A DNA stretch of 64,000 nucleotides, from IMG/VR virus record IMGVR_UViG_3300003872_000001, positions 1 through 64,000 of that record; one strand, written 5' to 3'. Each line of letters begins with the position of its first letter. Within the stretch, counting starts at the first letter, position 1. This DNA comes from a virus. The notes beneath the pieces are model-generated. The model worked only from the letters and a program-made list of their open reading frames with translations. It did no database searches and had not been told where the DNA came from. The position numbers and the translations under genes are program-made. Positions 1 to 64,000 of this stretch are shown here, piece by piece.

Positions 1-97
1 CTAGTAGTATAGCTACTAGGTACTATAGGTAGGGAATCGACCTTAGCTGCTCTTAGAGTAGTCTAGAAGCCACCTCGTTCACGGGGTGGTAGTTCAC
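1..97 (+). mobile_element. Right end/omegaRNA portion of an IS200/IS605-family (TnpB) element, copy 1, cut by the window start
   Basis: Near-identical to 38229-38325 and 60914-61010; ends in the IS605-type subterminal hairpin GAAGCCACCTCGTTCACGGGGTGGT followed by AGTTCAC. Confidence 0.8.
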
Positions 98-220
98 TCT
101 AAATACACCCAGAGGCTCTTATATAATTCACTATGTAAGAGCAGTTCACTCTAGTCTACCGCATAGATGTCATTAACTATCAGTAGCCTATTAAGCTACT
201 GATAGTTCACTACGTGTATG

Positions 221-261
221 TTTGATTCTAAATAGAAACAAGTATATAATATTAAAATAAG
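221..261 (+). promoter_or_regulatory. Putative early (virion RNAP) promoter: hairpin + CAARTATATAATATT motif
   Basis: TTGATTCTAAATAGAAACAAGTATATAATATTAAAATAAG; motif recurs 7 times upstream of + strand genes. Confidence 0.7.
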
Positions 262-307
262 TTAGCATCACTGCAGAATGCTACTTATAATATATGAGGA
301 GGACGAC

Positions 308-1855
308 ATGTATAAGTTAAATAATTTATATAACAAGGCACCATTAACAATAAGTGTAGAACATGGAAATAAAAAAGTTATTTTTGATGTACACTCCCTG
401 TTATCTAAGCGTAACAAAGAGGAGCTCTTTAATAATCAATTTGATTTATTAGAAGAGTATTTAAACTATAAAGGAGATATATTCAAATCTAATTTAATAG
501 ATAAATATTTAGAGGCAGATGATAAGCTAATGCTTACTATCACTAATCCTGATATATATCCATTACCGCTATCTATATCATATCAAATATTAGACCTGTT
601 TGATTATAATGATGTATTGAGTTGGGTTATTAATATAAGAAAAGTTCCGACTTTACCTAATTTGGCAGATGCTTATAATATTAGTCAGGGGAATGATAAT
701 GAATTTACTAGAGCTCAAACTTATCTAAAAAGTGAGTATTTGGAATTAGTTGCATTCTCTATTATAATTAAAACAGTTATACCAGTTATTGCACATTTTG
801 GTTCACTTAAGAATTCTGAAATAGCTGGTACTCATAAGGAATATATTTTATATAATTTTATTCTAGGACATCCAATAGCAGAAGTGCCTCCAGCTAAGCG
901 ACTGTTTATGTTTATTAATAAACTAGTAGAAATAGCAGTTAAAGAAACTACATTAACAGCTATTAGGATTATTGAAAAACGCATACCAAAAGAAGAGATG
1001 TCTAACTATATGATGTCTGTTATAGTACTTAATAAAGTTGCTATAGCTAGTGTGGTTAATGATACACCTAATAGAAATATGATAACTATTATATATACGT
1101 ATGTTAATAATAAGTTATCTGTTAAAGCAGATGCTGGTAATGCTATTAGAGAAAAGACAGTTATGGGTAATGAGAATACTGACGACCAAGAAAGTATAAT
1201 AGAAAGTTTTAGGACCAACGCTAGTTTATCGGAAGGTAAGATATTAGAATTAAATTGGTCTTTGAGTAATCTAAATATAATTACAGGTCAATTAGATGTT
1301 GATATTCCTCCAAAACTATTAATGGATGCGACTGAATTTTGTAAGGAAGTCTTTACTAATTATTTAGCAGAAGAGCAAATCTTAATATTGTCTTATATAT
1401 TTAAGAATATCATAGATCCTAGGGCAATTGAACTATTGTCTATAGATAGTATTTATAATTTGATAGTAGTAGCTTTTGGCTATTTATACACATTAGGTTT
1501 TAAATATTTAGCTATTTTAATAACAGCTATTCCGATAGAGACAAATAATGAGATCATGTATATCAACACAACTGTTAATAGGTCTAGATTGCCTATTGAA
1601 GTAAAAGATACTCTACAAACATTATTTCCATATAATAGAGTAATAAATGCTAAAAATAAAGTTAATTTAGCGGAAGAAACAATTAATGATTTAGCTAATG
1701 AAATATTTTCCAAACAATGGAGATACACAGTAGATGATAAGTACCTTAATGGGGTACCAGGAGCCACTGAAGGAGTACCTTCAGATTTAAAAATACAATT
1801 AGCAAATTTGCTAATACATTTAGAAACAAGGAAAGAATATGATACGTATAAATAA
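308..1855 (+). CDS. Non-virion RNA polymerase promoter-specificity subunit (phiKZ gp68-like)
   Basis: ~515 aa; first gene of the gp68-69-70-71/73-74-75 syntenic block; ATG at 308 follows GAGGAGG. Confidence 0.65.
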   Translation: MYKLNNLYNKAPLTISVEHGNKKVIFDVHSLLSKRNKEELFNNQFDLLEEYLNYKGDIFKSNLIDKYLEADDKLMLTITNPDIYPLPLSISYQILDLFDYNDVLSWVINIRKVPTLPNLADAYNISQGNDNEFTRAQTYLKSEYLELVAFSIIIKTVIPVIAHFGSLKNSEIAGTHKEYILYNFILGHPIAEVPPAKRLFMFINKLVEIAVKETTLTAIRIIEKRIPKEEMSNYMMSVIVLNKVAIASVVNDTPNRNMITIIYTYVNNKLSVKADAGNAIREKTVMGNENTDDQESIIESFRTNASLSEGKILELNWSLSNLNIITGQLDVDIPPKLLMDATEFCKEVFTNYLAEEQILILSYIFKNIIDPRAIELLSIDSIYNLIVVAFGYLYTLGFKYLAILITAIPIETNNEIMYINTTVNRSRLPIEVKDTLQTLFPYNRVINAKNKVNLAEETINDLANEIFSKQWRYTVDDKYLNGVPGATEGVPSDLKIQLANLLIHLETRKEYDTYK

Positions 1856-3302
1856 ATTGATATTAATCGCTACTCGAAAAAATGGCTATAACGATGTTTA
1901 TGGGAGAAGTTACGATTTAAATATGACTAATGGCGGTCAAAATGCATTAGAAAACTTTTTAGCTAATTCTAGTGTACTTAAACGAGGAGGTCTTAATAAT
2001 ATAACTGTAGCTAATAATCTTCCTAATTTAGTTTCTATGCAAAATAGCCCAACCCATAAAGTTAATATAGCCAATAATTGGGGTACTCAAAGATTAGCTT
2101 TTATTATGGAAGTAGAAAGTAATATAGGCGGGAGTATGTTGGTATCCTATCTTCAGGGTTATAGTGAATATCATGATCCTAGCCTTAGTGGGAGAATAGA
2201 CCCTCAAGTTCCATTTCATATTAATAGTATAGCTACTGTTACTAAGATGGTAGACCCAATTACTAATATGCTTATAGCTAAACCATATAGTAACTTTAAT
2301 ATTATAAAAGATGCATTTAATAACACACAGGCAATAGAAGAAATAACTGATGATAAATTTAAATTGATAAGACCATCAGATGTTATCTCTGGTATAGGTC
2401 ACGTTACTACATTTGGAAGAGATTCTGGGTTAGTGCGAGATACAGTTAGCGATCTAAGTGCTGCATCTACATCTTCTGATAGAGGTAACAATAGTCCTAT
2501 TAAATATTTAACTAAAACGATTAATAGCTATGTGCATAATCTAAATACACCAGGGTATGAAGAAGAAGATAACCTTATGCTTGCTACAGCTGAATATGCA
2601 TCAGATCATAGTTTAGTCGCCATTCCATTTATTAATGCATTGTACAATCAAACAGGGGTACCTGCTCCTACTGTATTTAATATAGATATTTTATCTAGAA
2701 TGGATCCAGATATTCAAAATAAAATTTTACTTATAGAGAATGGTTCAACTTTAGTACCAAATACACCGACTAGTATACTTGATACTAACAACACAGAAGT
2801 CAATTATAAACCAACTATAGAAGCAACAATTGCTAATATTGTAGCACATAGTGTAACTGATCTACTAGTTAGTAATCTATTAGCAACAGTAGATTTTAGT
2901 GTTAGCAATAGAATGGGCCCACCTCTTGTAGTTATATCAAATGTACGAAGTTTTATGGATGGTATAGATGTTACATCTTATGCTAATAAATTAAGTACTG
3001 GAGTAGAAGCTGTACTTATGCCTGAGATTACTCAAAACGGATTACTCATGATAGAACTTTTAGTTCATAGCGATTTACTTACAGAGACTACTGTGAGTGT
3101 TTCTGTTAACGCAGCGCCACCAGTAGTCTTTAGATTTCCTACATTCGCAGATAGTTTGTTCTCGCCAATTATAACTAATCAAACTAATCAGACTTTATTC
3201 ACTGATGATATGAGTGGTGTGTTAAATACTGTATATAATATAGTTAACACAGGAGAATCCGCCAATATGCAACCAGCTAGTTTAAACCCATACCAATATT
3301 AA
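1839..3302 (+). CDS. phiKZ gp69-like protein (putative phage-nucleus import factor PicA/Imp1)
   Basis: Position directly after gp68-like gene; 487 aa; NNWGTQRLAFIMEVE..YLQGYSEY..SGRIDP..FHINSI resembles this family as recalled. Confidence 0.6.
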   Translation: MIRINKLILIATRKNGYNDVYGRSYDLNMTNGGQNALENFLANSSVLKRGGLNNITVANNLPNLVSMQNSPTHKVNIANNWGTQRLAFIMEVESNIGGSMLVSYLQGYSEYHDPSLSGRIDPQVPFHINSIATVTKMVDPITNMLIAKPYSNFNIIKDAFNNTQAIEEITDDKFKLIRPSDVISGIGHVTTFGRDSGLVRDTVSDLSAASTSSDRGNNSPIKYLTKTINSYVHNLNTPGYEEEDNLMLATAEYASDHSLVAIPFINALYNQTGVPAPTVFNIDILSRMDPDIQNKILLIENGSTLVPNTPTSILDTNNTEVNYKPTIEATIANIVAHSVTDLLVSNLLATVDFSVSNRMGPPLVVISNVRSFMDGIDVTSYANKLSTGVEAVLMPEITQNGLLMIELLVHSDLLTETTVSVSVNAAPPVVFRFPTFADSLFSPIITNQTNQTLFTDDMSGVLNTVYNIVNTGESANMQPASLNPYQY

Positions 3303-3313
3303 AAGGAATTATT

Positions 3314-4780
3314 ATGGTTCATAATAACATTATAGATTTTTATAAAGATGTTGTCCTATCTTTAGGACTAAATGTAACAGATGACGGATTTGTTAAGATA
3401 GATATAGGTAATGGTAAATTAACACCATTAACAATCGGTGGTAAGCCTTTGGTTTTACCGCTTAAGGAACATATTGATACCGTTATAGAACCAAAGTCAA
3501 ATGGTGAATTAGATACAACTAAAGTGATATATAATCCACTAAATGAAGATGTCATTAAGTTAGATTCTATTAGCCTTAGAAAGACTAAAGAGATCATTGA
3601 TAAAAAGCTTGCACATAGTATAGCCGGGTTAGGAGAACTATTATTAAAATTAGCTAGTAACCCAGACTTACAAAAGAAAACTTCTCTAGAGATAAATAAG
3701 TTTTTAGTTACTCTAAAAGAGGCAGACAATCCGGGTATAAAGGATATAGTTAATGATAAAAGTATTGACGCGTGGACTAAGCTTTATGCTAAGTCATTAA
3801 CATCTACAGCTAATGATAAGATATTGAAAATATTCCTTAAAAAAGTAGGTACTTATAAGGGTATTAAATATAACCGACTATGTACAGTATCACTTCCGTT
3901 ATATGAAAAATTATTGGAAGCTAGTCGCGACACACTTGTTAATGGATATAAATTCCGTAGTAAAAAAGATATCACAGTTTTTAGATTAGTCTTCAAGTAT
4001 ATATTCCAAGACCTACTAGATGAGAATAATCTTATAGTTATTGGATCTAATGATCCAGAGTCTCCTGGATTTATAGCACTAATGACAGTGTTTATTAAGG
4101 TAGCTACACGTATTAACAATATTGTTAAATATCTTAAAAATATCGATAAGTCAAGCTACGATTTTATTAAGTTCGACCTTAAAATTACTTTAAAGGAACT
4201 AGGTGAATTAAGTAAATTTAAATCTGAACTAAGCACTATACCTGGTGAACTAACTCTTAATCGTATGAAGACTAAAGCAACACCAGCAACTACACCTACA
4301 CCACAAGTAAAACAGGTAAGTTCTATCGGCGGAATACCATTACCAATAGCAGATAATCAACCTCCGATAGTTAAACAACAACAAGAAGTTGTAAACCCAG
4401 CCGATGTACAACCACCGGAATTAACAACGGAACAGAAGATTTTATATGGTAATAATATGCCGATAATACCAGTACAGTCATCTATGCAACCTCAGGCTAC
4501 TCAACAACAAGTTTACCCACCACAAGGTATGCAACAACCTCAACAAGTAATGCCGCCTATGGGTATAAATAGTATACGACCTATGCAACAAATGCCAATG
4601 CAGCAAATGCCAGCGCAACAGATGCCAATGCAACAAATGCCTATGCAACAGATGCCAATACAGCAGATGCAAATGCAAACACCGCAATATCGCGCTGCAC
4701 AGCAATCATTGATGCAACAAGCTATGCCTCAGTATGGTATGCCGCAATATCCACAACAACCTAATCCATATATGCGTTAA
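3314..4780 (+). CDS. phiKZ gp70-like conserved protein with Q/P/M-rich C-terminal tail
   Basis: Synteny; PLVLP..YNPLNEDVI motif; low-complexity C-terminus. Confidence 0.55.
   Translation: MVHNNIIDFYKDVVLSLGLNVTDDGFVKIDIGNGKLTPLTIGGKPLVLPLKEHIDTVIEPKSNGELDTTKVIYNPLNEDVIKLDSISLRKTKEIIDKKLAHSIAGLGELLLKLASNPDLQKKTSLEINKFLVTLKEADNPGIKDIVNDKSIDAWTKLYAKSLTSTANDKILKIFLKKVGTYKGIKYNRLCTVSLPLYEKLLEASRDTLVNGYKFRSKKDITVFRLVFKYIFQDLLDENNLIVIGSNDPESPGFIALMTVFIKVATRINNIVKYLKNIDKSSYDFIKFDLKITLKELGELSKFKSELSTIPGELTLNRMKTKATPATTPTPQVKQVSSIGGIPLPIADNQPPIVKQQQEVVNPADVQPPELTTEQKILYGNNMPIIPVQSSMQPQATQQQVYPPQGMQQPQQVMPPMGINSIRPMQQMPMQQMPAQQMPMQQMPMQQMPIQQMQMQTPQYRAAQQSLMQQAMPQYGMPQYPQQPNPYMR
4582..4671 (+). repeat. 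15-bp coding tandem repeat (MQQMP-like x6)
   Basis: ATGCAACAAATGCCA-like units in tandem. Confidence 0.85.
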
Positions 4781-4801
4781 ATATATATGGACTAAATAGC
4801 G

Positions 4802-4836
4802 ATATACTAGTAGTAGCTAAGCTACTACTAGTATAT
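4802..4836. terminator. Bidirectional hairpin terminator (TAGTAGC family)
   Basis: ATATACTAGTAGTAGC-TAA-GCTACTACTAGTATAT between convergent genes. Confidence 0.75.
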
Positions 4837-5583
4837 ATTTTTTTGTTTTTTTAATAGAGTTTCAGTCAATGTTAAATACACTTTTATATATAAGTGAGGT
4901 GCATGTTCCCTTAATTCTTTTAAACCTGTATTTAAAAAACCTTCTTCAAACACTATAGTAGTACCAGGAAGAGCTAAATCTAATATCTTATATAATCCAT
5001 CCAAAACATATTTAGTGTCGCTTATAGTATCCTTAAATGGCGCTATAAAGCCCTTTCTTATATCTTTGCCAACATATAAACTACAAACATTATTAAATAC
5101 TGTTATATTTTTCCTTATATCTTTATGTAGTAAATTAGGTACCACGAATATTTTATTAGGAAACTTCTTAACCATACTAGGAACTATTTTCTTAACTATT
5201 TCTGTATTATTATTTTCTAGAACTAAATCTATATTATGCTCTTGTACATCATAATTATCTTCTCTAAGCTTGTTAGCTATCAAATGTCTGTGGCAAAATG
5301 TTCCAGGTTTACAACTACATAATAAAACTTTATTATTATATTTACGATATAGTTTTTTACTATCTATTTTATCTAGTACTTCTTTTTTAAAAATACTAGT
5401 ATACTCTTCAGTAGTCAATTTACCATTCTTATAATCATATAATAATTTTTCACTAGGGGCTAACCCTAAATCTATATCATCTATATAAGAGTTTGCCCAT
5501 TTAGGAGTATATCTCATTATACTAATTTTCTTATAATCTTCAGGTATCTTCTTTAGATTACCTAAATAACTTGTATATACCAT
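4828..5583 (-). CDS. DUF488-like domain protein with an additional C-terminal domain
   Basis: YTSY..ISIMRYTPKW..LAPS..LL and LLCSCKPGTFCHRHLIA motifs typical of phage DUF488 proteins. Confidence 0.65.
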   Translation of the reverse strand: MVYTSYLGNLKKIPEDYKKISIMRYTPKWANSYIDDIDLGLAPSEKLLYDYKNGKLTTEEYTSIFKKEVLDKIDSKKLYRKYNNKVLLCSCKPGTFCHRHLIANKLREDNYDVQEHNIDLVLENNNTEIVKKIVPSMVKKFPNKIFVVPNLLHKDIRKNITVFNNVCSLYVGKDIRKGFIAPFKDTISDTKYVLDGLYKILDLALPGTTIVFEEGFLNTGLKELREHAPHLYIKVYLTLTETLLKKQKNIY

Positions 5584-5597
5584 TACTCATCCTTATT

Positions 5598-5939
5598 TTA
5601 ACTATTTACGAACATATTATATATGATGTTTAACATTCCACTATCCAATACTTTTAATTGTGTCAACTTACCATCATATTCATCAGAGCTATCATATCCG
5701 TTGACTTTTATATACGGATAAATAAGTTCTCTATTAATACCTAATTCTAAAAATAATCCATATAGGTCACCTTTATATTTATAACCCATATCCCCTTTAA
5801 TAGTTGTAACGCCAGTTACATAGTTTTCTTTTAATAAAGGTATAACACTATTCCATTGTTCTAATAAGGCGTTATCTAAGATAGTCTCAGTAGGTATTAA
5901 ATCCGTTATAACACCTGTAGGTATTGTAGTAGTTGTCAT
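5598..5939 (-). CDS. Conserved jumbo-phage small protein, probably virion-associated
   Basis: YKYKGDLYGLF.ELGI..VNGYDSS.EYDG motif; good RBS. Confidence 0.5.
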   Translation of the reverse strand: MTTTTIPTGVITDLIPTETILDNALLEQWNSVIPLLKENYVTGVTTIKGDMGYKYKGDLYGLFLELGINRELIYPYIKVNGYDSSDEYDGKLTQLKVLDSGMLNIIYNMFVNS

Positions 5940-6043
5940 ATTATATCCTTATAATTTTTAAATATTCAACAAAAAAGATAGATGCCTCAATATAATGATT
6001 AATTTGATCATAGGTTATAATACGGAGAGGATACAGCAATATG

Positions 6044-6083
6044 TTTGGTTCGATACAAAATCAAATATATAATATTAATATAG
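6044..6083 (+). promoter_or_regulatory. Putative early promoter
   Basis: TTTGGTT-N8-AATCAAATATATAATATTAATATAG. Confidence 0.65.
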
Positions 6084-6102
6084 ACTAATTAAGGAGATAA
6101 TT

Positions 6103-6450
6103 ATGTACACACCAAAAGAAGATCAAATTGAAGATCCAGTTAATCTTAACTGGGAATTAGGTTTAGATAATATAACTAAGACTATTAATTATATACACGA
6201 TAATCAACACATACATAATAAGATAGATAAGCATAGACTTAACTGGAAATTTTCTGGTTCTAAACTATTTCCTTCTATAACTATATGTGTGTATGAAGTA
6301 GAAATGCTCACACCAGTATATACTGTTAAAAACTCTAATGGTTTTAGACCATTGGTTAAAAATGATTATCCTAATATGATGCAACTTATAGCAGCTATTA
6401 TTAATCAATATGAAAATCACACTAGATTTGAACTCAACGGAGAAAAATAA
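6103..6450 (+). CDS. Hypothetical protein
   Basis: AAGGAG RBS directly after promoter motif. Confidence 0.7.
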   Translation: MYTPKEDQIEDPVNLNWELGLDNITKTINYIHDNQHIHNKIDKHRLNWKFSGSKLFPSITICVYEVEMLTPVYTVKNSNGFRPLVKNDYPNMMQLIAAIINQYENHTRFELNGEK

Positions 6451-6451
6451 T

Positions 6452-7087
6452 ATGAAAAATTTAATAACATATCAAGAAGACGGATTAACTTATATAGAAG
6501 GCGATCCACATTCAGGTAAAACTACTGAACTTATAAAAGAGTATTTGAAAAATAAAGAATACTCTGTTATGGCATTAACAGAAGAGCTCCCATGCATTAT
6601 AAATGATTTTATTTCAAGTGGTGATCTCGAAGTTAACTGTATGTATAATAAAGAATTAATAATGTTATCTAAAGAAAATTATAAACACAGTATAGACGAA
6701 ATCGTTCACAACTATATGAATCTTAATGGTGTAGCTAATTCTACTAAAATGGGTTTATATCTTTATGTTGATAATCCATCCATAATAAACAATGACTTTA
6801 TTCATTATTTAAAAAAATTAAGTAAGTCATATACTAATTTATATATCACCATAACTAAAAATACTAGTATAGGTAAGAGTAATATATCTCATATATCAGA
6901 TAATGTGCTACCAACTCTTAAACCAAAAAAGCAACGTAAACTCATCATAACTACAGAAATATTACTAACACCTAATGAGGATATTTCTAAAGCTATTGCA
7001 GAATTCAAAGACGATGTTGAGTATAACATATATGGCGAATATGAAGATACTCCTAAAATAACTAACATTACTGAAATAAATGAATAA
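6452..7087 (+). CDS. Hypothetical protein with P-loop-like motif
   Basis: YIEGDPHSGKTTEL Walker-A-like; start likely ATG 6452. Confidence 0.5.
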   Translation: MKNLITYQEDGLTYIEGDPHSGKTTELIKEYLKNKEYSVMALTEELPCIINDFISSGDLEVNCMYNKELIMLSKENYKHSIDEIVHNYMNLNGVANSTKMGLYLYVDNPSIINNDFIHYLKKLSKSYTNLYITITKNTSIGKSNISHISDNVLPTLKPKKQRKLIITTEILLTPNEDISKAIAEFKDDVEYNIYGEYEDTPKITNITEINE

Positions 7088-7096
7088 GGAATCACT

Positions 7097-9226
7097 ATGG
7101 CTAGAATAGATAAAATTTTTACACCAACTCCTGATACTGAGGGACTAGATATCCGTGAAGAGTTATATGGTATACACGCACTAAATCCATTCGCACAATA
7201 TAATAGCTCAGCTCGTCTAGCTATGATGACAAGTCACATTTCACAAATGCTACCGCTAGAAAATGGTGAAGAACCTATTATCCAAACTGGTCTAGAAAAA
7301 CAACTAGGTGAGAACACTTGGTCAGTTAAGATACCTAATGATGCGCGTATAGTGCAAATCATAAGTCGCTACGGTGGTATAGGTGTTAATACAGTTAATT
7401 CCATAACTGAAATTCTAATAGTATATGAAGATTTAGAAACATTAGAATTAGATTTCATCTCAGTTCCACATAGATTCGATCTGCATCCTAACTATGGATT
7501 TAAATATAGATGGAATACTGATATATTAAATAATCTCAGACCGGGATCTATTATAAATAAAAATACTATATTAGCTGATTCTCCTAATGTCAAAGAAGGC
7601 GGAGGATATGGATATGGAATAAATGCTAATGTAGCATTACTCACCATCCCAGAAGTAGCTGAAGATGGTATGGTAATTTCTGAAACTATGTCTAAGAAAC
7701 TTAAACATACAACATTCGAAAAAATAGTTGTAGAATATGGAGTTAATAGTATCCTTCTTAATCTTTATGGTGATGAAACTAATTATAGACCATTTCCAGA
7801 AATAGGAGAATCTATTAAAGATCATTCTATAGTTATAGGTCTACGACGTATAGACCCTAAATTAGCACCAGCTCTATTATCCGTTAAAGATACTATGGAC
7901 TATGATCCTATGTTTGACCGTTGCTATTATGCTAAATATCCGAACGGAATAGTTAGTGATATTAAAGTTTATCACTCTCCTAAATTCAAGAAGAATCTAT
8001 TAGATGGTACTTCTGAAATACCACTTAAATATGCAAATGCACTTACTAATTATTATAAGAAAATAATAGAGGTATATGAGGACGCACAAAAAGAATATTA
8101 TCGTAGATATAAAAGCTGGGATATGAAAACATCTGAAAAGCTTTCTAGATTATTAGTAGAAGCTTACGCATTAACTAATGTTAATAATGATAATATAAAA
8201 AGAACTTTTAAGAAAGATGAATTAGATATCATCAGAGTTGAAATTACTGTAATGCATGAAAAGAAAGTAGTAATCGGAAATAAAATTAGCGATTTATTCG
8301 GAGGAAAAGGAATAGTCACAGCTATATTCCCAGATAATAAAATGCCTAAAGATCCTCATGGCAATCCAGCTGATGTTATTGCTGATCCAACTTCTATATT
8401 TTCTAGAATGAATATCGGTAAATTATATTGGATGTATTTCGGAGGAGTTAGTAGGAAGGTTAAGAATGTAGTAATAGATAAAATATATGAGCTAGAACCA
8501 AATGTTGCACCAGATGTAGCTATCGAATCTATAGCTGAAGAGGAAGTAAATTCTCTTTATAATTATGTATTAGGTTGTATAGGGATTATAGGTACTGAAC
8601 AATTTGATTATTATAGAAATATAACAGATATAAATATACGGATAATGATTCTTAAAGAGATTATAAATAAAGAATTCTATATTAAGTTTTCCGTATCTTC
8701 TAAAAAACTTGCATACCAAGTTGTAGGTGAATTAAGGGATAGTATCTATGCACCTACATTAGTTCCAGTATCGTTTGAATATAATGGTGAAATACGAAAA
8801 ACAAAGCCTATACTCATAGCACCACTATACATTATCTTACTTAATAAAACAGCTGACAACTTCCTATCTACTGCCAGCGCTAAGCTTAATCACTTTAATG
8901 TACCATGTAGCATTTCTAAAGCAGATAAAGCAGTAACTCCTTGGAGGGACAGCCCTACTAAAACCTGGTCTGAAACAGAGCTCAGACTTATGGCAGCTTA
9001 TGGATCGAGAAAAGCAGCGGCAGAGTTCATGAATAGGGCTAGTGATATAAACGCTCATAGGTACCTCTATAGTCATCTGCTGAACGCTGATAAGCCAACG
9101 AACATAGCGAATATTATAAACAGAGATATAGTTCCATATGGTGGAGAAGCTGCACTAAAGCTAATAAACACTATCTTTAACTGTAGTGGAATAACTACTG
9201 AATATGTGGAGGAAGAATTAGACTAA
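7097..9226 (+). CDS. rpoB: Non-virion RNA polymerase beta subunit, C-terminal part (phiKZ gp71-73-like), uninterrupted
   Basis: NSSARLAMMTSHISQ, GINANVA..EDGMVISE, GNKISDLFGGKGIV, DPTSIFSRMNIG RpoB motifs. Confidence 0.92.
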   Translation: MARIDKIFTPTPDTEGLDIREELYGIHALNPFAQYNSSARLAMMTSHISQMLPLENGEEPIIQTGLEKQLGENTWSVKIPNDARIVQIISRYGGIGVNTVNSITEILIVYEDLETLELDFISVPHRFDLHPNYGFKYRWNTDILNNLRPGSIINKNTILADSPNVKEGGGYGYGINANVALLTIPEVAEDGMVISETMSKKLKHTTFEKIVVEYGVNSILLNLYGDETNYRPFPEIGESIKDHSIVIGLRRIDPKLAPALLSVKDTMDYDPMFDRCYYAKYPNGIVSDIKVYHSPKFKKNLLDGTSEIPLKYANALTNYYKKIIEVYEDAQKEYYRRYKSWDMKTSEKLSRLLVEAYALTNVNNDNIKRTFKKDELDIIRVEITVMHEKKVVIGNKISDLFGGKGIVTAIFPDNKMPKDPHGNPADVIADPTSIFSRMNIGKLYWMYFGGVSRKVKNVVIDKIYELEPNVAPDVAIESIAEEEVNSLYNYVLGCIGIIGTEQFDYYRNITDINIRIMILKEIINKEFYIKFSVSSKKLAYQVVGELRDSIYAPTLVPVSFEYNGEIRKTKPILIAPLYIILLNKTADNFLSTASAKLNHFNVPCSISKADKAVTPWRDSPTKTWSETELRLMAAYGSRKAAAEFMNRASDINAHRYLYSHLLNADKPTNIANIINRDIVPYGGEAALKLINTIFNCSGITTEYVEEELD

Positions 9227-9260
9227 TAGGTGACGGCTAAGTAGACACATTGGTGTCTAC

Positions 9261-9317
9261 TTGGTTGTTTAATCATAATTAAATATATATTGGTTGTTTA
9301 ATCATAATTAAATATAT
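9261..9317 (+). repeat. Tandem direct repeat, 29-bp period x2
   Basis: TTGGTTGTTTAATCATAATTAAATATAT at 9261 and 9290. Confidence 0.9.
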
Positions 9318-9330
9318 GGAAGGAAATGTA

Positions 9331-10761
9331 ATGAACGATGTTAAAAATATGACAATAGGAGAATCTGTAGGTAAAACTATAGGTAATTTTGATATATTGG
9401 AATCAGTTGGCGGTGGTAAAGTAAGAGCTAAATGTAATTTGTGTGGTAATGAAAATTATACAACTCGTTTCTATAGTATAAAGTCAGGTCATGCTAAAAG
9501 CTGTGGGTGTGTTAAACCAGCTAAATTAAATGTGAATGATCATATAGGTAAGAAATATAATAAACTAACTATACTAGGACCATCTACAGAACGAGATAAG
9601 GACAACAGACCGCTAGTAACAGCTAAATGCGATTGTGGTAATATTAAGAATTTGCGACTATCTGAAATCACTAATGAAAAAGTAAAATCATGTGGTTGTG
9701 GTCATAACAGTACTAATAGTTTAGGCCCTAAAGATGTAATAGGAACTACTATAGGAAATTTTGACATACTAGAAGCAGTTGGTGGCGGTAGAGTAAAAGT
9801 TAAGTGTAATCTATGTGGTAACAAAGAATATGTTACATCACTCTATAAGATACGTTCTGGACATACTAAAAGTTGCGGATGTAAAAAACGTATAGTTAGT
9901 GGTAAACCTTATATCGGTAATACATACAACTGGCTAACTATAATAGATGCCAAAGATGAAAGAGATGAAAATCGCAATCTTCTAGTTACAGCTAAATGTA
10001 AATGCGGTAATGTACGTGATATACCATTGAGTTGGATATTAAGAGGTAAGACTAAATCATGTGGATGTATGGCCAGAAGTAAAGACGGCTATGCGGGAGG
10101 TATACATAAGAGTACATATGATGTATGGCGACAAATGTTAAAAAGATGTATGCAGTCTGGTAAACATGTAACTGATGATCCTAGAATATCATTTGTGAAT
10201 AAAGATGTACCACATGTTCGTTATAATGATTATGGTGCTAGGGGTATAACTGTAGATCCTAAATGGTATGATGTTAAGAAATTTGTAGATTGGTATGAAG
10301 CTAATATTAAAGACGGTGAAACAATGGATAGAATAGATAACGATAAAGGTTACTATTCTGATAATTTAAGATCAGCTACATCTAGTATGCAAAATATGAA
10401 TCAACGTGTTAGGAAAGATAACACATTAGGTTACAAGGGTATAACATATACAGATAGTTCTTATAGATGGGCTATAAAGTTAAATAATAAAACTTACCAA
10501 AGAGAAGGATTTACAACACCTGAGTTAGCATTAGTAGCTAGGAACTTATATATAGTTGAAAACAAGTTACCACATGATATACAAAGTTGTTCATCTTGTA
10601 AAACTATATTGGAATATGATAATAGAATCAATCAGTATGTTTTAGCGGTGATAAAAGATGGTCTTAAACATATAACTATATTTAAGAAAGAAGAGCTTGA
10701 TAATTACAAAAAAGTTCTTGATGGTATGAATAAAATGGAGATTGGTTCTGAGAAAGAATAA
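9331..10761 (+). CDS. Free-standing HNH-type homing endonuclease with four Cys-rich N-terminal repeats and an AP2-like domain
   Basis: 4x KC..CGN...KSCGC; YDVWRQMLKRC..YGARGITV..MDRIDNDKGY..DNLR; NTLGYKGI AP2-like tail. Confidence 0.85.
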   Translation: MNDVKNMTIGESVGKTIGNFDILESVGGGKVRAKCNLCGNENYTTRFYSIKSGHAKSCGCVKPAKLNVNDHIGKKYNKLTILGPSTERDKDNRPLVTAKCDCGNIKNLRLSEITNEKVKSCGCGHNSTNSLGPKDVIGTTIGNFDILEAVGGGRVKVKCNLCGNKEYVTSLYKIRSGHTKSCGCKKRIVSGKPYIGNTYNWLTIIDAKDERDENRNLLVTAKCKCGNVRDIPLSWILRGKTKSCGCMARSKDGYAGGIHKSTYDVWRQMLKRCMQSGKHVTDDPRISFVNKDVPHVRYNDYGARGITVDPKWYDVKKFVDWYEANIKDGETMDRIDNDKGYYSDNLRSATSSMQNMNQRVRKDNTLGYKGITYTDSSYRWAIKLNNKTYQREGFTTPELALVARNLYIVENKLPHDIQSCSSCKTILEYDNRINQYVLAVIKDGLKHITIFKKEELDNYKKVLDGMNKMEIGSEKE

Positions 10762-10780
10762 GTATATAATATTGATATAG
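10742..10780 (+). promoter_or_regulatory. Putative early promoter
   Basis: TTGGTTCT..AGAATAAGTATATAATATTGATATAG upstream of ligase. Confidence 0.6.
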
Positions 10781-10800
10781 AATTAAAGAAAGGAAATGCC

Positions 10801-12753
10801 ATGTCTAAAAAAGACTATTTACAAGCTGTAGAACAACTTAGGAAGTGGGGTTATGCGTATTATGTAAAAGATGAACCTATAGCTTCAGATGATGAGTATG
10901 ATAAACTATATGATAAAGTTAAGATATTTGAGAATCAACATCCTGATGAGGTAGATCCTAAGTCACCTACTTTTAATGTAGGAGGCGTGTCTAAAAGTTT
11001 TAATAGAGCTAGTCATAAGGATCCTATGTGGAGCCAGCTAGATATATTCAATATTGAAGATGCTACTAGGTGGATAACTAAGATAAGGATACAGTATCCG
11101 AATACAAAATTTGTAGCTGAGTTTAAAGGCGATGGATTAAGTTTAAAGTTAACATATAAAGATGGTAAATTAGTGAGAGCTGTAACTAGAGGTGATGGTA
11201 AGATAGGAGATGATGTTACTAATAATGCTATGGTTATAGATAATATACCTAAACGTCTTATGATAGATAATAAGTTGGTGGTGGGTGAAGTAGATGTTAG
11301 CGGTGAGATCATTATGTATAAAAAAGATTTTGATCGTTTGAATGCTAAGCAAGAAAAGCTTGGTATGCCATTATATGCTAATCCTAGAAATGCAGCAGCT
11401 GGTACTTTAAGGAGTTTAGATAGCCGTGTTGTTAGGAATAGGAATTTACATTTTTTAGCATGGGAATTATCTTATGGCGGACCTAATATAAAAAGCGAAT
11501 ATAGTCGTATCATTTGGTTGGGTAATTTAGGATTTACTATTCTTGATACTTATAAATTTGAATCTCCTGAAGATTTTGAAGATATAGCTAAGGATGCATA
11601 TTTTGATAGACCTAATTTAGCATATGGTATAGATGGTTTAGTTATCAAAGTGGATGATGTTACACTGCATAAACAGATTGGTTATACTGCTAAGTACCCT
11701 AAATGGAGCATTGCATATAAATTTCCTGCTGTTGAGAAGACCACTAAGATATTAGATATCATAACACAAGTTGGTAGGTTGGGTACAGTGACCCCTGTAG
11801 CTTTATTAGAGCCAATAGAGATAGATGGTTCTGTGGTCTCTAAAGTTACACTGCATAATTTTAGAGATATTGAAATGAAAGATATTAGAATAGGTGATGA
11901 GGTACTGTTGATAAAAAGTGGTGATATTATACCTAAGATAACTAAAGTCTTTAAAGATAGGAGAACGACTGATATAGTAGTGTATAGACCTCCTACGCAT
12001 TGTGGATGTTGTAATACACAACTTATTAGAGAAGATGTATTCAGGAGATGTCCAAATGAATCATGTCCATGTAGGATAAAAGCTAGTATAACACATTTTG
12101 CAGATAGAGCTCATATGGATATACATGGTTTTGGCGATAGTGTGGTATCAGATTTAGTAGATAAGAATTTTATTAAAACTCCACTAGATATATATAAATT
12201 AACTAAAGAACAACTTATGTCATTAGATGGATTTAGTCATAAGAAAGCTGAAAATTTATTACATGCTATTGAAGCTAGTAAAGGTAAAGAAGAGTATTTA
12301 GTTATAGCATCTATAGGGATACCTAATATTGGTAAGACTGTTATGAAGCAACTAGTTGATAGGTATCCAGAGATGTTATTAGATTTAAGTGCTGATTTGA
12401 TCCTTAGTATTAAGGGTATGGGTGAAACTATAGCTAATAGTTATGTAGTGAATATAAGAAATAAGTATAAAAGTCTTATTGAAGAATTATTGGTAATTAC
12501 ACAAGCTAAGAAATCTATAAAAAAGGAAGGAAAGTTTAAAGATAAAAAGTTCGTTATTACTGGAAAAATGATACCGAATCGAGAAACTGTTAAAAAATAT
12601 ATTGAAGATAACGGAGGAGACGTTAGGAGCAGTGTTAGTAGTGATATAGATTATTTAGTAGTTGGTGAAAAAGCTGGTAGTAAATTAGCAAAAGCTAAAA
12701 AATTAAATATAAATATTATAAAACAAGAACAATTAAACGGAGAAAAAATATGA
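10801..12753 (+). CDS. ligA: NAD-dependent DNA ligase
   Basis: EFKGDG adenylation motif, TRGDG, NPRNAAAGTLR, AYKFPA, QVGRLG, Cys4 zinc finger, HhH and C-terminal BRCT (VGEKAGSKL). Confidence 0.97.
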   Translation: MSKKDYLQAVEQLRKWGYAYYVKDEPIASDDEYDKLYDKVKIFENQHPDEVDPKSPTFNVGGVSKSFNRASHKDPMWSQLDIFNIEDATRWITKIRIQYPNTKFVAEFKGDGLSLKLTYKDGKLVRAVTRGDGKIGDDVTNNAMVIDNIPKRLMIDNKLVVGEVDVSGEIIMYKKDFDRLNAKQEKLGMPLYANPRNAAAGTLRSLDSRVVRNRNLHFLAWELSYGGPNIKSEYSRIIWLGNLGFTILDTYKFESPEDFEDIAKDAYFDRPNLAYGIDGLVIKVDDVTLHKQIGYTAKYPKWSIAYKFPAVEKTTKILDIITQVGRLGTVTPVALLEPIEIDGSVVSKVTLHNFRDIEMKDIRIGDEVLLIKSGDIIPKITKVFKDRRTTDIVVYRPPTHCGCCNTQLIREDVFRRCPNESCPCRIKASITHFADRAHMDIHGFGDSVVSDLVDKNFIKTPLDIYKLTKEQLMSLDGFSHKKAENLLHAIEASKGKEEYLVIASIGIPNIGKTVMKQLVDRYPEMLLDLSADLILSIKGMGETIANSYVVNIRNKYKSLIEELLVITQAKKSIKKEGKFKDKKFVITGKMIPNRETVKKYIEDNGGDVRSSVSSDIDYLVVGEKAGSKLAKAKKLNINIIKQEQLNGEKI

Positions 12754-12974
12754 CCAGAGAAGAAATAGTTGAAAATTTAAATATTGTAAATGCAGCGATG
12801 AGTGCGTGTTCTGAGCGAATGCAAGCAAAACGACAAGAGATCAGTACACACAGTGGAGAGGATACTAGTCACGAAGAAGAGGAATTAATAGATTTACAAG
12901 AGCAGTTCAATATGATCAGTAATGAATCAGAAAAGTTTTCTAATATGTTAATGGATCTAGATAGAGAGTTATAG
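12750..12974 (+). CDS. Small acidic coiled-coil hypothetical protein
   Basis: ATGA overlap with ligA; GGAG RBS. Confidence 0.65.
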   Translation: MTREEIVENLNIVNAAMSACSERMQAKRQEISTHSGEDTSHEEEELIDLQEQFNMISNESEKFSNMLMDLDREL

Positions 12975-12993
12975 CATATGCTATAACTCTCTA
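12962..12993. terminator. 32-bp perfect palindrome, bidirectional terminator
   Basis: TAGAGAGTTATAGCATATGCTATAACTCTCTA spans both convergent stop codons. Confidence 0.7.
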
Positions 12994-14262
12994 ATCTTCT
13001 ACATAATGCTTAAACTTATCATAACGTATTTTAACTTCAAATATAGTACCTTTTTTTATTTTTGTCCAGATTAATTTATCTGTACCATGGTACTTTTCTA
13101 ATATCATTCTATTGATATACATACCGACTCCGCGTTCATAACTTGATACATCAGTTTTAGTAGTGATGTTGATATTGAATATTTTATTTTTAACATAATC
13201 TGGAATACCGTCACCATTATCTATAATTTGAATATATAGATATTTTTCATCTTTATTAGCTAGTTTAAATTCTAATTTAGTACTATGCGCATCAATACTA
13301 TTTTTAATATGATTAATGATGATATTACTAAAAGAACCATTAGTTAAACCTTCATCGTGATAAATAGAATATTTATTAAATTCATCATCAATGACCAGAT
13401 TACTTATAGAATAGTCATTACTTATTTTAACTATATTAATGCTAGATTGTAATAACATATAAACACTTTTATTACCATTACTATTTTCAATACTTTTAAA
13501 ATCACCTATTGGTCTTACAATACCATATACATTATCTAATGCAGTTTCAGCATCTAGAATATCGTCTTTTATTTCACTTAAGCAAGATTGAGTTTTGCTA
13601 AAACAAGTATTTAAACAAGTCGCATTCATAGATATATCTTTATTTAAGATATACTTCATATCGTCTAATAATGACTTAATAACTAATAACGGACTATTGA
13701 GTTCATGATTAATATTAAGTGCTATATTGGTAATTATATCATGCCTTAAATATTCTTCTTTATTATTAATCGAAGATAGATATCCTTTTCTTTCAATAAT
13801 TAATATATGTTCAATAACTAATGTAGTTACTATGAACATCATAATGAAATATAAAAGACTATATAATAATATATATAGATTGTTTTTAATAATAGGAACA
13901 TAAAAATAATATCCATTTACATCTAGTGGAATGTAAATAACATAATGGTCAATAATATAATGTGGGAATTTCCTATAATGTACACTATTATCATATATAT
14001 TAATTAAGTATCCTTGATCTTTACTACCTTGTTTAAATTTGAACATATATTTTGCACCTACTGAGTAACAATACTTATTCATATCAATTTTTTTATCATA
14101 TGTTAATAGTGTATTCAATGTTAGTTCAGTGGTTTTTTCATTAGCATGGAATACTAAAATTATACTTATAATAAATCCAGTAAGGATAAATAGAATGAGT
14201 AAACTACTATATGTTAATGGAACTTTATATTTACGTATAAGATGTCTATAATAAAGCTTCAT
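12991..14262 (-). CDS. Membrane sensor histidine kinase
   Basis: Two hydrophobic TM segments; H-box NINHELNSPL, N-box NHIKNSIDA, G1 DNGDGIP, F-box IFNINITTK, G2 RGVGM. Confidence 0.93.
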   Translation of the reverse strand: MKLYYRHLIRKYKVPLTYSSLLILFILTGFIISIILVFHANEKTTELTLNTLLTYDKKIDMNKYCYSVGAKYMFKFKQGSKDQGYLINIYDNSVHYRKFPHYIIDHYVIYIPLDVNGYYFYVPIIKNNLYILLYSLLYFIMMFIVTTLVIEHILIIERKGYLSSINNKEEYLRHDIITNIALNINHELNSPLLVIKSLLDDMKYILNKDISMNATCLNTCFSKTQSCLSEIKDDILDAETALDNVYGIVRPIGDFKSIENSNGNKSVYMLLQSSINIVKISNDYSISNLVIDDEFNKYSIYHDEGLTNGSFSNIIINHIKNSIDAHSTKLEFKLANKDEKYLYIQIIDNGDGIPDYVKNKIFNINITTKTDVSSYERGVGMYINRMILEKYHGTDKLIWTKIKKGTIFEVKIRYDKFKHYVED

Positions 14263-14812
14263 AGCGTGTCCCCTTAAAAAGATCTTTTAGTAATCCAATA
14301 TTAGTGCTTATTGGAGTATCTTTATAAACTACATGGTCTATAAGATCATCATCACTTATTTCATTATAGCATTTATAAAGCCCGCTAGCTGTGTCCCTAG
14401 ACAGCACATGCCCGGTGATGAATAGATATATTAAATCATGATTAATCTTATGTAGAATATTAGTCAAAATGATACCATTAAAGCCATGTAAAGAGTTGTC
14501 GCTACTTACATAATTACTACCATAAGTAATATCAGCTATAACAATATCGATACTTAAACCATCATTTATATATAGTTCTTTAACTATATCTATGCCGGCA
14601 GTATTACCACCTGAGTATACTATATTAAAATGTTTATCAACATTGTAGCGGATTATCAATTTTTTAAATAATTTAATTATGGAGTTGTAATCATCCACAA
14701 TCAATATAGTAGGTTTATCTTTATCGTAGTTAGATGGTAACTTTGCAGGAGTTACAGTTTTTAGGAAATCAGGCGATATAACATTCTCAATTATATATTG
14801 TGTATTTTTCAT
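14246..14812 (-). CDS. Stand-alone response regulator receiver (CheY-like) protein
   Basis: ILIVDD, IDIVIAD (phosphoacceptor Asp), FNG, FITG, VVYK; no output domain. Confidence 0.88.
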   Translation of the reverse strand: MKNTQYIIENVISPDFLKTVTPAKLPSNYDKDKPTILIVDDYNSIIKLFKKLIIRYNVDKHFNIVYSGGNTAGIDIVKELYINDGLSIDIVIADITYGSNYVSSDNSLHGFNGIILTNILHKINHDLIYLFITGHVLSRDTASGLYKCYNEISDDDLIDHVVYKDTPISTNIGLLKDLFKGTRYEALL

Positions 14813-14814
14813 TA

Positions 14815-15393
14815 TTATCTTTCTCCTTTTCCGGTATGTATATTTAAATTTTTAGCTACAGTAGAAACTGTTTTATCAGTAGCTACTAGTGCGCTATTAT
14901 CTACTTCATGTATAGTAGACAGCACTAATATTAATATCAGTATCCACATGATCGAATTCGAGACTGCACCACTTGGCACGATGTTAGGTAGTAGGGTATC
15001 TTTTATAAAACTTTTACTAGATGCAGTATCAGCATCAGTTGTTTTTTCCGTTTCTATATTAAATGTTTTGATTATACTTTCTACATGTTTAACACTAAGT
15101 AATATATGATCTAATATTTTTATCATTTCACCGTCTTGTATCTTTGTTGTGGTAATCTTCTGTGTTTCCATATTGCTTAATATTAATGTAAGATATTCTA
15201 TTGCATTTTGCATATTGTTATCTTCAAATTCTAAATTATCTAGATTATTTATTAATTTATCGTTTATATTATTTTTAGAATTATCTTCAGTTATAGAATT
15301 GATGGCATGTTTTAGTCTAGTTTTATCTTCAAGTACTTTTTCTATTAGATCTTCTAAAGAATTAATTAATATATGGTTTATATCGTCAGTCAT
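14815..15393 (-). CDS. Coiled-coil protein with a C-proximal TM helix, first gene of the two-component operon
   Basis: Helical N-terminus; IMWILILILVLSTI; AAGGGG RBS; 2-nt gap to next gene. Confidence 0.7.
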   Translation of the reverse strand: MTDDINHILINSLEDLIEKVLEDKTRLKHAINSITEDNSKNNINDKLINNLDNLEFEDNNMQNAIEYLTLILSNMETQKITTTKIQDGEMIKILDHILLSVKHVESIIKTFNIETEKTTDADTASSKSFIKDTLLPNIVPSGAVSNSIMWILILILVLSTIHEVDNSALVATDKTVSTVAKNLNIHTGKGER

Positions 15394-15417
15394 AGTAGCC
15401 CCTTAAATAAGTTCAGT

Positions 15418-15427
15418 ATCAAGAAAA
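15418..15427 (-). promoter_or_regulatory. Putative late-class promoter motif TTTTCTTGAT
   Basis: Identical 10-mer at 19196-19205; similar motifs 20-40 nt upstream of several structural genes. Confidence 0.45.
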
Positions 15428-15459
15428 TAGTGACATATAATATATGTATAGATCCCTAA

Positions 15460-15499
15460 TTGACTTTGCGCTAAAGTCAAATATATAATATTAAAATAG
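15460..15499 (+). promoter_or_regulatory. Putative early promoter
   Basis: TTGACTTT-GCGCT-AAAGTCAA perfect inverted repeat followed by ATATATAATATTAAAATAG. Confidence 0.7.
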
Positions 15500-15567
15500 A
15501 AGCGTAGAAAAATCATATATGTTACTATATAATGATGTGACGTGTATACAATAATTAAGGATTTCAA

Positions 15568-17616
15568 ATGAGTACTAAAATACAAGCGATACCAGTAAGA
15601 GAGTTTTTAAAATTAGAACCACAAGAATTATTAAGTGGATTGAAGTCTTCTAAGGTAGTTCTTTTTGAAGATAATGTTATAGCAACTATGAGCGCAAATG
15701 AAGTAGTTGTTAATAGATATTTATGGGAAGTTTACAACTTAATACCAGAATTACCATTAGTGTCTAAATATAATATTACTAACTATTATACAAATGGAAT
15801 CTTTTCTTCTAAGAGTATTAATAAATTATTTGCAGTTATACTAGAAGACATGTTTAAAAAGATACTCATACCGTCTAAGGACACATCTTATAAAAGTCTT
15901 ATTTATAAACAAATGTACATCATTAACAACAGGATATATAATGAAATAGTTTATGCTAACTTGCATTATGCATCAAGTATAAATATATTGGATTTATTAG
16001 ATATACAACTTAATACTAAATTGATTACAGCTATGCAACATGTAGCAGAAGTAGAAACACCTGAGTCTATAGAAGAAACTTATAGAATCTTAGATGAAAT
16101 AATGTATGATGATGAGACTGTACGGAAAAGTACAGTAGCTAGGAGTTATGTATCTGGACAGATAAATACAAATCAAGCTAAACAAGTATTAGCCTCCAGA
16201 GGATTTGTAGCTGAGATAGATGGTAGTATTTTCTCTAAACCTATAGCAGCTTCATATACATTGGGTCTTACTAATATGTATGATGTCGGGGTAGAGTCTA
16301 GACCTGCGTCTAAAGCACTTTTTCTAGCAGATAGGGCTATTCAAGATAGTGAGTATTTTTCTAGAGAATTACAATTAGTTTGTATGGAAGTAGAAAGCAT
16401 CGTGGAAGGAGACTGTGGCAATACGACATTGACTGAATGGAGAGTTAGAAGTGCTGATGAAACAATTTCTGGTAAATCTGATCTTAATAACCTTATAGGT
16501 AAACATTTCTTAGATGAAAATACTAACCAAATGAGTATTATTACGAAAGATATGACAGATCTAATAGGAAAGACAATAAAAATAAGATCAGTTATCCATT
16601 GTAAACATCGTAATAAACATAAAGTTTGTTCTGCTTGTTTTGGAGAATTAACACATAGTCTTTTTAAACATACCAACCTAGGTCATATAGCGGCAGGTAC
16701 ACTAACTCAAAAATTAACTCAATCGATCTTATCTACTAAACACCTAACTGGAAGTGCACACGGTGGTACTATCTCGTTAGATGCAATGGCTGCTAGATTC
16801 TTTGTAGTTAAGAATAAAGATGGTTATGCATTTAAACAGGGAATAATTAATAAAGATGTTAAGGTAAATATGATCATAAATCAAACTGATGTATTTGGGT
16901 TTAAACAGTTAATGTCAGGAACAGATATGACTAAATTAGATCCATCTAGAATATCTAGAATATCTAGTATAGTCTTAAGTATAGAACGTAAAGGTAAGAT
17001 AGAATATTTTCCTATCATTATCAAAGATGGTAATAAATATGGAAGCTTTACGTATAAGTTCTTAGAGTATATTATAAAAACTGGGTATGATGTAGATAAC
17101 CAAGATAGATATGTTATCAATTTAGATAAATGGAAATCTAATGTACCTATATTGAAACTTCCACAGATTGAATTTAGTTTCATAGTTCTAGCTAACAAGA
17201 TTAAATCCATGCTTAAAAGTATGAAGGTTGTTAAAGGTACATATAGTCTAGAGACACAAGAAAGTTTACTACAAAAATTATTCGATACAATCAATAGTAA
17301 ATTAGATATAAATATCGCACTTTTAGAGATTATAGTTTATGCATTTACAATCAGTAGTATAGTTGAAAGAGATTATACTTTAGGTAGATTTTCTGAAGAT
17401 AAACAATTGGCGGGTATCATGGATTGTGTGAGTAATAGAAGCCTAGGCTCAGGCTATGCATATCAACGCGTTCCTAAACAAATCTTAGACCCACACTCAT
17501 TTTCTAAAAGAAAACGATCAGATCATCTACTAGATGTAGTAGTTAAACCAAATGAAACATTATTAGATTACTATGGAGGTCTCACTAATACAGAAATAGT
17601 ACCTAAACATATTTAA
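15568..17616 (+). CDS. rpoC: Non-virion RNA polymerase beta-prime subunit, C-terminal part (phiKZ gp74-like)
   Basis: ASRGF, SEYFSRELQL, GDCG..IRSVIHC..VCSACFG zinc site, TQSILSTKH trigger-loop-like motif. Confidence 0.92.
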   Translation: MSTKIQAIPVREFLKLEPQELLSGLKSSKVVLFEDNVIATMSANEVVVNRYLWEVYNLIPELPLVSKYNITNYYTNGIFSSKSINKLFAVILEDMFKKILIPSKDTSYKSLIYKQMYIINNRIYNEIVYANLHYASSINILDLLDIQLNTKLITAMQHVAEVETPESIEETYRILDEIMYDDETVRKSTVARSYVSGQINTNQAKQVLASRGFVAEIDGSIFSKPIAASYTLGLTNMYDVGVESRPASKALFLADRAIQDSEYFSRELQLVCMEVESIVEGDCGNTTLTEWRVRSADETISGKSDLNNLIGKHFLDENTNQMSIITKDMTDLIGKTIKIRSVIHCKHRNKHKVCSACFGELTHSLFKHTNLGHIAAGTLTQKLTQSILSTKHLTGSAHGGTISLDAMAARFFVVKNKDGYAFKQGIINKDVKVNMIINQTDVFGFKQLMSGTDMTKLDPSRISRISSIVLSIERKGKIEYFPIIIKDGNKYGSFTYKFLEYIIKTGYDVDNQDRYVINLDKWKSNVPILKLPQIEFSFIVLANKIKSMLKSMKVVKGTYSLETQESLLQKLFDTINSKLDINIALLEIIVYAFTISSIVERDYTLGRFSEDKQLAGIMDCVSNRSLGSGYAYQRVPKQILDPHSFSKRKRSDHLLDVVVKPNETLLDYYGGLTNTEIVPKHI

Positions 17617-17633
17617 AAAATAAGGAGTAAGTT

Positions 17634-19163
17634 ATGCGTTTGAAAATAACTATATATAATTTATATTATACCTTAGAGCCAAAGGATGTAATATCACAGT
17701 CAGCTATTGATTATGCATTAACTAAACTTAGTACTTATAGTTGGGTATATGATTATAGGCTAAAAAGAAACACTAAGGTACTAGATAAAATATATGCATC
17801 TATTGTTAAATATAACAATAGCTATAGATTCAATATCAATACTTTAAAAGATATGATGTCACTCCTTGCTAATAAAGGTTTAGTAAAAGAAGATATACAT
17901 ATAAGTATAGATAAAGATTATGATATAGCTGCTATTGATGGTGTGTTTAATCCTGAAATAAAATTAAGACCACACCAAGTTAAGTGTGATGAAATCTTAG
18001 TTAAAGATACTAAAGAAAAATTTCAATTAGTGGATTTACCGCCAGGTAAAGGTAAAACCATTATTGCATTGCATGCGATTATGCGCTTAAATAGAAGAAC
18101 ATTGATATTGATTCTTCCTAGGTACATTGAAAAATGGATAAGCGATATAAAATTTGGTACAGATACTAAAGAATATGAAATTTATGTAATACGAGGGCGA
18201 AAGGGCGTATGCGATTTAGTAGATGAAGTTAGAGAAACTGGTATAATGGATTTACCATATAAGTTTATTATCATAGGTACTAATACTATGTATAATTATA
18301 TAAAAGATTTTGAAAACAACTATGGTACTGATGAGTATAAGTATAATTCTACACCTGATCTTTTAACTAGAGAATTAGGTATCGGTACAGTACTTAATGA
18401 TGAAGCACATCAACAGTTCCATAGTGTGTATAAAAGTTTATTATATTTAGATGCTAAACAACTTATAGCTTTATCAGCTACATTGATAAATAAAGATCCT
18501 GGTATTTCTAAAATGTATAATACCATGTTTCCAGGTGATAGTAGAATATCCAATCTTGTTGGTATAGATAGATATGTGGATATATATGCTATCATGTATA
18601 AACTTAGGAATCCCAAAAGAGTGCAGTATAGAAGACAACAAGGTTATAATCATAATCTTTATGAGAGTTCTATGTTTAGACGTTCCAGTTTATTAAGAGA
18701 TTATGTTAATATGATTTTACATTATTTAAAAGTAGGTCATATAGATAGAGCTAAGAAAGGCGAGAAATGTTTAATTTTTGTAGCATCTATTAATATGGCA
18801 ACATTATTAACTAATACTATTAAAAGAAAATATCCTGGATATGATGTTAGGAGATATGTTGAAGATGATCCATATGAAAATATTATGGATGGTGAGATAA
18901 CAATAAGTACGATCGGCAGTAGCGGTACCGCTGTGGACATACCTGATCTCATAACTGTTATCCAAACAGTATCTATAAGATCTGTACAAGCCATAAGACA
19001 AAATTTTGGTAGGCTTAGAGATATAGGTAAAGAGGTTAGATATTATCAATTTTTTACTAACAATATACCTAATCAGTCTGTAGCATTTAAAGAAAGCAAA
19101 AGTATATTAGGCCGATTAGCTAAAAGTTATCAGCATAGTGTGTATAATAGAGTACTAGGGTGA
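17634..19163 (+). CDS. SF2 DExH helicase (phiKZ gp75-like)
   Basis: LRPHQ, PPGKGKT, DEAH, LSAT, GTAVDIPDL, QNFGRLR. Confidence 0.92.
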   Translation: MRLKITIYNLYYTLEPKDVISQSAIDYALTKLSTYSWVYDYRLKRNTKVLDKIYASIVKYNNSYRFNINTLKDMMSLLANKGLVKEDIHISIDKDYDIAAIDGVFNPEIKLRPHQVKCDEILVKDTKEKFQLVDLPPGKGKTIIALHAIMRLNRRTLILILPRYIEKWISDIKFGTDTKEYEIYVIRGRKGVCDLVDEVRETGIMDLPYKFIIIGTNTMYNYIKDFENNYGTDEYKYNSTPDLLTRELGIGTVLNDEAHQQFHSVYKSLLYLDAKQLIALSATLINKDPGISKMYNTMFPGDSRISNLVGIDRYVDIYAIMYKLRNPKRVQYRRQQGYNHNLYESSMFRRSSLLRDYVNMILHYLKVGHIDRAKKGEKCLIFVASINMATLLTNTIKRKYPGYDVRRYVEDDPYENIMDGEITISTIGSSGTAVDIPDLITVIQTVSIRSVQAIRQNFGRLRDIGKEVRYYQFFTNNIPNQSVAFKESKSILGRLAKSYQHSVYNRVLG

Positions 19164-19200
19164 GAACTATAGCAAGATGCTATAGTTCTTTTTCTTTTTC
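19163..19200 (+). terminator. Intrinsic terminator
   Basis: AGAACTATAGCA-AGA-TGCTATAGTTCT plus T-tract. Confidence 0.75.
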
Positions 19201-19235
19201 TTGATTATGCATTAATTAAAAAATAAGGATACAAT

Positions 19236-19859
19236 ATGAGTTCATTATTAAGGATTGATAACGAGGGTAATTTAAGATTTAACGATATGGTTGTTGATCT
19301 TTCACAAATTGTTATTAGAGAAGATACCGGTACATTAAAAGATGTACAAGGTAATATTATTGATATATCTGCTATGCTAGGAAAAAATTATAATGCAGGT
19401 AACCTTGCAAATACTACAGTAGTTAAAGCACTAACAGCTGATAATGCTAACAAATTAGCAGGACAGTTACCAGATTACTATTTAAGTAAAGGTAACTATA
19501 AGAATACTATACCGGTAACAGCTACTCCCGCATTAGCAACTGTGGGTAGTGTAGTAAGTCAAACATCTAGTACATTGACTATTTCTAATTTCGATAGTAA
19601 AGCAAACTATGTTATTACAAGCAATATAGGCACATTATCATCTGTTAGTAATGCTGGCACATTTACTTATACGGCTCCAGATATAACATCCTCAACTACT
19701 GACACTGTAGTAATATTTGCTACTAAGGCAGGTGAGATAAGATCTAGTGAGCAAATAGTAAAAATACCATTAATCCCTTTACATATTACATCTGCTGCCG
19801 CATTAATAAATCCAAATTTTAGTGCAAATGGTGTTTTAGATATAGGGTTTAAATATTAA
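19236..19859 (+). CDS. Putative virion fibre/adaptor protein with Ig-like domain (paralog of next gene)
   Basis: ADNANKLAGQLPDYY fibre-type motif; LTISNFD..FTYTAP shared with 19874-20443. Confidence 0.55.
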   Translation: MSSLLRIDNEGNLRFNDMVVDLSQIVIREDTGTLKDVQGNIIDISAMLGKNYNAGNLANTTVVKALTADNANKLAGQLPDYYLSKGNYKNTIPVTATPALATVGSVVSQTSSTLTISNFDSKANYVITSNIGTLSSVSNAGTFTYTAPDITSSTTDTVVIFATKAGEIRSSEQIVKIPLIPLHITSAAALINPNFSANGVLDIGFKY

Positions 19860-19873
19860 AAAAAGGATATAAC

Positions 19874-20443
19874 ATGGTCGATACATGGAAATTAACAAAC
19901 TCCGGTGAACTTATGTATAAGAGTTATAGGATCAGTCTTAGTGATCTTGTAGAAAGTAGTAGCGGTAGCGTCAGAAAGATAACTGGTGAAAATATACCTG
20001 TAGTTATAGATACAGCTAATAATGCACTGCATGTAGGTGGTACTCCTGCTAATCAAATGGTTAATGTTAAAAATATTAGCGTATTGCTTCCAGTGACTCA
20101 AAGTCCTGCTGTTGTATTCCCTACTAGTGTTACAGAAAGTAGTAAAACTACATTAACGATATCTAATTTTGACCCAACTGCTGTATATTCAATTACTGTA
20201 GATAACGGAAAAGTTAGTCCTATAACTGGGTCAGGTAAATTTGAATATACGGCACCACTAATCACTAATAATAAAAATTTAACTGTAAAATTTATGTTAT
20301 ATGCTAGCAAAGTTGGTAAAGTAAAAAGTCCTATAGCTACTCATAATCTTACAGTAATATATGTTGATGTTGTAGCTGCTGCTGCACTGGTTAATGCCGA
20401 CTTTAGAACTAATGTTGCCATAAATACTGGTTATAGATATTAA
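19874..20443 (+). CDS. Putative virion fibre/adaptor protein with Ig-like domain
   Basis: LTISNFD..FEYTAP..AAALVN alignable with previous ORF. Confidence 0.55.
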   Translation: MVDTWKLTNSGELMYKSYRISLSDLVESSSGSVRKITGENIPVVIDTANNALHVGGTPANQMVNVKNISVLLPVTQSPAVVFPTSVTESSKTTLTISNFDPTAVYSITVDNGKVSPITGSGKFEYTAPLITNNKNLTVKFMLYASKVGKVKSPIATHNLTVIYVDVVAAAALVNADFRTNVAINTGYRY

Positions 20444-20466
20444 AAAATTAAAATAAGGAAATAAAA

Positions 20467-23274
20467 ATGATTGCGTTAAAAGATAATTCTACATACATAG
20501 AAAAAATTACATTACAAAATTCAGCAGATACAGATTGGGTATCAGTAGATAATACTACTGTTGGGTATACACCTAAAGAGTTAGGTGTGTTATCTACTAG
20601 CACTACTAGTAGTTTAAAAGTAACTACAGCGTTAGTAGACAGAGTGCCTGCAGCTAGTGATAAATTATTAGCTATAGATGCTAATAACACTATAACTGAA
20701 ATAGTAGCAGGTACAGTTACTGATGATGGACCTACTATTAAACAATTAAATAGTTTCCAATCTACTGGGGTGACTAGTGGTGATGCTTTTGGTGTAAGTA
20801 TGTCTATATCATCAGATGGTCTGATATGTATAGTTGGTGCCGTGGGTATATCTTCTAGAGCTGGTAAAGCTTATACATTCACAAGAGCTACTATTTCTGA
20901 TACTTGGACTGAACAAAATAGTTTTGTAGCTAATGGTTTAGGATCTGGTGATGAATTTGGTATAGGTGTGTCATTATCCCCAGATGGGTTAATATGTATG
21001 GTTGGTGCTCGAGGAGCGTCTTCTAATACTGGTAAAGTTTATACATTCACAAGAGCTACTACTTCTGATGCTTGGACAGAACAGAATAGTTTTATAAGTA
21101 GTAGTACTGTAAGCGGCGATTATTTTGGTTGTAGTGTGTCTATATCGTCAGATGGGTTAATATGTATAGTTGGTGCTTATAGAGTATCTTCTTATACTGG
21201 TAGAGCTTATACATTCACAAGAGCTACTACTTCTGATACTTGGACTGAACAGAATAGTTTTGTAAGTAGTAGTAGTGTAAATGGTGATAATTTTGGTACA
21301 GGTGTAACATTATCAGTAGATGGGTTAATGTGTGTAGTTGGTGCTATGGGAGTATCTTCAGTTACTGGTAAAGCTTATACATTCACAAGAGCTACTACTT
21401 CTGATGCTTGGACTGAACAGAATAGTTTTGCAGCTAGTGGTTTAGGATCTAATGATAATTTTGGTGCATCAGTAGGTATGTCTGGTAATGGACTAGTTTG
21501 TATAGTTGGTGCATATGAAATATCTTCTAGACAGGGAGCTGCTTATATATTTAAAAGAGCTACTACTAGTGATACTTGGACTCAAGTTCATGAGATAACT
21601 GACCCAGGAGCTACTGGTAATGATCTTTTTGGTTTTGGTTGTTCTATAATACAAGATGGAACTATAGCGTTAGTAGGTACATGGGCTAATAATAACAGTA
21701 CAACTACAGCTAATAAAGTATATACATTCGACGTAAATGAATCTTATTCTATAGATACATCTGGTGCTAATTTAACTACTGTACCAACTAAAGTATTTTA
21801 TAATGATAATGTAGATGTTAGTGTATGTTTAGAAGCTACTAAAGATAGAATATCTTCTTTAGAAAGAACATTAACTAAAGTTTCTTCAACAACTACTCAA
21901 TTTGTAGGTAATCTTCCAGGAACTCAAAATGTAGCATTAGCTACTGGTGATACTGTTGTTATAGACGGAGCTAATGTTGCTCTTACTAGTACAACAACTA
22001 CTGGTATTGGAGTGTTAGATTTAACTAATCCAATATTAGTAAATAGTTTCCAATCTACTGGAGTAACTGGTACTGATGGTTTTGGAGCTAGTACATCTAT
22101 ATCATCAGATGGGTTAATATGTATAGTTGGTGCCCCGGGAGTATCTTCCTATACTGGTAAAGCTTATACATTTACAAGAGCTACTACTTCTGATACTTGG
22201 ACTGAACAGAATAGTTTTGCAGCTAGTGGTTTAGGGTCTAAGGATCGTTTTGGCCAGGGTATTTCATTATCTTCAAACGGGTTAATATGTATAGTAGGTG
22301 CTACCGGCATATCTTCTGGTACTGGTAGAGCTTATACATTCATAAGAGCTACTACTTCTGATGCTTGGACAGAGCAGAATAGTTTTGTAAGTAGTAGTAC
22401 TGTAAGTGGTGATGGTTTTGGTTCAGATATATCACTATCATCAGATAGTCTAATATGTATGGTTAGTGCATATAATGTATCTTCTGGTACAGGTAGAGCT
22501 TATACATTTACAAGAGCTACTACTTCTGATGCTTGGGCTGAACAGAATAGTTTTGTAAGTAGTAGTACTGTAGCTGGCGATGCTTTTGGTGTAGGAGTAG
22601 CATTATCACCAGATGGACTAATGTGTATAGTTGGCGCTTCTAATGTATCTTCTGGTACTGGTAGAGTTTATACATTTACAAGAGCTACTACTTCTGATGC
22701 TTGGGCTGAACAAAATAGTTTTGTAGCTAGTGGTTTGGGATCTAATAGTGATTTCGGTAGATCAGTAGGTATGTCTGGTAATGGACTAGTTTGTATAGTT
22801 GGTGCATACGGAGTATCTTCTGGTCAAGGAGCTGCTTATATATTTAAAAGAGCTACTACTAGTGATACATGGACTCAAGTTCATGAGATAACTGACCCAG
22901 GAACTACTGCTAACGATCAATTTGGTACTAATTGTTCTATAACACAAGATGGTACTATAGCATTAGTAGGTACATGGGCTACTAATAATAGCACAACTAC
23001 ATCTAATAAAGTATATACATTTAAACTTGGTGATCCATTTACACAGTATACTTTAGGATTTAGTGCCTTATCTACTGCACCTGCGACTGCTCTTATCCCA
23101 GATAGATCAGTTAAACTCACTAAGTCTTCCAGGCTTTATGATGGTACTAAATTCACTATTACATTTAGTAACTATAATAAACAAGGTAGAGCTGTACAAC
23201 GTAAAATAGTTGCTGCAAGAAAAGATACTACTGTTTTAGAACCGTTAACATCTGATCTTAATAAATTAGCATAA
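20467..23274 (+). CDS. FG-GAP-like repeat protein with two 6-repeat beta-propellers; putative receptor-binding/adhesin
   Basis: 12 repeats of ~56 aa (168 nt): NSF..DxFG..S.S.DG.xC.VGA..G.AYTF.R..W. Confidence 0.8.
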   Translation: MIALKDNSTYIEKITLQNSADTDWVSVDNTTVGYTPKELGVLSTSTTSSLKVTTALVDRVPAASDKLLAIDANNTITEIVAGTVTDDGPTIKQLNSFQSTGVTSGDAFGVSMSISSDGLICIVGAVGISSRAGKAYTFTRATISDTWTEQNSFVANGLGSGDEFGIGVSLSPDGLICMVGARGASSNTGKVYTFTRATTSDAWTEQNSFISSSTVSGDYFGCSVSISSDGLICIVGAYRVSSYTGRAYTFTRATTSDTWTEQNSFVSSSSVNGDNFGTGVTLSVDGLMCVVGAMGVSSVTGKAYTFTRATTSDAWTEQNSFAASGLGSNDNFGASVGMSGNGLVCIVGAYEISSRQGAAYIFKRATTSDTWTQVHEITDPGATGNDLFGFGCSIIQDGTIALVGTWANNNSTTTANKVYTFDVNESYSIDTSGANLTTVPTKVFYNDNVDVSVCLEATKDRISSLERTLTKVSSTTTQFVGNLPGTQNVALATGDTVVIDGANVALTSTTTTGIGVLDLTNPILVNSFQSTGVTGTDGFGASTSISSDGLICIVGAPGVSSYTGKAYTFTRATTSDTWTEQNSFAASGLGSKDRFGQGISLSSNGLICIVGATGISSGTGRAYTFIRATTSDAWTEQNSFVSSSTVSGDGFGSDISLSSDSLICMVSAYNVSSGTGRAYTFTRATTSDAWAEQNSFVSSSTVAGDAFGVGVALSPDGLMCIVGASNVSSGTGRVYTFTRATTSDAWAEQNSFVASGLGSNSDFGRSVGMSGNGLVCIVGAYGVSSGQGAAYIFKRATTSDTWTQVHEITDPGTTANDQFGTNCSITQDGTIALVGTWATNNSTTTSNKVYTFKLGDPFTQYTLGFSALSTAPATALIPDRSVKLTKSSRLYDGTKFTITFSNYNKQGRAVQRKIVAARKDTTVLEPLTSDLNKLA

Positions 23275-23341
23275 TCATGGTAAACTAGCTTGTCATAATT
23301 AGTCACAAGCAGTTTACATTAAATGGCGTAAATCATTTATT

Positions 23342-23374
23342 TATACACTAGTAGCCATAGCTACTAGTGTATAT
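23342..23374 (+). terminator. Hairpin terminator (TAGTAGC family)
   Basis: TATACACTAGTAGC-CATA-GCTACTAGTGTATA. Confidence 0.7.
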
Positions 23375-23417
23375 GTTTTCATTTTCATGATATTAAAATA
23401 TAAGTAAAGGATCTATT

Positions 23418-23918
23418 ATGGAAACACCTACAAGAGAAGTGCAACTCACCATAGCATTAAAATACCGACCAAAACCTAAAACTAATTTTTTTTGGGGATT
23501 AGTTATAAAGGGGATACAATGGAGAACTAATTCTAAATATTTTCATTCAGAACTTATTATAGATAATGAATGGTTATCAGCTTACCCTATTAAAGGTATT
23601 CGTTTACATCCACTTAGACCTACTTTAAAGCATGATCAGTGGTTCTTTTTAGATTTGGGTAAACATACTGTTACCGAAGAACAATATAAAAAGATTATGG
23701 ACTTCATACACGATGTTGTTGGATCTAGATATGACTTCTTAGGCATTTTCTTTTCACAACTTATTAAAATAGGTGTTGATGATAAACACCAATGGTTCTG
23801 TTCAGAAATTGTATCTAAAATATTACAACTATTTTTAGTAAAAGAGTATATAGATATAGTGCCTAATGATTTAGCACCAGGGGACCTTTATAGGTTATCA
23901 AAATATAGGTTGAAATAA
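23418..23918 (+). CDS. Permuted papain-like (NlpC/P60, YaeF/YiiX-type) amidase-family protein
   Basis: SKYFHSEL (His), YDFLGI, WFCSE (Cys) in permuted order. Confidence 0.8.
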   Translation: METPTREVQLTIALKYRPKPKTNFFWGLVIKGIQWRTNSKYFHSELIIDNEWLSAYPIKGIRLHPLRPTLKHDQWFFLDLGKHTVTEEQYKKIMDFIHDVVGSRYDFLGIFFSQLIKIGVDDKHQWFCSEIVSKILQLFLVKEYIDIVPNDLAPGDLYRLSKYRLK

Positions 23919-24286
23919 TGACTAATTCTGATATTATCTCTAATTACTACTACAATATGGTATAGTCTTTAAATAATTTTCCATTAAATAAGTCTTCTAA
24001 TCAATCTACTGGATCTACTACACCTTGTGGTCCTTGTAAACCAGAAGACACCTATGAGTTATATTATAAGAATTTAAAAAGTTATCCATTTACAGTTGAT
24101 ATGTCTAATGATAATTATTTAATAACTAAATTTAGTTTACCAGATGGTAAGGTTATAGTACTAACTACTGATATGAGAGATCCCAATAATATAATTTCAA
24201 CTTTCAGCGGAGATGTACCCCCAAATATGCCATTAGTTAAGACCACACATATTACATCAACAGATATAACTGTAACCTATGTGTAA
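23918..24286 (+). pseudogene. Hypothetical gene with one in-frame TAG (23963-23965); pseudogene or read-through gene
   Basis: TAATG-coupled start; frame continuous with ORF 24101-24286 apart from the single TAG. Confidence 0.45.
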
Positions 24287-24343
24287 CTACTCTTACCTAG
24301 CTTATTAGGTAAGAGTTTTTCTATCAAAATTAAAGGAGTTAGA

Positions 24344-24583
24344 ATGTATAGAGCAGACATTAAATTATTAATTAGGTACATTATTTTAGCATTTTTTATG
24401 TACTTAGCATGGATGGTAGTTAGCCCAGCATGGATTATAAATCTTAAAGGTGCTGATCATATGACAATAAATGTTATTATTGGTGCGGTTTATGGTGCGT
24501 TAACATTAGTTTTAAAAGAACATATGAATACTAAAATTTGTGACGATACACCGCCTACTGATAATCAGAATAAGGAACCATAA
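24344..24583 (+). CDS. Putative holin
   Basis: 79 aa, two TM helices, charged C-terminal tail, directly upstream of a spanin-like pair. Confidence 0.55.
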   Translation: MYRADIKLLIRYIILAFFMYLAWMVVSPAWIINLKGADHMTINVIIGAVYGALTLVLKEHMNTKICDDTPPTDNQNKEP

Positions 24584-25026
24584 TGTTTATGACATTACTA
24601 CTTAAAAATTGGAAGACGATCGGCGTAGGTGTGATCTTATTAGCTATAGGATCTTATATATTGATCTTAAGATCTAAAATAAGTGATTTAAAGTCAGATA
24701 GAGATGTATTAAAAACATCTATAATCAAATCTAATCTTGAAATAAAAAGGTTATTAAGAGAGAATAAAGCTACTCTTATATCTGTACAACATATCAAGGA
24801 CGATAATAATAGGCGTATACAATTATGTACAGAACAAAATAAAATATCTTCAGATAAAGATAAAAAGTTATTACATATAATAGATATACTTAAACATACT
24901 AAACCTAGAATTAAAATTGTTACTAAAAAAGTCTATACAGTTAAAGACTGTAAAGTTACTGTAGAGGATACTGATAATAGTAATACTATATTAGGTAACT
25001 TAAATGACACTATAAAGGGGTTGTGA
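24583..25026 (+). CDS. Putative i-spanin (Rz-like)
   Basis: N-terminal TM followed by coiled coil. Confidence 0.6.
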   Translation: MFMTLLLKNWKTIGVGVILLAIGSYILILRSKISDLKSDRDVLKTSIIKSNLEIKRLLRENKATLISVQHIKDDNNRRIQLCTEQNKISSDKDKKLLHIIDILKHTKPRIKIVTKKVYTVKDCKVTVEDTDNSNTILGNLNDTIKGL

Positions 25027-25367
25027 TGTATAAGCTAATATTAGCCTTTAGAAGGACATTTATAGCTACTGTATCATTAATGTTAGGTAGTCTAATTTTA
25101 ACAGGCTGTGGACCAGTAGTGGACCGTATCGTACCGGGTCCAACTAAAATGGTATATGTTAGGAATAAAATAACAAACATTCCTCCTAAACCTGCACCTA
25201 TAAAGAACGTTAGATTTAAAAAGATTATATTTGGTAAGCATGTTTATTATGGAGTTAACAGAAATGATGCTATAAATTTAACAATAGGTCTATTGAACAC
25301 AATAGAATATAATAAAAAATTACTTAAAGTAATACAAACATACAATGATAGTAATGCATCTAAGTAA
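25023..25367 (+). CDS. Putative o-spanin (Rz1-like lipoprotein)
   Basis: Signal peptide with lipobox LTGC, Pro-rich mature region, overlaps the Rz-like stop. Confidence 0.65.
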   Translation: MMYKLILAFRRTFIATVSLMLGSLILTGCGPVVDRIVPGPTKMVYVRNKITNIPPKPAPIKNVRFKKIIFGKHVYYGVNRNDAINLTIGLLNTIEYNKKLLKVIQTYNDSNASK

Positions 25368-25387
25368 ATAACATAGAAGGAGAAATA

Positions 25388-26299
25388 ATGGCACTAATAA
25401 ACACCATTGATAGTATAGTTACTACAATAAATAATTTAATCACTGCTATGAGAAACACACAAACTTATGTAGGTATTACAAGTAGTATTACAGATAGTAC
25501 ATTAACAGGTAGAATTTATTTAATGGAGAAGTTAAAAACATTTAGGTTTTATGTTTCAAAAAGTTCTACAGATATTACATCAACTGAAGCACTTGCTATT
25601 ACTGAACCTAATTTCCTACACATTAATACCAATAAGAAAAGGTTTGAATATTTAGATAAGACAGATAAAAAATGGCTTACAATTAATTATAAAGAAATAG
25701 GCATTGATTTTTCTATAGAACATATTAACATATATAATGTCAATGGAACATTTTCTGATGGATACGATGTATCGCGTCTTATACAGGATAACAAAAAATT
25801 AGAAGATGATAAATATTCTAGATATAGAAAACGCGATTACTCTATTTACGATGGATGGGGTAGAGTATATGTGGGTGGTAACTATATATTCATAAACGGA
25901 GAAGCTTTAAATTATAATAAGGCTATTTATAATAATGGTGCTTTAATGTTATTTAAACTAGAAGACGTAACTAATATAAGATTTGCTGGAAGAACTGGTA
26001 TGGATTGGGTAGGTAAAGTAGTGATAGATGACAGGACTATATCTATAAATGGTACCACTGCCTATTATAATAGTAAACATATTGAAAATGGATGGGGTAA
26101 TTCTCCTACTATTAACCATTTAGTTATATCTATGAATAATGTATCTGATCACTCATATTCTAATAATACTGCTAGTGACTATGATGAGTACAGCTGGGAG
26201 TCTCCAGAAAATGTAGCTTACTTGGCTATATACTGGTGTGCTACTACTACTGATATAACTTGTTTAACAGATAAATTAATACAAGGATGGTTCGGATGA
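25388..26299 (+). CDS. Hypothetical protein, possible tail fibre/appendage
   Basis: Strong RBS; followed by chaperone-like ORF. Confidence 0.5.
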   Translation: MALINTIDSIVTTINNLITAMRNTQTYVGITSSITDSTLTGRIYLMEKLKTFRFYVSKSSTDITSTEALAITEPNFLHINTNKKRFEYLDKTDKKWLTINYKEIGIDFSIEHINIYNVNGTFSDGYDVSRLIQDNKKLEDDKYSRYRKRDYSIYDGWGRVYVGGNYIFINGEALNYNKAIYNNGALMLFKLEDVTNIRFAGRTGMDWVGKVVIDDRTISINGTTAYYNSKHIENGWGNSPTINHLVISMNNVSDHSYSNNTASDYDEYSWESPENVAYLAIYWCATTTDITCLTDKLIQGWFG

Positions 26300-26907
26300 T
26301 CTATTATCTTTATGATATTGAAAATAATAATATTTATTTAAGTCAAAGTACAAATCCATATGATAATTCTACTACAATAGCACCTCCGTCTATAGACAGA
26401 GAAGATTATAGTTTTGATACCACTAAACAAGTTTGGTCTAAAAATAGTACATTCTTAGCGACTAAAAAAGCAAATGATTTGACTACAAGAATAAATGAAT
26501 TGCTGCTTAGATTCGATAGTATTTGTAATCAAAAAGTAGAAACTGCATTTACTACAGTGACTGGAAACCCTTATTCTGAATTACTAATAAAAAGATATGA
26601 AACTAAATATTTAGTTGCTAAACGCTTTATTGCTACAGGCGATACTGCTGATAGCGATACCTTGTCATTAGAAGCCGGATTCAATAATTTAAGTGTTACA
26701 GATTTTGCGAATCTTATTATTAAGATGGGCGATACTCTCAAGTCTACTCTAGACACATTAAATATTAAAATTGATGCAGTTAGAGTTAGAATAAAAAATA
26801 TTCTTCTTGTTGATAAGGATTTAACTAAAGCTAAAACTATTTTAATTAAGTTTGAGGCTTTACCATATACTGCAACAAATGCTGATATTGTCGCAATCTT
26901 TTCATAA
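26296..26907 (+). CDS. Putative tail-fibre assembly chaperone-like protein
   Basis: NSTTIAPP..YSFD..W N-terminus and helical C-terminus (LSLEA..DFANLII) as in Tfa/DUF4376-like proteins. Confidence 0.5.
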   Translation: MIYYLYDIENNNIYLSQSTNPYDNSTTIAPPSIDREDYSFDTTKQVWSKNSTFLATKKANDLTTRINELLLRFDSICNQKVETAFTTVTGNPYSELLIKRYETKYLVAKRFIATGDTADSDTLSLEAGFNNLSVTDFANLIIKMGDTLKSTLDTLNIKIDAVRVRIKNILLVDKDLTKAKTILIKFEALPYTATNADIVAIFS

Positions 26908-26986
26908 TTATTACTCATTGATTTTTTCACAGTTAATATTCATTGAAGTATTAACTATTAATTTAATAAGGAGGTAATTATCATCT

Positions 26987-27175
26987 ATGAGCTATCCAAC
27001 TAAGAAAGACATTATCGCCTTATTAGATAGTGTAAATACAAAAGAAATAACATTAGCATCTAGGGTAACCACGTTAGAAGCTGAAATTAAAAAACTTAGA
27101 ATGGAACTTAATATTCTCCAAAACAATACATGCTTGGATGATACCATGAAATTTATGTTCAAACCTATGAAATAA
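26987..27175 (+). CDS. Small coiled-coil hypothetical protein
   Basis: AAGGAGG RBS; RVTTLEAEI heptads. Confidence 0.55.
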   Translation: MSYPTKKDIIALLDSVNTKEITLASRVTTLEAEIKKLRMELNILQNNTCLDDTMKFMFKPMK

Positions 27176-27198
27176 ATATTCATTAAGGAGTATATAAT

Positions 27199-27774
27199 AT
27201 GAGTAATATTATGAAGGTAAATAGCAGCAATATGATTGCGTTTAGTGCTAAAGACGCATATGGTGCTGATTTTAAAGTTAACATTTTTGATATGAAAACT
27301 GGTAATGTGATTATTAAAGATGCACCTCTAATTGAAGGAGTAGAACCAATAACTGCGGCAGCTACAACTATTTCTGCTAATCAAGATGTTAGTATGAATA
27401 AAATAGTTGTAGCAGATGCAACAATATATACACCGGGAGATAGAGTTAGTATAAGTAATAATATTTATAGGATTCAATCTACAGATACTACTACGAATAC
27501 TTTAGTGTTGAATAAAGGATTAATAGTAGCTGCTACAGCTAAAGATGCAGTTACTAAAGTTGGCAATTTAAGTGCCTTTTATGTTGAGTTATATGTTACG
27601 AAAATAGGGTTCTTTTTGATTCAAGCTAGGGATAGCAAATTCGGGTTACAATATACAGAATCAGTAGATGTTCGTAGCGTATTACTTGACGAGACATTAA
27701 GTCAAATCGGAGGTAATGTGGATCAAGTTATGGAAGAAACAAAATCTTCTTTTGGATTCAGAATTGTCATTTAG
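27199..27774 (+). CDS. Putative virion structural protein
   Basis: Shares a beta domain (GD.V....Y.I.S.D....LNK.L..A....V.K.GN) with 27857-29374. Confidence 0.55.
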   Translation: MSNIMKVNSSNMIAFSAKDAYGADFKVNIFDMKTGNVIIKDAPLIEGVEPITAAATTISANQDVSMNKIVVADATIYTPGDRVSISNNIYRIQSTDTTTNTLVLNKGLIVAATAKDAVTKVGNLSAFYVELYVTKIGFFLIQARDSKFGLQYTESVDVRSVLLDETLSQIGGNVDQVMEETKSSFGFRIVI

Positions 27775-27856
27775 ATTTGGCTTTAATAAACGTTAGGTCT
27801 AGTTAGAACCTTATCTTAGATTAAATTTAACAATTAAAAATAAAAAGGATTTTAAT

Positions 27857-29374
27857 ATGTCTAGTATTAAAAAAGCTGGCGTCGCGTTTGACGTATTTGT
27901 AGATACCTCTAAAGATATCTTAGGTAAACCGTCTGGTTTTTCTGGTAAAATAATCTCTAATTCAACTGGTGCAGAAATTACTTTGCCAACATTTACTGAA
28001 GTTGTTGAAACTATAACTGCTGCAAGTACAACTACATCTGCTGCGGCTGCAATAGGTTCTAGAACACTTCCTGTATCAAGTGTAACTGGGTTCGAATTAG
28101 GCGACACTATTCTTGTATCTGGTAATTATTATGTTGTTACATCTATAGATTCTAATGCTAAAACATTTGGTCTTAATAAGGATTTAGAAGGTGCTATAGC
28201 AGCTAGTGCTGCAGTTGATAAAGCTGGCAACACTGGTACATATAAAGCTTCTGCTACTGTAAGTACAGTTGGTGATTATGTAGTAGTTATGTCTAACTAT
28301 GAACTTGGTATGGGTAATGTTTCATATCCACTAACTATCGAAAGTGCTAATATCGACGATGTTAAAGGTGTAGTTGACGCAGTACAAACTGATGTTACCG
28401 CTATCCAAAGTAAAGTAAATACTCTAAGTACTACAGCATTAGCTGATATAAGTACACAAATTTCATCTGTAGATAATGTTGTTAGTAATATCAAAGGTAT
28501 GCTAGATGGTGCTCAAGATGTTATACTTACTATTAATGGTGACGAAACAGCAAAACTTGTTGTTGGCGATACTGTAACTGGTAATACTTCTAAAGCATCT
28601 GGTATAATCAGTGCATCTACTTATGATTCAAACACTAGTCTTACTACAATCACAGTTAATAATGCAACTGCTGCATTCTCTGCTGGCGAAACATTAAGTA
28701 ATGGTAGTGCATCTACAACTGGTACTATACAAAGTATTATTAATGATGCTATCAATGATGTTTTAACTTTTGTTAAAGATATTAATAATGCACTAACTAC
28801 TGGTGGTTCTTCACTAGCTGCTCTACAATCATTGAATGATAATATAGAGTATATGCTACAAGGTAGTGCAAAACTATCTGATGGTTCAGCTAACCCTCTT
28901 GCTGGTATGGGTCTAAATGATATCATAACTGCAATCGCTGCTGTTAAAGCTGATACTTCTGCTATTCGTACATTGGCTGAAGATTCTGCATATGGATTTG
29001 CTGCTATAAGAACTGCTGTTGATAATGGTAGAAATTCAATCGAAAGTGCAATCGCTGCATTAACTGATACTAGTGTAGCTACTTCATTAATTTCTAAAAT
29101 TAATGCTGCTGAAACAGCAATTGCTGCTAATGCTTCTACTCTAGGTGATTCTGTATATGGTCTTAGTGCTATCAAAACTGAACTTGATACTTTAAGTGCA
29201 ACATTTGCTAGTGGTGGTTCTATTGAGAAACAACTCACTAATCTTGAATCATACACTCAGAACTTGTCATCTGCTATCGCAGCACAAACTGCTCATATCG
29301 ATGGTAAATTTGCTGATGTTATGACTGGTATTGACAAACTTGGTGCTAGAACTAGTTACAAAGTTTTTGCTTAA
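27857..29374 (+). CDS. Putative fibre-like virion protein (beta domains plus Ala/Ser-rich coiled coil)
   Basis: Small-residue-rich composition, heptad segments, YG[FL].AI repeats. Confidence 0.55.
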   Translation: MSSIKKAGVAFDVFVDTSKDILGKPSGFSGKIISNSTGAEITLPTFTEVVETITAASTTTSAAAAIGSRTLPVSSVTGFELGDTILVSGNYYVVTSIDSNAKTFGLNKDLEGAIAASAAVDKAGNTGTYKASATVSTVGDYVVVMSNYELGMGNVSYPLTIESANIDDVKGVVDAVQTDVTAIQSKVNTLSTTALADISTQISSVDNVVSNIKGMLDGAQDVILTINGDETAKLVVGDTVTGNTSKASGIISASTYDSNTSLTTITVNNATAAFSAGETLSNGSASTTGTIQSIINDAINDVLTFVKDINNALTTGGSSLAALQSLNDNIEYMLQGSAKLSDGSANPLAGMGLNDIITAIAAVKADTSAIRTLAEDSAYGFAAIRTAVDNGRNSIESAIAALTDTSVATSLISKINAAETAIAANASTLGDSVYGLSAIKTELDTLSATFASGGSIEKQLTNLESYTQNLSSAIAAQTAHIDGKFADVMTGIDKLGARTSYKVFA

Positions 29375-29472
29375 TCTTTCTACAGGAGCAATTGCTCCTG
29401 TACACTATATTGATAGTACCGAGGTATAAAGCATATTTAGCTAGTATCAATATTAATTAAAAAGGAAGGTAT

Positions 29473-30309
29473 ATGCAAAAGTATGAAATGCTTGAGAGGG
29501 GACAAACTAATGTAAAGGTTACCACGAATGCTCCTGGCAATTCTTTAATTGTATATAAATTAGCCGAAGATAGTAACGGTAAGGTAATCTTAACTAATAT
29601 AACTGAAACATATCCAGTCGTTATTACTATTGCTCATGGGTTATTTTCACAATATTTATTAAGTGCTCCAAGTGAAGATTGTTATTTATTATGTTTACTA
29701 AATGGAATGCCTAAGTTCTTTCGGGTAGGTACTCCTACTCTTAGAGCTTTCATATATAATGGAGTTAGTGGTGCGACTATACCATATAGACTTTTAGATT
29801 TTAATGGTAATATTATACAAAATTCAAATCTAACTGAAATAGGAAATGGTATATACTGTATGAAACCAGATGACGTTGGTGATTACATATTAGATATACA
29901 AAATATGGGACCTGTTCCAATACATACTCCATATATTATAGATATGGCTGGTATGTCCGGTAAGATCATATTTCAAAAAGATACTTGGGCAATATTAGCT
30001 ATCCCTAAATCTAATACTAGAATAAATGATATTATTACAGATATTGAAAAGAAATATAATATTAAAGGTAATACCATCTTTAATATATTTTCAGCTTATC
30101 CTGACACTTCTCTACAAGAAGGTGAAATGTTAGATTTCATACCAGGAGTAACTTCAATAACAAGTAAATATAATTTTCCGTTAGTAATAAAAGATATCGA
30201 TAAGGGCGTGGAGATTGTCGGTTTTTGGTGTAAAACCTTAAATTACCAACTTAAAGATAGTGACGGTAATGATGTACCTGATTTAATAGAATATGAATGG
30301 TATGCCTGA
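29473..30309 (+). CDS. Hypothetical protein
   Basis: 278-aa ORF with RBS. Confidence 0.6.
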   Translation: MQKYEMLERGQTNVKVTTNAPGNSLIVYKLAEDSNGKVILTNITETYPVVITIAHGLFSQYLLSAPSEDCYLLCLLNGMPKFFRVGTPTLRAFIYNGVSGATIPYRLLDFNGNIIQNSNLTEIGNGIYCMKPDDVGDYILDIQNMGPVPIHTPYIIDMAGMSGKIIFQKDTWAILAIPKSNTRINDIITDIEKKYNIKGNTIFNIFSAYPDTSLQEGEMLDFIPGVTSITSKYNFPLVIKDIDKGVEIVGFWCKTLNYQLKDSDGNDVPDLIEYEWYA

Positions 30310-30423
30310 CAACTATAGTCACTAGGTATTAACCTAGTGACTATAGTTATATATTATGTCTTTCTAGCTTATTAGAAAGAGGCTCTATGTGTAAAATTTA
30401 AACAATTATAAAAGGATAGTATT

Positions 30424-31029
30424 TTGTTAGTACAATATAATATATGCGGTAATCTAACCGTTAAAGGAAAACCAGTTACAGCTACATACACTGTGAAAAA
30501 TCTTGATACTAATTTTATTAGTAAGGCCTACATATCAGCAAAAGGTTTTTATAATATAAACTTAGCTAATTTTCCTAACAAACAATTTAAAGAAGGTGAT
30601 GTCATATCTATAGAATTTAAGTACATAGATAATGACGGAGTTAATTATTATACTAGGATAGCTGTAGCTATAAGTAGTCGTCTACACATTAATGTGATTG
30701 ATGTAATACTCGTATCTAATTGGGATCATACGTCACAAATAGATATAACTTCATTATATCCTGGTAAAATAAAAGTAAATTTTATAGCTAATATGTATAC
30801 AACTATCTTATTTAAATTGTATTATAAGTATAATAATAAGTATCAAGAAGTGGAATCTGGTACTATAACTAAATCATCTATCACCATGTTAAATTTTCCC
30901 TATAGTGGTAAATTTATGTTAGTTGGTTATGTATTCTACGAGTCTAGTTTATTATCATATTCACAAAAAGAATTTGATATAACTTCAGCGGATACAGCAA
31001 ATAGTAGACATTATATAGAATGGGAGTAA
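30424..31029 (+). CDS. Hypothetical beta-rich protein
   Basis: 201-aa ORF, AAGGA RBS, TTG start. Confidence 0.55.
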   Translation: MLVQYNICGNLTVKGKPVTATYTVKNLDTNFISKAYISAKGFYNINLANFPNKQFKEGDVISIEFKYIDNDGVNYYTRIAVAISSRLHINVIDVILVSNWDHTSQIDITSLYPGKIKVNFIANMYTTILFKLYYKYNNKYQEVESGTITKSSITMLNFPYSGKFMLVGYVFYESSLLSYSQKEFDITSADTANSRHYIEWE

Positions 31030-31032
31030 ATT

Positions 31033-31416
31033 ATGAGATATAGCGAAAATGAGCATGCGATTTTAGTGGGTCAATTTAGTCCAAATGAAACTGTAAAGAT
31101 ACGTATATTAGATTTAGAACATGATTTAGAAATATCATTAATAAACAATATATGTAACGAAAGTAATACTATTCCCGGTATTTATTTATGGGATACAAAG
31201 TATATAGATACTAGTAAAATAAGTACATATATTAATTTACTATATGAAATGACTGATTCTAATAATAATAAATATTATGGAAAGTTTGTATATGGCGGAT
31301 ATGTGGATAAACTCATAACAGATATGCTAAAATTATCAGATAATTCTGGTACATCTACAGGATCTACAAATGATATTATTTTAAAATTAGTTAAAGTAAT
31401 CAATGCAAGAATATAA
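31033..31416 (+). CDS. Hypothetical protein
   Basis: GGAG RBS, coupled to previous gene. Confidence 0.6.
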   Translation: MRYSENEHAILVGQFSPNETVKIRILDLEHDLEISLINNICNESNTIPGIYLWDTKYIDTSKISTYINLLYEMTDSNNNKYYGKFVYGGYVDKLITDMLKLSDNSGTSTGSTNDIILKLVKVINARI

Positions 31417-31447
31417 TTTTTTGAATACAACAAAATAAGGATATAAA

Positions 31448-32425
31448 ATGGTAGCTATTAGAATAACTGATTTAGATTTACCTACAGGCGTCAAACATAC
31501 AGCTACAGATTGGCAGATAGCTACTGACCCATTATTTAGTAATATAATTTTAGAGTCTTTAGATGATACTAAAAACTTGACATCTATAATGTGGACTAAT
31601 ATACTAGACCCAGATAATAAGTATTATGCTAGGGCTAGAAGCCTTTTAAATACTGGCTGGACTATATGGGGTAATTTAGATATTTTCATCCCTAAAGATG
31701 TTTATACTATTGATAATAATATAGATATGCCAGGAACAGTCACACCACCTACTATTAAAACTAATAGCTTAATCAATAATCATATACCCACTATGTTTAC
31801 AATAACTGTTAGTGATTTTAATACTACTGGTACTGCGATACATACCGCTACTAGTTATATCATTACAGATATAAATGGTAAGTATGTTTGGTCTAACATA
31901 TATAATGAAGTTGATAAAGACAGTATATTAGTAGATCAACCTATTTTGAAACGAGGAAATGTCTATCTTATTAAAGCAGCATTCCATACTTCTAGCGATG
32001 ATGTCTCACAATTTTCTACATTAGCTATACATGTTGTAAAACAAGAAGTTATGATAGTGGGACCTAATTATGATTTCAATGTAACTATTCCTAATGTACT
32101 TAGATTTAAATATCTTTGTGATGCTACCTCTAGCATATGGGATATATATGCTGTAGAAAATGATGGATTAACTAAAGTAACATCAATCCATAGCATGCGT
32201 GGTGATCCACATAGTATAGTAATTCCACCTAATAGTTTAAAAACTGGGCAAATTTATTATGTAGGAATTGAGATTACTAAAACTGACGGTACTAAATATC
32301 CGATTGCATATGATGAAATTAGTACTTTCTACAGTGGAGCAGAGTCTAACGTTAACATTCATAACGAAACCAATACTTTCTATATAGAACCAAAATCTAA
32401 TACCAATATACCTATCGGCGGATAA
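31448..32425 (+). CDS. Putative virion structural protein with FN3/Ig-like repeats
   Basis: HTATDWQIATD..F.NIILES..D..NLTS motif and second HTATSY repeat, as recalled from jumbo-phage virion proteins. Confidence 0.55.
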   Translation: MVAIRITDLDLPTGVKHTATDWQIATDPLFSNIILESLDDTKNLTSIMWTNILDPDNKYYARARSLLNTGWTIWGNLDIFIPKDVYTIDNNIDMPGTVTPPTIKTNSLINNHIPTMFTITVSDFNTTGTAIHTATSYIITDINGKYVWSNIYNEVDKDSILVDQPILKRGNVYLIKAAFHTSSDDVSQFSTLAIHVVKQEVMIVGPNYDFNVTIPNVLRFKYLCDATSSIWDIYAVENDGLTKVTSIHSMRGDPHSIVIPPNSLKTGQIYYVGIEITKTDGTKYPIAYDEISTFYSGAESNVNIHNETNTFYIEPKSNTNIPIGG

Positions 32426-32440
32426 TTCATTATACCTATA

Positions 32441-32474
32441 TTTACACTAGTAGCTTATAAGCTACTAGTGTAAA
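32441..32474. terminator. Bidirectional hairpin terminator (TAGTAGC family)
   Basis: TTTACACTAGTAGC-TTATAA-GCTACTAGTGTAAA between convergent genes. Confidence 0.75.
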
Positions 32475-32483
32475 ATAAAGTAT

Positions 32484-33008
32484 CTAAACCCTTTTCATCC
32501 ATCCACTAAAGAATTTTTCTTGTTTAGGATTTCTTTTTACGATATTATAATATCGCATAAACTGTAATCCACTAATTACTTTTAGTAAAGATGGTTTATC
32601 ATAACTTTCCAATGAATGTAAAGCTTTTAAGGTAGTGGGACCCGCAAAGCTATCTACTGTCATATCAGGAAATAATTTCTGATTTCTATTCATTAGGTTT
32701 AAAGCTTCTTGTAAAAACTCTGCAGCAGACCCTACACCTTGGTTAACAGCTGAATCAAACAATTCTATAGCTAATTTATTACTAAACTCACCAATTGTAG
32801 TTAAGTTCATATGTTTAGTATTCCAATAATTATCATAATATATTTTCTTAGCGTCAGCTAATGTTAAATTTTTAATATCTAAATTTGGATAATCCGCTTT
32901 AGCTATTCCATATTTTGTTTCGCCGCCTGGGTCAGTTGGGTCATTTACATAACCACCTTCAAATCCTATTATTACCCCAAATGCTTGGTTGTATAATTCT
33001 GAATCCAT
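32484..33008 (-). CDS. Endolysin, glycosyl hydrolase family 108 with peptidoglycan-binding domain
   Basis: EGGYVNDPTDPGGETKYGI; FDSAVNQG; F.GW.R C-terminus. Confidence 0.93.
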   Translation of the reverse strand: MDSELYNQAFGVIIGFEGGYVNDPTDPGGETKYGIAKADYPNLDIKNLTLADAKKIYYDNYWNTKHMNLTTIGEFSNKLAIELFDSAVNQGVGSAAEFLQEALNLMNRNQKLFPDMTVDSFAGPTTLKALHSLESYDKPSLLKVISGLQFMRYYNIVKRNPKQEKFFSGWMKRV

Positions 33009-33111
33009 GTGTGTTCCTTTATTATTTGTCCGACTTAGAATAACTAAGCGGATAGATTGTGTAAGCAGGTTTCACTGCTCAATGAACTATTGAAACTTTG
33101 TATTTCCTTCT

Positions 33112-35061
33112 TTAAAATCTAAATGATTCACTATCTGCGCCAGTGTCATTTTCTTCAAATGCAATATGTTTATCGTCATTTATGTTTTCTTTAATAGGTG
33201 CATTCTTAGGGAATGGTAAGCTGAATACCATCTTCTCATCTGGTAGTATTCCTGGCTGTCTATCTTTGCCTCTACCCACAATTAATTTCCATTTTCGTTT
33301 AACACTAACTTTAGTTAGATATAATTCGAGATCTACTACTTGGTCTAGTTGTCTGGAACCTTGGAAGTAACCTTTATTTGCAACTTCATTAATAAACTCT
33401 TTTCCTTTAATGCCACCTCGTAACAAACCTTTAGCTTCAGTACTAAATTGATGATTAGTAATGGTAAGTATTTTGTGCCTTTTTATTCTATATGTATCGT
33501 TACTACATATACGATTAGTTGGTTTATAACATTATCTTCATAATGTAACTAATCAGCTAGTACTCTCATACTAGAGTAGACTATATCATGATCTGTTATT
33601 CAATTAGATAACAGACCCTCTACATTTCGTCTTTAAGGGGACCATACCCCACCACTTGGCGCTACTCCCGTCAGGGATAGTCGTTGAACTCACACACTCC
33701 TACTAGAGGATAGTTCTCACTATTTAAGGTGCTTCGCTGCGTCGATTACCTACATATCCTACAAGGTTTTTACGATGCCTATTGACTATATTACGTCATA
33801 GGTATTACAGTCTATTTCTAGCTGTAAGTCGTACTTGTTGGCTTTAAGGGTTCCCCGCAATTAGAAGAGTTTGCATATAATGTCACCACTATATGGGCCT
33901 AGATAAATAAGCCGAGCTAAAATTCCTAACTCTATTAAATAAGTCTAGTACATCATTACCAGTTGGACCTGAAGTAACACATCCGGTTGTTGGTAACTTA
34001 TATAAGTAATCTATTAACATAGCATGGATTTCATATCCATTTGCTTCTAATTCTAATACTTTATTAAATAAAGATTTATAAGTCCACTCACTTGGGTTAA
34101 CTCTCATCATTTTAACATGATAACCATTTACACTTAATCTCTTTCTAATGTAAGATGCTACTTCAGCACCAGTAACTTTAGTTAGATCTGGTAATTCATT
34201 ATTTTCGTTATAATATAAATATCTATACATAAATTCTGTAAATACTTCACTATCATCTTCAAAACTTATATATAATATAAGTGGCTTCTTAGTCGGATCA
34301 TCTAAGGCTGGTTTATTATGCATAGCGAATTGCATAAACAAACTCTGCATAAACCCAGATTTATAATTATGTTGTAATGCTGCTATCATACACATAATGC
34401 CACGTCTGAATCCATTTTGTGTCATTTCATTAAGTTCTTTCCATCCACTTAATAGCTTACCTCCTTCAACTTTTTGGTTTTTAACTTTATTTAATACTGC
34501 ACCTAATCCATTTTCATCACCAATATCTAATTCGTCCATGATACCAGGATCCTTAGTTCTCGCTTTAAGAGATAATGCTTCTAGTGCAGTTATTAATTTT
34601 TGTGTATAAGCTGTAATGGTATCACCGTCTAATTTACCCGTTCTCATTTGATATGATGCCTTACTTATAGTAGCTTTCAGTTTCTCCTCTTTATAATAAT
34701 TATTAATAAGATTTCTAATACTAACTACTGTTCTCTTAAGGCTAGCTTGTGAAAATTCATTATCAATAGCATTTGTTACAATTTTACATAGATCTGGTTT
34801 ATTCTTAAATATTAAATTAATACTTTGTAATAAAGAAACTTTATCATAATTATCAGGATTATTTAATAGATCTAATATTAGATGTTTTAAGTCATCTTCT
34901 ACACTACCGTCACCACCTATGAACTGATTATCCCTATTGTCACTGGTAAAGACAGATAAGACTGTTCTTACTAGGTCTTTACTATCGCTAGTATCATTCT
35001 CTATTTCTTTCTCTCTATATAAAAGAGTTAACATCTTTATTAATATCTCTAGTTTAGACAT
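33112..35061 (-). CDS. dnaB: DnaB-like replicative helicase (phiKZ gp118-like), spliced: exons 35061-33910 and 33477-33112, ~505 aa
   Basis: GFRRG..ALQHNYKSG, ISFED, IDY in exon 1; splicing gives RNFSSA|HKILTITNHQFSTEAK and restores QVVDLEL..RGKDR. Confidence 0.88.
33478..33909 (-). ncRNA. Group I intron (432 nt, no ORF) in dnaB
   Basis: P AATTGCGGGG, Q AATCGACGCAGC, R GTTCAACGACTA, S ATGATATAGTC; P1 GGCT|TA..TAGGCC with U-G pair; terminal G; in-frame joining. Confidence 0.9.
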
Positions 35062-35205
35062 TTTAATTCCTTGTACTTTTACTATTTTTACTAATAAAAT
35101 AAACTATTCATACTTTTTTGTTAAACTAATTATATGTGAATATTTAAAATTAGGTAGTTATAGCGATTTATTTGAATAAAAGAATAAAACATAATAGGAG
35201 TTAAT

Positions 35206-35847
35206 ATGACGCCACTATCATCACCACTTTCAGGGACACTTTATGGTCCTGGTAAAACAGGCCGGCAATTGATATATGAAACACCAAGTGTTGTTTATAT
35301 ACCAGATTTTTTATCATCTGCATTAAATATTAATACCTTAATAGATATAGCAGGTATTGGATTTCAAATGGATAAACGTTTTTATACGTATGATAATGTG
35401 GCTAGAGAAGCTATAATAAAGATATTTAATGCTAAACTTTCTAAATATGATATTAGTAGCTTTATAAGTATAAATCAATATCTATACGAATTCATAAATA
35501 ATAGTAGACCGCACCTTATGAATAATTTAGTTGATTTTTTAACTAACGGAGAGCTTAATGACTTCCGTACTATACCTGGTAGTAATGATAAAGAATACTT
35601 AGATGTATTAAATATTCTAAAAAGTTCGAATACTATGAGTGAAAATAAAAATGACATTTATAACTTTATTCATGCAGATGGTATAATATTTGTTATTCTT
35701 CACGAAGGTTTTAGTAATTTAGTAATAGACAGTAACGATGGTCTTCAATCATTTCGGGAAGACCTACTTAATAGTATGTATAGTAATTTTAATGATGAAC
35801 AAGTTAGTTCAACTAGATTGTTCAAAACGTTCTTAAAAAATAAATAA
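35206..35847 (+). CDS. Conserved protein upstream of MCP (phiKZ gp119-like position)
   Basis: Synteny between DnaB and MCP; AGGAG RBS. Confidence 0.5.
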   Translation: MTPLSSPLSGTLYGPGKTGRQLIYETPSVVYIPDFLSSALNINTLIDIAGIGFQMDKRFYTYDNVAREAIIKIFNAKLSKYDISSFISINQYLYEFINNSRPHLMNNLVDFLTNGELNDFRTIPGSNDKEYLDVLNILKSSNTMSENKNDIYNFIHADGIIFVILHEGFSNLVIDSNDGLQSFREDLLNSMYSNFNDEQVSSTRLFKTFLKNK

Positions 35848-35865
35848 AAAGTGAGGAATCAGAAT

Positions 35866-38049
35866 ATGGCTGGTAAAAAGAAAATAGTCAAGGATTTGTT
35901 AGATACTCTAACATTAAATATTGGTGACGAAGGTCTAAATAAAAGAAAAGAGTTAACAAACTTTGTAATCTCTAATGAAGATATGGATTCAGCATCACGT
36001 GAGTCAGCTACAGTTGTGCTTGATAAACTACAAGATACTGTTAGCAGAACTTTAAGCGCTGTATTGTCACAAGAAGATATGGACGCATCTCAGTTTACAG
36101 AAGCACAATTTAATGCCGCAAACCAAATCGCTGCATTGGCATTAAATCCAAAAATTGCATTAGATGCATTTCGTAACCCAAAATCTGTTGATGTTAAAGG
36201 ACCACATAGTGTAATTGGCGCTGACGTTCTAGGTGTAGAAGATATACTACTAGGTGATCAATTGTCTTCTGAAGGTTATGATGGTGAAGCTACAAACAAT
36301 GCTATATATTTTTCAATTGTATCTAACTTCATGTCAGCAACACAAGATAAATTTGGTGAAGCATTTTTCCCAACTATTAGTATGGACCCAACTGTTTCAG
36401 GTGCAACTATTGAATGTGAATTTACTTCAATTTATAAAGAAATAGCTAGAAAAACTGATGGTTCATCTAGTATGAAAGATTTCGATAAAACTCCTATCGT
36501 AAAAGCAATCTTTGATAATAAACTATTCGGTAATGATAAAAATAGACTCATTCCAGTTGTAAGAAAGAATAACAGTTCAGTGCTTTTAGCTGACGTTTAC
36601 TCATTTGTAGAGTATAATGGCTCTGAAGATGTAACTACTGCTCCTTTAGCATTTGGTAAAACTATTGGTCTACTAGGTATTTCTCAAACTGACGCACAAC
36701 TTGCTAAAGGTGTTATGGATAATACTGATGCACTAGACAGAACTCTTAACTTAGAGAATATCTATTATTCACTAACTGGTACTGACTCAGCTGGAAAAAC
36801 TGTAACTGAAAACTTTATGGCTAATATATCTATATTACCACATAGTAACTTTACTTATAGCCCACAAGCACATGCAAAATCATTAGGATTAACTTTTTCT
36901 AGCGATGCTATTGCAATAGGAACTAGTACTAAAACTACTGTAACAGGTGCAGCTTCTGCTATATTATCACAACTCCCTGCTGGTCACACTATACAAATGC
37001 AAACAGTATTACATGGTGATGGCGATACTCAATCTGGTGATATTGCTGTTTATGCTTCTGAAATGAAAGTTGCTGCAATCTTGGATTCTGCAGGTAATGT
37101 ACTACCAACAACAAGTGCTGATTATGTAACTATTGAGAAAGTAATGTCAACTGTTAAACTTCTAGGTTATACTGTTGAAGCATATAGCACTAACTCTAAC
37201 CTTAGAAAACGTGGACAGCTTGTTACAACTGACCGTTATATTCAAATTTATAATGTTCCACTAAGAACAGGTGTTACTGTACTTGCTCCAGTTAACTCTA
37301 TGTCTGGTACTGATAATGATGCAGCTAGATTAACTAGTCAAATTACATATGCTGGTATAAGAACTTCTGTTGATGCAGTTAAAGCACTTGTTAACCATGC
37401 TGATATGTTGAATAACATAACTAATAATGGTGTTCCAGTTACAGCTGATCTAATGGGTGTTGGTAGATTCTATGTTGATACATATTACAATGAACTTAAC
37501 ATCGCAATTGATACTCATGTTGATTCTATTAAATCAAAAGATAGACTTGCTGACATTAGAGCTCTTTTAGTTAACAAAATTAAAAATGAAACAGTTAATA
37601 TGGCTATTAAAGCAAATTACTATATTGCTAATGTTGTCCTTAATGGAGCTAATAATGGTAAAATACAAGTTATCATAGGTACTGACCCGATTATAGGTTC
37701 ATACTTAACTGAAAATGGCGAAGGTGTTATTGACCTAGGACCTGACTATGAAGGCATTGTTGTTACTACACCTAATAAACTTATCCGTGGTTCAATCTTT
37801 GTATCATTTGGTATATTTGATGCAAATAGAAACACTAAAGCTAACCCATTGAACTTTGGTCAATGTTTCCGATCACCATCAATCACTACTGATGTTGTAA
37901 GAACATTAAGCGGATCTACTTCACGTGAATTAACATCTATGAATAGATATCTTCATGTTATTAACCTTCCACTTATGTTTAGACTAAACATTACTGGTAT
38001 CGCTACAGCACTAGAAAAAGTTGCAGTAGATTTTCGTACTGTAAAATAA
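35866..38049 (+). CDS. Major capsid protein (phiKZ gp120-like)
   Basis: ~727 aa; QDKFGEAFFPTI, TDALD, TNSNLRKRGQL, VIIGTDP, NPLNFG; S-x-E cleavage-like sites in the propeptide; start probably ATG 35866. Confidence 0.9.
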   Translation: MAGKKKIVKDLLDTLTLNIGDEGLNKRKELTNFVISNEDMDSASRESATVVLDKLQDTVSRTLSAVLSQEDMDASQFTEAQFNAANQIAALALNPKIALDAFRNPKSVDVKGPHSVIGADVLGVEDILLGDQLSSEGYDGEATNNAIYFSIVSNFMSATQDKFGEAFFPTISMDPTVSGATIECEFTSIYKEIARKTDGSSSMKDFDKTPIVKAIFDNKLFGNDKNRLIPVVRKNNSSVLLADVYSFVEYNGSEDVTTAPLAFGKTIGLLGISQTDAQLAKGVMDNTDALDRTLNLENIYYSLTGTDSAGKTVTENFMANISILPHSNFTYSPQAHAKSLGLTFSSDAIAIGTSTKTTVTGAASAILSQLPAGHTIQMQTVLHGDGDTQSGDIAVYASEMKVAAILDSAGNVLPTTSADYVTIEKVMSTVKLLGYTVEAYSTNSNLRKRGQLVTTDRYIQIYNVPLRTGVTVLAPVNSMSGTDNDAARLTSQITYAGIRTSVDAVKALVNHADMLNNITNNGVPVTADLMGVGRFYVDTYYNELNIAIDTHVDSIKSKDRLADIRALLVNKIKNETVNMAIKANYYIANVVLNGANNGKIQVIIGTDPIIGSYLTENGEGVIDLGPDYEGIVVTTPNKLIRGSIFVSFGIFDANRNTKANPLNFGQCFRSPSITTDVVRTLSGSTSRELTSMNRYLHVINLPLMFRLNITGIATALEKVAVDFRTVK

Positions 38050-38067
38050 TTATCTCTTCATAGTTAG

Positions 38068-38325
38068 TAAAACTCTGTCCTTCAGGACAGAGATACACTA
38101 ATGTAATATTAATATCTTAAGATATAGATAACTATAACAACATAAGGAGTACCTATGCTCATACAGATGATGCAGATATCAATGCTGCTAAGAACATCCA
38201 ACATATAGGTGCTACTAGAGTGTTACAACTAGTAGTATAGCTACCAGGTACTATAGGTAGGGGACCGACCTTAGCTGCTCTTAGAGTAGTCTAGAAGCCA
38301 CCTCGTTCACGGGGTGATAGTTCAC
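38068..38325 (+). mobile_element. Internally deleted IS200/IS605-family element with tnpB remnant and omegaRNA, copy 2
   Basis: Left-end hairpin CTCTGTCC-TTCA-GGACAGAG; RBS+ATG at 38155; remnant HTDDADINAAKNI (TnpB RuvC-III) from 38160; right end ..TAGTTCAC. Confidence 0.85.
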
Positions 38326-38382
38326 ACATTTAGTCAAGATTAATTTCTTGGCTGATTTAAAGCACTATACAACACGCACTAT

Positions 38383-38418
38383 TATAACACCAGTGGCTAA
38401 TATGCCACTGGTGTTATA
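38383..38418 (+). terminator. Hairpin terminator after MCP and the IS miniature
   Basis: TATAACACCAGTGGC-N6-GCCACTGGTGTTATA. Confidence 0.7.
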
Positions 38419-38519
38419 TGGTCTTTATATTCATTTTAAGGTACCTAGAAGACACGATCTATTCTAATGTGATGAATTATATGTATTTGACATTTAGACG
38501 TTATATGTGAGCTATTGAC

Positions 38520-38554
38520 TTTGATTCAATATCAAATATATAATATTAATATAG
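38520..38554 (+). promoter_or_regulatory. Putative early promoter
   Basis: TTTGAT-TCAAT-ATCAAA then TATATAATATTAATATAG. Confidence 0.65.
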
Positions 38555-38645
38555 AAGGAATGAGTAATATTAATAAAAGTGAATAACAGCTGAATTCATA
38601 TTTAATAATATTCATAACTTACTATTTAAATAAAAGAAGGCATAC

Positions 38646-40106
38646 ATGAATACATTACCGTACAATGTGAATAGTTTTGTAAGTCTAGAAAATGACCGTG
38701 AGGATAATGTATATGCGCACTATGTGCCGTATACAGAAAATGTTGGATCAGTTAGAAATAAAAATGATCTATATTTAAATTGTGATTATAAGTTAACTTT
38801 TATTAGCACTATAGGACCTGATATAAAAGTAATTCATAAGCGTAACATTGTGAGTGAGATAAGAGAAGATAGTAGTTTAAAATCTTTGATTGGATCTTAT
38901 GTTAAAGGTCTATCTGGTAAAGGGATTTATATAATTGAAACGTATACATTAAATGTCTTTAATAAAGATAAATTAGATAAAATTATTAATAATCTTGCTA
39001 ATGCCGATGGTGTAGCACTAACCTCTGATATTATTAAAGATATTTATGAGCAATATTCTAATAAGAAGCCTAAATATAGCCTAAGTATCCCGATCAATAT
39101 AAGATTTATATCCTTTGTACCAGAAGGACCACTTCGTGAATATGGATCTCTGTATGTAAGACAGTATGATATTGTTTTAACAAGTAATAGTTATGGTGCA
39201 CTACCAGAGCATCCGAACTCACAATTTAAAATAAATCTATCTCATAAGGATAGAGTTAATGGGATTCCATCAAATGTATTAACTTTAGATATTACAGATA
39301 ATGAATCTGTATTAAAAGAAACTAATGGTAGTAATAAGAAAGGTACAAATTACTTTATGAAGATTGGTAATGGTGTATATAGATTTGTATCTACTAGCGA
39401 TGGTGTAACTCCTAGTGGCGCAGTTATGGCTATTAAACATCAATATAGTGACCTACCAGAAGTAATCAATATAGATAAGGCTGATTTTGAAAAATATGGA
39501 TTATATAAGGATCGTGATTTAGCTATTTATAATGGAGATAAGAAAGGGCTACTAGAAGACAGGAAATTACAATTAGAATTAGATAAAATATCTAATGATA
39601 AAGCTAAATTACATAGAGAGATAAAAACATTAAAAGATGATAGAAAATCTTATAAAAAGGAACTCAAACTCAGGAATGATAAGTTGAACTTAGAACGAAA
39701 AAAGTTAGAGCATGAGCTTATTAAGATGGAGCATGAATTAGAGAAAATGAGGATGGATAGGCAAATGTTAAGAAAGAAAGCTGCTATGGAAATTATTTCT
39801 AATAGTTTTAAACTTCTTAGTCTGGAAATAGACATGAGTAGAGACCGACAAAAATTTCTATTAGAACAAAGTAGGTTGGATAATAAATTTAAATTGGATA
39901 ATTCATTGCTTAAAGCCAAATTTAAATTGGATAGTGATCTTACTAAATATAAGTTTAACAGGGAGGACAAGTTAGCAGAGGAGAAGTTTATCAGAGAAGA
40001 TAAAATAGCAAAGGATAAAAATCGTCGTGAAAATATTAAGAATACTTTTGACACTGTATCTAAGGCAGTTAATACTGGTATCAATATAGGAAAAGAATTT
40101 CTATAG
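38646..40106 (+). CDS. Conserved protein with long C-terminal coiled coil (phiKZ gp122-like position)
   Basis: Between MCP and gp123-like gene; EKYGLYK..A..NGD followed by K/E heptads. Confidence 0.55.
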   Translation: MNTLPYNVNSFVSLENDREDNVYAHYVPYTENVGSVRNKNDLYLNCDYKLTFISTIGPDIKVIHKRNIVSEIREDSSLKSLIGSYVKGLSGKGIYIIETYTLNVFNKDKLDKIINNLANADGVALTSDIIKDIYEQYSNKKPKYSLSIPINIRFISFVPEGPLREYGSLYVRQYDIVLTSNSYGALPEHPNSQFKINLSHKDRVNGIPSNVLTLDITDNESVLKETNGSNKKGTNYFMKIGNGVYRFVSTSDGVTPSGAVMAIKHQYSDLPEVINIDKADFEKYGLYKDRDLAIYNGDKKGLLEDRKLQLELDKISNDKAKLHREIKTLKDDRKSYKKELKLRNDKLNLERKKLEHELIKMEHELEKMRMDRQMLRKKAAMEIISNSFKLLSLEIDMSRDRQKFLLEQSRLDNKFKLDNSLLKAKFKLDSDLTKYKFNREDKLAEEKFIREDKIAKDKNRRENIKNTFDTVSKAVNTGINIGKEFL

Positions 40107-40124
40107 TAATAAAAAGGAAAACAT

Positions 40125-42311
40125 ATGAATGCAATTTTTGCGAAAATGATAGACGAAGTTGCACCGAAAGTTAATAAGAAGATAACTGATGGTGTTAATG
40201 CAGACATACTTAAACTATGTCCTACCTATATTAATAGCATAATTATGTCTGGTATGCGGTCTATAAATACAGATATACCATTAGTGTACCACGGGTGGCG
40301 CAGGTTGACACCTAAAGAAGAATTTGAAAAAATATATTCTGGTAAAAATAATAGAGTGAATTATGATATAGCTATAAGTTATTTATATGTTATCGAATTA
40401 AGATTTTCTTATAGAGGTGAACCAATTGTAAGACATATGTATCTTCCTTATGCCTCAGAAGGTAATATTATGAAAATATCTAGCACGCCATATAATATTG
40501 TATCTATTATGTCAGATACAGTAATATCACCAACGCATAAAAATATCTTTGTAAGATTGCATAGAGCTAAATTGATATTTGAAAAGACCGATAGAAATTT
40601 CTTATTAAATAATATTAAAACTCCAGGTCAAATTATCTATTCTGATATATACAAAACAAATAATAGGAATATTGAAGATAAGTTAGGTACTGTAGTGCCA
40701 CCCGTATGTCTTTATATATTAGGATTTTATGGACTAGTTAGATCTCTTGAAAAATATGCAAGTGTAAAAGGTGTGCAAGTATTAACAGGTGATGCTAACT
40801 ATTTAATGGAAACACATAGAGTATATGCGTCTACTAAATTAAAACCTAAAGATCTAAATGAAAGTTATTATACTGGTCATGATTTGAAAATAGCTATACC
40901 TAATGCTGCTATAGATAATAGTAATAGAGATTTTATAGATAATTTTGTATTTAGTATTATGTATACTATAGATATATTTCCAGATGATAGTGCCGATGAT
41001 TTAGTTTATGTAATCAATTCTAATGATCTAAAAAGTGAAAAGTTATTTTGGAGAGTTCTATTAGGTAAGATAGTATTTAAGAATAGTTTTTCTATAGATA
41101 AGATTATAGCTGATATTAATGATCATTTTACAACGCTTAATAGTTATATAGACGCATTACTTAAAACAAAGTTAGAAGAGTCGGGTGTGGTTATAGATAA
41201 CTTTTTTGATTTAATAGCTATCATTGTAAGTAATTATAATGGCTGGATAATCAACAGTAAACTTTATAATAGTGATCTCAATAATCGTTATATTGATGTT
41301 TTGTATTACTTAATGTACGATATAGTAATTTCTGTTAATAAAGCTTTATTCGATATTAATAGGAAATATAATAAGAATAAAAAAGATCTGTCATTTTTAG
41401 AGATAAATAAGATCTTATCAGACATTGGTCTCAGAAAAATTTTTTCGATTTTATCAGGTTCGATTTTGTCTAAATAAAATAAATAAAAAAATAGGTAGTG
41501 ATATACCTTATTTAGACAAGAGCCCTTCACAGTAGCGATATTGTGATTGCATCTATCTAATTGCGGGAAATCCTTAAAGCCAACAAGTACGACTTATACA
41601 TAGAAATATAGTATAATACCTATGGAGTAATGTTTCCAATAGGCATCGTAAAAACCTTGTAGGATATGTAGGTAATCGACGCAGCGAAGCACCTTAAACA
41701 GTGAGAACTATCTACTTGATGTAGAGTGTGTGAGTTCAACGACTATCCCTGACGGGAGTAGCGCCAAGTGGTGGGGTATGATCCCCTTAAAGACGAAATG
41801 GTAGACATCTCTAGTAGATGATGATATAGTCTATTCTAGTATGAGAGTACTAGCTGATTGGTTATACTTATGACATAAAGTATTATAAATAAACCAATCG
41901 TGGTTAGAGTAACGATCTAATCAGAATACCAAGGGACTTAACTTATGTCTTATGCCGGGTGGCGATTCTTCACCTGATATTAAATACCCAAAAATAACTA
42001 GCGTGTTATTAGATCAGAGTAATGGCGTGGGTGTTAAAAGAGCTAAAACATCTAGCTTACCAGAAAGTATGAGGTTTATTAGAGGTACAGATCTTTATGT
42101 TGGTTCTATTCTATTCCTACTTAAGAGTTCTAATAGTCCGCGTTATAAGAAAAATATTTATATGGATTATAATGAAAATACTGGTAGGGTTATAATGTCT
42201 AATGACATGGTACATATTACAACTAAATTAGATAAATTATTAACAAGTAAAATAGGGAGAGAAATTGTTAAAATCAATGTGCTCGGAGAAGAAGAAGAAG
42301 TGGATGACTGA
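40125..42311 (+). CDS. Non-virion RNA polymerase beta subunit, N-terminal part (phiKZ gp123-like), spliced: exons 40125-41459 and 41934-42311, ~570 aa
   Basis: YDIAIS..MYLPY..DTVISP..IFVRL.RAKL.F in exon 1; GD..KITS.L.DQ in exon 2; both exons in the same frame. Confidence 0.85.
41460..41933 (+). ncRNA. Group I intron (474 nt, no ORF) in the gp123-like RNAP gene
   Basis: Same P/Q/R/S core as the dnaB intron; P1 GGT|TC..GAGCC with U-G pair; TATTC/GAATA P9.0-like pairing places the terminal G at 41933 (alternative 41924). Confidence 0.88.
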
Positions 42312-42492
42312 AGTAAAATTAGTACGAAGTATTTTACATAATATTAGTACTGGTTGTGATAGAAGTGATCCTAGTTCGTATGAACGTATAGTTACAAGTC
42401 GTAAATTATTACAAATGAATAATAGCAAGCTTATAGATGAGTTATTAAAAATGGATAATCCAGAGGATTTCTTAAAATTGATTCTAGAGTAG
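42304..42492 (+). CDS. Small hypothetical protein
   Basis: ATG overlapping the stop of the preceding exon. Confidence 0.45.
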   Translation: MTEVKLVRSILHNISTGCDRSDPSSYERIVTSRKLLQMNNSKLIDELLKMDNPEDFLKLILE

Positions 42493-42497
42493 ATGAA

Positions 42498-42536
42498 TTG
42501 ATTCTAGAAAGAATCAAGTATATAATATTAAAATAG
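42498..42536 (+). promoter_or_regulatory. Putative early promoter
   Basis: TTGATTCT-AGAA-AGAATCAA then GTATATAATATTAAAATAG. Confidence 0.7.
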
Positions 42537-42578
42537 TGTGTAATGCGCAAACACATCAAATATATAAAAGGAAAAAAC

Positions 42579-43928
42579 ATGTATAGAAATATGAATCAAC
42601 AACAGCCGGCATATCCTGTTGAGCAACAAATTATGAGTGCATCGCCACAATCATTACCACAGGCAAATGCAGTTCAGTACGCACAACCAAACATGTCATT
42701 GCAACAACTACAGCAACAACAACAGTATCAAATGATGCAACAAGCTCAGGCTATGCAACAAGCTCAGGCTATGCAAAATCAAATTATGCAGCAACCAGCT
42801 CCACTACAAGGTTTTGGTACACCAGTTACCAATGTAATGCCTATGCCAGAATCTCCAATAGTACAAGCTACAAATAGATTTAGTCAAAATGTTGAAGTAG
42901 CAAAAGAAATGGCGACACCCGCTCAAGTACAAGGAACACCATGTACAACACAGCAACCAGCGCCTCCTACGAATAATGTTTCAGAAATAAAAATATACCC
43001 AATGCTAGGAAATGAATTTGAGCCACTAACAACAGAAAATATTCTAGTTGAAAAACAAGTACAGGGTGATAATTATAAATACGCTATTATGGGTAAACTT
43101 GATGATACTATTTTGAAATCAAAAGAGTTTGCTGCGGATGAAATCATTCCGATGGATGATCCAATAACACGTAGGTTATCTAGAACCCTATTGGTATATA
43201 AAATGAAAAATAAAGTAGAAACTGAATCTATAGATGCAACATTTCAAACAGTTAGTCTGTTAGAATATTTACCAATAACTGATGATAGATTTTTATTAAA
43301 TGGTATGATTGCTTCTACTAATAATTTAAGTGAATTAGCAAGTACACTATTGGTTAAATATCGAGGTGTTGATTCAGAAGAAGATAAAATTTATCTTGAA
43401 GCAGTAAATGAGTATCTTACAAAGGCTGTTATGTTAGTAATTAAACTATGTTTAAACGAAACAGAAAAGATTAGTTCGTTTATGGACGATTATAAACTAC
43501 TATTAGATACTTATGAAAATGCATTTATTAAGATGCCGGGTGTGGCTAAGCGATATAAATTTAGCTTAGAAAGCATCTTTACTGACCTGCAAGCATCTAT
43601 GGATATATACAATATAATGAATGAGGATTTAGCAGAAGAGGAACCTACTACTTCTTTTAAAAATTTTAAAAGAGGTATCATAATAGACCCAGTTGTAATT
43701 ATGGTTTTAAATACCAATTCACAGTTAGTAAAGGCAACAAATATACTTTCTGTATTTAAAGATATGGAAGGAGTTAAAGCTATACGTGAAGATGTACTAC
43801 CTACATTACATCGCTTAATAGATCAAGCATATGAAACTGGTTATACTAAATTGGTCCTGATCGTAGGTGATGCTACTTTCATTGTTAAACGAACAGTATC
43901 AGACTACTTCACTATAAGTAAACTATGA
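42579..43928 (+). CDS. Hypothetical protein with Q/P-rich N-terminal region
   Basis: AAGGA RBS before ATG 42579; poly-Q and QQAQAM repeats. Confidence 0.7.
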   Translation: MYRNMNQQQPAYPVEQQIMSASPQSLPQANAVQYAQPNMSLQQLQQQQQYQMMQQAQAMQQAQAMQNQIMQQPAPLQGFGTPVTNVMPMPESPIVQATNRFSQNVEVAKEMATPAQVQGTPCTTQQPAPPTNNVSEIKIYPMLGNEFEPLTTENILVEKQVQGDNYKYAIMGKLDDTILKSKEFAADEIIPMDDPITRRLSRTLLVYKMKNKVETESIDATFQTVSLLEYLPITDDRFLLNGMIASTNNLSELASTLLVKYRGVDSEEDKIYLEAVNEYLTKAVMLVIKLCLNETEKISSFMDDYKLLLDTYENAFIKMPGVAKRYKFSLESIFTDLQASMDIYNIMNEDLAEEEPTTSFKNFKRGIIIDPVVIMVLNTNSQLVKATNILSVFKDMEGVKAIREDVLPTLHRLIDQAYETGYTKLVLIVGDATFIVKRTVSDYFTISKL

Positions 43929-43930
43929 TA

Positions 43931-43962
43931 TATCACTAGTAGCATATTAGCTACTAGTGATA
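43931..43962. terminator. Bidirectional hairpin terminator (TAGTAGC family)
   Basis: TATCACTAGTAGC-N6-GCTACTAGTGATA between convergent genes. Confidence 0.75.
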
Positions 43963-44046
43963 ATTTAAGCAACTATTAAGAAGAAGTTTTTTTATTTTTT
44001 TAAAAAATTAATAGCTGTAAGCGTATATACATCTAAACAAATACCG

Positions 44047-46686
44047 TTAAACCGTGAGATCATCTTCTGTATCGCCGCTATCATCACCTGTGTCACCATC
44101 ACCACTATCACCGGTATCTGTATTGTCATCATCACTAGCATCACCAGCATCAGTAGTATCATCCGGAATATCACCTTCAGGATCTCCTTCATCTTCTCCG
44201 CCGGTATTGTCCTCATTGGTATCATCTGCTGTGCCATCTCCTTCCTCATCAATTTTATCTAATTTCTTATTTACGTCTTTAACAAATTTACCTGTCTTCT
44301 TAAAGAATGGTATAAGTAGTTCACTAAGAATACTAGTGTAATCTTGATATTCATCTAATAAATCAAATTTAATTTTACCTTCTTCATTCCTGGTCATAAA
44401 CTCAGTTATTTCAGGAAAATAGTTATTATCAACCATCCATTTCTTAATTAATATAGTTTTCATAACTACTTTAATACCATCTATCTTACCGCTCATATCA
44501 CCTATAAGTTCATCTGGCAAAGCGTCACTGCTCATAACTAAATCTAGATAGTCATCTAGTGCACTACTATAGTCCCCGAATAGATCTTTCACATTAGTAT
44601 TATCAGTAACTTCTGGTTTAGGTAAACTAACATTTAAATTATCGATATATTCTTTGGTAAGATAGTCCACAATAATATCTTTTTTATTTTCCAATCCTAA
44701 TTGAGCTATATCTGATTTAAAATTTTTTATTAGTTTGGTGTAGTTACTCTCTATCAAACCTTTTATTTTATTATAAATTCTAGGATCATTATAAATAATC
44801 TTTCTAGTATAAGATTGAACTTGTGGTATCAATATATTTTGTAACTGCATAACACGCTTAGACAGTAATATATTCTTTGCAACTACTGTTGTAGCGAAAT
44901 CTGGATCGTATCCACTTTTAACTAATTCTTGTGTTAAACCAAATGACATAATAATATGTTCTTGTATCATATTATCTAATTCGTCATCTGGGATTACTTT
45001 ACTTGTATTAGTGTCTGTAGTTGTTATATCCATAGCTGGTAGACGTGGGTGTTTAAATTTAAACACAAAACCTACCTTATGTGCCCAATCAACTAGGTCG
45101 TCGATTTTAGTAACTCCTAGAGGCAATTGTGTTTGTCTAGTTTTCATAGCTTCAGAAATTATTTTTTCTTTAGTACCATCTGGATCGATATCATCGTCAT
45201 CCAACTCAGCAGAAACTTCAGTAGTAGTGGTACTATTTTTTATATTCGCCATTAGTTTAGTAAATAGAATAATACTTCTTATACTAAATAGCATAGTTAC
45301 TTTTTCCAGCATGCTTTTACCAGTACCATTATCTCTATAATCAAATGCGAAATATTCTAATAGTTGTTTTGGAATATATAATAATTTAGTTTTCTTACCA
45401 TCTAAAGCACGGAATAACATAGTTTCATATATATCGTCAGCATCACTTAAAGTAGCTAATGATCCATACACTCCAGTTTCTAATCGTTTTTTAAGTTTAT
45501 TTTCAATTAGAGTATTATAAATTTTTTTAATATCTTTTAATTTAGGATCTTTCTTTATAATACCTTTTAAAGCTTTTTGTGTCTTCTTTATAATATCCAA
45601 TTTATTATCAGTACTACCACTATTTAGAGATCCATTTAACACTTCAGTATTAGATAAAGCTTTCTGTGTATTTTTTAGAGGAGCACCATTATCGTCAAGC
45701 ATAATAAAATATCCCAAATGATCAGTATTATCATTAACACTATGCACCGGGATAATAGATTCAGGAGATAATTTAAGTATAAGTGGTTTACCTACATTTT
45801 CTCTAATAGTTTCATCAGAAGTTTTAACTTCAAGATAAGTAGCCTCTTTATATGAAGTTGTTCTAAATAGGCTATCCAGGCCCATTTTATTTTCCAATTT
45901 CTTCATTTTTTCTTTTACACTCATATCGACATTTGCTTCTGTGCTAATATTAAATATATCATCGATTTTACTATTAACTTTACGCTTAAATACTTCATTT
46001 GCTACTAGACATGTATAGTCATCTGTGATGTCCAATACATCATTTTCTAAATATTCTAATTTTATTTCTTCATTACCAAACGTATAAGATTCAGTGGATA
46101 ATTTATCAGACGCACTACCTAATAATCCTTTACTCTTTTCTGATTTTTGAATATATTTAGCCACATCCATATCTTCATGTGATGCATATATATCGCTGTT
46201 TATGATTTCATCTAATGCAGATTCTGGTATGATGGCCTCGGCGTAACAACCTTTAGTAAATAATGCTTCTCTTATAATAGTTGGTAATTTAGCATTTATG
46301 TCATATTCTTTTAACATGAATGTTTCGATTTCATTTAGGATAGTATTATTTATATCTATTGGTATGTTCAATTCTGGCTTAACATATCTTAATTTACTTT
46401 CAAGCATGTCATTAGGTGCCAGTATACTAGAAGTTAATATTTGTATCGATAGCTCAACATCCGGAAATAATTGTGTGATATCTTCATTATTCTTGATTCT
46501 ATCAAGTACACTATTTCCTATATCACTAATATTACTAGCGTTATTACCCATATTGTAACCAGAACTTTTTCCTGGTTGTGTTAATTTACTGAATACAGCT
46601 TCAGCTTCAGCATTTTTCATAATATACTTTGGTATTTTAGCAGTTGGTTTTTTCATTATAGCTCCATTCATTTTAAGGATATTCAT
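44047..46686 (-). CDS. Portal protein (phiKZ gp129-like)
   Basis: QLFPDVELSIQIL.SSILAPNDM, ALFTKG.Y..IIPE, ESIIPVH..HLGYF, YFAFDY..GTGKS; acidic C-tail; head-to-head with a gp128-like gene. Confidence 0.75.
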   Translation of the reverse strand: MNILKMNGAIMKKPTAKIPKYIMKNAEAEAVFSKLTQPGKSSGYNMGNNASNISDIGNSVLDRIKNNEDITQLFPDVELSIQILTSSILAPNDMLESKLRYVKPELNIPIDINNTILNEIETFMLKEYDINAKLPTIIREALFTKGCYAEAIIPESALDEIINSDIYASHEDMDVAKYIQKSEKSKGLLGSASDKLSTESYTFGNEEIKLEYLENDVLDITDDYTCLVANEVFKRKVNSKIDDIFNISTEANVDMSVKEKMKKLENKMGLDSLFRTTSYKEATYLEVKTSDETIRENVGKPLILKLSPESIIPVHSVNDNTDHLGYFIMLDDNGAPLKNTQKALSNTEVLNGSLNSGSTDNKLDIIKKTQKALKGIIKKDPKLKDIKKIYNTLIENKLKKRLETGVYGSLATLSDADDIYETMLFRALDGKKTKLLYIPKQLLEYFAFDYRDNGTGKSMLEKVTMLFSIRSIILFTKLMANIKNSTTTTEVSAELDDDDIDPDGTKEKIISEAMKTRQTQLPLGVTKIDDLVDWAHKVGFVFKFKHPRLPAMDITTTDTNTSKVIPDDELDNMIQEHIIMSFGLTQELVKSGYDPDFATTVVAKNILLSKRVMQLQNILIPQVQSYTRKIIYNDPRIYNKIKGLIESNYTKLIKNFKSDIAQLGLENKKDIIVDYLTKEYIDNLNVSLPKPEVTDNTNVKDLFGDYSSALDDYLDLVMSSDALPDELIGDMSGKIDGIKVVMKTILIKKWMVDNNYFPEITEFMTRNEEGKIKFDLLDEYQDYTSILSELLIPFFKKTGKFVKDVNKKLDKIDEEGDGTADDTNEDNTGGEDEGDPEGDIPDDTTDAGDASDDDNTDTGDSGDGDTGDDSGDTEDDLTV

Positions 46687-49200
46687 ATGTATACATTACA
46701 GCAATACGTAGATGACAATATAGTATTGGCCAAATCTATGGTCATAAAATTAACCGATATAGGTGAGCAAATAAACAATAGTTTAAAAGCTTTATTCAAT
46801 ATAGATATACCCTCAGATAAACATGACTGGAAATATTTTTTAAACCTTTCTGGTCAGCCACATTCTACTAATAGTAGAGATATTAAAATAAACATATTAG
46901 AACTAAATCAGATAAGACCATTTAATATAGACACATTAGATAAATACCCAGACACAAGAGCTTCTCTTACAGGATTTAGTAACTATTATAATGAATTAAT
47001 ATATAAGTATCCTAATGATATAGCATATATAAATGGTTGTATAAACCCTGTTAATATCGATGTAGCTATATCAGCCCCAGAAGGTACTATCTTAACTTAT
47101 GATGATACACTTGTTGAGGAACAAGAATTATCGATAATTAGGAAATTAGAAAAATTCATTATAGATTATCTTGCAAGATGGCATCTTAAAAATTATATGG
47201 TCTGCGATGAACTTTATATGTCATCTATGTTAGCTACCTTATATGGTGCGATACCTAATAAGTTAATGAATATAAGATTAGCCAATGCTAGATCTAATGA
47301 AGCTCATAGCTTCCATGTAGAACATTATTTTAGGTCAAATTTTAATTTATGGGATGATGTGCAAGTATTGAATAAAGAGTCACTCTGGTGGCTTTATAAC
47401 AATCTAGATTACATCATCAAACATGGAGGTAGAGAGAGCACAACTGATCTTATATTAAATAAAATTTTTAATGTAAATAATATTGGCGTCGGCAGGATTA
47501 TGTTAGGTTTCCAAGATGCTACACTTAAGAAATCTCCTACACTAGATGAATCAGTTTATAATAATTCTACTAGCAATATTATTTCTATAAAAGCAAATGA
47601 CAGTTACTTTATGAACAATAACAAAACTAGAAGTATTCAAACTTTTATAGACACACAATTAGCTAGTAAACAAATAACATCTGACTTATTTAAAAATGAT
47701 CCATTTTACACTGATATATTTAAAGAAAAACTAAATGGTAAAAATGATGTATTAGAAAATACAAAAACATTTGATATTAATCCAGTAGTTTTATTAGATA
47801 TATACGGATTAGATCTTTTTGAAACCATTGTTGATACATGGGCACATAAAGCTTATAATGACCAATATTTAGCTTTACAATATTTTACCGACCCTAACAC
47901 TAACGCGAGGTATACTTTATCGCCTAAGCAAGGTTTCTTAGTATTGATTAAAATGATCGCTATGTTATATGGTGACACTAATACGACTATAGATGATTAC
48001 TATTATAATAATGTGATATCACCTTCTTATGATAAGTCTACATTAATAAATAATTTATTTACTACAGAAGATTTATCAGATATAGCAGACGTTATATTAG
48101 CTAATGTTCCTAATACAGTATTTATTTCCACTAACACTAAGTTTACTACTTATATTAATGATATATTAAAACTTTTTGTAACGGTTAAACTCATTGATTC
48201 TAATATAGAAGATTTATCCATTTCTACGGATATAAAAGCAATTGCAAATCGCTTAGCACAACGTGGAGTTATAAGTATATCCAAAGGTAAGACGATAGAT
48301 GAATTACTAATGGCAGAAGGTATAAATATAAGTATGCCTGGGATATACAATCCTAAGTTAACTATTGCTGAACTACTATTAGTCTTTACAGGTATGAATG
48401 TCGACATATATCAAAAGTTTACAGATATTAATGACCACTATATATCAATATTCAATAAGTTAACATCTTATACAACACAGATAAATTATACGTCAGATGG
48501 TGCTAAATCGTTATATTCTGAATATACTACTATGTCTGTTAACCATATCACTAAAGGTGTGATAACAACTGAAGCAGCACATGGCTTCCCGTTGGAACAA
48601 GAAAAAACTATAGTTAAAGGTATGGGTAATAACTTTAAAGATAGGTTAGATGGGTTCATACTAGATAATACAGATAATATATTTGTATATGATGTATGTG
48701 GGATAACCGGCATATGTGAAATATATTCTATGCAAAAGGATATACTGGCAGAAGTAACTCAGCCTAATGTTTATGTGGAAGTACTTAGAAATTGTATACC
48801 GTATTATAGCCCTAGTGTTGATGTTGAGTCTAATACATTTAAAGAAGAAATATCTTATAAATGGATAGATAATACAGAAGGATTACACTATGCTAATTGC
48901 AAAATAGGAGGGTTAGTAATTATTGATCAGCAACAGAAAAATTTAGTAGGCAATGTAACAGAACCTAATGTAATAGGTGAAGTTCTACAAGAATGTATAC
49001 CGTATTATAGTCCAGAGATAGTATCTGCAGCTAACGACTTTAAAGACAGTACCCATGGAAAAATAGTTAATACTAATACTATTAAAAATGTATCTAAAGT
49101 TGTTATAGATCCAGTTATAGCGTATACAGGAGATAATACTACAAATCAACCTACAGGAAATGCTACTGTGCCTAATATAATTGCTCAAATAGATATTTAA
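46687..49200 (+). CDS. Virion structural protein (phiKZ gp128-like)
   Basis: LAKSMVIK, WKYFLNLSGQPH, RLANARSNEAHSFH, LWWLYNNL.YI..HGG. Confidence 0.7.
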   Translation: MYTLQQYVDDNIVLAKSMVIKLTDIGEQINNSLKALFNIDIPSDKHDWKYFLNLSGQPHSTNSRDIKINILELNQIRPFNIDTLDKYPDTRASLTGFSNYYNELIYKYPNDIAYINGCINPVNIDVAISAPEGTILTYDDTLVEEQELSIIRKLEKFIIDYLARWHLKNYMVCDELYMSSMLATLYGAIPNKLMNIRLANARSNEAHSFHVEHYFRSNFNLWDDVQVLNKESLWWLYNNLDYIIKHGGRESTTDLILNKIFNVNNIGVGRIMLGFQDATLKKSPTLDESVYNNSTSNIISIKANDSYFMNNNKTRSIQTFIDTQLASKQITSDLFKNDPFYTDIFKEKLNGKNDVLENTKTFDINPVVLLDIYGLDLFETIVDTWAHKAYNDQYLALQYFTDPNTNARYTLSPKQGFLVLIKMIAMLYGDTNTTIDDYYYNNVISPSYDKSTLINNLFTTEDLSDIADVILANVPNTVFISTNTKFTTYINDILKLFVTVKLIDSNIEDLSISTDIKAIANRLAQRGVISISKGKTIDELLMAEGINISMPGIYNPKLTIAELLLVFTGMNVDIYQKFTDINDHYISIFNKLTSYTTQINYTSDGAKSLYSEYTTMSVNHITKGVITTEAAHGFPLEQEKTIVKGMGNNFKDRLDGFILDNTDNIFVYDVCGITGICEIYSMQKDILAEVTQPNVYVEVLRNCIPYYSPSVDVESNTFKEEISYKWIDNTEGLHYANCKIGGLVIIDQQQKNLVGNVTEPNVIGEVLQECIPYYSPEIVSAANDFKDSTHGKIVNTNTIKNVSKVVIDPVIAYTGDNTTNQPTGNATVPNIIAQIDI

Positions 49201-49235
49201 CATAACTACTATTAGCCACATATGGCTAATAGTAG

Positions 49236-49892
49236 TTAAAGATTACTTCGTATCATCATAGCATGTAACATAGCTTTTACAGTATTAGTAGAAACTACAC
49301 CAGTAGCATAGTTTGCTAGTACTTTTTGACTAACAGAACCTTGGCTTATTAACAATTTAGTCATAGCATCTTTACTGCCTAAATCACCACCACGATCTTT
49401 CATAAGTTCTTGAGCACTCTCTTTAATACCCATACCAACTAATATTTGTAATTCAGGTAAAGTTAATTTGCTAGCTTTACTTTCTCCAGTAACTTGACCA
49501 GTTAATAGATCTATTGTTTTATCATCCTTAGGAATAGATATTTTTTTAGTTAAGATTTGGCTAGCACGTCTTGTTGCTATATTAAGAACTAAATATTTAT
49601 TTGGTGTAATGTAAGGATGTTTTTTAGCAAATCGTAAACGTTGAAATACTGGCTCACCTAACTCCTCTACTATTTTCATACATTTTTTAGTGTCTAATTT
49701 AATATCAGATCCATTAGGTGCAACGACAGATAATTTAATTTTTCTATCTCTTAGATCTCTCATAAAGTTATCAAAATCTTTATTAGACATATTTTTAAAT
49801 ATAAGATCTTTATATAGTTTCTTATTCTTGGTACCAGCTATCTTTTCTATATAAGTAAGTATAGTTTGTTCAGCTTTTTTTCTATCGGCCAT
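49236..49892 (-). CDS. Virion RNA polymerase small beta-like subunit (phiKZ gp149-like)
   Basis: RRASQIL.KKISIP..DLLTGQ.TG.SK.S.LTLPE.Q..RGGD, homologous to the RpoB C-terminus. Confidence 0.8.
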   Translation of the reverse strand: MADRKKAEQTILTYIEKIAGTKNKKLYKDLIFKNMSNKDFDNFMRDLRDRKIKLSVVAPNGSDIKLDTKKCMKIVEELGEPVFQRLRFAKKHPYITPNKYLVLNIATRRASQILTKKISIPKDDKTIDLLTGQVTGESKASKLTLPELQILVGMGIKESAQELMKDRGGDLGSKDAMTKLLISQGSVSQKVLANYATGVVSTNTVKAMLHAMMIRSNL

Positions 49893-49934
49893 TGGGATTC
49901 CTTATATATGATGTAATATATTACATCATATGAT

Positions 49935-50708
49935 TTAAAACATTATTGGTATACATATATTGGTAGGTGTCTTAATACCTAAGTATTTTACACGATATGT
50001 TTCACGATCAGACTGAGTTATCGTATATGTTGGAATAGGACTAGGTGTAGTGAATACGTCCTTAGGAGTACCAAGATTTAATAAACCAGCTAATTGATTC
50101 TTCTTATCTAAAACACCTACTTCTGGGGAATCTACAATTGTTTTCCATACATTATTACTACCATTACTTGCTAGTCCGTGCATAGTTACAACTTGGTGTT
50201 TATTAGATATGTCCTCTTTAACTGTAGGTAATTTAAATATAGTTTCTAAAGGAAGAACGGCATCACTTGCTTCTTCATTCATAATACTACCACCACCAAC
50301 TCTATAACCCCACACATCATAACTATTACCCTTTAAGTTTTGATCTATATATTCAAGTTCAGGTATGAGTATAATATCCATATACACTTTATCATAATAT
50401 GCACGCATATAGTTATTAGTAACAGATGATGTAAATGATGTTAGAAATATAAATCTGTAATCTTTATTCTTTTTATAATAATTAGTATCAACAATGGTAT
50501 TATTAGCGTCTTTACGACTTAAAACTAAAGGTGAATAAGTACTTGTTTTTACTTCTCTTCTGCTTATTAATGTATCACTAATGCTCATTAACGGTAAGGT
50601 CTCTTTAATAGTGATAACTAAGTTATTTCCTGTTAACGTTTGTTTTTTGCTTTCACTAACAGCTAACTCTACTTTACGTGTCTGAAAGTCTGGTTTTTTA
50701 TATATCAT
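49935..50708 (-). CDS. Hypothetical protein
   Basis: 257-aa ORF with AAGGA RBS. Confidence 0.6.
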   Translation of the reverse strand: MIYKKPDFQTRKVELAVSESKKQTLTGNNLVITIKETLPLMSISDTLISRREVKTSTYSPLVLSRKDANNTIVDTNYYKKNKDYRFIFLTSFTSSVTNNYMRAYYDKVYMDIILIPELEYIDQNLKGNSYDVWGYRVGGGSIMNEEASDAVLPLETIFKLPTVKEDISNKHQVVTMHGLASNGSNNVWKTIVDSPEVGVLDKKNQLAGLLNLGTPKDVFTTPSPIPTYTITQSDRETYRVKYLGIKTPTNICIPIMF

Positions 50709-50727
50709 CTATTTATCCTTCAATTTT

Positions 50728-51120
50728 TTAAATATCAAGAAAAATGTTATTAGTTATAAAGTATGGTAAAACTATTTCTTTCATAAGAGTAACCCAGTCT
50801 TCAATGTAACCATCATTTGCAATAAACGGCAATACGTTATTTATAATATTACCACTAACACTTCTGTACACTAATAACTCGGTTATAAATAATCTATTTA
50901 TAATTATCCTCTGCACTACTTGGTTCTTATTATAGATTGATTTAATATCAGGATTATTCAAAAACTTTTTACTGTGGTCTTTATTAGTAGTTGCTATATG
51001 GTCAGCTATTAGCTTAACCAAATTAATATCTCCCGATGCTCTGGGTTCATTATATAAATCCATAACATTAACTATTGGTATTGGTTTTTCTTTCTTTTTT
51101 GTAACTTTATTAACACTCAT
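50728..51120 (-). CDS. Hypothetical protein
   Basis: AGGAG RBS, operon context. Confidence 0.6.
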   Translation of the reverse strand: MSVNKVTKKKEKPIPIVNVMDLYNEPRASGDINLVKLIADHIATTNKDHSKKFLNNPDIKSIYNKNQVVQRIIINRLFITELLVYRSVSGNIINNVLPFIANDGYIEDWVTLMKEIVLPYFITNNIFLDI

Positions 51121-51436
51121 AAGTATCTCCTAATTTAGTATTTTCTTTTAGCCAATTGAAATGTCTAATAACTTCAAAATTCTTATGCTTAGCGGCTATC
51201 TCATGCATAATAGTTATTATATTTTTATATTTAGCATCGGTAGCTAATTTATTAACTACTTTAATTTCTGCACTCTGTATTAAAGGTCTAGTAGTTTCGG
51301 TTTGTGTCACACCACTCATGTGAAAACATAGTCTTTCTAAATAGTAAAAGTAAGTCTCTATTAAGGTATCATCCTTAACATTTAAATTGAATTTTAACCA
51401 TTCCGGATCCATTGTACACCAATTCTTAAGCTTCAT
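51110..51436 (-). CDS. Hypothetical protein
   Basis: ATG 51436 immediately after the dUTPase stop. Confidence 0.5.
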   Translation of the reverse strand: MKLKNWCTMDPEWLKFNLNVKDDTLIETYFYYLERLCFHMSGVTQTETTRPLIQSAEIKVVNKLATDAKYKNIITIMHEIAAKHKNFEVIRHFNWLKENTKLGDTYEC

Positions 51437-51437
51437 T

Positions 51438-52133
51438 CTATTTACCTTGACAATCTTGATCTTGAAAATCTTTATTTGCAATATAATATTTATCATACTC
51501 TGCATATAGCTCGTCAAATGATAAATCATTATTATTAGAAAATATTCTACAAATATGAACATTATCTTCCTCACCATTTATCACTTTCATATAAGTTCCA
51601 TCTTTATAACCGTTATCTTGTCTAAATATATTAAGTACATTCTTAATGACGTATAAAGTGTATAATTCATCTATATCCATATGTATACTATTCATAACTT
51701 TAGCAAAATTAAATATTAATGTTCCTATACTGTATGGTCTAATAAAAGTTACCTCAAGAAGACCTTCTAAGCATTCTACAGTTTCTAAATAATCTAGCGG
51801 ACCAGTTTTCTTTTCAATATGTTCAGATAATAAATCAGAGCACATCTCTTCAGTTATATTTGTACCTGCTATCTCAATACCCCTACTCATAATGAAATGC
51901 CAAATATCAACAACTTCTATTTTAAGATTATCCCAATCTACAGCACCATCTAAATTCTTCCAATGCTTATAAGTATCGCTACTGTCTATGGCCTCAGCTA
52001 TTTCTTGTCTAATATATCTTAACCATGTTATTTTTCTACCATTAGTAGTTCTACCTTCAGGCCAATTTTTACCACATGTTTTAACATTAAGTGCATCTTG
52101 TAATGCAACCATTTCTCCTATTTTAGAATTCAT
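51438..52133 (-). CDS. dut: Dimeric (all-alpha, Campylobacter-type) dUTPase
   Basis: EIAEAIDS..KHWK, EVVDIWHF, KNVLNIFRQDNGYKDGTY, GEEDN. Confidence 0.9.
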   Translation of the reverse strand: MNSKIGEMVALQDALNVKTCGKNWPEGRTTNGRKITWLRYIRQEIAEAIDSSDTYKHWKNLDGAVDWDNLKIEVVDIWHFIMSRGIEIAGTNITEEMCSDLLSEHIEKKTGPLDYLETVECLEGLLEVTFIRPYSIGTLIFNFAKVMNSIHMDIDELYTLYVIKNVLNIFRQDNGYKDGTYMKVINGEEDNVHICRIFSNNNDLSFDELYAEYDKYYIANKDFQDQDCQGK

Positions 52134-52134
52134 C

Positions 52135-53595
52135 TTATTTATCCTTTTTTGTTATATTTAATTTTTTTCGTAGATCTTCTGGGTACCAATAAGGTATATA
52201 CTCACCTTTTCTCATTTTAAGTAAATCTATAGTACTTAAGAAAGGTATAACATTTTTATCATATTGATTAGGTATCCAAAATCCTCTAGTGTTTAATAAT
52301 AAATCCCAATCATAACCCATAGTTTTAAGATCGTCATATAGTTCCTTAGGAGTACATAATAATCCATTTTCACGATATAAAGGTTTAAATACACTTAATT
52401 GTAACATTTCACTAGTAATGTTAATAGCCCTTCTTAGACTACTATCTTCTTCAGTTTTTTTTCTAATTGTTGTCCTGCCTAAGTTAACTTCAGGATATAT
52501 ATCTAAATGATAATGAACTAAGCTACCATCTATACCATATCTATTATTACTTTTAATATAATGGAATTCAGTCAAACTAGGTAATACACCCTCATTTTGG
52601 CTAACTACTAATTCAATAGTAAATCCACTAGCGCCACCTTTATTCCTAAGAGCAGTAAGCTTAACAATATTCAATTCTGTTTCACTAGCATCATCTTTAG
52701 ATCTAGGATATTCTGGTAGTCTAGTAGATTGATTTTTTAATACTCTAGCTGTATGAGCATACCATGCTATGTTAGTTAAGAAGAAAAATTTAGGACCAAC
52801 TCCTTTAATAGCATCATCCTGCTTCAGATATTGTAATTTTTTAGTGGGTTGATTATACATAGCTGGGCCGCTAGCCATATTAATCTTTTCACCAATATGT
52901 GCTGTTGTTAAAAAACATATATTAGCTTTATTCCCTAATGTAGGAATACTACTTAGAAACTTAGTTTTAAATAAACCTTGTTTCATAAACGCAGTATTAG
53001 TTTTACTATCATCTATATCTTTACTCATAAGCGAGCTTGTGGAACCTGGTTCAAATTCAGTAAGACTATCTATTTCAGCAAATGTGGGTATAATCAATTC
53101 TAATGGTTTTTTTGTATACGGGTCTCTGAATGCTGTAAAAATCATTCTAGTATTTTTAGATTTAGCTTTTTCATCTGCATATTTATTAATATCATTCACC
53201 CATTCATCTGCATTCTCTAAAGATTTATCAGTTATATGCCAAAGTGCATTTTCTCCTAAGATTACACTATTCTCATCCATATTAACAAATGGTTTAGCTA
53301 GCATTGATAATCTGTCTAGAGATACATTAACTTCGGTATCATATGTAGTCATAGCAGTTGGTGTGGAATATAATAGTTTATCAGCTGCTGACAACATTAT
53401 ATAGTGTGTTAAAGTGCTTTTAAATGAGTTACCTGTACCAACTACTGCCGACATGCCCCCAATACTTATACCACCATTAACCACGGTCTCCCCGTTTTTA
53501 CCTATAACAAAATTTGCTGTTGGTATATCCATTAGAGCACCTATATTAATAGACACCTTAGGTAATGTCCTTGTTTTAGTATTAAATTTTAACAT
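52135..53595 (-). CDS. uvsX: UvsX/RecA-like recombinase (phiKZ gp152-like)
   Basis: INIGALMDIPT, GTGNSFKST Walker A, YDTE, IDSLTEF, VSQNEGVLPSLTEFHY. Confidence 0.85.
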   Translation of the reverse strand: MLKFNTKTRTLPKVSINIGALMDIPTANFVIGKNGETVVNGGISIGGMSAVVGTGNSFKSTLTHYIMLSAADKLLYSTPTAMTTYDTEVNVSLDRLSMLAKPFVNMDENSVILGENALWHITDKSLENADEWVNDINKYADEKAKSKNTRMIFTAFRDPYTKKPLELIIPTFAEIDSLTEFEPGSTSSLMSKDIDDSKTNTAFMKQGLFKTKFLSSIPTLGNKANICFLTTAHIGEKINMASGPAMYNQPTKKLQYLKQDDAIKGVGPKFFFLTNIAWYAHTARVLKNQSTRLPEYPRSKDDASETELNIVKLTALRNKGGASGFTIELVVSQNEGVLPSLTEFHYIKSNNRYGIDGSLVHYHLDIYPEVNLGRTTIRKKTEEDSSLRRAINITSEMLQLSVFKPLYRENGLLCTPKELYDDLKTMGYDWDLLLNTRGFWIPNQYDKNVIPFLSTIDLLKMRKGEYIPYWYPEDLRKKLNITKKDK

Positions 53596-53764
53596 TTATA
53601 TTCCTTTAATTTATTTCATCAAGTAATACATGTATAGTATAAATTATTTGTAATTTAACGAAAGCTAATTTATTCTAGTTTAGTATTATATGATAATATT
53701 TAATTTTAATTCTATTTCATTTAACATATGGAGTTAAAAAATAATACACACAAAAGGAAACAAA

Positions 53765-55210
53765 ATGGATAAGATAGAAACTAGGCATGAGTCAGTGGTA
53801 AATAGTTTATATAAAAGTATATGTTATAAGTTAAGTAATGATAATAAAATTAGAATGTTCACTAAGGATCAATTAGATAAATATCTATTATCTAATGAAA
53901 CATATAATACTATATTAAATAATCTACAACATACACAAAATAAAGAAGACTACCCGGTATTAGACTATGTAGATAATGGTAGAAATGAAATATATTTAGA
54001 CCATTTAACTATAGATACTAAATCGGGCATATTGAAATTAACAGGTTCTAAAGTATGTAGTGTTTGTAAAAAGGAATTACCTTTAACAGATTTTGGTAAA
54101 ACTGGTGTTAATAGTAGATCAGCTACCGGTAGACATTCAGCCTGTAAGAAATGTATTAGATTAAAAATGAAAGAGCCTAAACAACTATTATCTTTTATAC
54201 ATAGATATTTAGATAAAAATCCTAAAATAGATTTAAAATTTACTAGAGAAGAGATGTGGGATAGTTGGTTACGACCGGATAGTGAATTTATGAAGTTATA
54301 TAACGCATGGGACAAAATAAATATAAATGATACTCCGAGAATAGAACTCATTGATAAAACTAAACCTTATACATTAGATAATATAAGGCCAATCACTATG
54401 AGAATACTTAAACGATTAGCTAAAGAATCCACTACTAAAGTATGTCAAAAATGTAAAAAAGAATTACCTAAAGAAGCATTCTCTATAAATAGTAAAACTA
54501 AAGATGGTAGAGATACTACTTGTAAACAGTGTACTATAAACGAAAGTAGAGATTTTCATAAGTTAGGATGGCGTATGTATAATGGTATGGTTGGTCGTAG
54601 TAAACGTAGAGGGCATGCGTTACCGACATATGATAAATATGAGTTTCAAAAATGGTTAGAGAACCAACCTAATTACAAAACACTATACAATAATTGGAAA
54701 GAACATAATTGGAACGAAAATTATTCTCCTAGTATTGACAGAATAAATAATTATATAGGTTATACTTTAGATAATATACAATTAACTACACGGGAAGCTA
54801 ATAATGGTAAAGAGAGAATTCCTGTTTTACTATATGATAAAAGGGGCAATCTCTTAAAGTATTTTGTTAATATAAAAAATTGCGCAGAATATCTAGAGAT
54901 ACACCCAGTTACTATTTTTAGGAATGTTAAAAAAGGTAAATTTTACTATAATGAACATATAGTTATACCTGAAAGAATATTTTCTGAAATGTTATTAAAA
55001 TCTATATTAAAAAGAGTAGTTACTATAGTAGACAATAAAGATAAAATTTTATCTATAGGTAAAAAAGGTAACATTAAAGTGTATGATAATATTAAAGATT
55101 GCTCTAGTGATACTAATGATTCTCCTAAAGCTATTAATAATATATTAAGATCCGGTAATAAAAGAAAATTTAGCAAGAATGGTTATACATATGAAAAACT
55201 AGTTAAGTAG
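53765..55210 (+). CDS. Free-standing homing-endonuclease-like protein (CxxC zinc fingers, HNH-like modules, NUMOD1-like tail)
   Basis: 2x KVCxxCKKELP..GR..CKxC; SPSIDRINNYIGYTLDNIQL; YDKRGNLLKYF..CAE.L. Confidence 0.75.
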   Translation: MDKIETRHESVVNSLYKSICYKLSNDNKIRMFTKDQLDKYLLSNETYNTILNNLQHTQNKEDYPVLDYVDNGRNEIYLDHLTIDTKSGILKLTGSKVCSVCKKELPLTDFGKTGVNSRSATGRHSACKKCIRLKMKEPKQLLSFIHRYLDKNPKIDLKFTREEMWDSWLRPDSEFMKLYNAWDKININDTPRIELIDKTKPYTLDNIRPITMRILKRLAKESTTKVCQKCKKELPKEAFSINSKTKDGRDTTCKQCTINESRDFHKLGWRMYNGMVGRSKRRGHALPTYDKYEFQKWLENQPNYKTLYNNWKEHNWNENYSPSIDRINNYIGYTLDNIQLTTREANNGKERIPVLLYDKRGNLLKYFVNIKNCAEYLEIHPVTIFRNVKKGKFYYNEHIVIPERIFSEMLLKSILKRVVTIVDNKDKILSIGKKGNIKVYDNIKDCSSDTNDSPKAINNILRSGNKRKFSKNGYTYEKLVK

Positions 55211-55261
55211 CTAAATTCTAATATTTCTTGAATGTTCCAAAATAAAAATAAGGTTAATGTC

Positions 55262-56134
55262 ATGACAGAAAATGTATTAAAAGAATATAGGTTAGCTATA
55301 GAGAGTTTACCTAATTTAAAACAACGCGTAGATATGTTAGAATCTTCTAATGAGAATTTAGGAGCTGTATTCAATAGTGTCTCAGGATTTATAACATCAC
55401 AATTCACAGCTATATATAATACCTTTAGTAATAACAGCAGTAGATTAGAGAAGGTTAATAAAAAAGATCTAAGCGAACAAGCGAAAGACCTTATTAAAAC
55501 TAAAAAAGATATAGCTAAAATTATATCTAGTAAAGAAATGGCTACTTTACATAATATTGAAGTGCCTGTACCACTAGGTATGAAAGTAGATATGCTTACT
55601 GCATCAAGTTATCTAAATACAGCAACTACTAGAATCTCTAAAAAGATATTAGTGTATATATACGAAGTAGATACATTAGTTAGTAAAATGTTAGCTGACG
55701 CTGACTATAGGAAGAAACTTAAACCAGGCAAAATGTTCTTTGAAATACGAAGTGACTCTAATGATAATTTAGATAATATAAAAGCTATCATTGATGAAAA
55801 TGGTGTTAAAGATAGGATGACTCTAGATAACCTTTTACCTAACTTAAATAGTTTAAATTCAATTTTAGCTAATTTAAATAGTGCTAATAACACACTCACT
55901 TATAGTAAGGTAAAAAAAATAGCAGAATCTATAAATGAATTAAGTAGCAAAATAAATGATTTATACGAATATTATACTGATAATAAAGATCTCGGTATAA
56001 CTAAATCTAGTATATCTGAATTAGCTTATGGTGTAGAAAATCTAGCAGATTATACTACTAGTAGTATAACAGTTTTCTATTTAGTTAACCAACTGAATAG
56101 TTCATTTGTCAATATGATAAAATTAATAAAATAA
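55262..56134 (+). CDS. Putative internal head protein
   Basis: S-x-E protease-like site (SSNE), VPVPLG motif; start probably ATG 55262. Confidence 0.55.
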   Translation: MTENVLKEYRLAIESLPNLKQRVDMLESSNENLGAVFNSVSGFITSQFTAIYNTFSNNSSRLEKVNKKDLSEQAKDLIKTKKDIAKIISSKEMATLHNIEVPVPLGMKVDMLTASSYLNTATTRISKKILVYIYEVDTLVSKMLADADYRKKLKPGKMFFEIRSDSNDNLDNIKAIIDENGVKDRMTLDNLLPNLNSLNSILANLNSANNTLTYSKVKKIAESINELSSKINDLYEYYTDNKDLGITKSSISELAYGVENLADYTTSSITVFYLVNQLNSSFVNMIKLIK

Positions 56135-56143
56135 GGAAACAGA

Positions 56144-57448
56144 ATGAAGTTATTCGACTTAAGTAATGAAGAAGTAGTTGCTACTGAAGCATATGTACCA
56201 AATGAAGATATGGTTGAAGAAATAACTAACCTACAGAATGAGATAGTTATGAGTTGTGAGGCTATGACTGAAGGTCTAGCTACAGTTGAAAGACTAGAGA
56301 CTATGTTAGCTAGTCACGAGAATCTACCAAAGAATATTAAGTCTGATGTAGCTTATTGTAATGTAGCTACAGAGAACATCTCTATGGTATGTGCTAATAT
56401 AGGCCTAACTCCGTCAGTACAAGTATCTGTAGAGTCTATAGATGATAAAGAACTAGGATCGCTATCTACTGAAGATATTAAAGATACTATACAAAAAATA
56501 ATAAATGCAATCAAGAAGATGTTCTTGAAAGTAGCAGCTAAGATCAAACAGTTCATAACTAAACTAGTTCATAATGGTAGAAGACTAGATGCTAGATTGG
56601 ATGCATTTAAAAAAATAGTTAATGACTCTAAAGCAGAAGATGTGCAAGATGAAAAGAAAGAAATTTTATTAAAGAAATTAAAGAAATTCACAACTTTATT
56701 TTCAGCTGCATTAGATGATGGCGCTTCTGGTTCATTAACACTTAAACAACTTGATACATTAATTAGCTTTAGTTCAGAATACAAAAACGTGGATAGTTCT
56801 ATTGAAGTACCAGAAGAATTAATGAATGCTTTCATGAATGGTTTTGCTGACCCTGAAAATGAAGACAAAATATGGGCCGATATCGTTAAACGTTACGAGC
56901 ATAATTATAAAACTCTATTCGGTAAACTATTACATAATCTGGCTAAGAATAAAATAGAAGGAGATGACGAAAAAAAAATTGTAACTGATATAAAAATACA
57001 GCCAATACGCGTGGATGGTGATGTGATTTCCGGTATGATATACTACATGTATACCAAGAATAAAGATAAAGAACCAGAACTTATGTTAAAATTTATGAGC
57101 TTTAAATGTGACCAAGATCGGGTATTCCATGATACTTCAAGTGAGAAAGTTTCTGTTCCGGATTTAGCAGATGTTAAAAAATTTATATCTGGTATTGAAA
57201 AGCCTAGTTCCGTATTAAGTAAATTATCTAAAGGTGGTGAAGAAGATTTAGACACAACTGAAAGATCTATTAAAAGATTAGAAGAAATTGTCAAAGACGA
57301 TGATAGTGAAAGTGTTCGTATTAGTTCAAAAATTAATGAAATATATAGTATAGTTCCTAAAGTAGTTAATGGTAATATTATTAACTATTATAACAATATT
57401 GTTAATATATTAGATTTATTTTCTGCATATATTGTAGTTAAAAAATAA
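56144..57448 (+). CDS. Putative internal head protein with acidic propeptide
   Basis: Many S/A-x-E sites (SNE, ATE, SHE, SVE, STE) followed by IKDTIQKIINAIKKMF amphipathic helix typical of phiKZ-like head proteins. Confidence 0.7.
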   Translation: MKLFDLSNEEVVATEAYVPNEDMVEEITNLQNEIVMSCEAMTEGLATVERLETMLASHENLPKNIKSDVAYCNVATENISMVCANIGLTPSVQVSVESIDDKELGSLSTEDIKDTIQKIINAIKKMFLKVAAKIKQFITKLVHNGRRLDARLDAFKKIVNDSKAEDVQDEKKEILLKKLKKFTTLFSAALDDGASGSLTLKQLDTLISFSSEYKNVDSSIEVPEELMNAFMNGFADPENEDKIWADIVKRYEHNYKTLFGKLLHNLAKNKIEGDDEKKIVTDIKIQPIRVDGDVISGMIYYMYTKNKDKEPELMLKFMSFKCDQDRVFHDTSSEKVSVPDLADVKKFISGIEKPSSVLSKLSKGGEEDLDTTERSIKRLEEIVKDDDSESVRISSKINEIYSIVPKVVNGNIINYYNNIVNILDLFSAYIVVKK

Positions 57449-57455
57449 GTATAGT

Positions 57456-57489
57456 TATACGCTAGTAGCTAATATGCTACTAGTGTATA
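57456..57489 (+). terminator. Hairpin terminator (TAGTAGC family)
   Basis: TATACGCTAGTAGC-N6-GCTACTAGTGTATA. Confidence 0.7.
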
Positions 57490-57543
57490 TAACTTTTAAA
57501 TTACTTATTTCATTAGTGGAAAATAGAAAATAAAGGTTAAGAA

Positions 57544-58971
57544 ATGTCTAAAACTAAAGAAGAGAATGATATTGAAGTAGAACCTACATATCATATGGTT
57601 ATATATTGTGATGGAAGTGCTGGGCCTACTAATCCCGGATTCTATGGTACTGGTATACATGGTTATATTTATAGTAATAAAAGTATAGGTATGAAAAATG
57701 GTGACCGGCCTAATAAGTTTATGATAACCGATATGGGGTATATAGAAAATGGTCAAATGAGTGATAAGGCTAATACTATTATTCCATTAGTCTACTTAGA
57801 TGGCTATAGGTCTAATAATGGTATAAATAGTAATAATGCTGCTGAAATAGATGGTATACAAATAGCTATAGAAACTGCTCTGGATAATTCTAAATATAAA
57901 ATATCGTCTATCTATATTAAAACAGATAGTCTATATGCTATGGGTGTTTTTGAGAAAGCTAAAGGGAGTGTGAAAATTTGGGATACACCAGACAGACCTA
58001 ATATCGAAAGATATTGGTTAGCTAAGGATATATTAGAAAGAGCTAAAGAAGTTAACCTTGAAATTAATATTATTAAAGTACTTGGACATAGTACTGCTAT
58101 CGGTAATCATTTAGCTGATAGGATGGCATTCTTAGGTAGAGATATGAGTGGTAAGTATTCTAAAGATGAAACTATTATTAAATATACCGAACCAAAATAC
58201 TGGAAGCCTAAAATAATTAAAAATTCTCTTATTAATTTTAAGAATTTATACTTTATGAAAGGTCTGACTAATCCTAATATGTATTCTATATTAAATTATG
58301 GTGATGTGGAATTAGGTAAAAAAACAAACACAGCAACATTTGGGCTAGTTAAATTAAATGAGCCTATTACATATATTAATAATATTATAGATCAATTTAA
58401 CAGGTATCTAGGAACTAAAGCAGTTATTTCAACTATAGATCTTAGTGTACTTTATTCGCAACGCATGATGCATTATTATGATTTATTTAAAGATGAAATA
58501 CTTATTCCTAATCCTAGAGGTAGAAAATACTTAGCTGTTCTAGAAGAAGATATAGTGTGTAGTGAAGTATACCCGCCTGGATTAGCTAAAAGTGCCCTAG
58601 ACAAGACTTTGATACTTAATAATATCATCTATGATTATGAACATGAGAAGAATATGTTCCACTATGTAGATATAACAGATAAGATTTATGGTGTGGACAG
58701 TAAAGGTAAACCTAAAACTCTACTAACACAAACTGATACTATAATAGATGTTACTATAGAATGTGGTGTTGTTAAATTAGAAGTAGGCACAGATATAATA
58801 AATAGAAATTTACTTAAGAAGATTGAAAATGAAGAAACTAAAGTTTATTTAGTTTATGTATATAAAAGTAAAACTAGTGTACAATACTGGACCTTAGTTG
58901 ATGCTACTAAGGTTAATAATATTGGTGTGTACTGTAATTTTTATACTGGTTATTTATTCTGTAAAAAGTAA
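57544..58971 (+). CDS. rnhA: Ribonuclease H (phiKZ gp155-like)
   Basis: YCDGS..NPG..G.G, SNNAAE, TDSLY, KVLGHS..GNHLAD. Confidence 0.9.
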   Translation: MSKTKEENDIEVEPTYHMVIYCDGSAGPTNPGFYGTGIHGYIYSNKSIGMKNGDRPNKFMITDMGYIENGQMSDKANTIIPLVYLDGYRSNNGINSNNAAEIDGIQIAIETALDNSKYKISSIYIKTDSLYAMGVFEKAKGSVKIWDTPDRPNIERYWLAKDILERAKEVNLEINIIKVLGHSTAIGNHLADRMAFLGRDMSGKYSKDETIIKYTEPKYWKPKIIKNSLINFKNLYFMKGLTNPNMYSILNYGDVELGKKTNTATFGLVKLNEPITYINNIIDQFNRYLGTKAVISTIDLSVLYSQRMMHYYDLFKDEILIPNPRGRKYLAVLEEDIVCSEVYPPGLAKSALDKTLILNNIIYDYEHEKNMFHYVDITDKIYGVDSKGKPKTLLTQTDTIIDVTIECGVVKLEVGTDIINRNLLKKIENEETKVYLVYVYKSKTSVQYWTLVDATKVNNIGVYCNFYTGYLFCKK

Positions 58972-59086
58972 TATCTGTATACTAGTAGGCAACTACTGGT
59001 ATACTTGTAAGCATTTCTTGAATAATATGTAACCTTTAGTTATTAAAAAGAGGTTCATTATGTTAAATATGAAAAATTAATAAGGA

Positions 59087-59500
59087 ATGATTATGTCTGA
59101 TAATAGTATATTTACCGATGACGAAAAAGAAATATTAGAACTTACTAAAAAAGTAAGAATCGATGCTTTAAAATCTTTAACAAAAAATGGCTCACCTGTA
59201 AAAACTAATGAACTAAGAATATTAAATGAAATAAGTACATCTTTAGATAAGGTTGTACAAGATTCTGCGTCAAATAGACTTAAGTCAGAGGATGTTAAAA
59301 ATAGTAGTGCCACTGTAGATTTAGTTAGGGAGACATTATTAAATGCTCAGAAGATTAAAAGTAAAATGACCATGAATACTGTACGTGAATTAGATAGCAA
59401 TTTTAAATTAGAACATATTGTTCCCGGTCATACTGATATCAACCCTGGTAAACTAGAGCCTTCTGAATTTATAGATATTAACGATGGAGATGCCAAATGA
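59087..59500 (+). CDS. Conserved hypothetical protein
   Basis: ORF between RNase H and virion protein; IVPG.TDI C-terminal motif. Confidence 0.6.
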   Translation: MIMSDNSIFTDDEKEILELTKKVRIDALKSLTKNGSPVKTNELRILNEISTSLDKVVQDSASNRLKSEDVKNSSATVDLVRETLLNAQKIKSKMTMNTVRELDSNFKLEHIVPGHTDINPGKLEPSEFIDINDGDAK

Positions 59501-60300
59501 TAATCAACTCACAAAGAACTATATACGCACTAGACATGCAATCACATATGATGCTAGGTATGCCATATGAAACATTACCGAATACTACATTAAATGAAAA
59601 ATATAATTTTTTAACTAACTTAACTACAAATGGTGTATATCCTACTATTAAATATCTGGTAATAGGTAAGGGCGGTACACCTAAGTTCACTAATAGTCTA
59701 ATGAAGCACTCTGCACACACAGCTAAAGATGCAGCACTATTCGAACAAGTTCCTTTTGTGATGAAAACACATGAGACTGATTTGTCTGCAGCAGACCAAG
59801 CTAAATATAGATTTAGATTTATAGAGATTCATAATGGTGTAGAATATGTATGTTACTATTTAAAAATTATTCCATCGATTGATTTAAATCGTGGTATTTA
59901 CCAGGTTAATGTTGTTGGTAATGATGGTAAGTTAGGTTACTTCGACACAAACAGAAGCGATATATTACTACCTAAACCAGCGGCTAATATAAATTATTTA
60001 GATACAGCAAATAGTGTTTACCTTGCAAAAAGTATGAAAGTTATGTTCGAGATGACTATTGATGATATAGACAACCTTAAAGAAGTATATAAAATACTTT
60101 ATAAGGAACCTGTTAACATAACTGAAATTGGAGTTTGTAGCGGGATTGACACACCTATTGCTAGTGGAGCTATTGAGGCTAAATGCGTACAACTTAATTA
60201 CTTTGTAGGAGTAGACATTAATCTGGTAGAAGATCTTGACGCCAATGGCCAGTTTATTAGATCGATAGAAATTGGTGGTAGTGAAATGTTAATAATGTAA
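59497..60300 (+). CDS. Virion structural protein (phiKZ gp157-like)
   Basis: NTTLNEKY, Y.VIGKGG, H...DAALF.QVPFV..DL...KYR..YYLK, EIGVCSG.D. Confidence 0.7.
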   Translation: MIINSQRTIYALDMQSHMMLGMPYETLPNTTLNEKYNFLTNLTTNGVYPTIKYLVIGKGGTPKFTNSLMKHSAHTAKDAALFEQVPFVMKTHETDLSAADQAKYRFRFIEIHNGVEYVCYYLKIIPSIDLNRGIYQVNVVGNDGKLGYFDTNRSDILLPKPAANINYLDTANSVYLAKSMKVMFEMTIDDIDNLKEVYKILYKEPVNITEIGVCSGIDTPIASGAIEAKCVQLNYFVGVDINLVEDLDANGQFIRSIEIGGSEMLIM

Positions 60301-60314
60301 ATTAAGGAGGATCT

Positions 60315-60869
60315 ATGGATACAATTAATATTTTAGCAATAGATCCTGGTGGGAATACAGGTGTTTCTATATTTACTATAAATGTAGTTACTATTGAAAT
60401 CGTTAATATAGAAACATTTTTTATAGATTTAGAATATTATGATAAAGATAATGATTATGAAAAACTAAAAAATAAACTATTAGGTTTAAGCGTTAGCATA
60501 AAACATATAATAGATGTTTATAATCCACACATACTAGCAATTGAAGATACATTTGTAAATTATAGATTTCCCAAATCAGCAATTTATCTTTCCCAATATA
60601 TAGCAACTATTGAACTAGCTGTAATGTCGTCTAATAAATTTATTAAAATATATAAATATCCTCCTAAACTTATAAAATATTATGTAGGAGCTAAAGGTAA
60701 TGCCGATAAAGATATGATGTTAGCTAGAGTAGCTCTTATACCTGAGATAACTAAATATATTAACCCATACCATATAACTGAACATGAAATCGATAGTTTA
60801 GCTATAGGTTATATTACTATAAATTTTATACGAGAAGATCCTTTACAATTATTAATCCTTTGTAGTTAG
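60315..60869 (+). CDS. ruvC: RuvC-like Holliday junction resolvase
   Basis: ILAIDPG.NTG, LAIED, P..IK..VG.KG.ADK, EHEIDSLAIG. Confidence 0.88.
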   Translation: MDTINILAIDPGGNTGVSIFTINVVTIEIVNIETFFIDLEYYDKDNDYEKLKNKLLGLSVSIKHIIDVYNPHILAIEDTFVNYRFPKSAIYLSQYIATIELAVMSSNKFIKIYKYPPKLIKYYVGAKGNADKDMMLARVALIPEITKYINPYHITEHEIDSLAIGYITINFIREDPLQLLILCS

Positions 60870-61010
60870 TAAAACTTCATCCTTCAGAGCTGGGTAACAC
60901 TAGAGTGTTACAACTAGTAATATAACTATCAAGTACTATAGGTAGGGAACCGACCTTAGCTGCTCTTAGAGTAGTCTAGAAGCCACCTCGTTCGCAAAGT
61001 GGTAGTTCAC
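60870..61010 (+). mobile_element. Minimal IS200/IS605 derivative (left end + omegaRNA/right end), copy 3
   Basis: Degenerate left end after TAGTTAG fused directly to the omegaRNA block shared with copies 1 and 2. Confidence 0.8.
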
Positions 61011-61106
61011 TAATGATATAACATACTATTAGGTATTACCTAATAGTGTGTAAATATTTGACATATATCACTTCCCTGAATGAAGAAAATATAAATAGGA
61101 GGAGCT

Positions 61107-61586
61107 ATGATTAAAAGGATTATAAATAAGTTACAAAATTATTTAAATATACATAATGAAGACCCAATCATAGTAAAAATTAATAAATTAGAATCACATA
61201 TTTCTAAATATGAATTTAATCCTTATTTAACAGCAAGTAATATAGAAGTCATACATCCAGATATATTGATCTATACAAAAGCCATTAATGACTTACTTGC
61301 ACAAAATTTATCTAAAAATTATATTAAGGTACAACCTATAAATAAGAATAGTGTATTAACAGTCCATATAGGTACCTTCTGGACTGATCAAGGCAATTTA
61401 CTAACAAATACTAATGCAGCTTTTAAAGAGTGGCTAGAGGCCTCTAAAGAGCTTATTAATAGATACAATATAAATATCAAATTAGTAGGATCTGGTATAC
61501 CATATAGTAATGCAGTCAAACTACAACCATACATCACTAATATAAGGAGTATAATCAATACATTGGAATTAGATTACTTCTCTTAG
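61107..61586 (+). CDS. Hypothetical protein
   Basis: AGGAGG RBS. Confidence 0.65.
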   Translation: MIKRIINKLQNYLNIHNEDPIIVKINKLESHISKYEFNPYLTASNIEVIHPDILIYTKAINDLLAQNLSKNYIKVQPINKNSVLTVHIGTFWTDQGNLLTNTNAAFKEWLEASKELINRYNINIKLVGSGIPYSNAVKLQPYITNIRSIINTLELDYFS

Positions 61587-61619
61587 TTACCAGAAGTAAG
61601 TATTTGAGATATGTGCGTA

Positions 61620-61660
61620 TTTGATTCTAAACAGAAACAAGTATATAATATTAAAATAAG
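61620..61660 (+). promoter_or_regulatory. Putative early promoter
   Basis: Differs from 221-261 by one base over ~40 bp. Confidence 0.7.
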
Positions 61661-61718
61661 CATAACAATCAATGTTGTGTAAGCCATCACCAAGTATGGT
61701 GATATAAAAGGAAACTTT

Positions 61719-62132
61719 ATGAATAAAGGTAAGATCAAGTTAGAGGAAATAACAACTTTCCAAGAAGGAACAATATTAACGAAACTATGGCGTAATATTT
61801 TACATGATATTAACTATATAAATAATTTAGAATATTTAGTTAATAGATATGTCAATAAGACTAAATCTTCTGTTAATATGGTTAATAGACGAACTAAGTC
61901 GTCACTTATTAAAAATATAACAGCCAAAGATATGAGTTGGAGAACTTTTATAGATTTAATATTTAATGTCTTAGATATCAAATTTATGACAATTAGTATT
62001 AAGTTAGATCATGCTGACGGTACTAGTACTGTGCACCATATTAAAACAGCTAAACCAATTATTAAAAAGACACTTAAGGGAGTCATAGATGGAGATACAG
62101 ATGAAGAAACAAATGATAAAAAGTCTATATGA
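61719..62132 (+). CDS. Conserved jumbo-phage hypothetical protein
   Basis: LTKLWRNIL..MSWRTF motif; follows early promoter. Confidence 0.6.
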   Translation: MNKGKIKLEEITTFQEGTILTKLWRNILHDINYINNLEYLVNRYVNKTKSSVNMVNRRTKSSLIKNITAKDMSWRTFIDLIFNVLDIKFMTISIKLDHADGTSTVHHIKTAKPIIKKTLKGVIDGDTDEETNDKKSI

Positions 62133-62553
62133 CACAATAACAGAAACACGATCACCAGAATTAAAAAAGCTATCTGATTTCTTTAAAGAGATATATAAAT
62201 ATAATGTACATACTCTATCTACAGAGATAAGTATAAATAAACTTATGGGATATATTTATGAAAATGATACAGACACCATCTTTGACTTTTTATATAGATT
62301 GAAGTACAACTTACTTTTAGCTAATTGTGAAGATGCTTTGCAGACTGTAAGTAAACTAAATAAGAATGATAAATTGTTCTTAAAAAGTAAATATATAGAT
62401 AAAACATTATCTGCAATTATGACATATAATTTTGATAATACAGATGAATTTGTAGAGCTGGTTGTCTTATTAAGATTAAATATTAATTATGTTATAAAAG
62501 ATATTATATTTAAAATGGAAGGAAATGATGATGTACCAAATAACAATGAATGA
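62089..62553 (+). CDS. Hypothetical protein
   Basis: ORF in operon; true start may be 62101 or 62113. Confidence 0.55.
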   Translation: MEIQMKKQMIKSLYDTITETRSPELKKLSDFFKEIYKYNVHTLSTEISINKLMGYIYENDTDTIFDFLYRLKYNLLLANCEDALQTVSKLNKNDKLFLKSKYIDKTLSAIMTYNFDNTDEFVELVVLLRLNINYVIKDIIFKMEGNDDVPNNNE

Positions 62554-63103
62554 TATTGAAGGTAAAGATTATATCAATATTAGCACATATAGTAAAATTA
62601 AAGTAGGTAAGCAACTTGCGCCAGGATACCCTACATCTTTTAAAACGATATTAGGTACTACTGGAAGTATCAAGAATGCATTAAGTTTCCTTACCATCAA
62701 AGGTTTCCCCGTTAAACTCATAGGTAAGAAACGATTAACCTCATATGACGTTAAATCCCTACAAACTAAAGAGTCGGTTAAAATAGATAACTATAAAGCT
62801 TATTTAATTTATTTCATAAGTCTCAGAATACTAAATGATCCCGAGCTACTTGAGGCATTAAAGAAACTCCCAAAAGATATTAAATTCACTAGCTTTAATA
62901 CCTGTACAGATAAAATACTAGACTGTAAAAGTAGGTTATATAATAGTAATCAAAATATGTATTGTGATGTAGTAAGTGAATTATTCGCACTAATACAAGA
63001 TGATAAATTTGATAATACTTCTATTCAAAAATTTGTAATAGATAATAAGTCTAAAGATATTGAACTGTTTACTTGTTTACCGAATCCAGTTTCTATAATC
63101 TAA
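62525..63103 (+). CDS. Conserved phage hypothetical protein
   Basis: EGKDYINI..S...GK.L N-terminal motif as recalled from large-phage proteins. Confidence 0.55.
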   Translation: MMMYQITMNDIEGKDYINISTYSKIKVGKQLAPGYPTSFKTILGTTGSIKNALSFLTIKGFPVKLIGKKRLTSYDVKSLQTKESVKIDNYKAYLIYFISLRILNDPELLEALKKLPKDIKFTSFNTCTDKILDCKSRLYNSNQNMYCDVVSELFALIQDDKFDNTSIQKFVIDNKSKDIELFTCLPNPVSII

Positions 63104-63125
63104 TCTATTAAGAAGACATAACTTG

Positions 63126-63163
63126 TTGTATACCTATAGCCTTATTTGGCTATAGGTATACAA
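63126..63163. terminator. Bidirectional hairpin terminator
   Basis: TTGTATACCTATAGCC-N6-GGCTATAGGTATACAA between convergent genes. Confidence 0.75.
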
Positions 63164-63170
63164 TCATTAG

Positions 63171-64000
63171 TTATGACGCAAAATTAGTATGTTTACTAAT
63201 GTCTATTGTTGGTTTGGGAAATTCTGTTCTCCTATGTTCTATTTGCTGTTTAGGTGTTGTATCAAATACACTACTTATAACATCACTAACTGCATTTGTA
63301 TTATTTTTTTTATCACTTTCCATCTTAGTTAATAACTCTAATATTTTTAATTGTATATTAACTGTATAACCAATATTATTATCCATATTAGCTAATAGTT
63401 TATTAGAGTCCTGGCTAACCATATGTAAATCATTTAATGGCTTATTTATGTCCTGAGGAACAGGTTGATAATGCTTAGTAGGTACGATTCTCTTTTTAGG
63501 TTGTGACGTAACCACACCAACGATAGCTGCGTTATTACTATTTATCTTAGCAATTTTATCATTAGGTAGATCTCTATCAGTTGATAAAGCATTATCACTT
63601 TTTATAATATGATTAGTAGCTTTAGTTGTATTTTGTTTTTTAGCAAATTGACTATAAGCACTTTTATAATCACTAGGATTATTGAAAATATTACTACCTA
63701 ATTTATACCCGACAGTTGAACCTATAGCATGATTAGACTTAACAGTATTTAGGATACTGTTATTAGTATTATTATTGGCAGGAATGAGCTTAGATCTACT
63801 AGTTTTATCACCCAATCCTGGTTTAATACTAATATGTTTAACCGTACTTGGTATATTGTTATTAGCAGGAGTAAGTTTATCAGTTGCTGTATGTTTAACT
63901 CCAATATGTGTTTTATTTTTATCATTCTTTTTAGGATATTTTACTTTTATAGTTGGCTTAATAGGCTGACCCTCGGCATTGACTGGTGCCGAATCTTTAG
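63171..64000 (-). CDS. C-terminal part of a larger gene entering from beyond the window (possibly a gp181-like tail protein)
   Basis: Frame stays open from 63998 to the stop at 63171; low-complexity N/K/T-rich region ending IQLKILELL..PKPTIDIS. Confidence 0.5.
   Translation of the reverse strand, partial: KDSAPVNAEGQPIKPTIKVKYPKKNDKNKTHIGVKHTATDKLTPANNNIPSTVKHISIKPGLGDKTSRSKLIPANNNTNNSILNTVKSNHAIGSTVGYKLGSNIFNNPSDYKSAYSQFAKKQNTTKATNHIIKSDNALSTDRDLPNDKIAKINSNNAAIVGVVTSQPKKRIVPTKHYQPVPQDINKPLNDLHMVSQDSNKLLANMDNNIGYTVNIQLKILELLTKMESDKKNNTNAVSDVISSVFDTTPKQQIEHRRTEFPKPTIDISKHTNFAS

Follow-up and report, generated by a model that had tools for sequence, protein, structure and literature searches.

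The stretch of DNA analysed here, referred to as the window, covers positions 1-64,000 of the IMG/VR record IMGVR_UViG_3300003872_000001, which belongs to an uncultured giant phage. It contains three minus-strand genes, designated the trio, whose flanks are a NAD-ligase gene (ligA) and an RNA polymerase subunit gene of the phiKZ type (phrog_3015, E 2e-140), both correctly named in an earlier note on this DNA. The convergent neighbour of the kinase gene is orf74. The features of the locus are the following:

12963..12992, no strand: perfect palindrome of 30 nt, where the converging orf74 and kinase gene end
12991..14262, minus strand: gene 3, class I (HisKA-type) sensor histidine kinase of 423 aa, with two transmembrane (TM) segments and no HAMP or PAS domain
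14246..14812, minus strand: gene 2, highly divergent protein of 188 aa, made of a receiver domain only, with no output domain
14815..15393, minus strand: gene 1, tail-anchored protein of 192 aa, with a ~140-aa N-terminal helical domain, a TM segment at ~143-164 and a ~30-aa tail
15394..15567, no strand: intergenic region separating the trio from the divergent RNA polymerase subunit gene
15418..15427, minus strand: promoter-like 10-mer TTTTCTTGAT, its 3' end 24 nt ahead of the ATG of gene 1
15460-15489, plus strand: sigma-70-like site, TTGACT-18-TATAAT (11/12 positions), inside the divergent intergenic region

Gene organisation and DNA elements

The trio ORFs (15393-14815, 14812-14246 and 14262-12991 for genes 1, 2 and 3, respectively) are as tightly packed as had been reported, with a gap of 2 nt between genes 1 and 2 and an overlap of 17 nt between genes 2 and 3; judged from the sequence, the three genes are translationally coupled. 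The idea that they had been inserted antisense was not upheld, for a relative found in IMG/VR (L002) carries the trio at the same site, where it reads away from the same RNA polymerase gene and converges with the gene of another polymerase subunit. Since the L002 trio occupies the same place, it is the HNH endonuclease, ligA and orf74 that are the variable genes, and not the trio.

The operon ends, as previously claimed, at the perfect palindrome, which reaches 32 nt when positions 12962 and 12993 are counted and which contains the stop codon of each of the two converging genes. As RNA, its hairpin has energies of -24.0 and -23.6 kcal/mol on the two strands (z -5.5 and -6.7, respectively), and a related hairpin core, TATAGC..GCTATA, recurs at 19168 and 63135. 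The palindrome is probably a bidirectional transcription stop, albeit one devoid of a U-tract.

Concerning the 10-mer, exact copies of TTTTCTTGAT are present in the window at 15418-15427 (minus strand), 19196-19205 (plus strand) and 50734-50743 (minus strand), i.e. three copies vs. 0.39 expected, a number reached in one out of 100 shuffles. All three lie ~24-30 nt upstream of an ATG, and the 10-mer also precedes an operon containing an RNA polymerase subunit; the late expression suggested in the earlier note was not supported. It had been said to be shared with a structural block at 19196: the exact copy is there, but the structural nature of the block, which has no PHROG match, was not confirmed. 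At the same position, L002 displays a partly conserved form, TTTATTGAAT, and another related locus (L007) has an exact TTTTCTTGAT upstream of its gene-1 homologue. A role as general trio promoter was rejected, as the motif, or one like it, is restricted to the window, L002, L007 and perhaps L014.

Properties of the three proteins

The gene 2 product was modelled by AF2 with a CheY-like (beta-alpha)5 fold (pLDDT 94.2, pTM 0.90), and almost all of the Foldseek PDB matches listed are receiver domains (HupR, CheY, ArcA; E ~1e-5), with a TM by target of 0.6-0.75 among these listed matches. In the model, the acidic pair, the phospho-Asp, the Thr/Ser and the Lys sit at the ends of beta1, beta3, beta4 and beta5, respectively. 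The corresponding residues are conserved among 150 family representatives (D40, D41 and D94 99% each, T/S133 98% and K164 96%), and D94 is the predicted phospho-acceptor. With D40, D41, D94, T133 and K164 all present, the description of a receiver-only protein possessing every canonical residue proved accurate. Additional features are an N-terminal extension of ~34 aa, a beta-hairpin insert after beta3 and the lack of the usual K-P pair after beta5.

At the sequence level, the receiver reaches 15.8 bits with Pfam Response_reg (PF00072) vs. a gathering cut-off of 30.2, and its family profile retrieved no PDB chain at E<=0.01. Because both thresholds were missed, it was filed as a divergent clade of the superfamily rather than as an ordinary PF00072 member. 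A profile search of 1.84e9 representatives yielded 380 proteins at E<=1e-3 and 321 at E<=1e-10, with family lengths all between 162 and 292 aa; so few matches in 1.84 billion representatives mean that the receiver family is a discrete clade. The exact receiver sequence is recorded on 4 contigs.

As for gene 3, the proposed intact two-TM histidine kinase with an extracytoplasmic domain of ~90 aa was recovered: Pfam HATPase_c matches with an E of 1.6e-11, TM1 and TM2 start at residues ~20 and ~131, and the enclosed extracytoplasmic loop counts 92 aa. Pfam HisKA gave no score; the kinase family profile aligns to the DHp and CA domains of HK853 (HK853 residues 25-247, E 8.5e-15) and also to the H-box of FixL. 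The H (H186), N (N321), G1 (D348, G350, G352), F and G2 (G378, G380) boxes were all located, with H186 in the DHp helix, 36 residues past TM2. N183, H186 and E187, as well as N321, D348, G350, G352, G378 and G380 in the CA domain, are invariant across 25 homologues; the catalytic core is intact and of class I. In total, 43 kinase homologues were collected. The window kinase is devoid of one of the two extracytoplasmic cysteines kept by most relatives, and its N-terminal 160 residues returned only generic sensor-kinase and weak Cache/GAPES-like leads from the ESM Atlas.

For the gene-1 protein, nothing usable was obtained from Pfam, PHROGs, PADLOC, NCBIfam, the PDB profile or the ESM Atlas. Its AF2 model is all-helical and weak (pLDDT 63), with one TM segment near residue 143, in keeping with the coiled-coil/TM protein initially described. 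Its homology with the leading gene of the other loci is supported by hhalign (93.9%, E 1.6e-7), and the charge bias around the TM segment in 39 homologues indicates an N-in, C-out topology, with the helical domain in the cytoplasm, i.e. in the same compartment as the receiver. Because no residue is invariant among the 39 sequences and the model is of low confidence, synteny and topology are what argue for a partner role of gene 1. An Hpt domain or a phosphatase was rejected, as neither a conserved His nor any invariant residue was found. In the LiaF-LiaS-LiaR system, a small membrane protein is also co-transcribed with a kinase and a regulator; LiaR binds DNA and LiaF is polytopic, in contrast to the trio receiver and gene 1, and no homology of gene 1 with a LiaF-type three-component accessory was detected.

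Distribution and genomic neighbourhoods of the trio

Related loci were gathered through an alignment-based scan of IMG/VR, a single-sequence scan having given nothing useful, and their neighbourhoods were taken from the same source. Among the 26 viral loci obtained, 23 display the ordered, co-oriented and tightly spaced trio (membrane protein, receiver, kinase), which answers in the affirmative the suggested check for conserved triplet synteny, and the receiver lies directly upstream of the kinase gene in 24. The trio is thus shared with at least 23 other large uncultured phages. The trio-bearing genomes include seven rated 94-100% complete (110-223 kb), three of these seven with terminal repeats. 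Outside this set, when GenBank phages were searched at the DNA and protein levels for the window genes and for family members, a weak and unrelated kinase match on a faecal phage contig was the sole result. In 401 Pseudomonadota genomes, no member of the receiver family was found, only generic receiver matches of 26-32 bits, and a set of 185,579 species genomes gave matches on just two tiny MAG contigs. No description of this trio was found in the literature.

Conservation as a unit in many large phages is the reason why the trio is regarded as domesticated, as had been suggested, and not as a recent bacterial pick-up; in terms of sequence comparison, it is no isolated insertion event. An operon taken recently from bacteria, without phage role, or a chimeric assembly, could have accounted for the G+C content at 12-16 kb (27%, slightly below the 30-32% of the flanks). 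This explanation is effectively refuted by the 26 viral loci, by an independent relative with the same synteny at 46-65% protein identity, by the strong conservation of the catalytic residues and by the failure to find close bacterial copies in the two genome collections mentioned above. Elsewhere in nine phage records, no canonical Response_reg was found above the cut-off, and the HK-type HATPase is single per genome in the phage records searched. The post-translational output initially proposed fits this lack of a DNA-binding regulator elsewhere in the nine records.

The flanking genes differ widely between loci, so that the context points to no single function. In the window and in four related loci (L002, L003, L005 and L023), the trio stands beside large phiKZ-type RNA polymerase subunit genes, as would be expected if the phosphorylated receiver bound a phage polymerase subunit or factor and so coupled an external cue to the middle-to-late transcription switch. 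Such a regulation of the phage's own transcription is nevertheless quite improbable: 13 of the 19 trio-bearing records searched gave no phrog_3015 match, five of these 13 being rated 94-100% complete, and the membrane anchor of gene 1 would be left unexplained.

The neighbourhoods also bear on lysis, whose timing via the third protein had been put forward. In L003 and L005 (L005 is from a complete genome of 161 kb that has terminal repeats), a holin gene (phrog_3427, E 1e-28) lies 14-32 nt upstream of the trio on the same strand, and an endolysin gene (phrog_315) is found alongside, in divergent orientation. In ~10 loci, a membrane protein of ~90 aa comes after the kinase gene, and in seven a protein of ~390 aa also follows, which reached the DUF3373 Pfam cut-off in two of the four cases tested; DUF3373 gave no match in the window's own record, nor in the controls. 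These genes, together with the location of all three trio proteins at or near the membrane, are compatible with a timer in which envelope state or superinfection would act, through the phosphorylated receiver and gene 1, on a holin or other envelope proteins, delaying or triggering lysis as in the RI-T lysis inhibition of T4, but by phosphotransfer. The suggestion of lysis timing thus receives limited backing from the context of one lineage, but none from the window, where no phrog_3427 holin was found and the endolysin homologue is 17 kb from the trio. Gene 1 itself is unlike any known holin or antiholin, with no PHROG or Pfam match to one, and was rejected as such. Most loci adjoin replication, nucleotide-metabolism or polymerase genes instead, and the timer is a hypothesis of rather low probability.

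A putative phage phosphotransfer module and its cellular counterparts

The closest parallel to the kinase-receiver pair is offered by HK853-RR468 of Thermotoga maritima (PDB 2C2A, 3DGE), which likewise combines a class I kinase, alignable over DHp and CA, with an adjacent output-less receiver. This pair is bacterial and has no third membrane protein, unlike the trio, and RR468 is canonical, whereas the phage receiver scores below the Pfam cut-off and bears an N-terminal extension and a hairpin insert. The single-domain regulators CheY, Spo0F, DivK and CpdR share the (beta-alpha)5 fold and the acidic pocket, and exert their output via protein contacts, as would necessarily be the case for the phage receiver. 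Its identity with them is, however, 12-21%, and it does not come with a gene for CheA, Hpt or any other relay partner. On sequence grounds, the receiver family appears to be phage-specific.

Detocs, composed of the kinase DtcA, the buffer receiver DtcB and the receiver-effector DtcC (bioRxiv 10.1101/2023.01.24.525353), is also a three-gene two-component operon from the conflict between phages and bacteria, and one of its products is a stand-alone receiver. Detocs serves bacterial defence, its kinase is a soluble TPR protein and its effector an enzyme, while the phage trio consists of a membrane kinase and a membrane protein besides its receiver; in view of the membrane-bound kinase, the lack of an effector domain and the absence of any PADLOC match for the three proteins, membership in Detocs was rejected. 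The Clostridium difficile phage phiCDHM1 carries agr genes, including a homologue of the membrane histidine kinase AgrC, and thus a membrane histidine kinase in a signalling set (PMC3901668). This phage is temperate and its genes are clear bacterial agr homologues without a response regulator (PMC3901668), whereas the trio has its own receiver and close cellular relatives were not found. Divergent receivers of jumbo phages, to which the present one can be likened, were described as cREC (Iyer et al. 2021, PMC7824862). They reportedly never occur with histidine kinases and are linked to NAD/ADP-ribose enzymes (PMC7824862); with a kinase gene directly downstream in 24 of the 26 loci, the trio receiver was not taken for a cREC.

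Precedents for a hijack of host signalling are found in CheY and in the Detocs buffer DtcB (bioRxiv 10.1101/2023.01.24.525353), both single-domain receivers. In such a hijack, the kinase would phosphorylate or dephosphorylate host regulators, or the receiver would serve as CheY mimic or as phosphate sink for host kinases, and motility or stress responses would be reprogrammed; the place of a host sensor could be taken by a membrane kinase that has an external loop. This possibility is considered unlikely. The receiver profile matches almost no cellular receivers, and such a divergence favours an insulated private pair over mimicry of host proteins; moreover, kinase and receiver are strictly co-inherited. 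Interference with host chemotaxis, as envisaged in the earlier note, received no support, and chemotaxis mimicry was rejected, since the kinase is a class I HisKA enzyme and not of the CheA type. Nor does the trio belong to a CheA-CheY pathway: the kinase His is in the DHp helix, and CheA chains match in the ATP-binding domain only.

The trio is thus rather likely to be a self-contained, phage-specific three-gene phosphotransfer module, in which the likeliest partner of the receiver is the cytoplasmic domain of gene 1. During infection, the kinase would insert in the host inner membrane and read an extracytoplasmic or membrane cue, the trio-bearing phages probably sensing something outside the infected cell. 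It would autophosphorylate on H186 and pass the phosphate to D94 of the receiver, which it may also dephosphorylate, as suggested by its HE-x-N-S/T-P motif. The phosphorylated receiver would then alter a protein-protein contact, and not DNA binding, with gene 1 as its effector or as an accessory tuning the kinase. Concerning the downstream process, control of lysis or of the envelope is the guess with the most support. Taken to its end, the scheme of a private and insulated phosphorelay, where a cue (the envelope state, superinfection or a host-density signal, for instance) leads the phospho-receiver to bind the tail-anchored protein and so to decide on lysis timing or envelope remodelling, can be put forward as a possibility of rather low probability.

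Two-component signalling is the main means by which bacteria sense their surroundings, and phages are usually viewed as exploiting or blocking the two-component systems of their hosts, not as running their own. In the present case, many large uncultured phages have kept, as one unit, a full kinase-receiver pair together with a membrane partner of its own, and the receiver is so distant from its cellular counterparts that it escapes standard models; conservation of the unit and divergence of the receiver together imply long-standing selection for phage-run sensing during infection. With three small genes and clear catalytic residues, the trio offers a testable entry point, one that bears on the decisions of lytic giant phages (lysis timing, response to superinfection, envelope remodelling), and an orthogonal, insulated kinase-receiver pair may find use in synthetic biology. 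If the reading as a private phosphorelay is true, it would represent a phage decision circuit built from two-component chemistry, and not from peptides or repressors.

Gene layout, conservation and distribution of the trio

The source of the window is a 107-kb IMG/VR viral contig with a CheckV completeness of about 40%. The G+C content is about 30%, falling to 27% across the three genes considered here (the trio). The ORF listing returned exactly the trio coordinates described in the earlier note, including the 17-nt overlap and the 2-nt gap between the genes.

Genes of the trio and of its surroundings
9316-10761: HNH endonuclease, 481 aa (phrog_374, E 7e-66)
10801-12753, plus strand: NAD-dependent ligase (ligA), eight Pfam ligase domains
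12991-14262, minus strand: kinase gene (gene 3), ORF of 423 aa
14246-14812, minus strand: receiver gene (gene 2), ORF of 188 aa
14815-15393, minus strand: membrane protein gene (gene 1), ORF of 192 aa
15568-17616, plus strand: phiKZ-type RNA polymerase subunit (phrog_3015, E 2e-140)

The trio is flanked by plus-strand genes, with the ligase and a 74-aa ORF (orf74) on one side and the RNA polymerase subunit, followed by a helicase, on the other. This polymerase subunit shares 25-31% identity with its counterparts in cultured jumbo phages. The HNH endonuclease carries duplicated zinc-ribbon/CapR-like repeats.

An alignment-based scan of IMG/VR provided 26 loci with kinase relatives, the longest of the contigs measuring 227 kb. 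The receiver gene lies upstream of the kinase gene in 24 of them, either directly or one small gene apart (L008 and L020), the exceptions being L013, where the contig end cuts the locus, and L023, which has an unrelated 185-aa gene. The additional gene of L008 (7011-7607) and L020 (6918-7529) codes for a two-TM protein of about 200 aa matching no known family. A gene of 140-217 aa with a single C-terminal TM precedes the receiver gene in 23 of the 26 loci, giving the ordered triplet whose synteny across phage genomes the earlier note had proposed to check, while L010 has receiver and kinase with no single-TM gene ahead. By BLAST, the window-type gene 1 is detectable only in L002 (36% identity); at the profile level, its small clade matched the profile of all other loci with 93.9% probability (E 1.6e-7). 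Of the source records, 19 were examined; seven of them, 110-223 kb long, have completeness ratings of 94-100%, and three of these seven carry terminal repeats. A match to phrog_3015 was obtained in only 6/19; the records thus span this polymerase family to complete genomes without a detectable match. The observation made on the single operon is hereby confirmed and extended to a conserved trio, which appears to be phage-specific in the collections searched.

Concerning other collections, a DNA and protein search of GenBank phages (50,697 records) found nothing but one weak, unrelated match. Scanning 185,579 prokaryote species by pattern, each represented by a single genome, gave three matches: a receiver-kinase pair on a 2-kb contig of a Gracilibacteria MAG (L028/L032; receiver E 2e-35), a 1.4-kb contig of a Woesearchaeota MAG (L029), and an ordinary Shewanella kinase (25% identity) in a genome without the family receiver. 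The only family members found by this narrow scan are therefore on tiny contigs of two MAGs, which are probably phage fragments binned with them. The receiver profile, run against 401 Pseudomonadota genomes, drew only five generic receiver matches of 26-32 bits. Near-identical bacterial copies, which, if no other phages had the genes, the earlier note held would speak against its reading, were found neither in these genomes nor in the species scan; with a narrow pattern and only part of the known genomes sampled, this absence holds for the searched collections only.

The earlier note had also regarded the trio as inserted antisense. In L002, the order is that of the window: the helicase and polymerase subunit genes diverge from gene 1, which the receiver and kinase genes follow (identities to the window of 54, 65, 47 and 46% for helicase, polymerase subunit, receiver and kinase, respectively). 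There, the kinase gene converges with the gene of a further polymerase subunit (phrog_3295), which is 50% identical to the product of window gene 7097-9226. In the window, the HNH endonuclease, ligA and orf74, which is convergent with the kinase gene, separate that subunit gene from the kinase gene; all three are absent at the corresponding place in L002. Because L002 has the same arrangement without the ligase block, it is, judging from gene order, the ligase block that varies and the trio that stays in place, so the insertion is not borne out. This synteny in an independent contig, together with the presence of the window receiver's exact sequence on four contigs, argues against a chimeric assembly.

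The receiver, the kinase and the membrane protein

The gene 2 product scores 15.8 bits with Pfam Response_reg, under the 30.2-bit cut-off, and a profile of 25 family members found no PDB chain at E<=0.01. Its AlphaFold2 model, built on the family alignment (pLDDT 94.2, pTM 0.90), shows the receiver-domain complement of five strands and five helices, plus an N-terminal extension of about 34 aa and a beta-hairpin (residues 99-111) after beta3. Among the Foldseek PDB matches listed, almost all are receiver domains (HupR, CheY, ArcA, RcsB, PmrA, DesR), with E about 1e-5 and TM by target of 0.6-0.75. The viral structures nearest to it in BFVD come from giant eukaryotic viruses (hybrid kinases) and from uncultured Caudovirales (a few response regulators), at 11-21% identity. 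Predicted structure and conservation identify the protein as a receiver, despite the near-miss by standard models.

A typical receiver profile is expected to draw in far more proteins than were obtained here: the exhaustive search of 1.84 billion cluster representatives yielded only 380 proteins at E<=1e-3, of which 321 reach E<=1e-10 and 112 reach E<=1e-30, so the family is, on this count, a discrete clade of receivers that stand alone and have diverged strongly. The best 150 of the 380 are all 162-292 aa long and score 103-232 bits. Over these 150, conservation is 99% for each of D40 and D41 (end of beta1), 99% for D94 (end of beta3), 98% for T/S133 (end of beta4) and 96% for K164 (after beta5). 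The earlier note was right that all canonical residues are present, and such conservation marks them as being under strong selection. As judged from sequence and modelled fold, the window protein has the defining features of receiver domains, save for the Pfam receiver threshold. A CxxC...C...C motif, possibly a zinc ribbon, occurs in a longer N-terminal extension in 18 of the best 150 (e.g. L006:7039-7749, L007:6868-7677, L011:6868-7566 and L012:6638-7315); it is absent from the window's 188-aa receiver.

The kinase matches Pfam HATPase_c (E 1.6e-11), and a word-indexed search gave 43 relatives, all metagenomic and of about 400-450 aa. Invariant in an alignment of 25 relatives are N183, H186 and E187 (H-box), N321 (N-box), D348, G350 and G352 (G1), and G378 and G380 (G2); the family profile covers the whole DHp and CA of T. 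maritima HK853 (E 8.5e-15) and also aligns to the FixL H-box. By its sequence, the protein has the defining features of its family. TM1 starts at about residue 20 and TM2 at about residue 131, with a 92-aa loop between them (83-110 aa in relatives) that holds one cysteine vs. two in most relatives. H186 lies about 36 residues past TM2, which therefore leaves no HAMP or PAS domain. The H-box has the form HE-L-N-S/T-P, which we take to be typical of bifunctional HisKA kinase/phosphatases, and from which we infer that the window kinase may be one.

As for gene 1, no match was found in Pfam, PHROGs, PADLOC, NCBIfam, PDB (by profile) or ESM Atlas. The low-confidence model (pLDDT 63) is all-helical: residues 2-120 form four helices, and a linker leads from these to a TM helix (144-164), behind which comes a short helix at the C-terminus. 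Across 39 homologues, the median TM start is residue 122 of 163, and a 23-aa tail follows the TM; K/R number 2.4 in the N-side flank vs. 1.5 in the C-side flank, and D/E 0.6 vs. 2.2. This charge bias and the absence of an N-terminal signal indicate a tail-anchored protein with its helical domain in the cytoplasm, where the receiver and the kinase core also reside. The homologue alignment has no invariant column, which argues for a scaffold or contact protein rather than an enzyme, be it an Hpt or a phosphatase.

Promoter-like and hairpin elements

Sequence elements around the trio
12963-12992: perfect palindrome of 30 nt, containing both convergent stop codons
15418-15427, minus strand: TTTTCTTGAT, upstream of gene 1
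19196-19205, plus strand, and 50734-50743, minus strand: further copies of TTTTCTTGAT
23382-23391: TTTTCATGAT, one mismatch to the 10-mer

On each of the two strands, the palindrome folds at about -24 kcal/mol (z of -5.5 and -6.7), and it lacks a U-tract; a different palindrome occupies the same place in L002. Hairpins with a TATAGC..GCTATA core occur at 12970-12985, 19168-19184 and 63135-63154 (3 vs. 0.25 expected), two at gene ends and one directly before the 19196 copy of the 10-mer, and may form a family of terminator elements.

The three copies of TTTTCTTGAT compare with 0.39 expected, a number reached in 1/100 shuffles, and each has an ATG about 24-30 nt downstream. As it is partly conserved in L002 and found exactly just upstream of the gene 1 homologue in the distant L007, it is probably a real promoter-like element. 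Of the other copies, one lies ahead of two genes for unannotated proteins at 19236, the other ahead of an operon including a polymerase subunit (49236-50708). TTTTCATGAT, which has the ATG of an enoyl-CoA hydratase-like gene (23418-23918, 166 aa) about 26 nt downstream, may be a fourth copy. The "late" timing that the earlier note proposed is not established.

Known systems, neighbours and possible function

The trio resembles two-component pairs of the minimal kind, in which the regulator is a single domain, as in HK853-RR468 or in the logic of CheY, DivK and Spo0F. A chemotaxis pathway is ruled out, the kinase being class I, and so is Detocs, as the trio has neither a PADLOC match nor an effector (bioRxiv 10.1101/2023.01.24.525353). 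In jumbo phages, the cREC domain is reported never to occur with kinases (PMC7824862), as the trio receiver does, and the agr set of phage phiCDHM1, clearly derived from bacteria, has no regulator (PMC3901668); both identities are ruled out. Full-text literature searches found no paper on a phage kinase-receiver module.

In nine phage records, no Response_reg was found above the Pfam cut-off, and therefore no DNA-binding output at the genome level; each has one gene with an HK-type HATPase_c, the other HATPase_c matches being in proteins of 251-1354 aa, two of them weak. The reading as a domesticated phage signalling circuit is partly supported: domestication and a non-transcriptional output stand, and the insertion and the late expression are not supported.

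What surrounds the trio differs between loci and includes clamp loader, DNA polymerase, helicases, ribonucleotide reductase, polymerase subunits and a few tail proteins. In about 10 loci, the gene after the kinase gene codes for a protein of about 90 aa (85-125 aa) with an N-terminal TM, and in seven loci the next in line codes for a protein of about 390 aa (370-416 aa) that is hydrophobic in a segment near its N-terminus; four of these larger proteins were tested, and two pass the Pfam cut-off for DUF3373. At about 8800-10600 in each of L009, L011, L012, L014, L018, L023, L025 and L027, the smaller gene, accompanied in most of these loci by the larger, may be part of an extended envelope module, missing from the window. 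A holin gene (phrog_3427, E 1e-28) lies directly upstream of the trio on the same strand, with an endolysin gene (phrog_315) divergent beside it, in L003 (5531-6561) and L005 (5510-6656). L005 belongs to a complete genome of 161 kb that has terminal repeats; no other of the 26 loci shows a clear adjacency to a lysis cassette. These recurrent neighbours point to an envelope and lysis link, but in the window itself the endolysin homologue is at 32484-33017 (phrog_315, E 2e-48) and no phrog_3427-type holin was detected. One TAG is reported within the frame of this endolysin match.

The chemistry of such a circuit would be textbook; what is not is its ownership by lytic giant phages, the extreme divergence of its receiver and its dedicated membrane partner.

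Follow-up and report, generated by a model that had tools for sequence, protein, structure and literature searches.

In phage PhiPA3, the virion RNA polymerase (RNAP) beta gene, gp210, is interrupted by a group I intron that carries an HNH homing endonuclease (Birkholz et al. 2024, PMC11620839; PMC12908238). The Jug huge phages, known only from metagenomes, have about 18.5 group I introns per genome, with splicing shown from metatranscriptomes and with essential genes (terL, nrdD, the DNA polymerase gene) full of such introns and of HNH endonucleases (PMC12880540). Staphylococcus phage Twort has several small ORF-less group I introns, and the paper on its nrdE intron is cited in PMC12908238. 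The locus analysed here shares features with each of these phages and differs from each of them. Another reference point is phage T4, whose td, nrdB and sunY (nrdD) introns carry, or formerly carried, their own endonuclease ORFs, and spontaneous domain shuffling between T4 introns was reportedly observed by Bryk and Belfort in 1990. Twort orf142 is a case of a gene with multiple introns.

The window, that is, the whole 64,000-nt stretch of DNA under analysis, corresponds to positions 1 to 64,000 of the IMG/VR record IMGVR_UViG_3300003872_000001, a 107-kb contig (approximately 40% of the genome) from an uncultured phiKZ-like jumbo phage of an AT-rich clade (30% GC). It contains two introns, designated i1 and i2, which with a probability of about 0.78 can be viewed as lacking an endonuclease gene and belonging to a mobile family of group I introns of IA type, residing in a clade of uncultured phiKZ-like jumbo phages, that would have arrived by homing, later lost the endonuclease gene and exchanged short patches among copies. 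They are part of an ordinary mobile family swapping pieces between its copies, not a newly "retargeted" pair, as the initial annotation had proposed. As in PhiPA3 gp210, a multisubunit RNAP gene of a phiKZ-like phage has a group I intron within a conserved motif, and a further copy outside the window, i3, is the direct analogue; unlike the gp210 intron, i1 and i2 have no endonuclease gene, and i1 lies in the DnaB gene rather than in an RNAP gene. The situation resembles T4 in that several related IA-type introns occupy different essential genes of one genome and have homologous cores that recombine, but the T4 shuffling was seen in the laboratory, whereas the patch exchange proposed here is deduced from natural sequences of uncultured phages. 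Like Twort, this phage has several short group I introns of a single type that lack an ORF, although the host genes and the phage lineage are different, and the Twort ribozyme has been characterised biochemically and structurally while i1 and i2 are known from sequence alone. The Jug phages belong to another clade and have other intron types (mean of about 206 nt), and paralog mosaicism is not among the points discussed in the available part of that report (PMC12880540).

Intron i1 (33478-33909, minus strand, 432 nt) interrupts the gene of a divergent DnaB-like replicative helicase, recognised by the Pfam divDNAB (PF20307) and PHROG 3213 profiles. Exon 1 (33910-35061, minus strand, 384 codons) covers profile positions 6-238 and 1-384, respectively, and ends at a codon boundary (...AGC UCG GCU); exon 2 (33112-33477, minus strand, 121 codons plus stop) continues contiguously with positions 241-348 and 386-491. 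The intron, of group I IA type with P7.1/P7.2, matches Rfam RF00028 at 33557-33919 (minus strand) with 84.3 bits against a gathering score of 50, and its longest ORF has 29 aa. Its P1 (33896-33913, minus strand), read from the sequence and in agreement with the minimum free energy (MFE) fold, pairs the exon bases GGCU and the intron bases UA (33913-33908) with the guide UAGGCC (33901-33896) around the loop UUUAUC; in both introns the MFE fold yields P2 as well. The 5' splice site is marked by U33910, in a U·G wobble with the guide, and the terminal intron base is the G at 33478. The spliced DnaB aligns without a gap at the junction with the DnaB proteins of AgentSmith and RP31, and in about 48 DnaB homologues without an intron the sequence runs through it in exact colinearity, with 0 extra nt.

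Intron i2 (41460-41933, plus strand, 474 nt), ORF-less and of the same family, lies in a gp123-like gene downstream of the phiKZ-type major capsid gene (35851-38049); in Pseudomonas phage PA1C, the annotation of its homologue names a subunit of the non-virion RNAP. Exon 1 (40125-41459, plus strand, 445 codons) covers positions 1-423 of the 535 in the PHROG 2943 profile and ends in ...UUA UCA GGU, while exon 2 (41934-42311, plus strand, 125 codons plus stop) is supported by the size of the spliced product, 570 aa versus 569 aa in phage AgentSmith, and by the match to the exon of the homologue L021 (44% identity). The RF00028 match (41499-41853, plus strand) scores 75.5 bits against the same gathering score, and the longest internal ORF has 39 aa. 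Rfam gathering scans of long inputs lose family members whose scores exceed the threshold when the input is short, and i2 is absent from the whole-window RF00028 scan solely through the speed filters. P1 (41457-41524, plus strand), again read from the sequence with the MFE fold agreeing, pairs GGU|UC (41457-41461) with GAGCC (41520-41524), with a U·G pair marking the splice site. Inside this helix, L1 is extended and contains a perfect 12-bp hairpin (41466-41477/41508-41519); the terminal base of the intron is the G at 41933. In addition, an intron-less allele of this gene is present in the same metagenome (run X3, depth 11 versus about 48 for the main form), in which 41452 is joined to 41933, matching the i2 junction to the base. 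It reads ...AUU UUG AGC GGG|GGA CUU and encodes ILSG|GL, the same peptide as the spliced reference, the three codons adjoining the site differing by five synonymous base changes. The homologues L021 and L017 are colinear across the i2 site as well; an intron of their own at this site was considered and rejected, their intron lying 28 codons downstream according to a reading of the sequences.

Most of what the initial annotation had read at these two loci is borne out by these data: two RF00028-type introns, each with its own P1 and guide fitted to its own exon (GGCU|UA/UAGGCC versus GGU|UC/GAGCC), neither with an endonuclease, and both with junctions that restore the reading frames, as attested by profile colinearity, the intron-less DnaB homologues and the intron-less RNAP-gene allele. 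The long identical core stretches are also there, the pairwise alignment spanning about 380 nt at 83-84% identity and including identical runs of about 57-62 nt, and the stem covariation that had been pointed out (UGAC/GUCA versus UGGA/UCCA, UUACAG/CUGUAA versus UUAUAC/GUAUAA) reflects real compensatory changes. Moreover, among 80 consensus pairs i1 and i2 differ by 17 double compensatory changes, one one-sided change and a single broken pair, a U·U mismatch in P3. In the family alignment, double changes occur at 53 of the 80 pairs, and 94.8% of the cells are paired versus 76% in shuffled alignments, none of 500 shuffles reaching the observed values, which supports structural selection on both introns. 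The extra P7.1 and P7.2 between P7 and P3' (covarying helices 9-11, alignment columns 361-428) place the introns in subgroup IA.

The initial annotation presented the two introns as twins, a view that did not survive a search of the whole contig, which carries four family copies in its 107 kb, two of them beyond the window and one with an HNH endonuclease. The latter, i3 (contig G000, 70140-72126), splits the RNAP beta' gene within ADFDG|D and encodes a 488-aa HNH+NUMOD1 protein in L1. Intron i4 (G000, 75607-76140) splits the RNAP beta gene, the PHROG 3148 profile being colinear across it (positions 1054 and 1062); its 5' splice site, U75606 in AGA U|CA, was set by the reading phase, the GAU|C/GGUC pairing and this colinearity. 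Related members are found at further sites in seven IMG/VR contigs, and a 30-mer specific to the P7.1-P7.2 block of i1 and i2 has no other occurrence in IMG/VR. Among GenBank phages, megablast of 33000-42500 gave zero matches, and distant blastn of i1 returned one 38-nt core stretch, beyond which no nucleotide similarity to any phage intron there emerged. No endonuclease gene was found adjoining i1 or i2, nor did what is left of their L1 bear any detectable resemblance to an endonuclease gene; for i2 and i4, comparison of L1 with the i3 endonuclease region and with the endonuclease ORFs of relatives gave chance-level similarity only. What points to a probable loss of the endonuclease gene is therefore the series of L1 sizes (6 nt in i1, about 55 nt in i2 and about 145 nt in i4), together with the relatives.

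Other phages also have insertions at the DnaB site. A close relative, L087, carries an orthologous i1 and keeps both DnaB exons, at 89-91% amino-acid identity to ours; the intron is 94.4% identical, the exons 84.4% and third codon positions 69%. Being older than the divergence from the L087 phage, this intron arrived neither recently nor in our genome alone. In L027, a different, unrelated group I intron (85 bits) lies at the identical codon boundary, and in a more distant relative, L024, the site holds an insertion with an ORF that shares 31% identity (E 6e-14) with the HNH endonuclease of i3, termed an insertion and not an intron because the contig ends within the ORF and any ribozyme part would lie beyond it. 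This occupancy suggests that the DnaB site is already a recurrent homing site. With i1 present in L087 and absent from the intron-less homologues, and with the intron-less allele at the i2 site, both introns show presence/absence polymorphism.

Comparison with L087 also yields an observation that would fit a move at the RNA level. On the 3' side, identity falls from 98% at the intron end to 78% in the first 60 nt of exon 2, exactly at the boundary, and there is no co-conversion tract, which differs from the classic homing footprint; on the 5' side the last 60 nt of exon 1 are slightly more alike (91.7% versus 84.5%). An i2-type ribozyme might have reverse-spliced into the dnaB mRNA at a short guide match, been reverse-transcribed and recombined back, with the guide adjusted afterwards. 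Reviews propose reverse splicing as a route to ectopic sites (PMC3984707), and it would agree with the lack of an endonuclease gene in both introns, their position as mutually closest members of the family tree (support 89/98), exon recognition that requires just GGU or GGCU, and two target sites without extended similarity. Known related introns at heterologous sites, with 4-6 nt of guide pairing, are alike in this respect, although i1 and i2 reside in protein-coding viral genes for which an endonuclease route is available and better supported. We nevertheless regard this route as unlikely: the 107-kb contig, about 40% of the genome, has no RVT_1 reverse transcriptase domain, the DnaB site is repeatedly occupied, by an i3-family HNH insertion and by another group I intron among others, the DnaB intron is older than the L087 split, and i2 is not the source of P2, P3, P8 and the 3' tail in i1, where identity is 30-65%. 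A variant is similarly improbable, in which dnaB gained its intron, or just the ribozyme body, at the RNA level from the gp123-type paralog by reverse splicing at a 4-nt guide match, with later passage from one phage lineage to another and no co-conversion of exons. If this variant were true, no natural example of a group I intron moving into a protein-coding gene by reverse splicing would be clearer, and it would also show that intron paralogs of a virus evolve in concert. Of the earlier proposal that one ribozyme had spread to heterologous sites, the part that stands is one family at unrelated sites; reverse splicing within this genome with a guide swap is not supported, given the occupied DnaB site in L087, L027 and L024 and the contig, in which no reverse transcriptase was found. 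Besides, the exon-pairing guide comprises just 3-4 nt (GCC versus GGCC), so little retargeting was needed.

The resemblance of i1 and i2 is itself patchy, ranging from 98% down to 30% by segment, and their differences cluster at family-variable sites (P 0.0015). In the comparison of i1 with L087, 13 of the 29 differences fall in two hairpins. Both have exactly the i2 sequence in L087, whereas i1 is of the L020 type in the P5b hairpin at least. The identity of the L087 hairpins to i2 lends direct support to short-patch gene conversion, in line with the homogenisation of cores that had been suggested at the outset, and the mosaic as a whole supports an exchange of short patches that would have proceeded by recombination or gene conversion; the direction of these conversions is something that we infer. 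Uneven substitution rates could lie behind part of the pattern. In a rival explanation, i1 and i2 would be old paralogs that never exchanged sequence, kept alike by purifying selection on the catalytic core amid fast compensatory evolution of the helices, as the overwhelmingly compensatory nature of the differences and the inclusion of universal core elements (J6/7-P7, P7') among the most conserved blocks would allow. This explanation is improbable, because blocks shared by i1 and i2 (the P5 extension and P7.1/P7.2) vary freely among other family members, the clustering of differences speaks against it, two whole hairpins differ between 94%-identical orthologs with L087 equal base for base to i2 in both, and i3 and i4 are about 90% identical in the 3' domain versus 40-77% elsewhere.

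According to the reading that we favour, a mobile intron family spread by homing, the introns most likely reached their sites as DNA, and HNH endonucleases encoded in L1 of family members would have been the driver, such as that of i3 and the one encoded by the L024 insertion. Later loss of the endonuclease gene would have left the L1 remnants of i1, i2 and i4, and copies within one genome would trade short patches, producing near-identical core blocks beside unrelated P2, P3 and P8 helices. In each intron, self-splicing is predicted to begin with guanosine attack at the U·G pair of P1, after which the exons would be ligated past the terminal G, restoring the DnaB helicase and the gp123-like subunit. 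That the insertions are dead relics leaving dnaB and the gp123-like gene split or inactive is hardly credible, with only the U·U pair in P3 broken between i1 and i2, both exon halves open and conserved, 89-91% amino-acid identity in the L087 exons, and both genes belonging to the phiKZ-like core. Assembly chimerism as the source of the i1-i2 identity was likewise rejected: independent Logan contigs tie the unique parts of each intron to its own exons, and a mis-join across the inverted copies would flip the intervening segment.

Current views of phage introns are not overturned by this family. Its practical consequence is that gene callers applied to this clade will report DnaB and the RNAP subunit in truncated form and, in the same contig, an apparently catalytically dead beta' and a split beta. 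It is also a compact natural data set on the persistence of group I introns after endonuclease loss, comprising a genome with four paralogs, a sister phage with an orthologous copy, an allele that lacks the intron and is recoded exactly at the P1-pairing codons, and one HNH family on different target sites. Short-patch exchange between paralogous ribozymes would thereby be documented in nature, and a phiKZ-like phage would depend on ribozyme folding for its replication and for both of its RNA polymerases, given the predicted splicing. As minor observations, an ENA sequence (P0002) holds a fragment of DnaB exon 2 that is 81% identical, and in a MAG binned as Sulfurimonas the phage DNA amounts to one 2.2-kb contig only.

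The ORF-less introns in dnaB (33478-33909, minus strand; i1) and in the gp123-like non-virion RNA polymerase (RNAP) subunit gene (41460-41933, plus strand; i2), described in the initial annotation as a twin pair, turned out to be two of four copies on the contig of what is most likely an ordinary mobile IA-type group I intron family. Both intervals match the Rfam model RF00028 (33557-33919(-), 84.3 bits; 41499-41853(+), 75.5 bits), and their pairwise alignment (83-84% identity over ~380 nt) agrees with the shared core sequence reported earlier. That a scan of the entire window overlooked the second RF00028 match is due solely to its speed filters. The P1 pairings read as originally given, GGCU|UA with UAGGCC in i1 and GGU|UC with GAGCC in i2, the latter enclosing an L1 extension with a perfect 12-bp hairpin; a U·G wobble at the 5' splice site and a terminal G are present in both introns. 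On the 80-pair family consensus structure, 17 double compensatory changes and one one-sided change separate the two introns and a single pair is broken, which bears out the proposed stem covariation. Across ten family members, double changes occur at 53 of the 80 pairs, and paired cells amount to 94.8%, versus 76% after shuffling and 35-49% with slid structures. The longest internal ORFs are 29 aa (i1) and 39 aa (i2), so neither intron encodes an endonuclease, as had been noted.

Both reading frames are restored at the predicted junctions. Pfam and PHROG profile coordinates run gap-free across the dnaB joint. Of 63 DnaB loci surveyed in metagenomes, ~48 span the i1 site, and every one of these lacks an intron and is exactly colinear with the predicted spliced protein. 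Two gp123-like homologues (L021 and L017) are likewise colinear across the i2 site. Moreover, one of two metagenome runs (X3) yielded a minor contig in which six other letters link 41452 to 41933 (depth 11 versus ~48 for the main form). It reads AUU UUG AGC GGG|GGA CUU where the spliced reference reads AUU UUA UCA GGU|GGA CUU, both encoding ILSG|GL, with flanks at least 90% identical to the intron-bearing allele. Within 41448-41459, five of the nine bases in the last three codons of exon 1 are changed, all synonymously, including UCA to AGC. Since all three codons carry synonymous changes, this contig is a distinct DNA allele rather than a transcript of this genome, meaning that the i2 site is polymorphic for intron presence. 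This allele has lost the guide-pairing GGU and by its sequence looks like a recoded homing site, possibly endonuclease-resistant.

The two remaining copies lie outside the window (full-contig G000 coordinates). The third, i3 (70140-72126; 6140-8126 in L009), interrupts RNAP beta' within its catalytic motif (ADFDG|D), pairs GGU|AC with GUGCC in P1 and holds a 488-aa HNH+NUMOD1 endonuclease ORF in L1. The fourth, i4 (75607-76140; 11607-12140 in L009), lacks an ORF and interrupts an RNAP beta gene (AGA U|CA), PHROG 3148 profile positions being colinear across it. L1 forms a size series of 6 nt, ~55 nt, ~145 nt and 1.6 kb in the family. A core 19-mer search found 11 loci in seven IMG/VR contigs, several copies per contig being common. 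Additional family sites lie in the gp123-like gene, 28 codons 3' of the i2 site, at the beta' DFDG motif (occupied in related contigs too) and at residue ~406 of a different RNAP beta piece, where the homologous gene of four related contigs (L012, L013, L018, L020) holds an intron after GGU. In the window this piece is intact (7097-9226; PHROG 3295), and after it comes a free-standing gene for a 481-aa HNH endonuclease (9316-10761). PHROGs lists the two halves of the intron-split beta gene as separate families (18919 and 23982). Several family insertion sites end in GGU. Guide pairing to the exon covers just 3-4 nt, so the guide cannot select the insertion site. Tandem family introns, two to four within 1-3 kb, were seen in related viral contigs (L019 4889-5635, with two after the beta' DFDG exon; L015 1420-2400; L011), implying mini-exons or nested insertions. 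At G000 84484-84531, outside the window, there is a weak 48-nt match to the i3/i4-type 3' tail (nhmmer 1.7 bits, E 0.02 within 1 kb), and no ribozyme core was detected at that position.

In the mechanism we favour, HNH endonucleases encoded in L1 would deliver the introns to conserved positions in essential genes, decay of the endonuclease gene would leave an ORF-less ribozyme, and paralogs within one genome would swap short patches. Comparison of relatives indicates that the dnaB site is a homing site already in existence beforehand. In L027 (DnaB identity 40%), the codon boundary used by i1 is occupied by a group I intron of 490 nt (85 bits), which has an only distantly related core and contains a weak NUMOD1-like ORF remnant. 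L024 (DnaB identity 59%) has an insertion at this boundary whose ORF, within which the contig ends, is 31% identical to the i3 HNH endonuclease over its first 133 residues (E 6e-14). L087, a 2.2-kb contig from a close relative, has the orthologue of i1 at this boundary too. Spread by reverse splicing within this genome, initially proposed as one of two routes, is not needed by the data and is little supported, given that the 107-kb contig (~40% of the genome) yielded no reverse transcriptase, that the dnaB intron is older than the split from L087, and that P2, P3, P8 and the tail of i1 are not derived from i2; it keeps some room because the 3' side of the dnaB intron shows no co-conversion tract between our phage and L087.

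Homogenisation of the cores by conversion, also suggested initially, gained support from the i1 orthologue in L087. The dnaB exons of our phage and L087 share 84.4% identity (69% at third codon positions), and the introns share 94.4% (98.3% over the last 180 nt). Thirteen of the 29 intron differences fall in two hairpins, P5b and P6b, in which the L087 intron equals i2 base for base (P about 1e-6, post hoc, patch statistics having been computed once the patches had been seen); the i1 P5b is the version found in L020. The similarity of i1 to i2 forms a mosaic, with identities of 98% (P7/P7.1/P7.2), 97% (P7'-P9), 87% (P4-P5), 83% (P6), 65% (3' tail), 55% (P2) and 30% (P3+P8), and with differences clustered at family-variable sites (P 0.0015). 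Similarly, i3 and i4 are ~90% identical in the 3' domain versus 40-77% elsewhere. The family tree places i1 nearest to i2 (89/98), and most other forks are weak, which is what recombining sequences would give.

Phages T4 and Twort carry multiple related introns, and domain shuffling between the T4 introns has been reported. In phiKZ-like phages, group I introns with HNH endonucleases occur in RNAP genes, as in PhiPA3 (PMC11620839; PMC12908238); the Jug phages are huge phages with many introns in essential genes (PMC12880540), and routes to ectopic sites have been reviewed (PMC3984707; PMC2504315). New are the lineage of the phage, dnaB as the site of insertion and evidence from natural sequences that copies exchange patches. 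Judging by its capsid, DnaB and RNAP genes, the source is a distant phiKZ-like jumbo phage: the 107,322-bp IMG/VR virus contig (30% GC, completeness estimate ~40%), whose first 64 kb make up the window, encodes a major capsid protein of phiKZ type (PF25620), a divergent DnaB (PF20307) and several split multisubunit RNAP genes. Among GenBank phages, Bacillus phage AgentSmith comes closest, with a protein identity of just 28-40%. The closely related L087/L088 fragment (JALUBM010000036.1, 2221 bp, 30% GC, DnaB identity 89-91%) was binned in a Sulfurimonas sp. MAG, a weak hint of a Campylobacterota host, a binning artefact being equally possible.

The intergenic stretch after the capsid gene (38050-38530) has 3-5x contig depth in metagenome runs, with alternative joints (38053>38326, 38325>38523), and codes for a short remnant resembling the C-terminus of TnpB (...HTDDADINAAKNIQHIG...). 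Its 38229-38325 segment recurs at 1-97 and 60899-61010, and the hairpin of this segment at G000 82541-82635 and 97858-97893. The stretch is possibly a small repeated element, or else the relic of an IS end or omega RNA.
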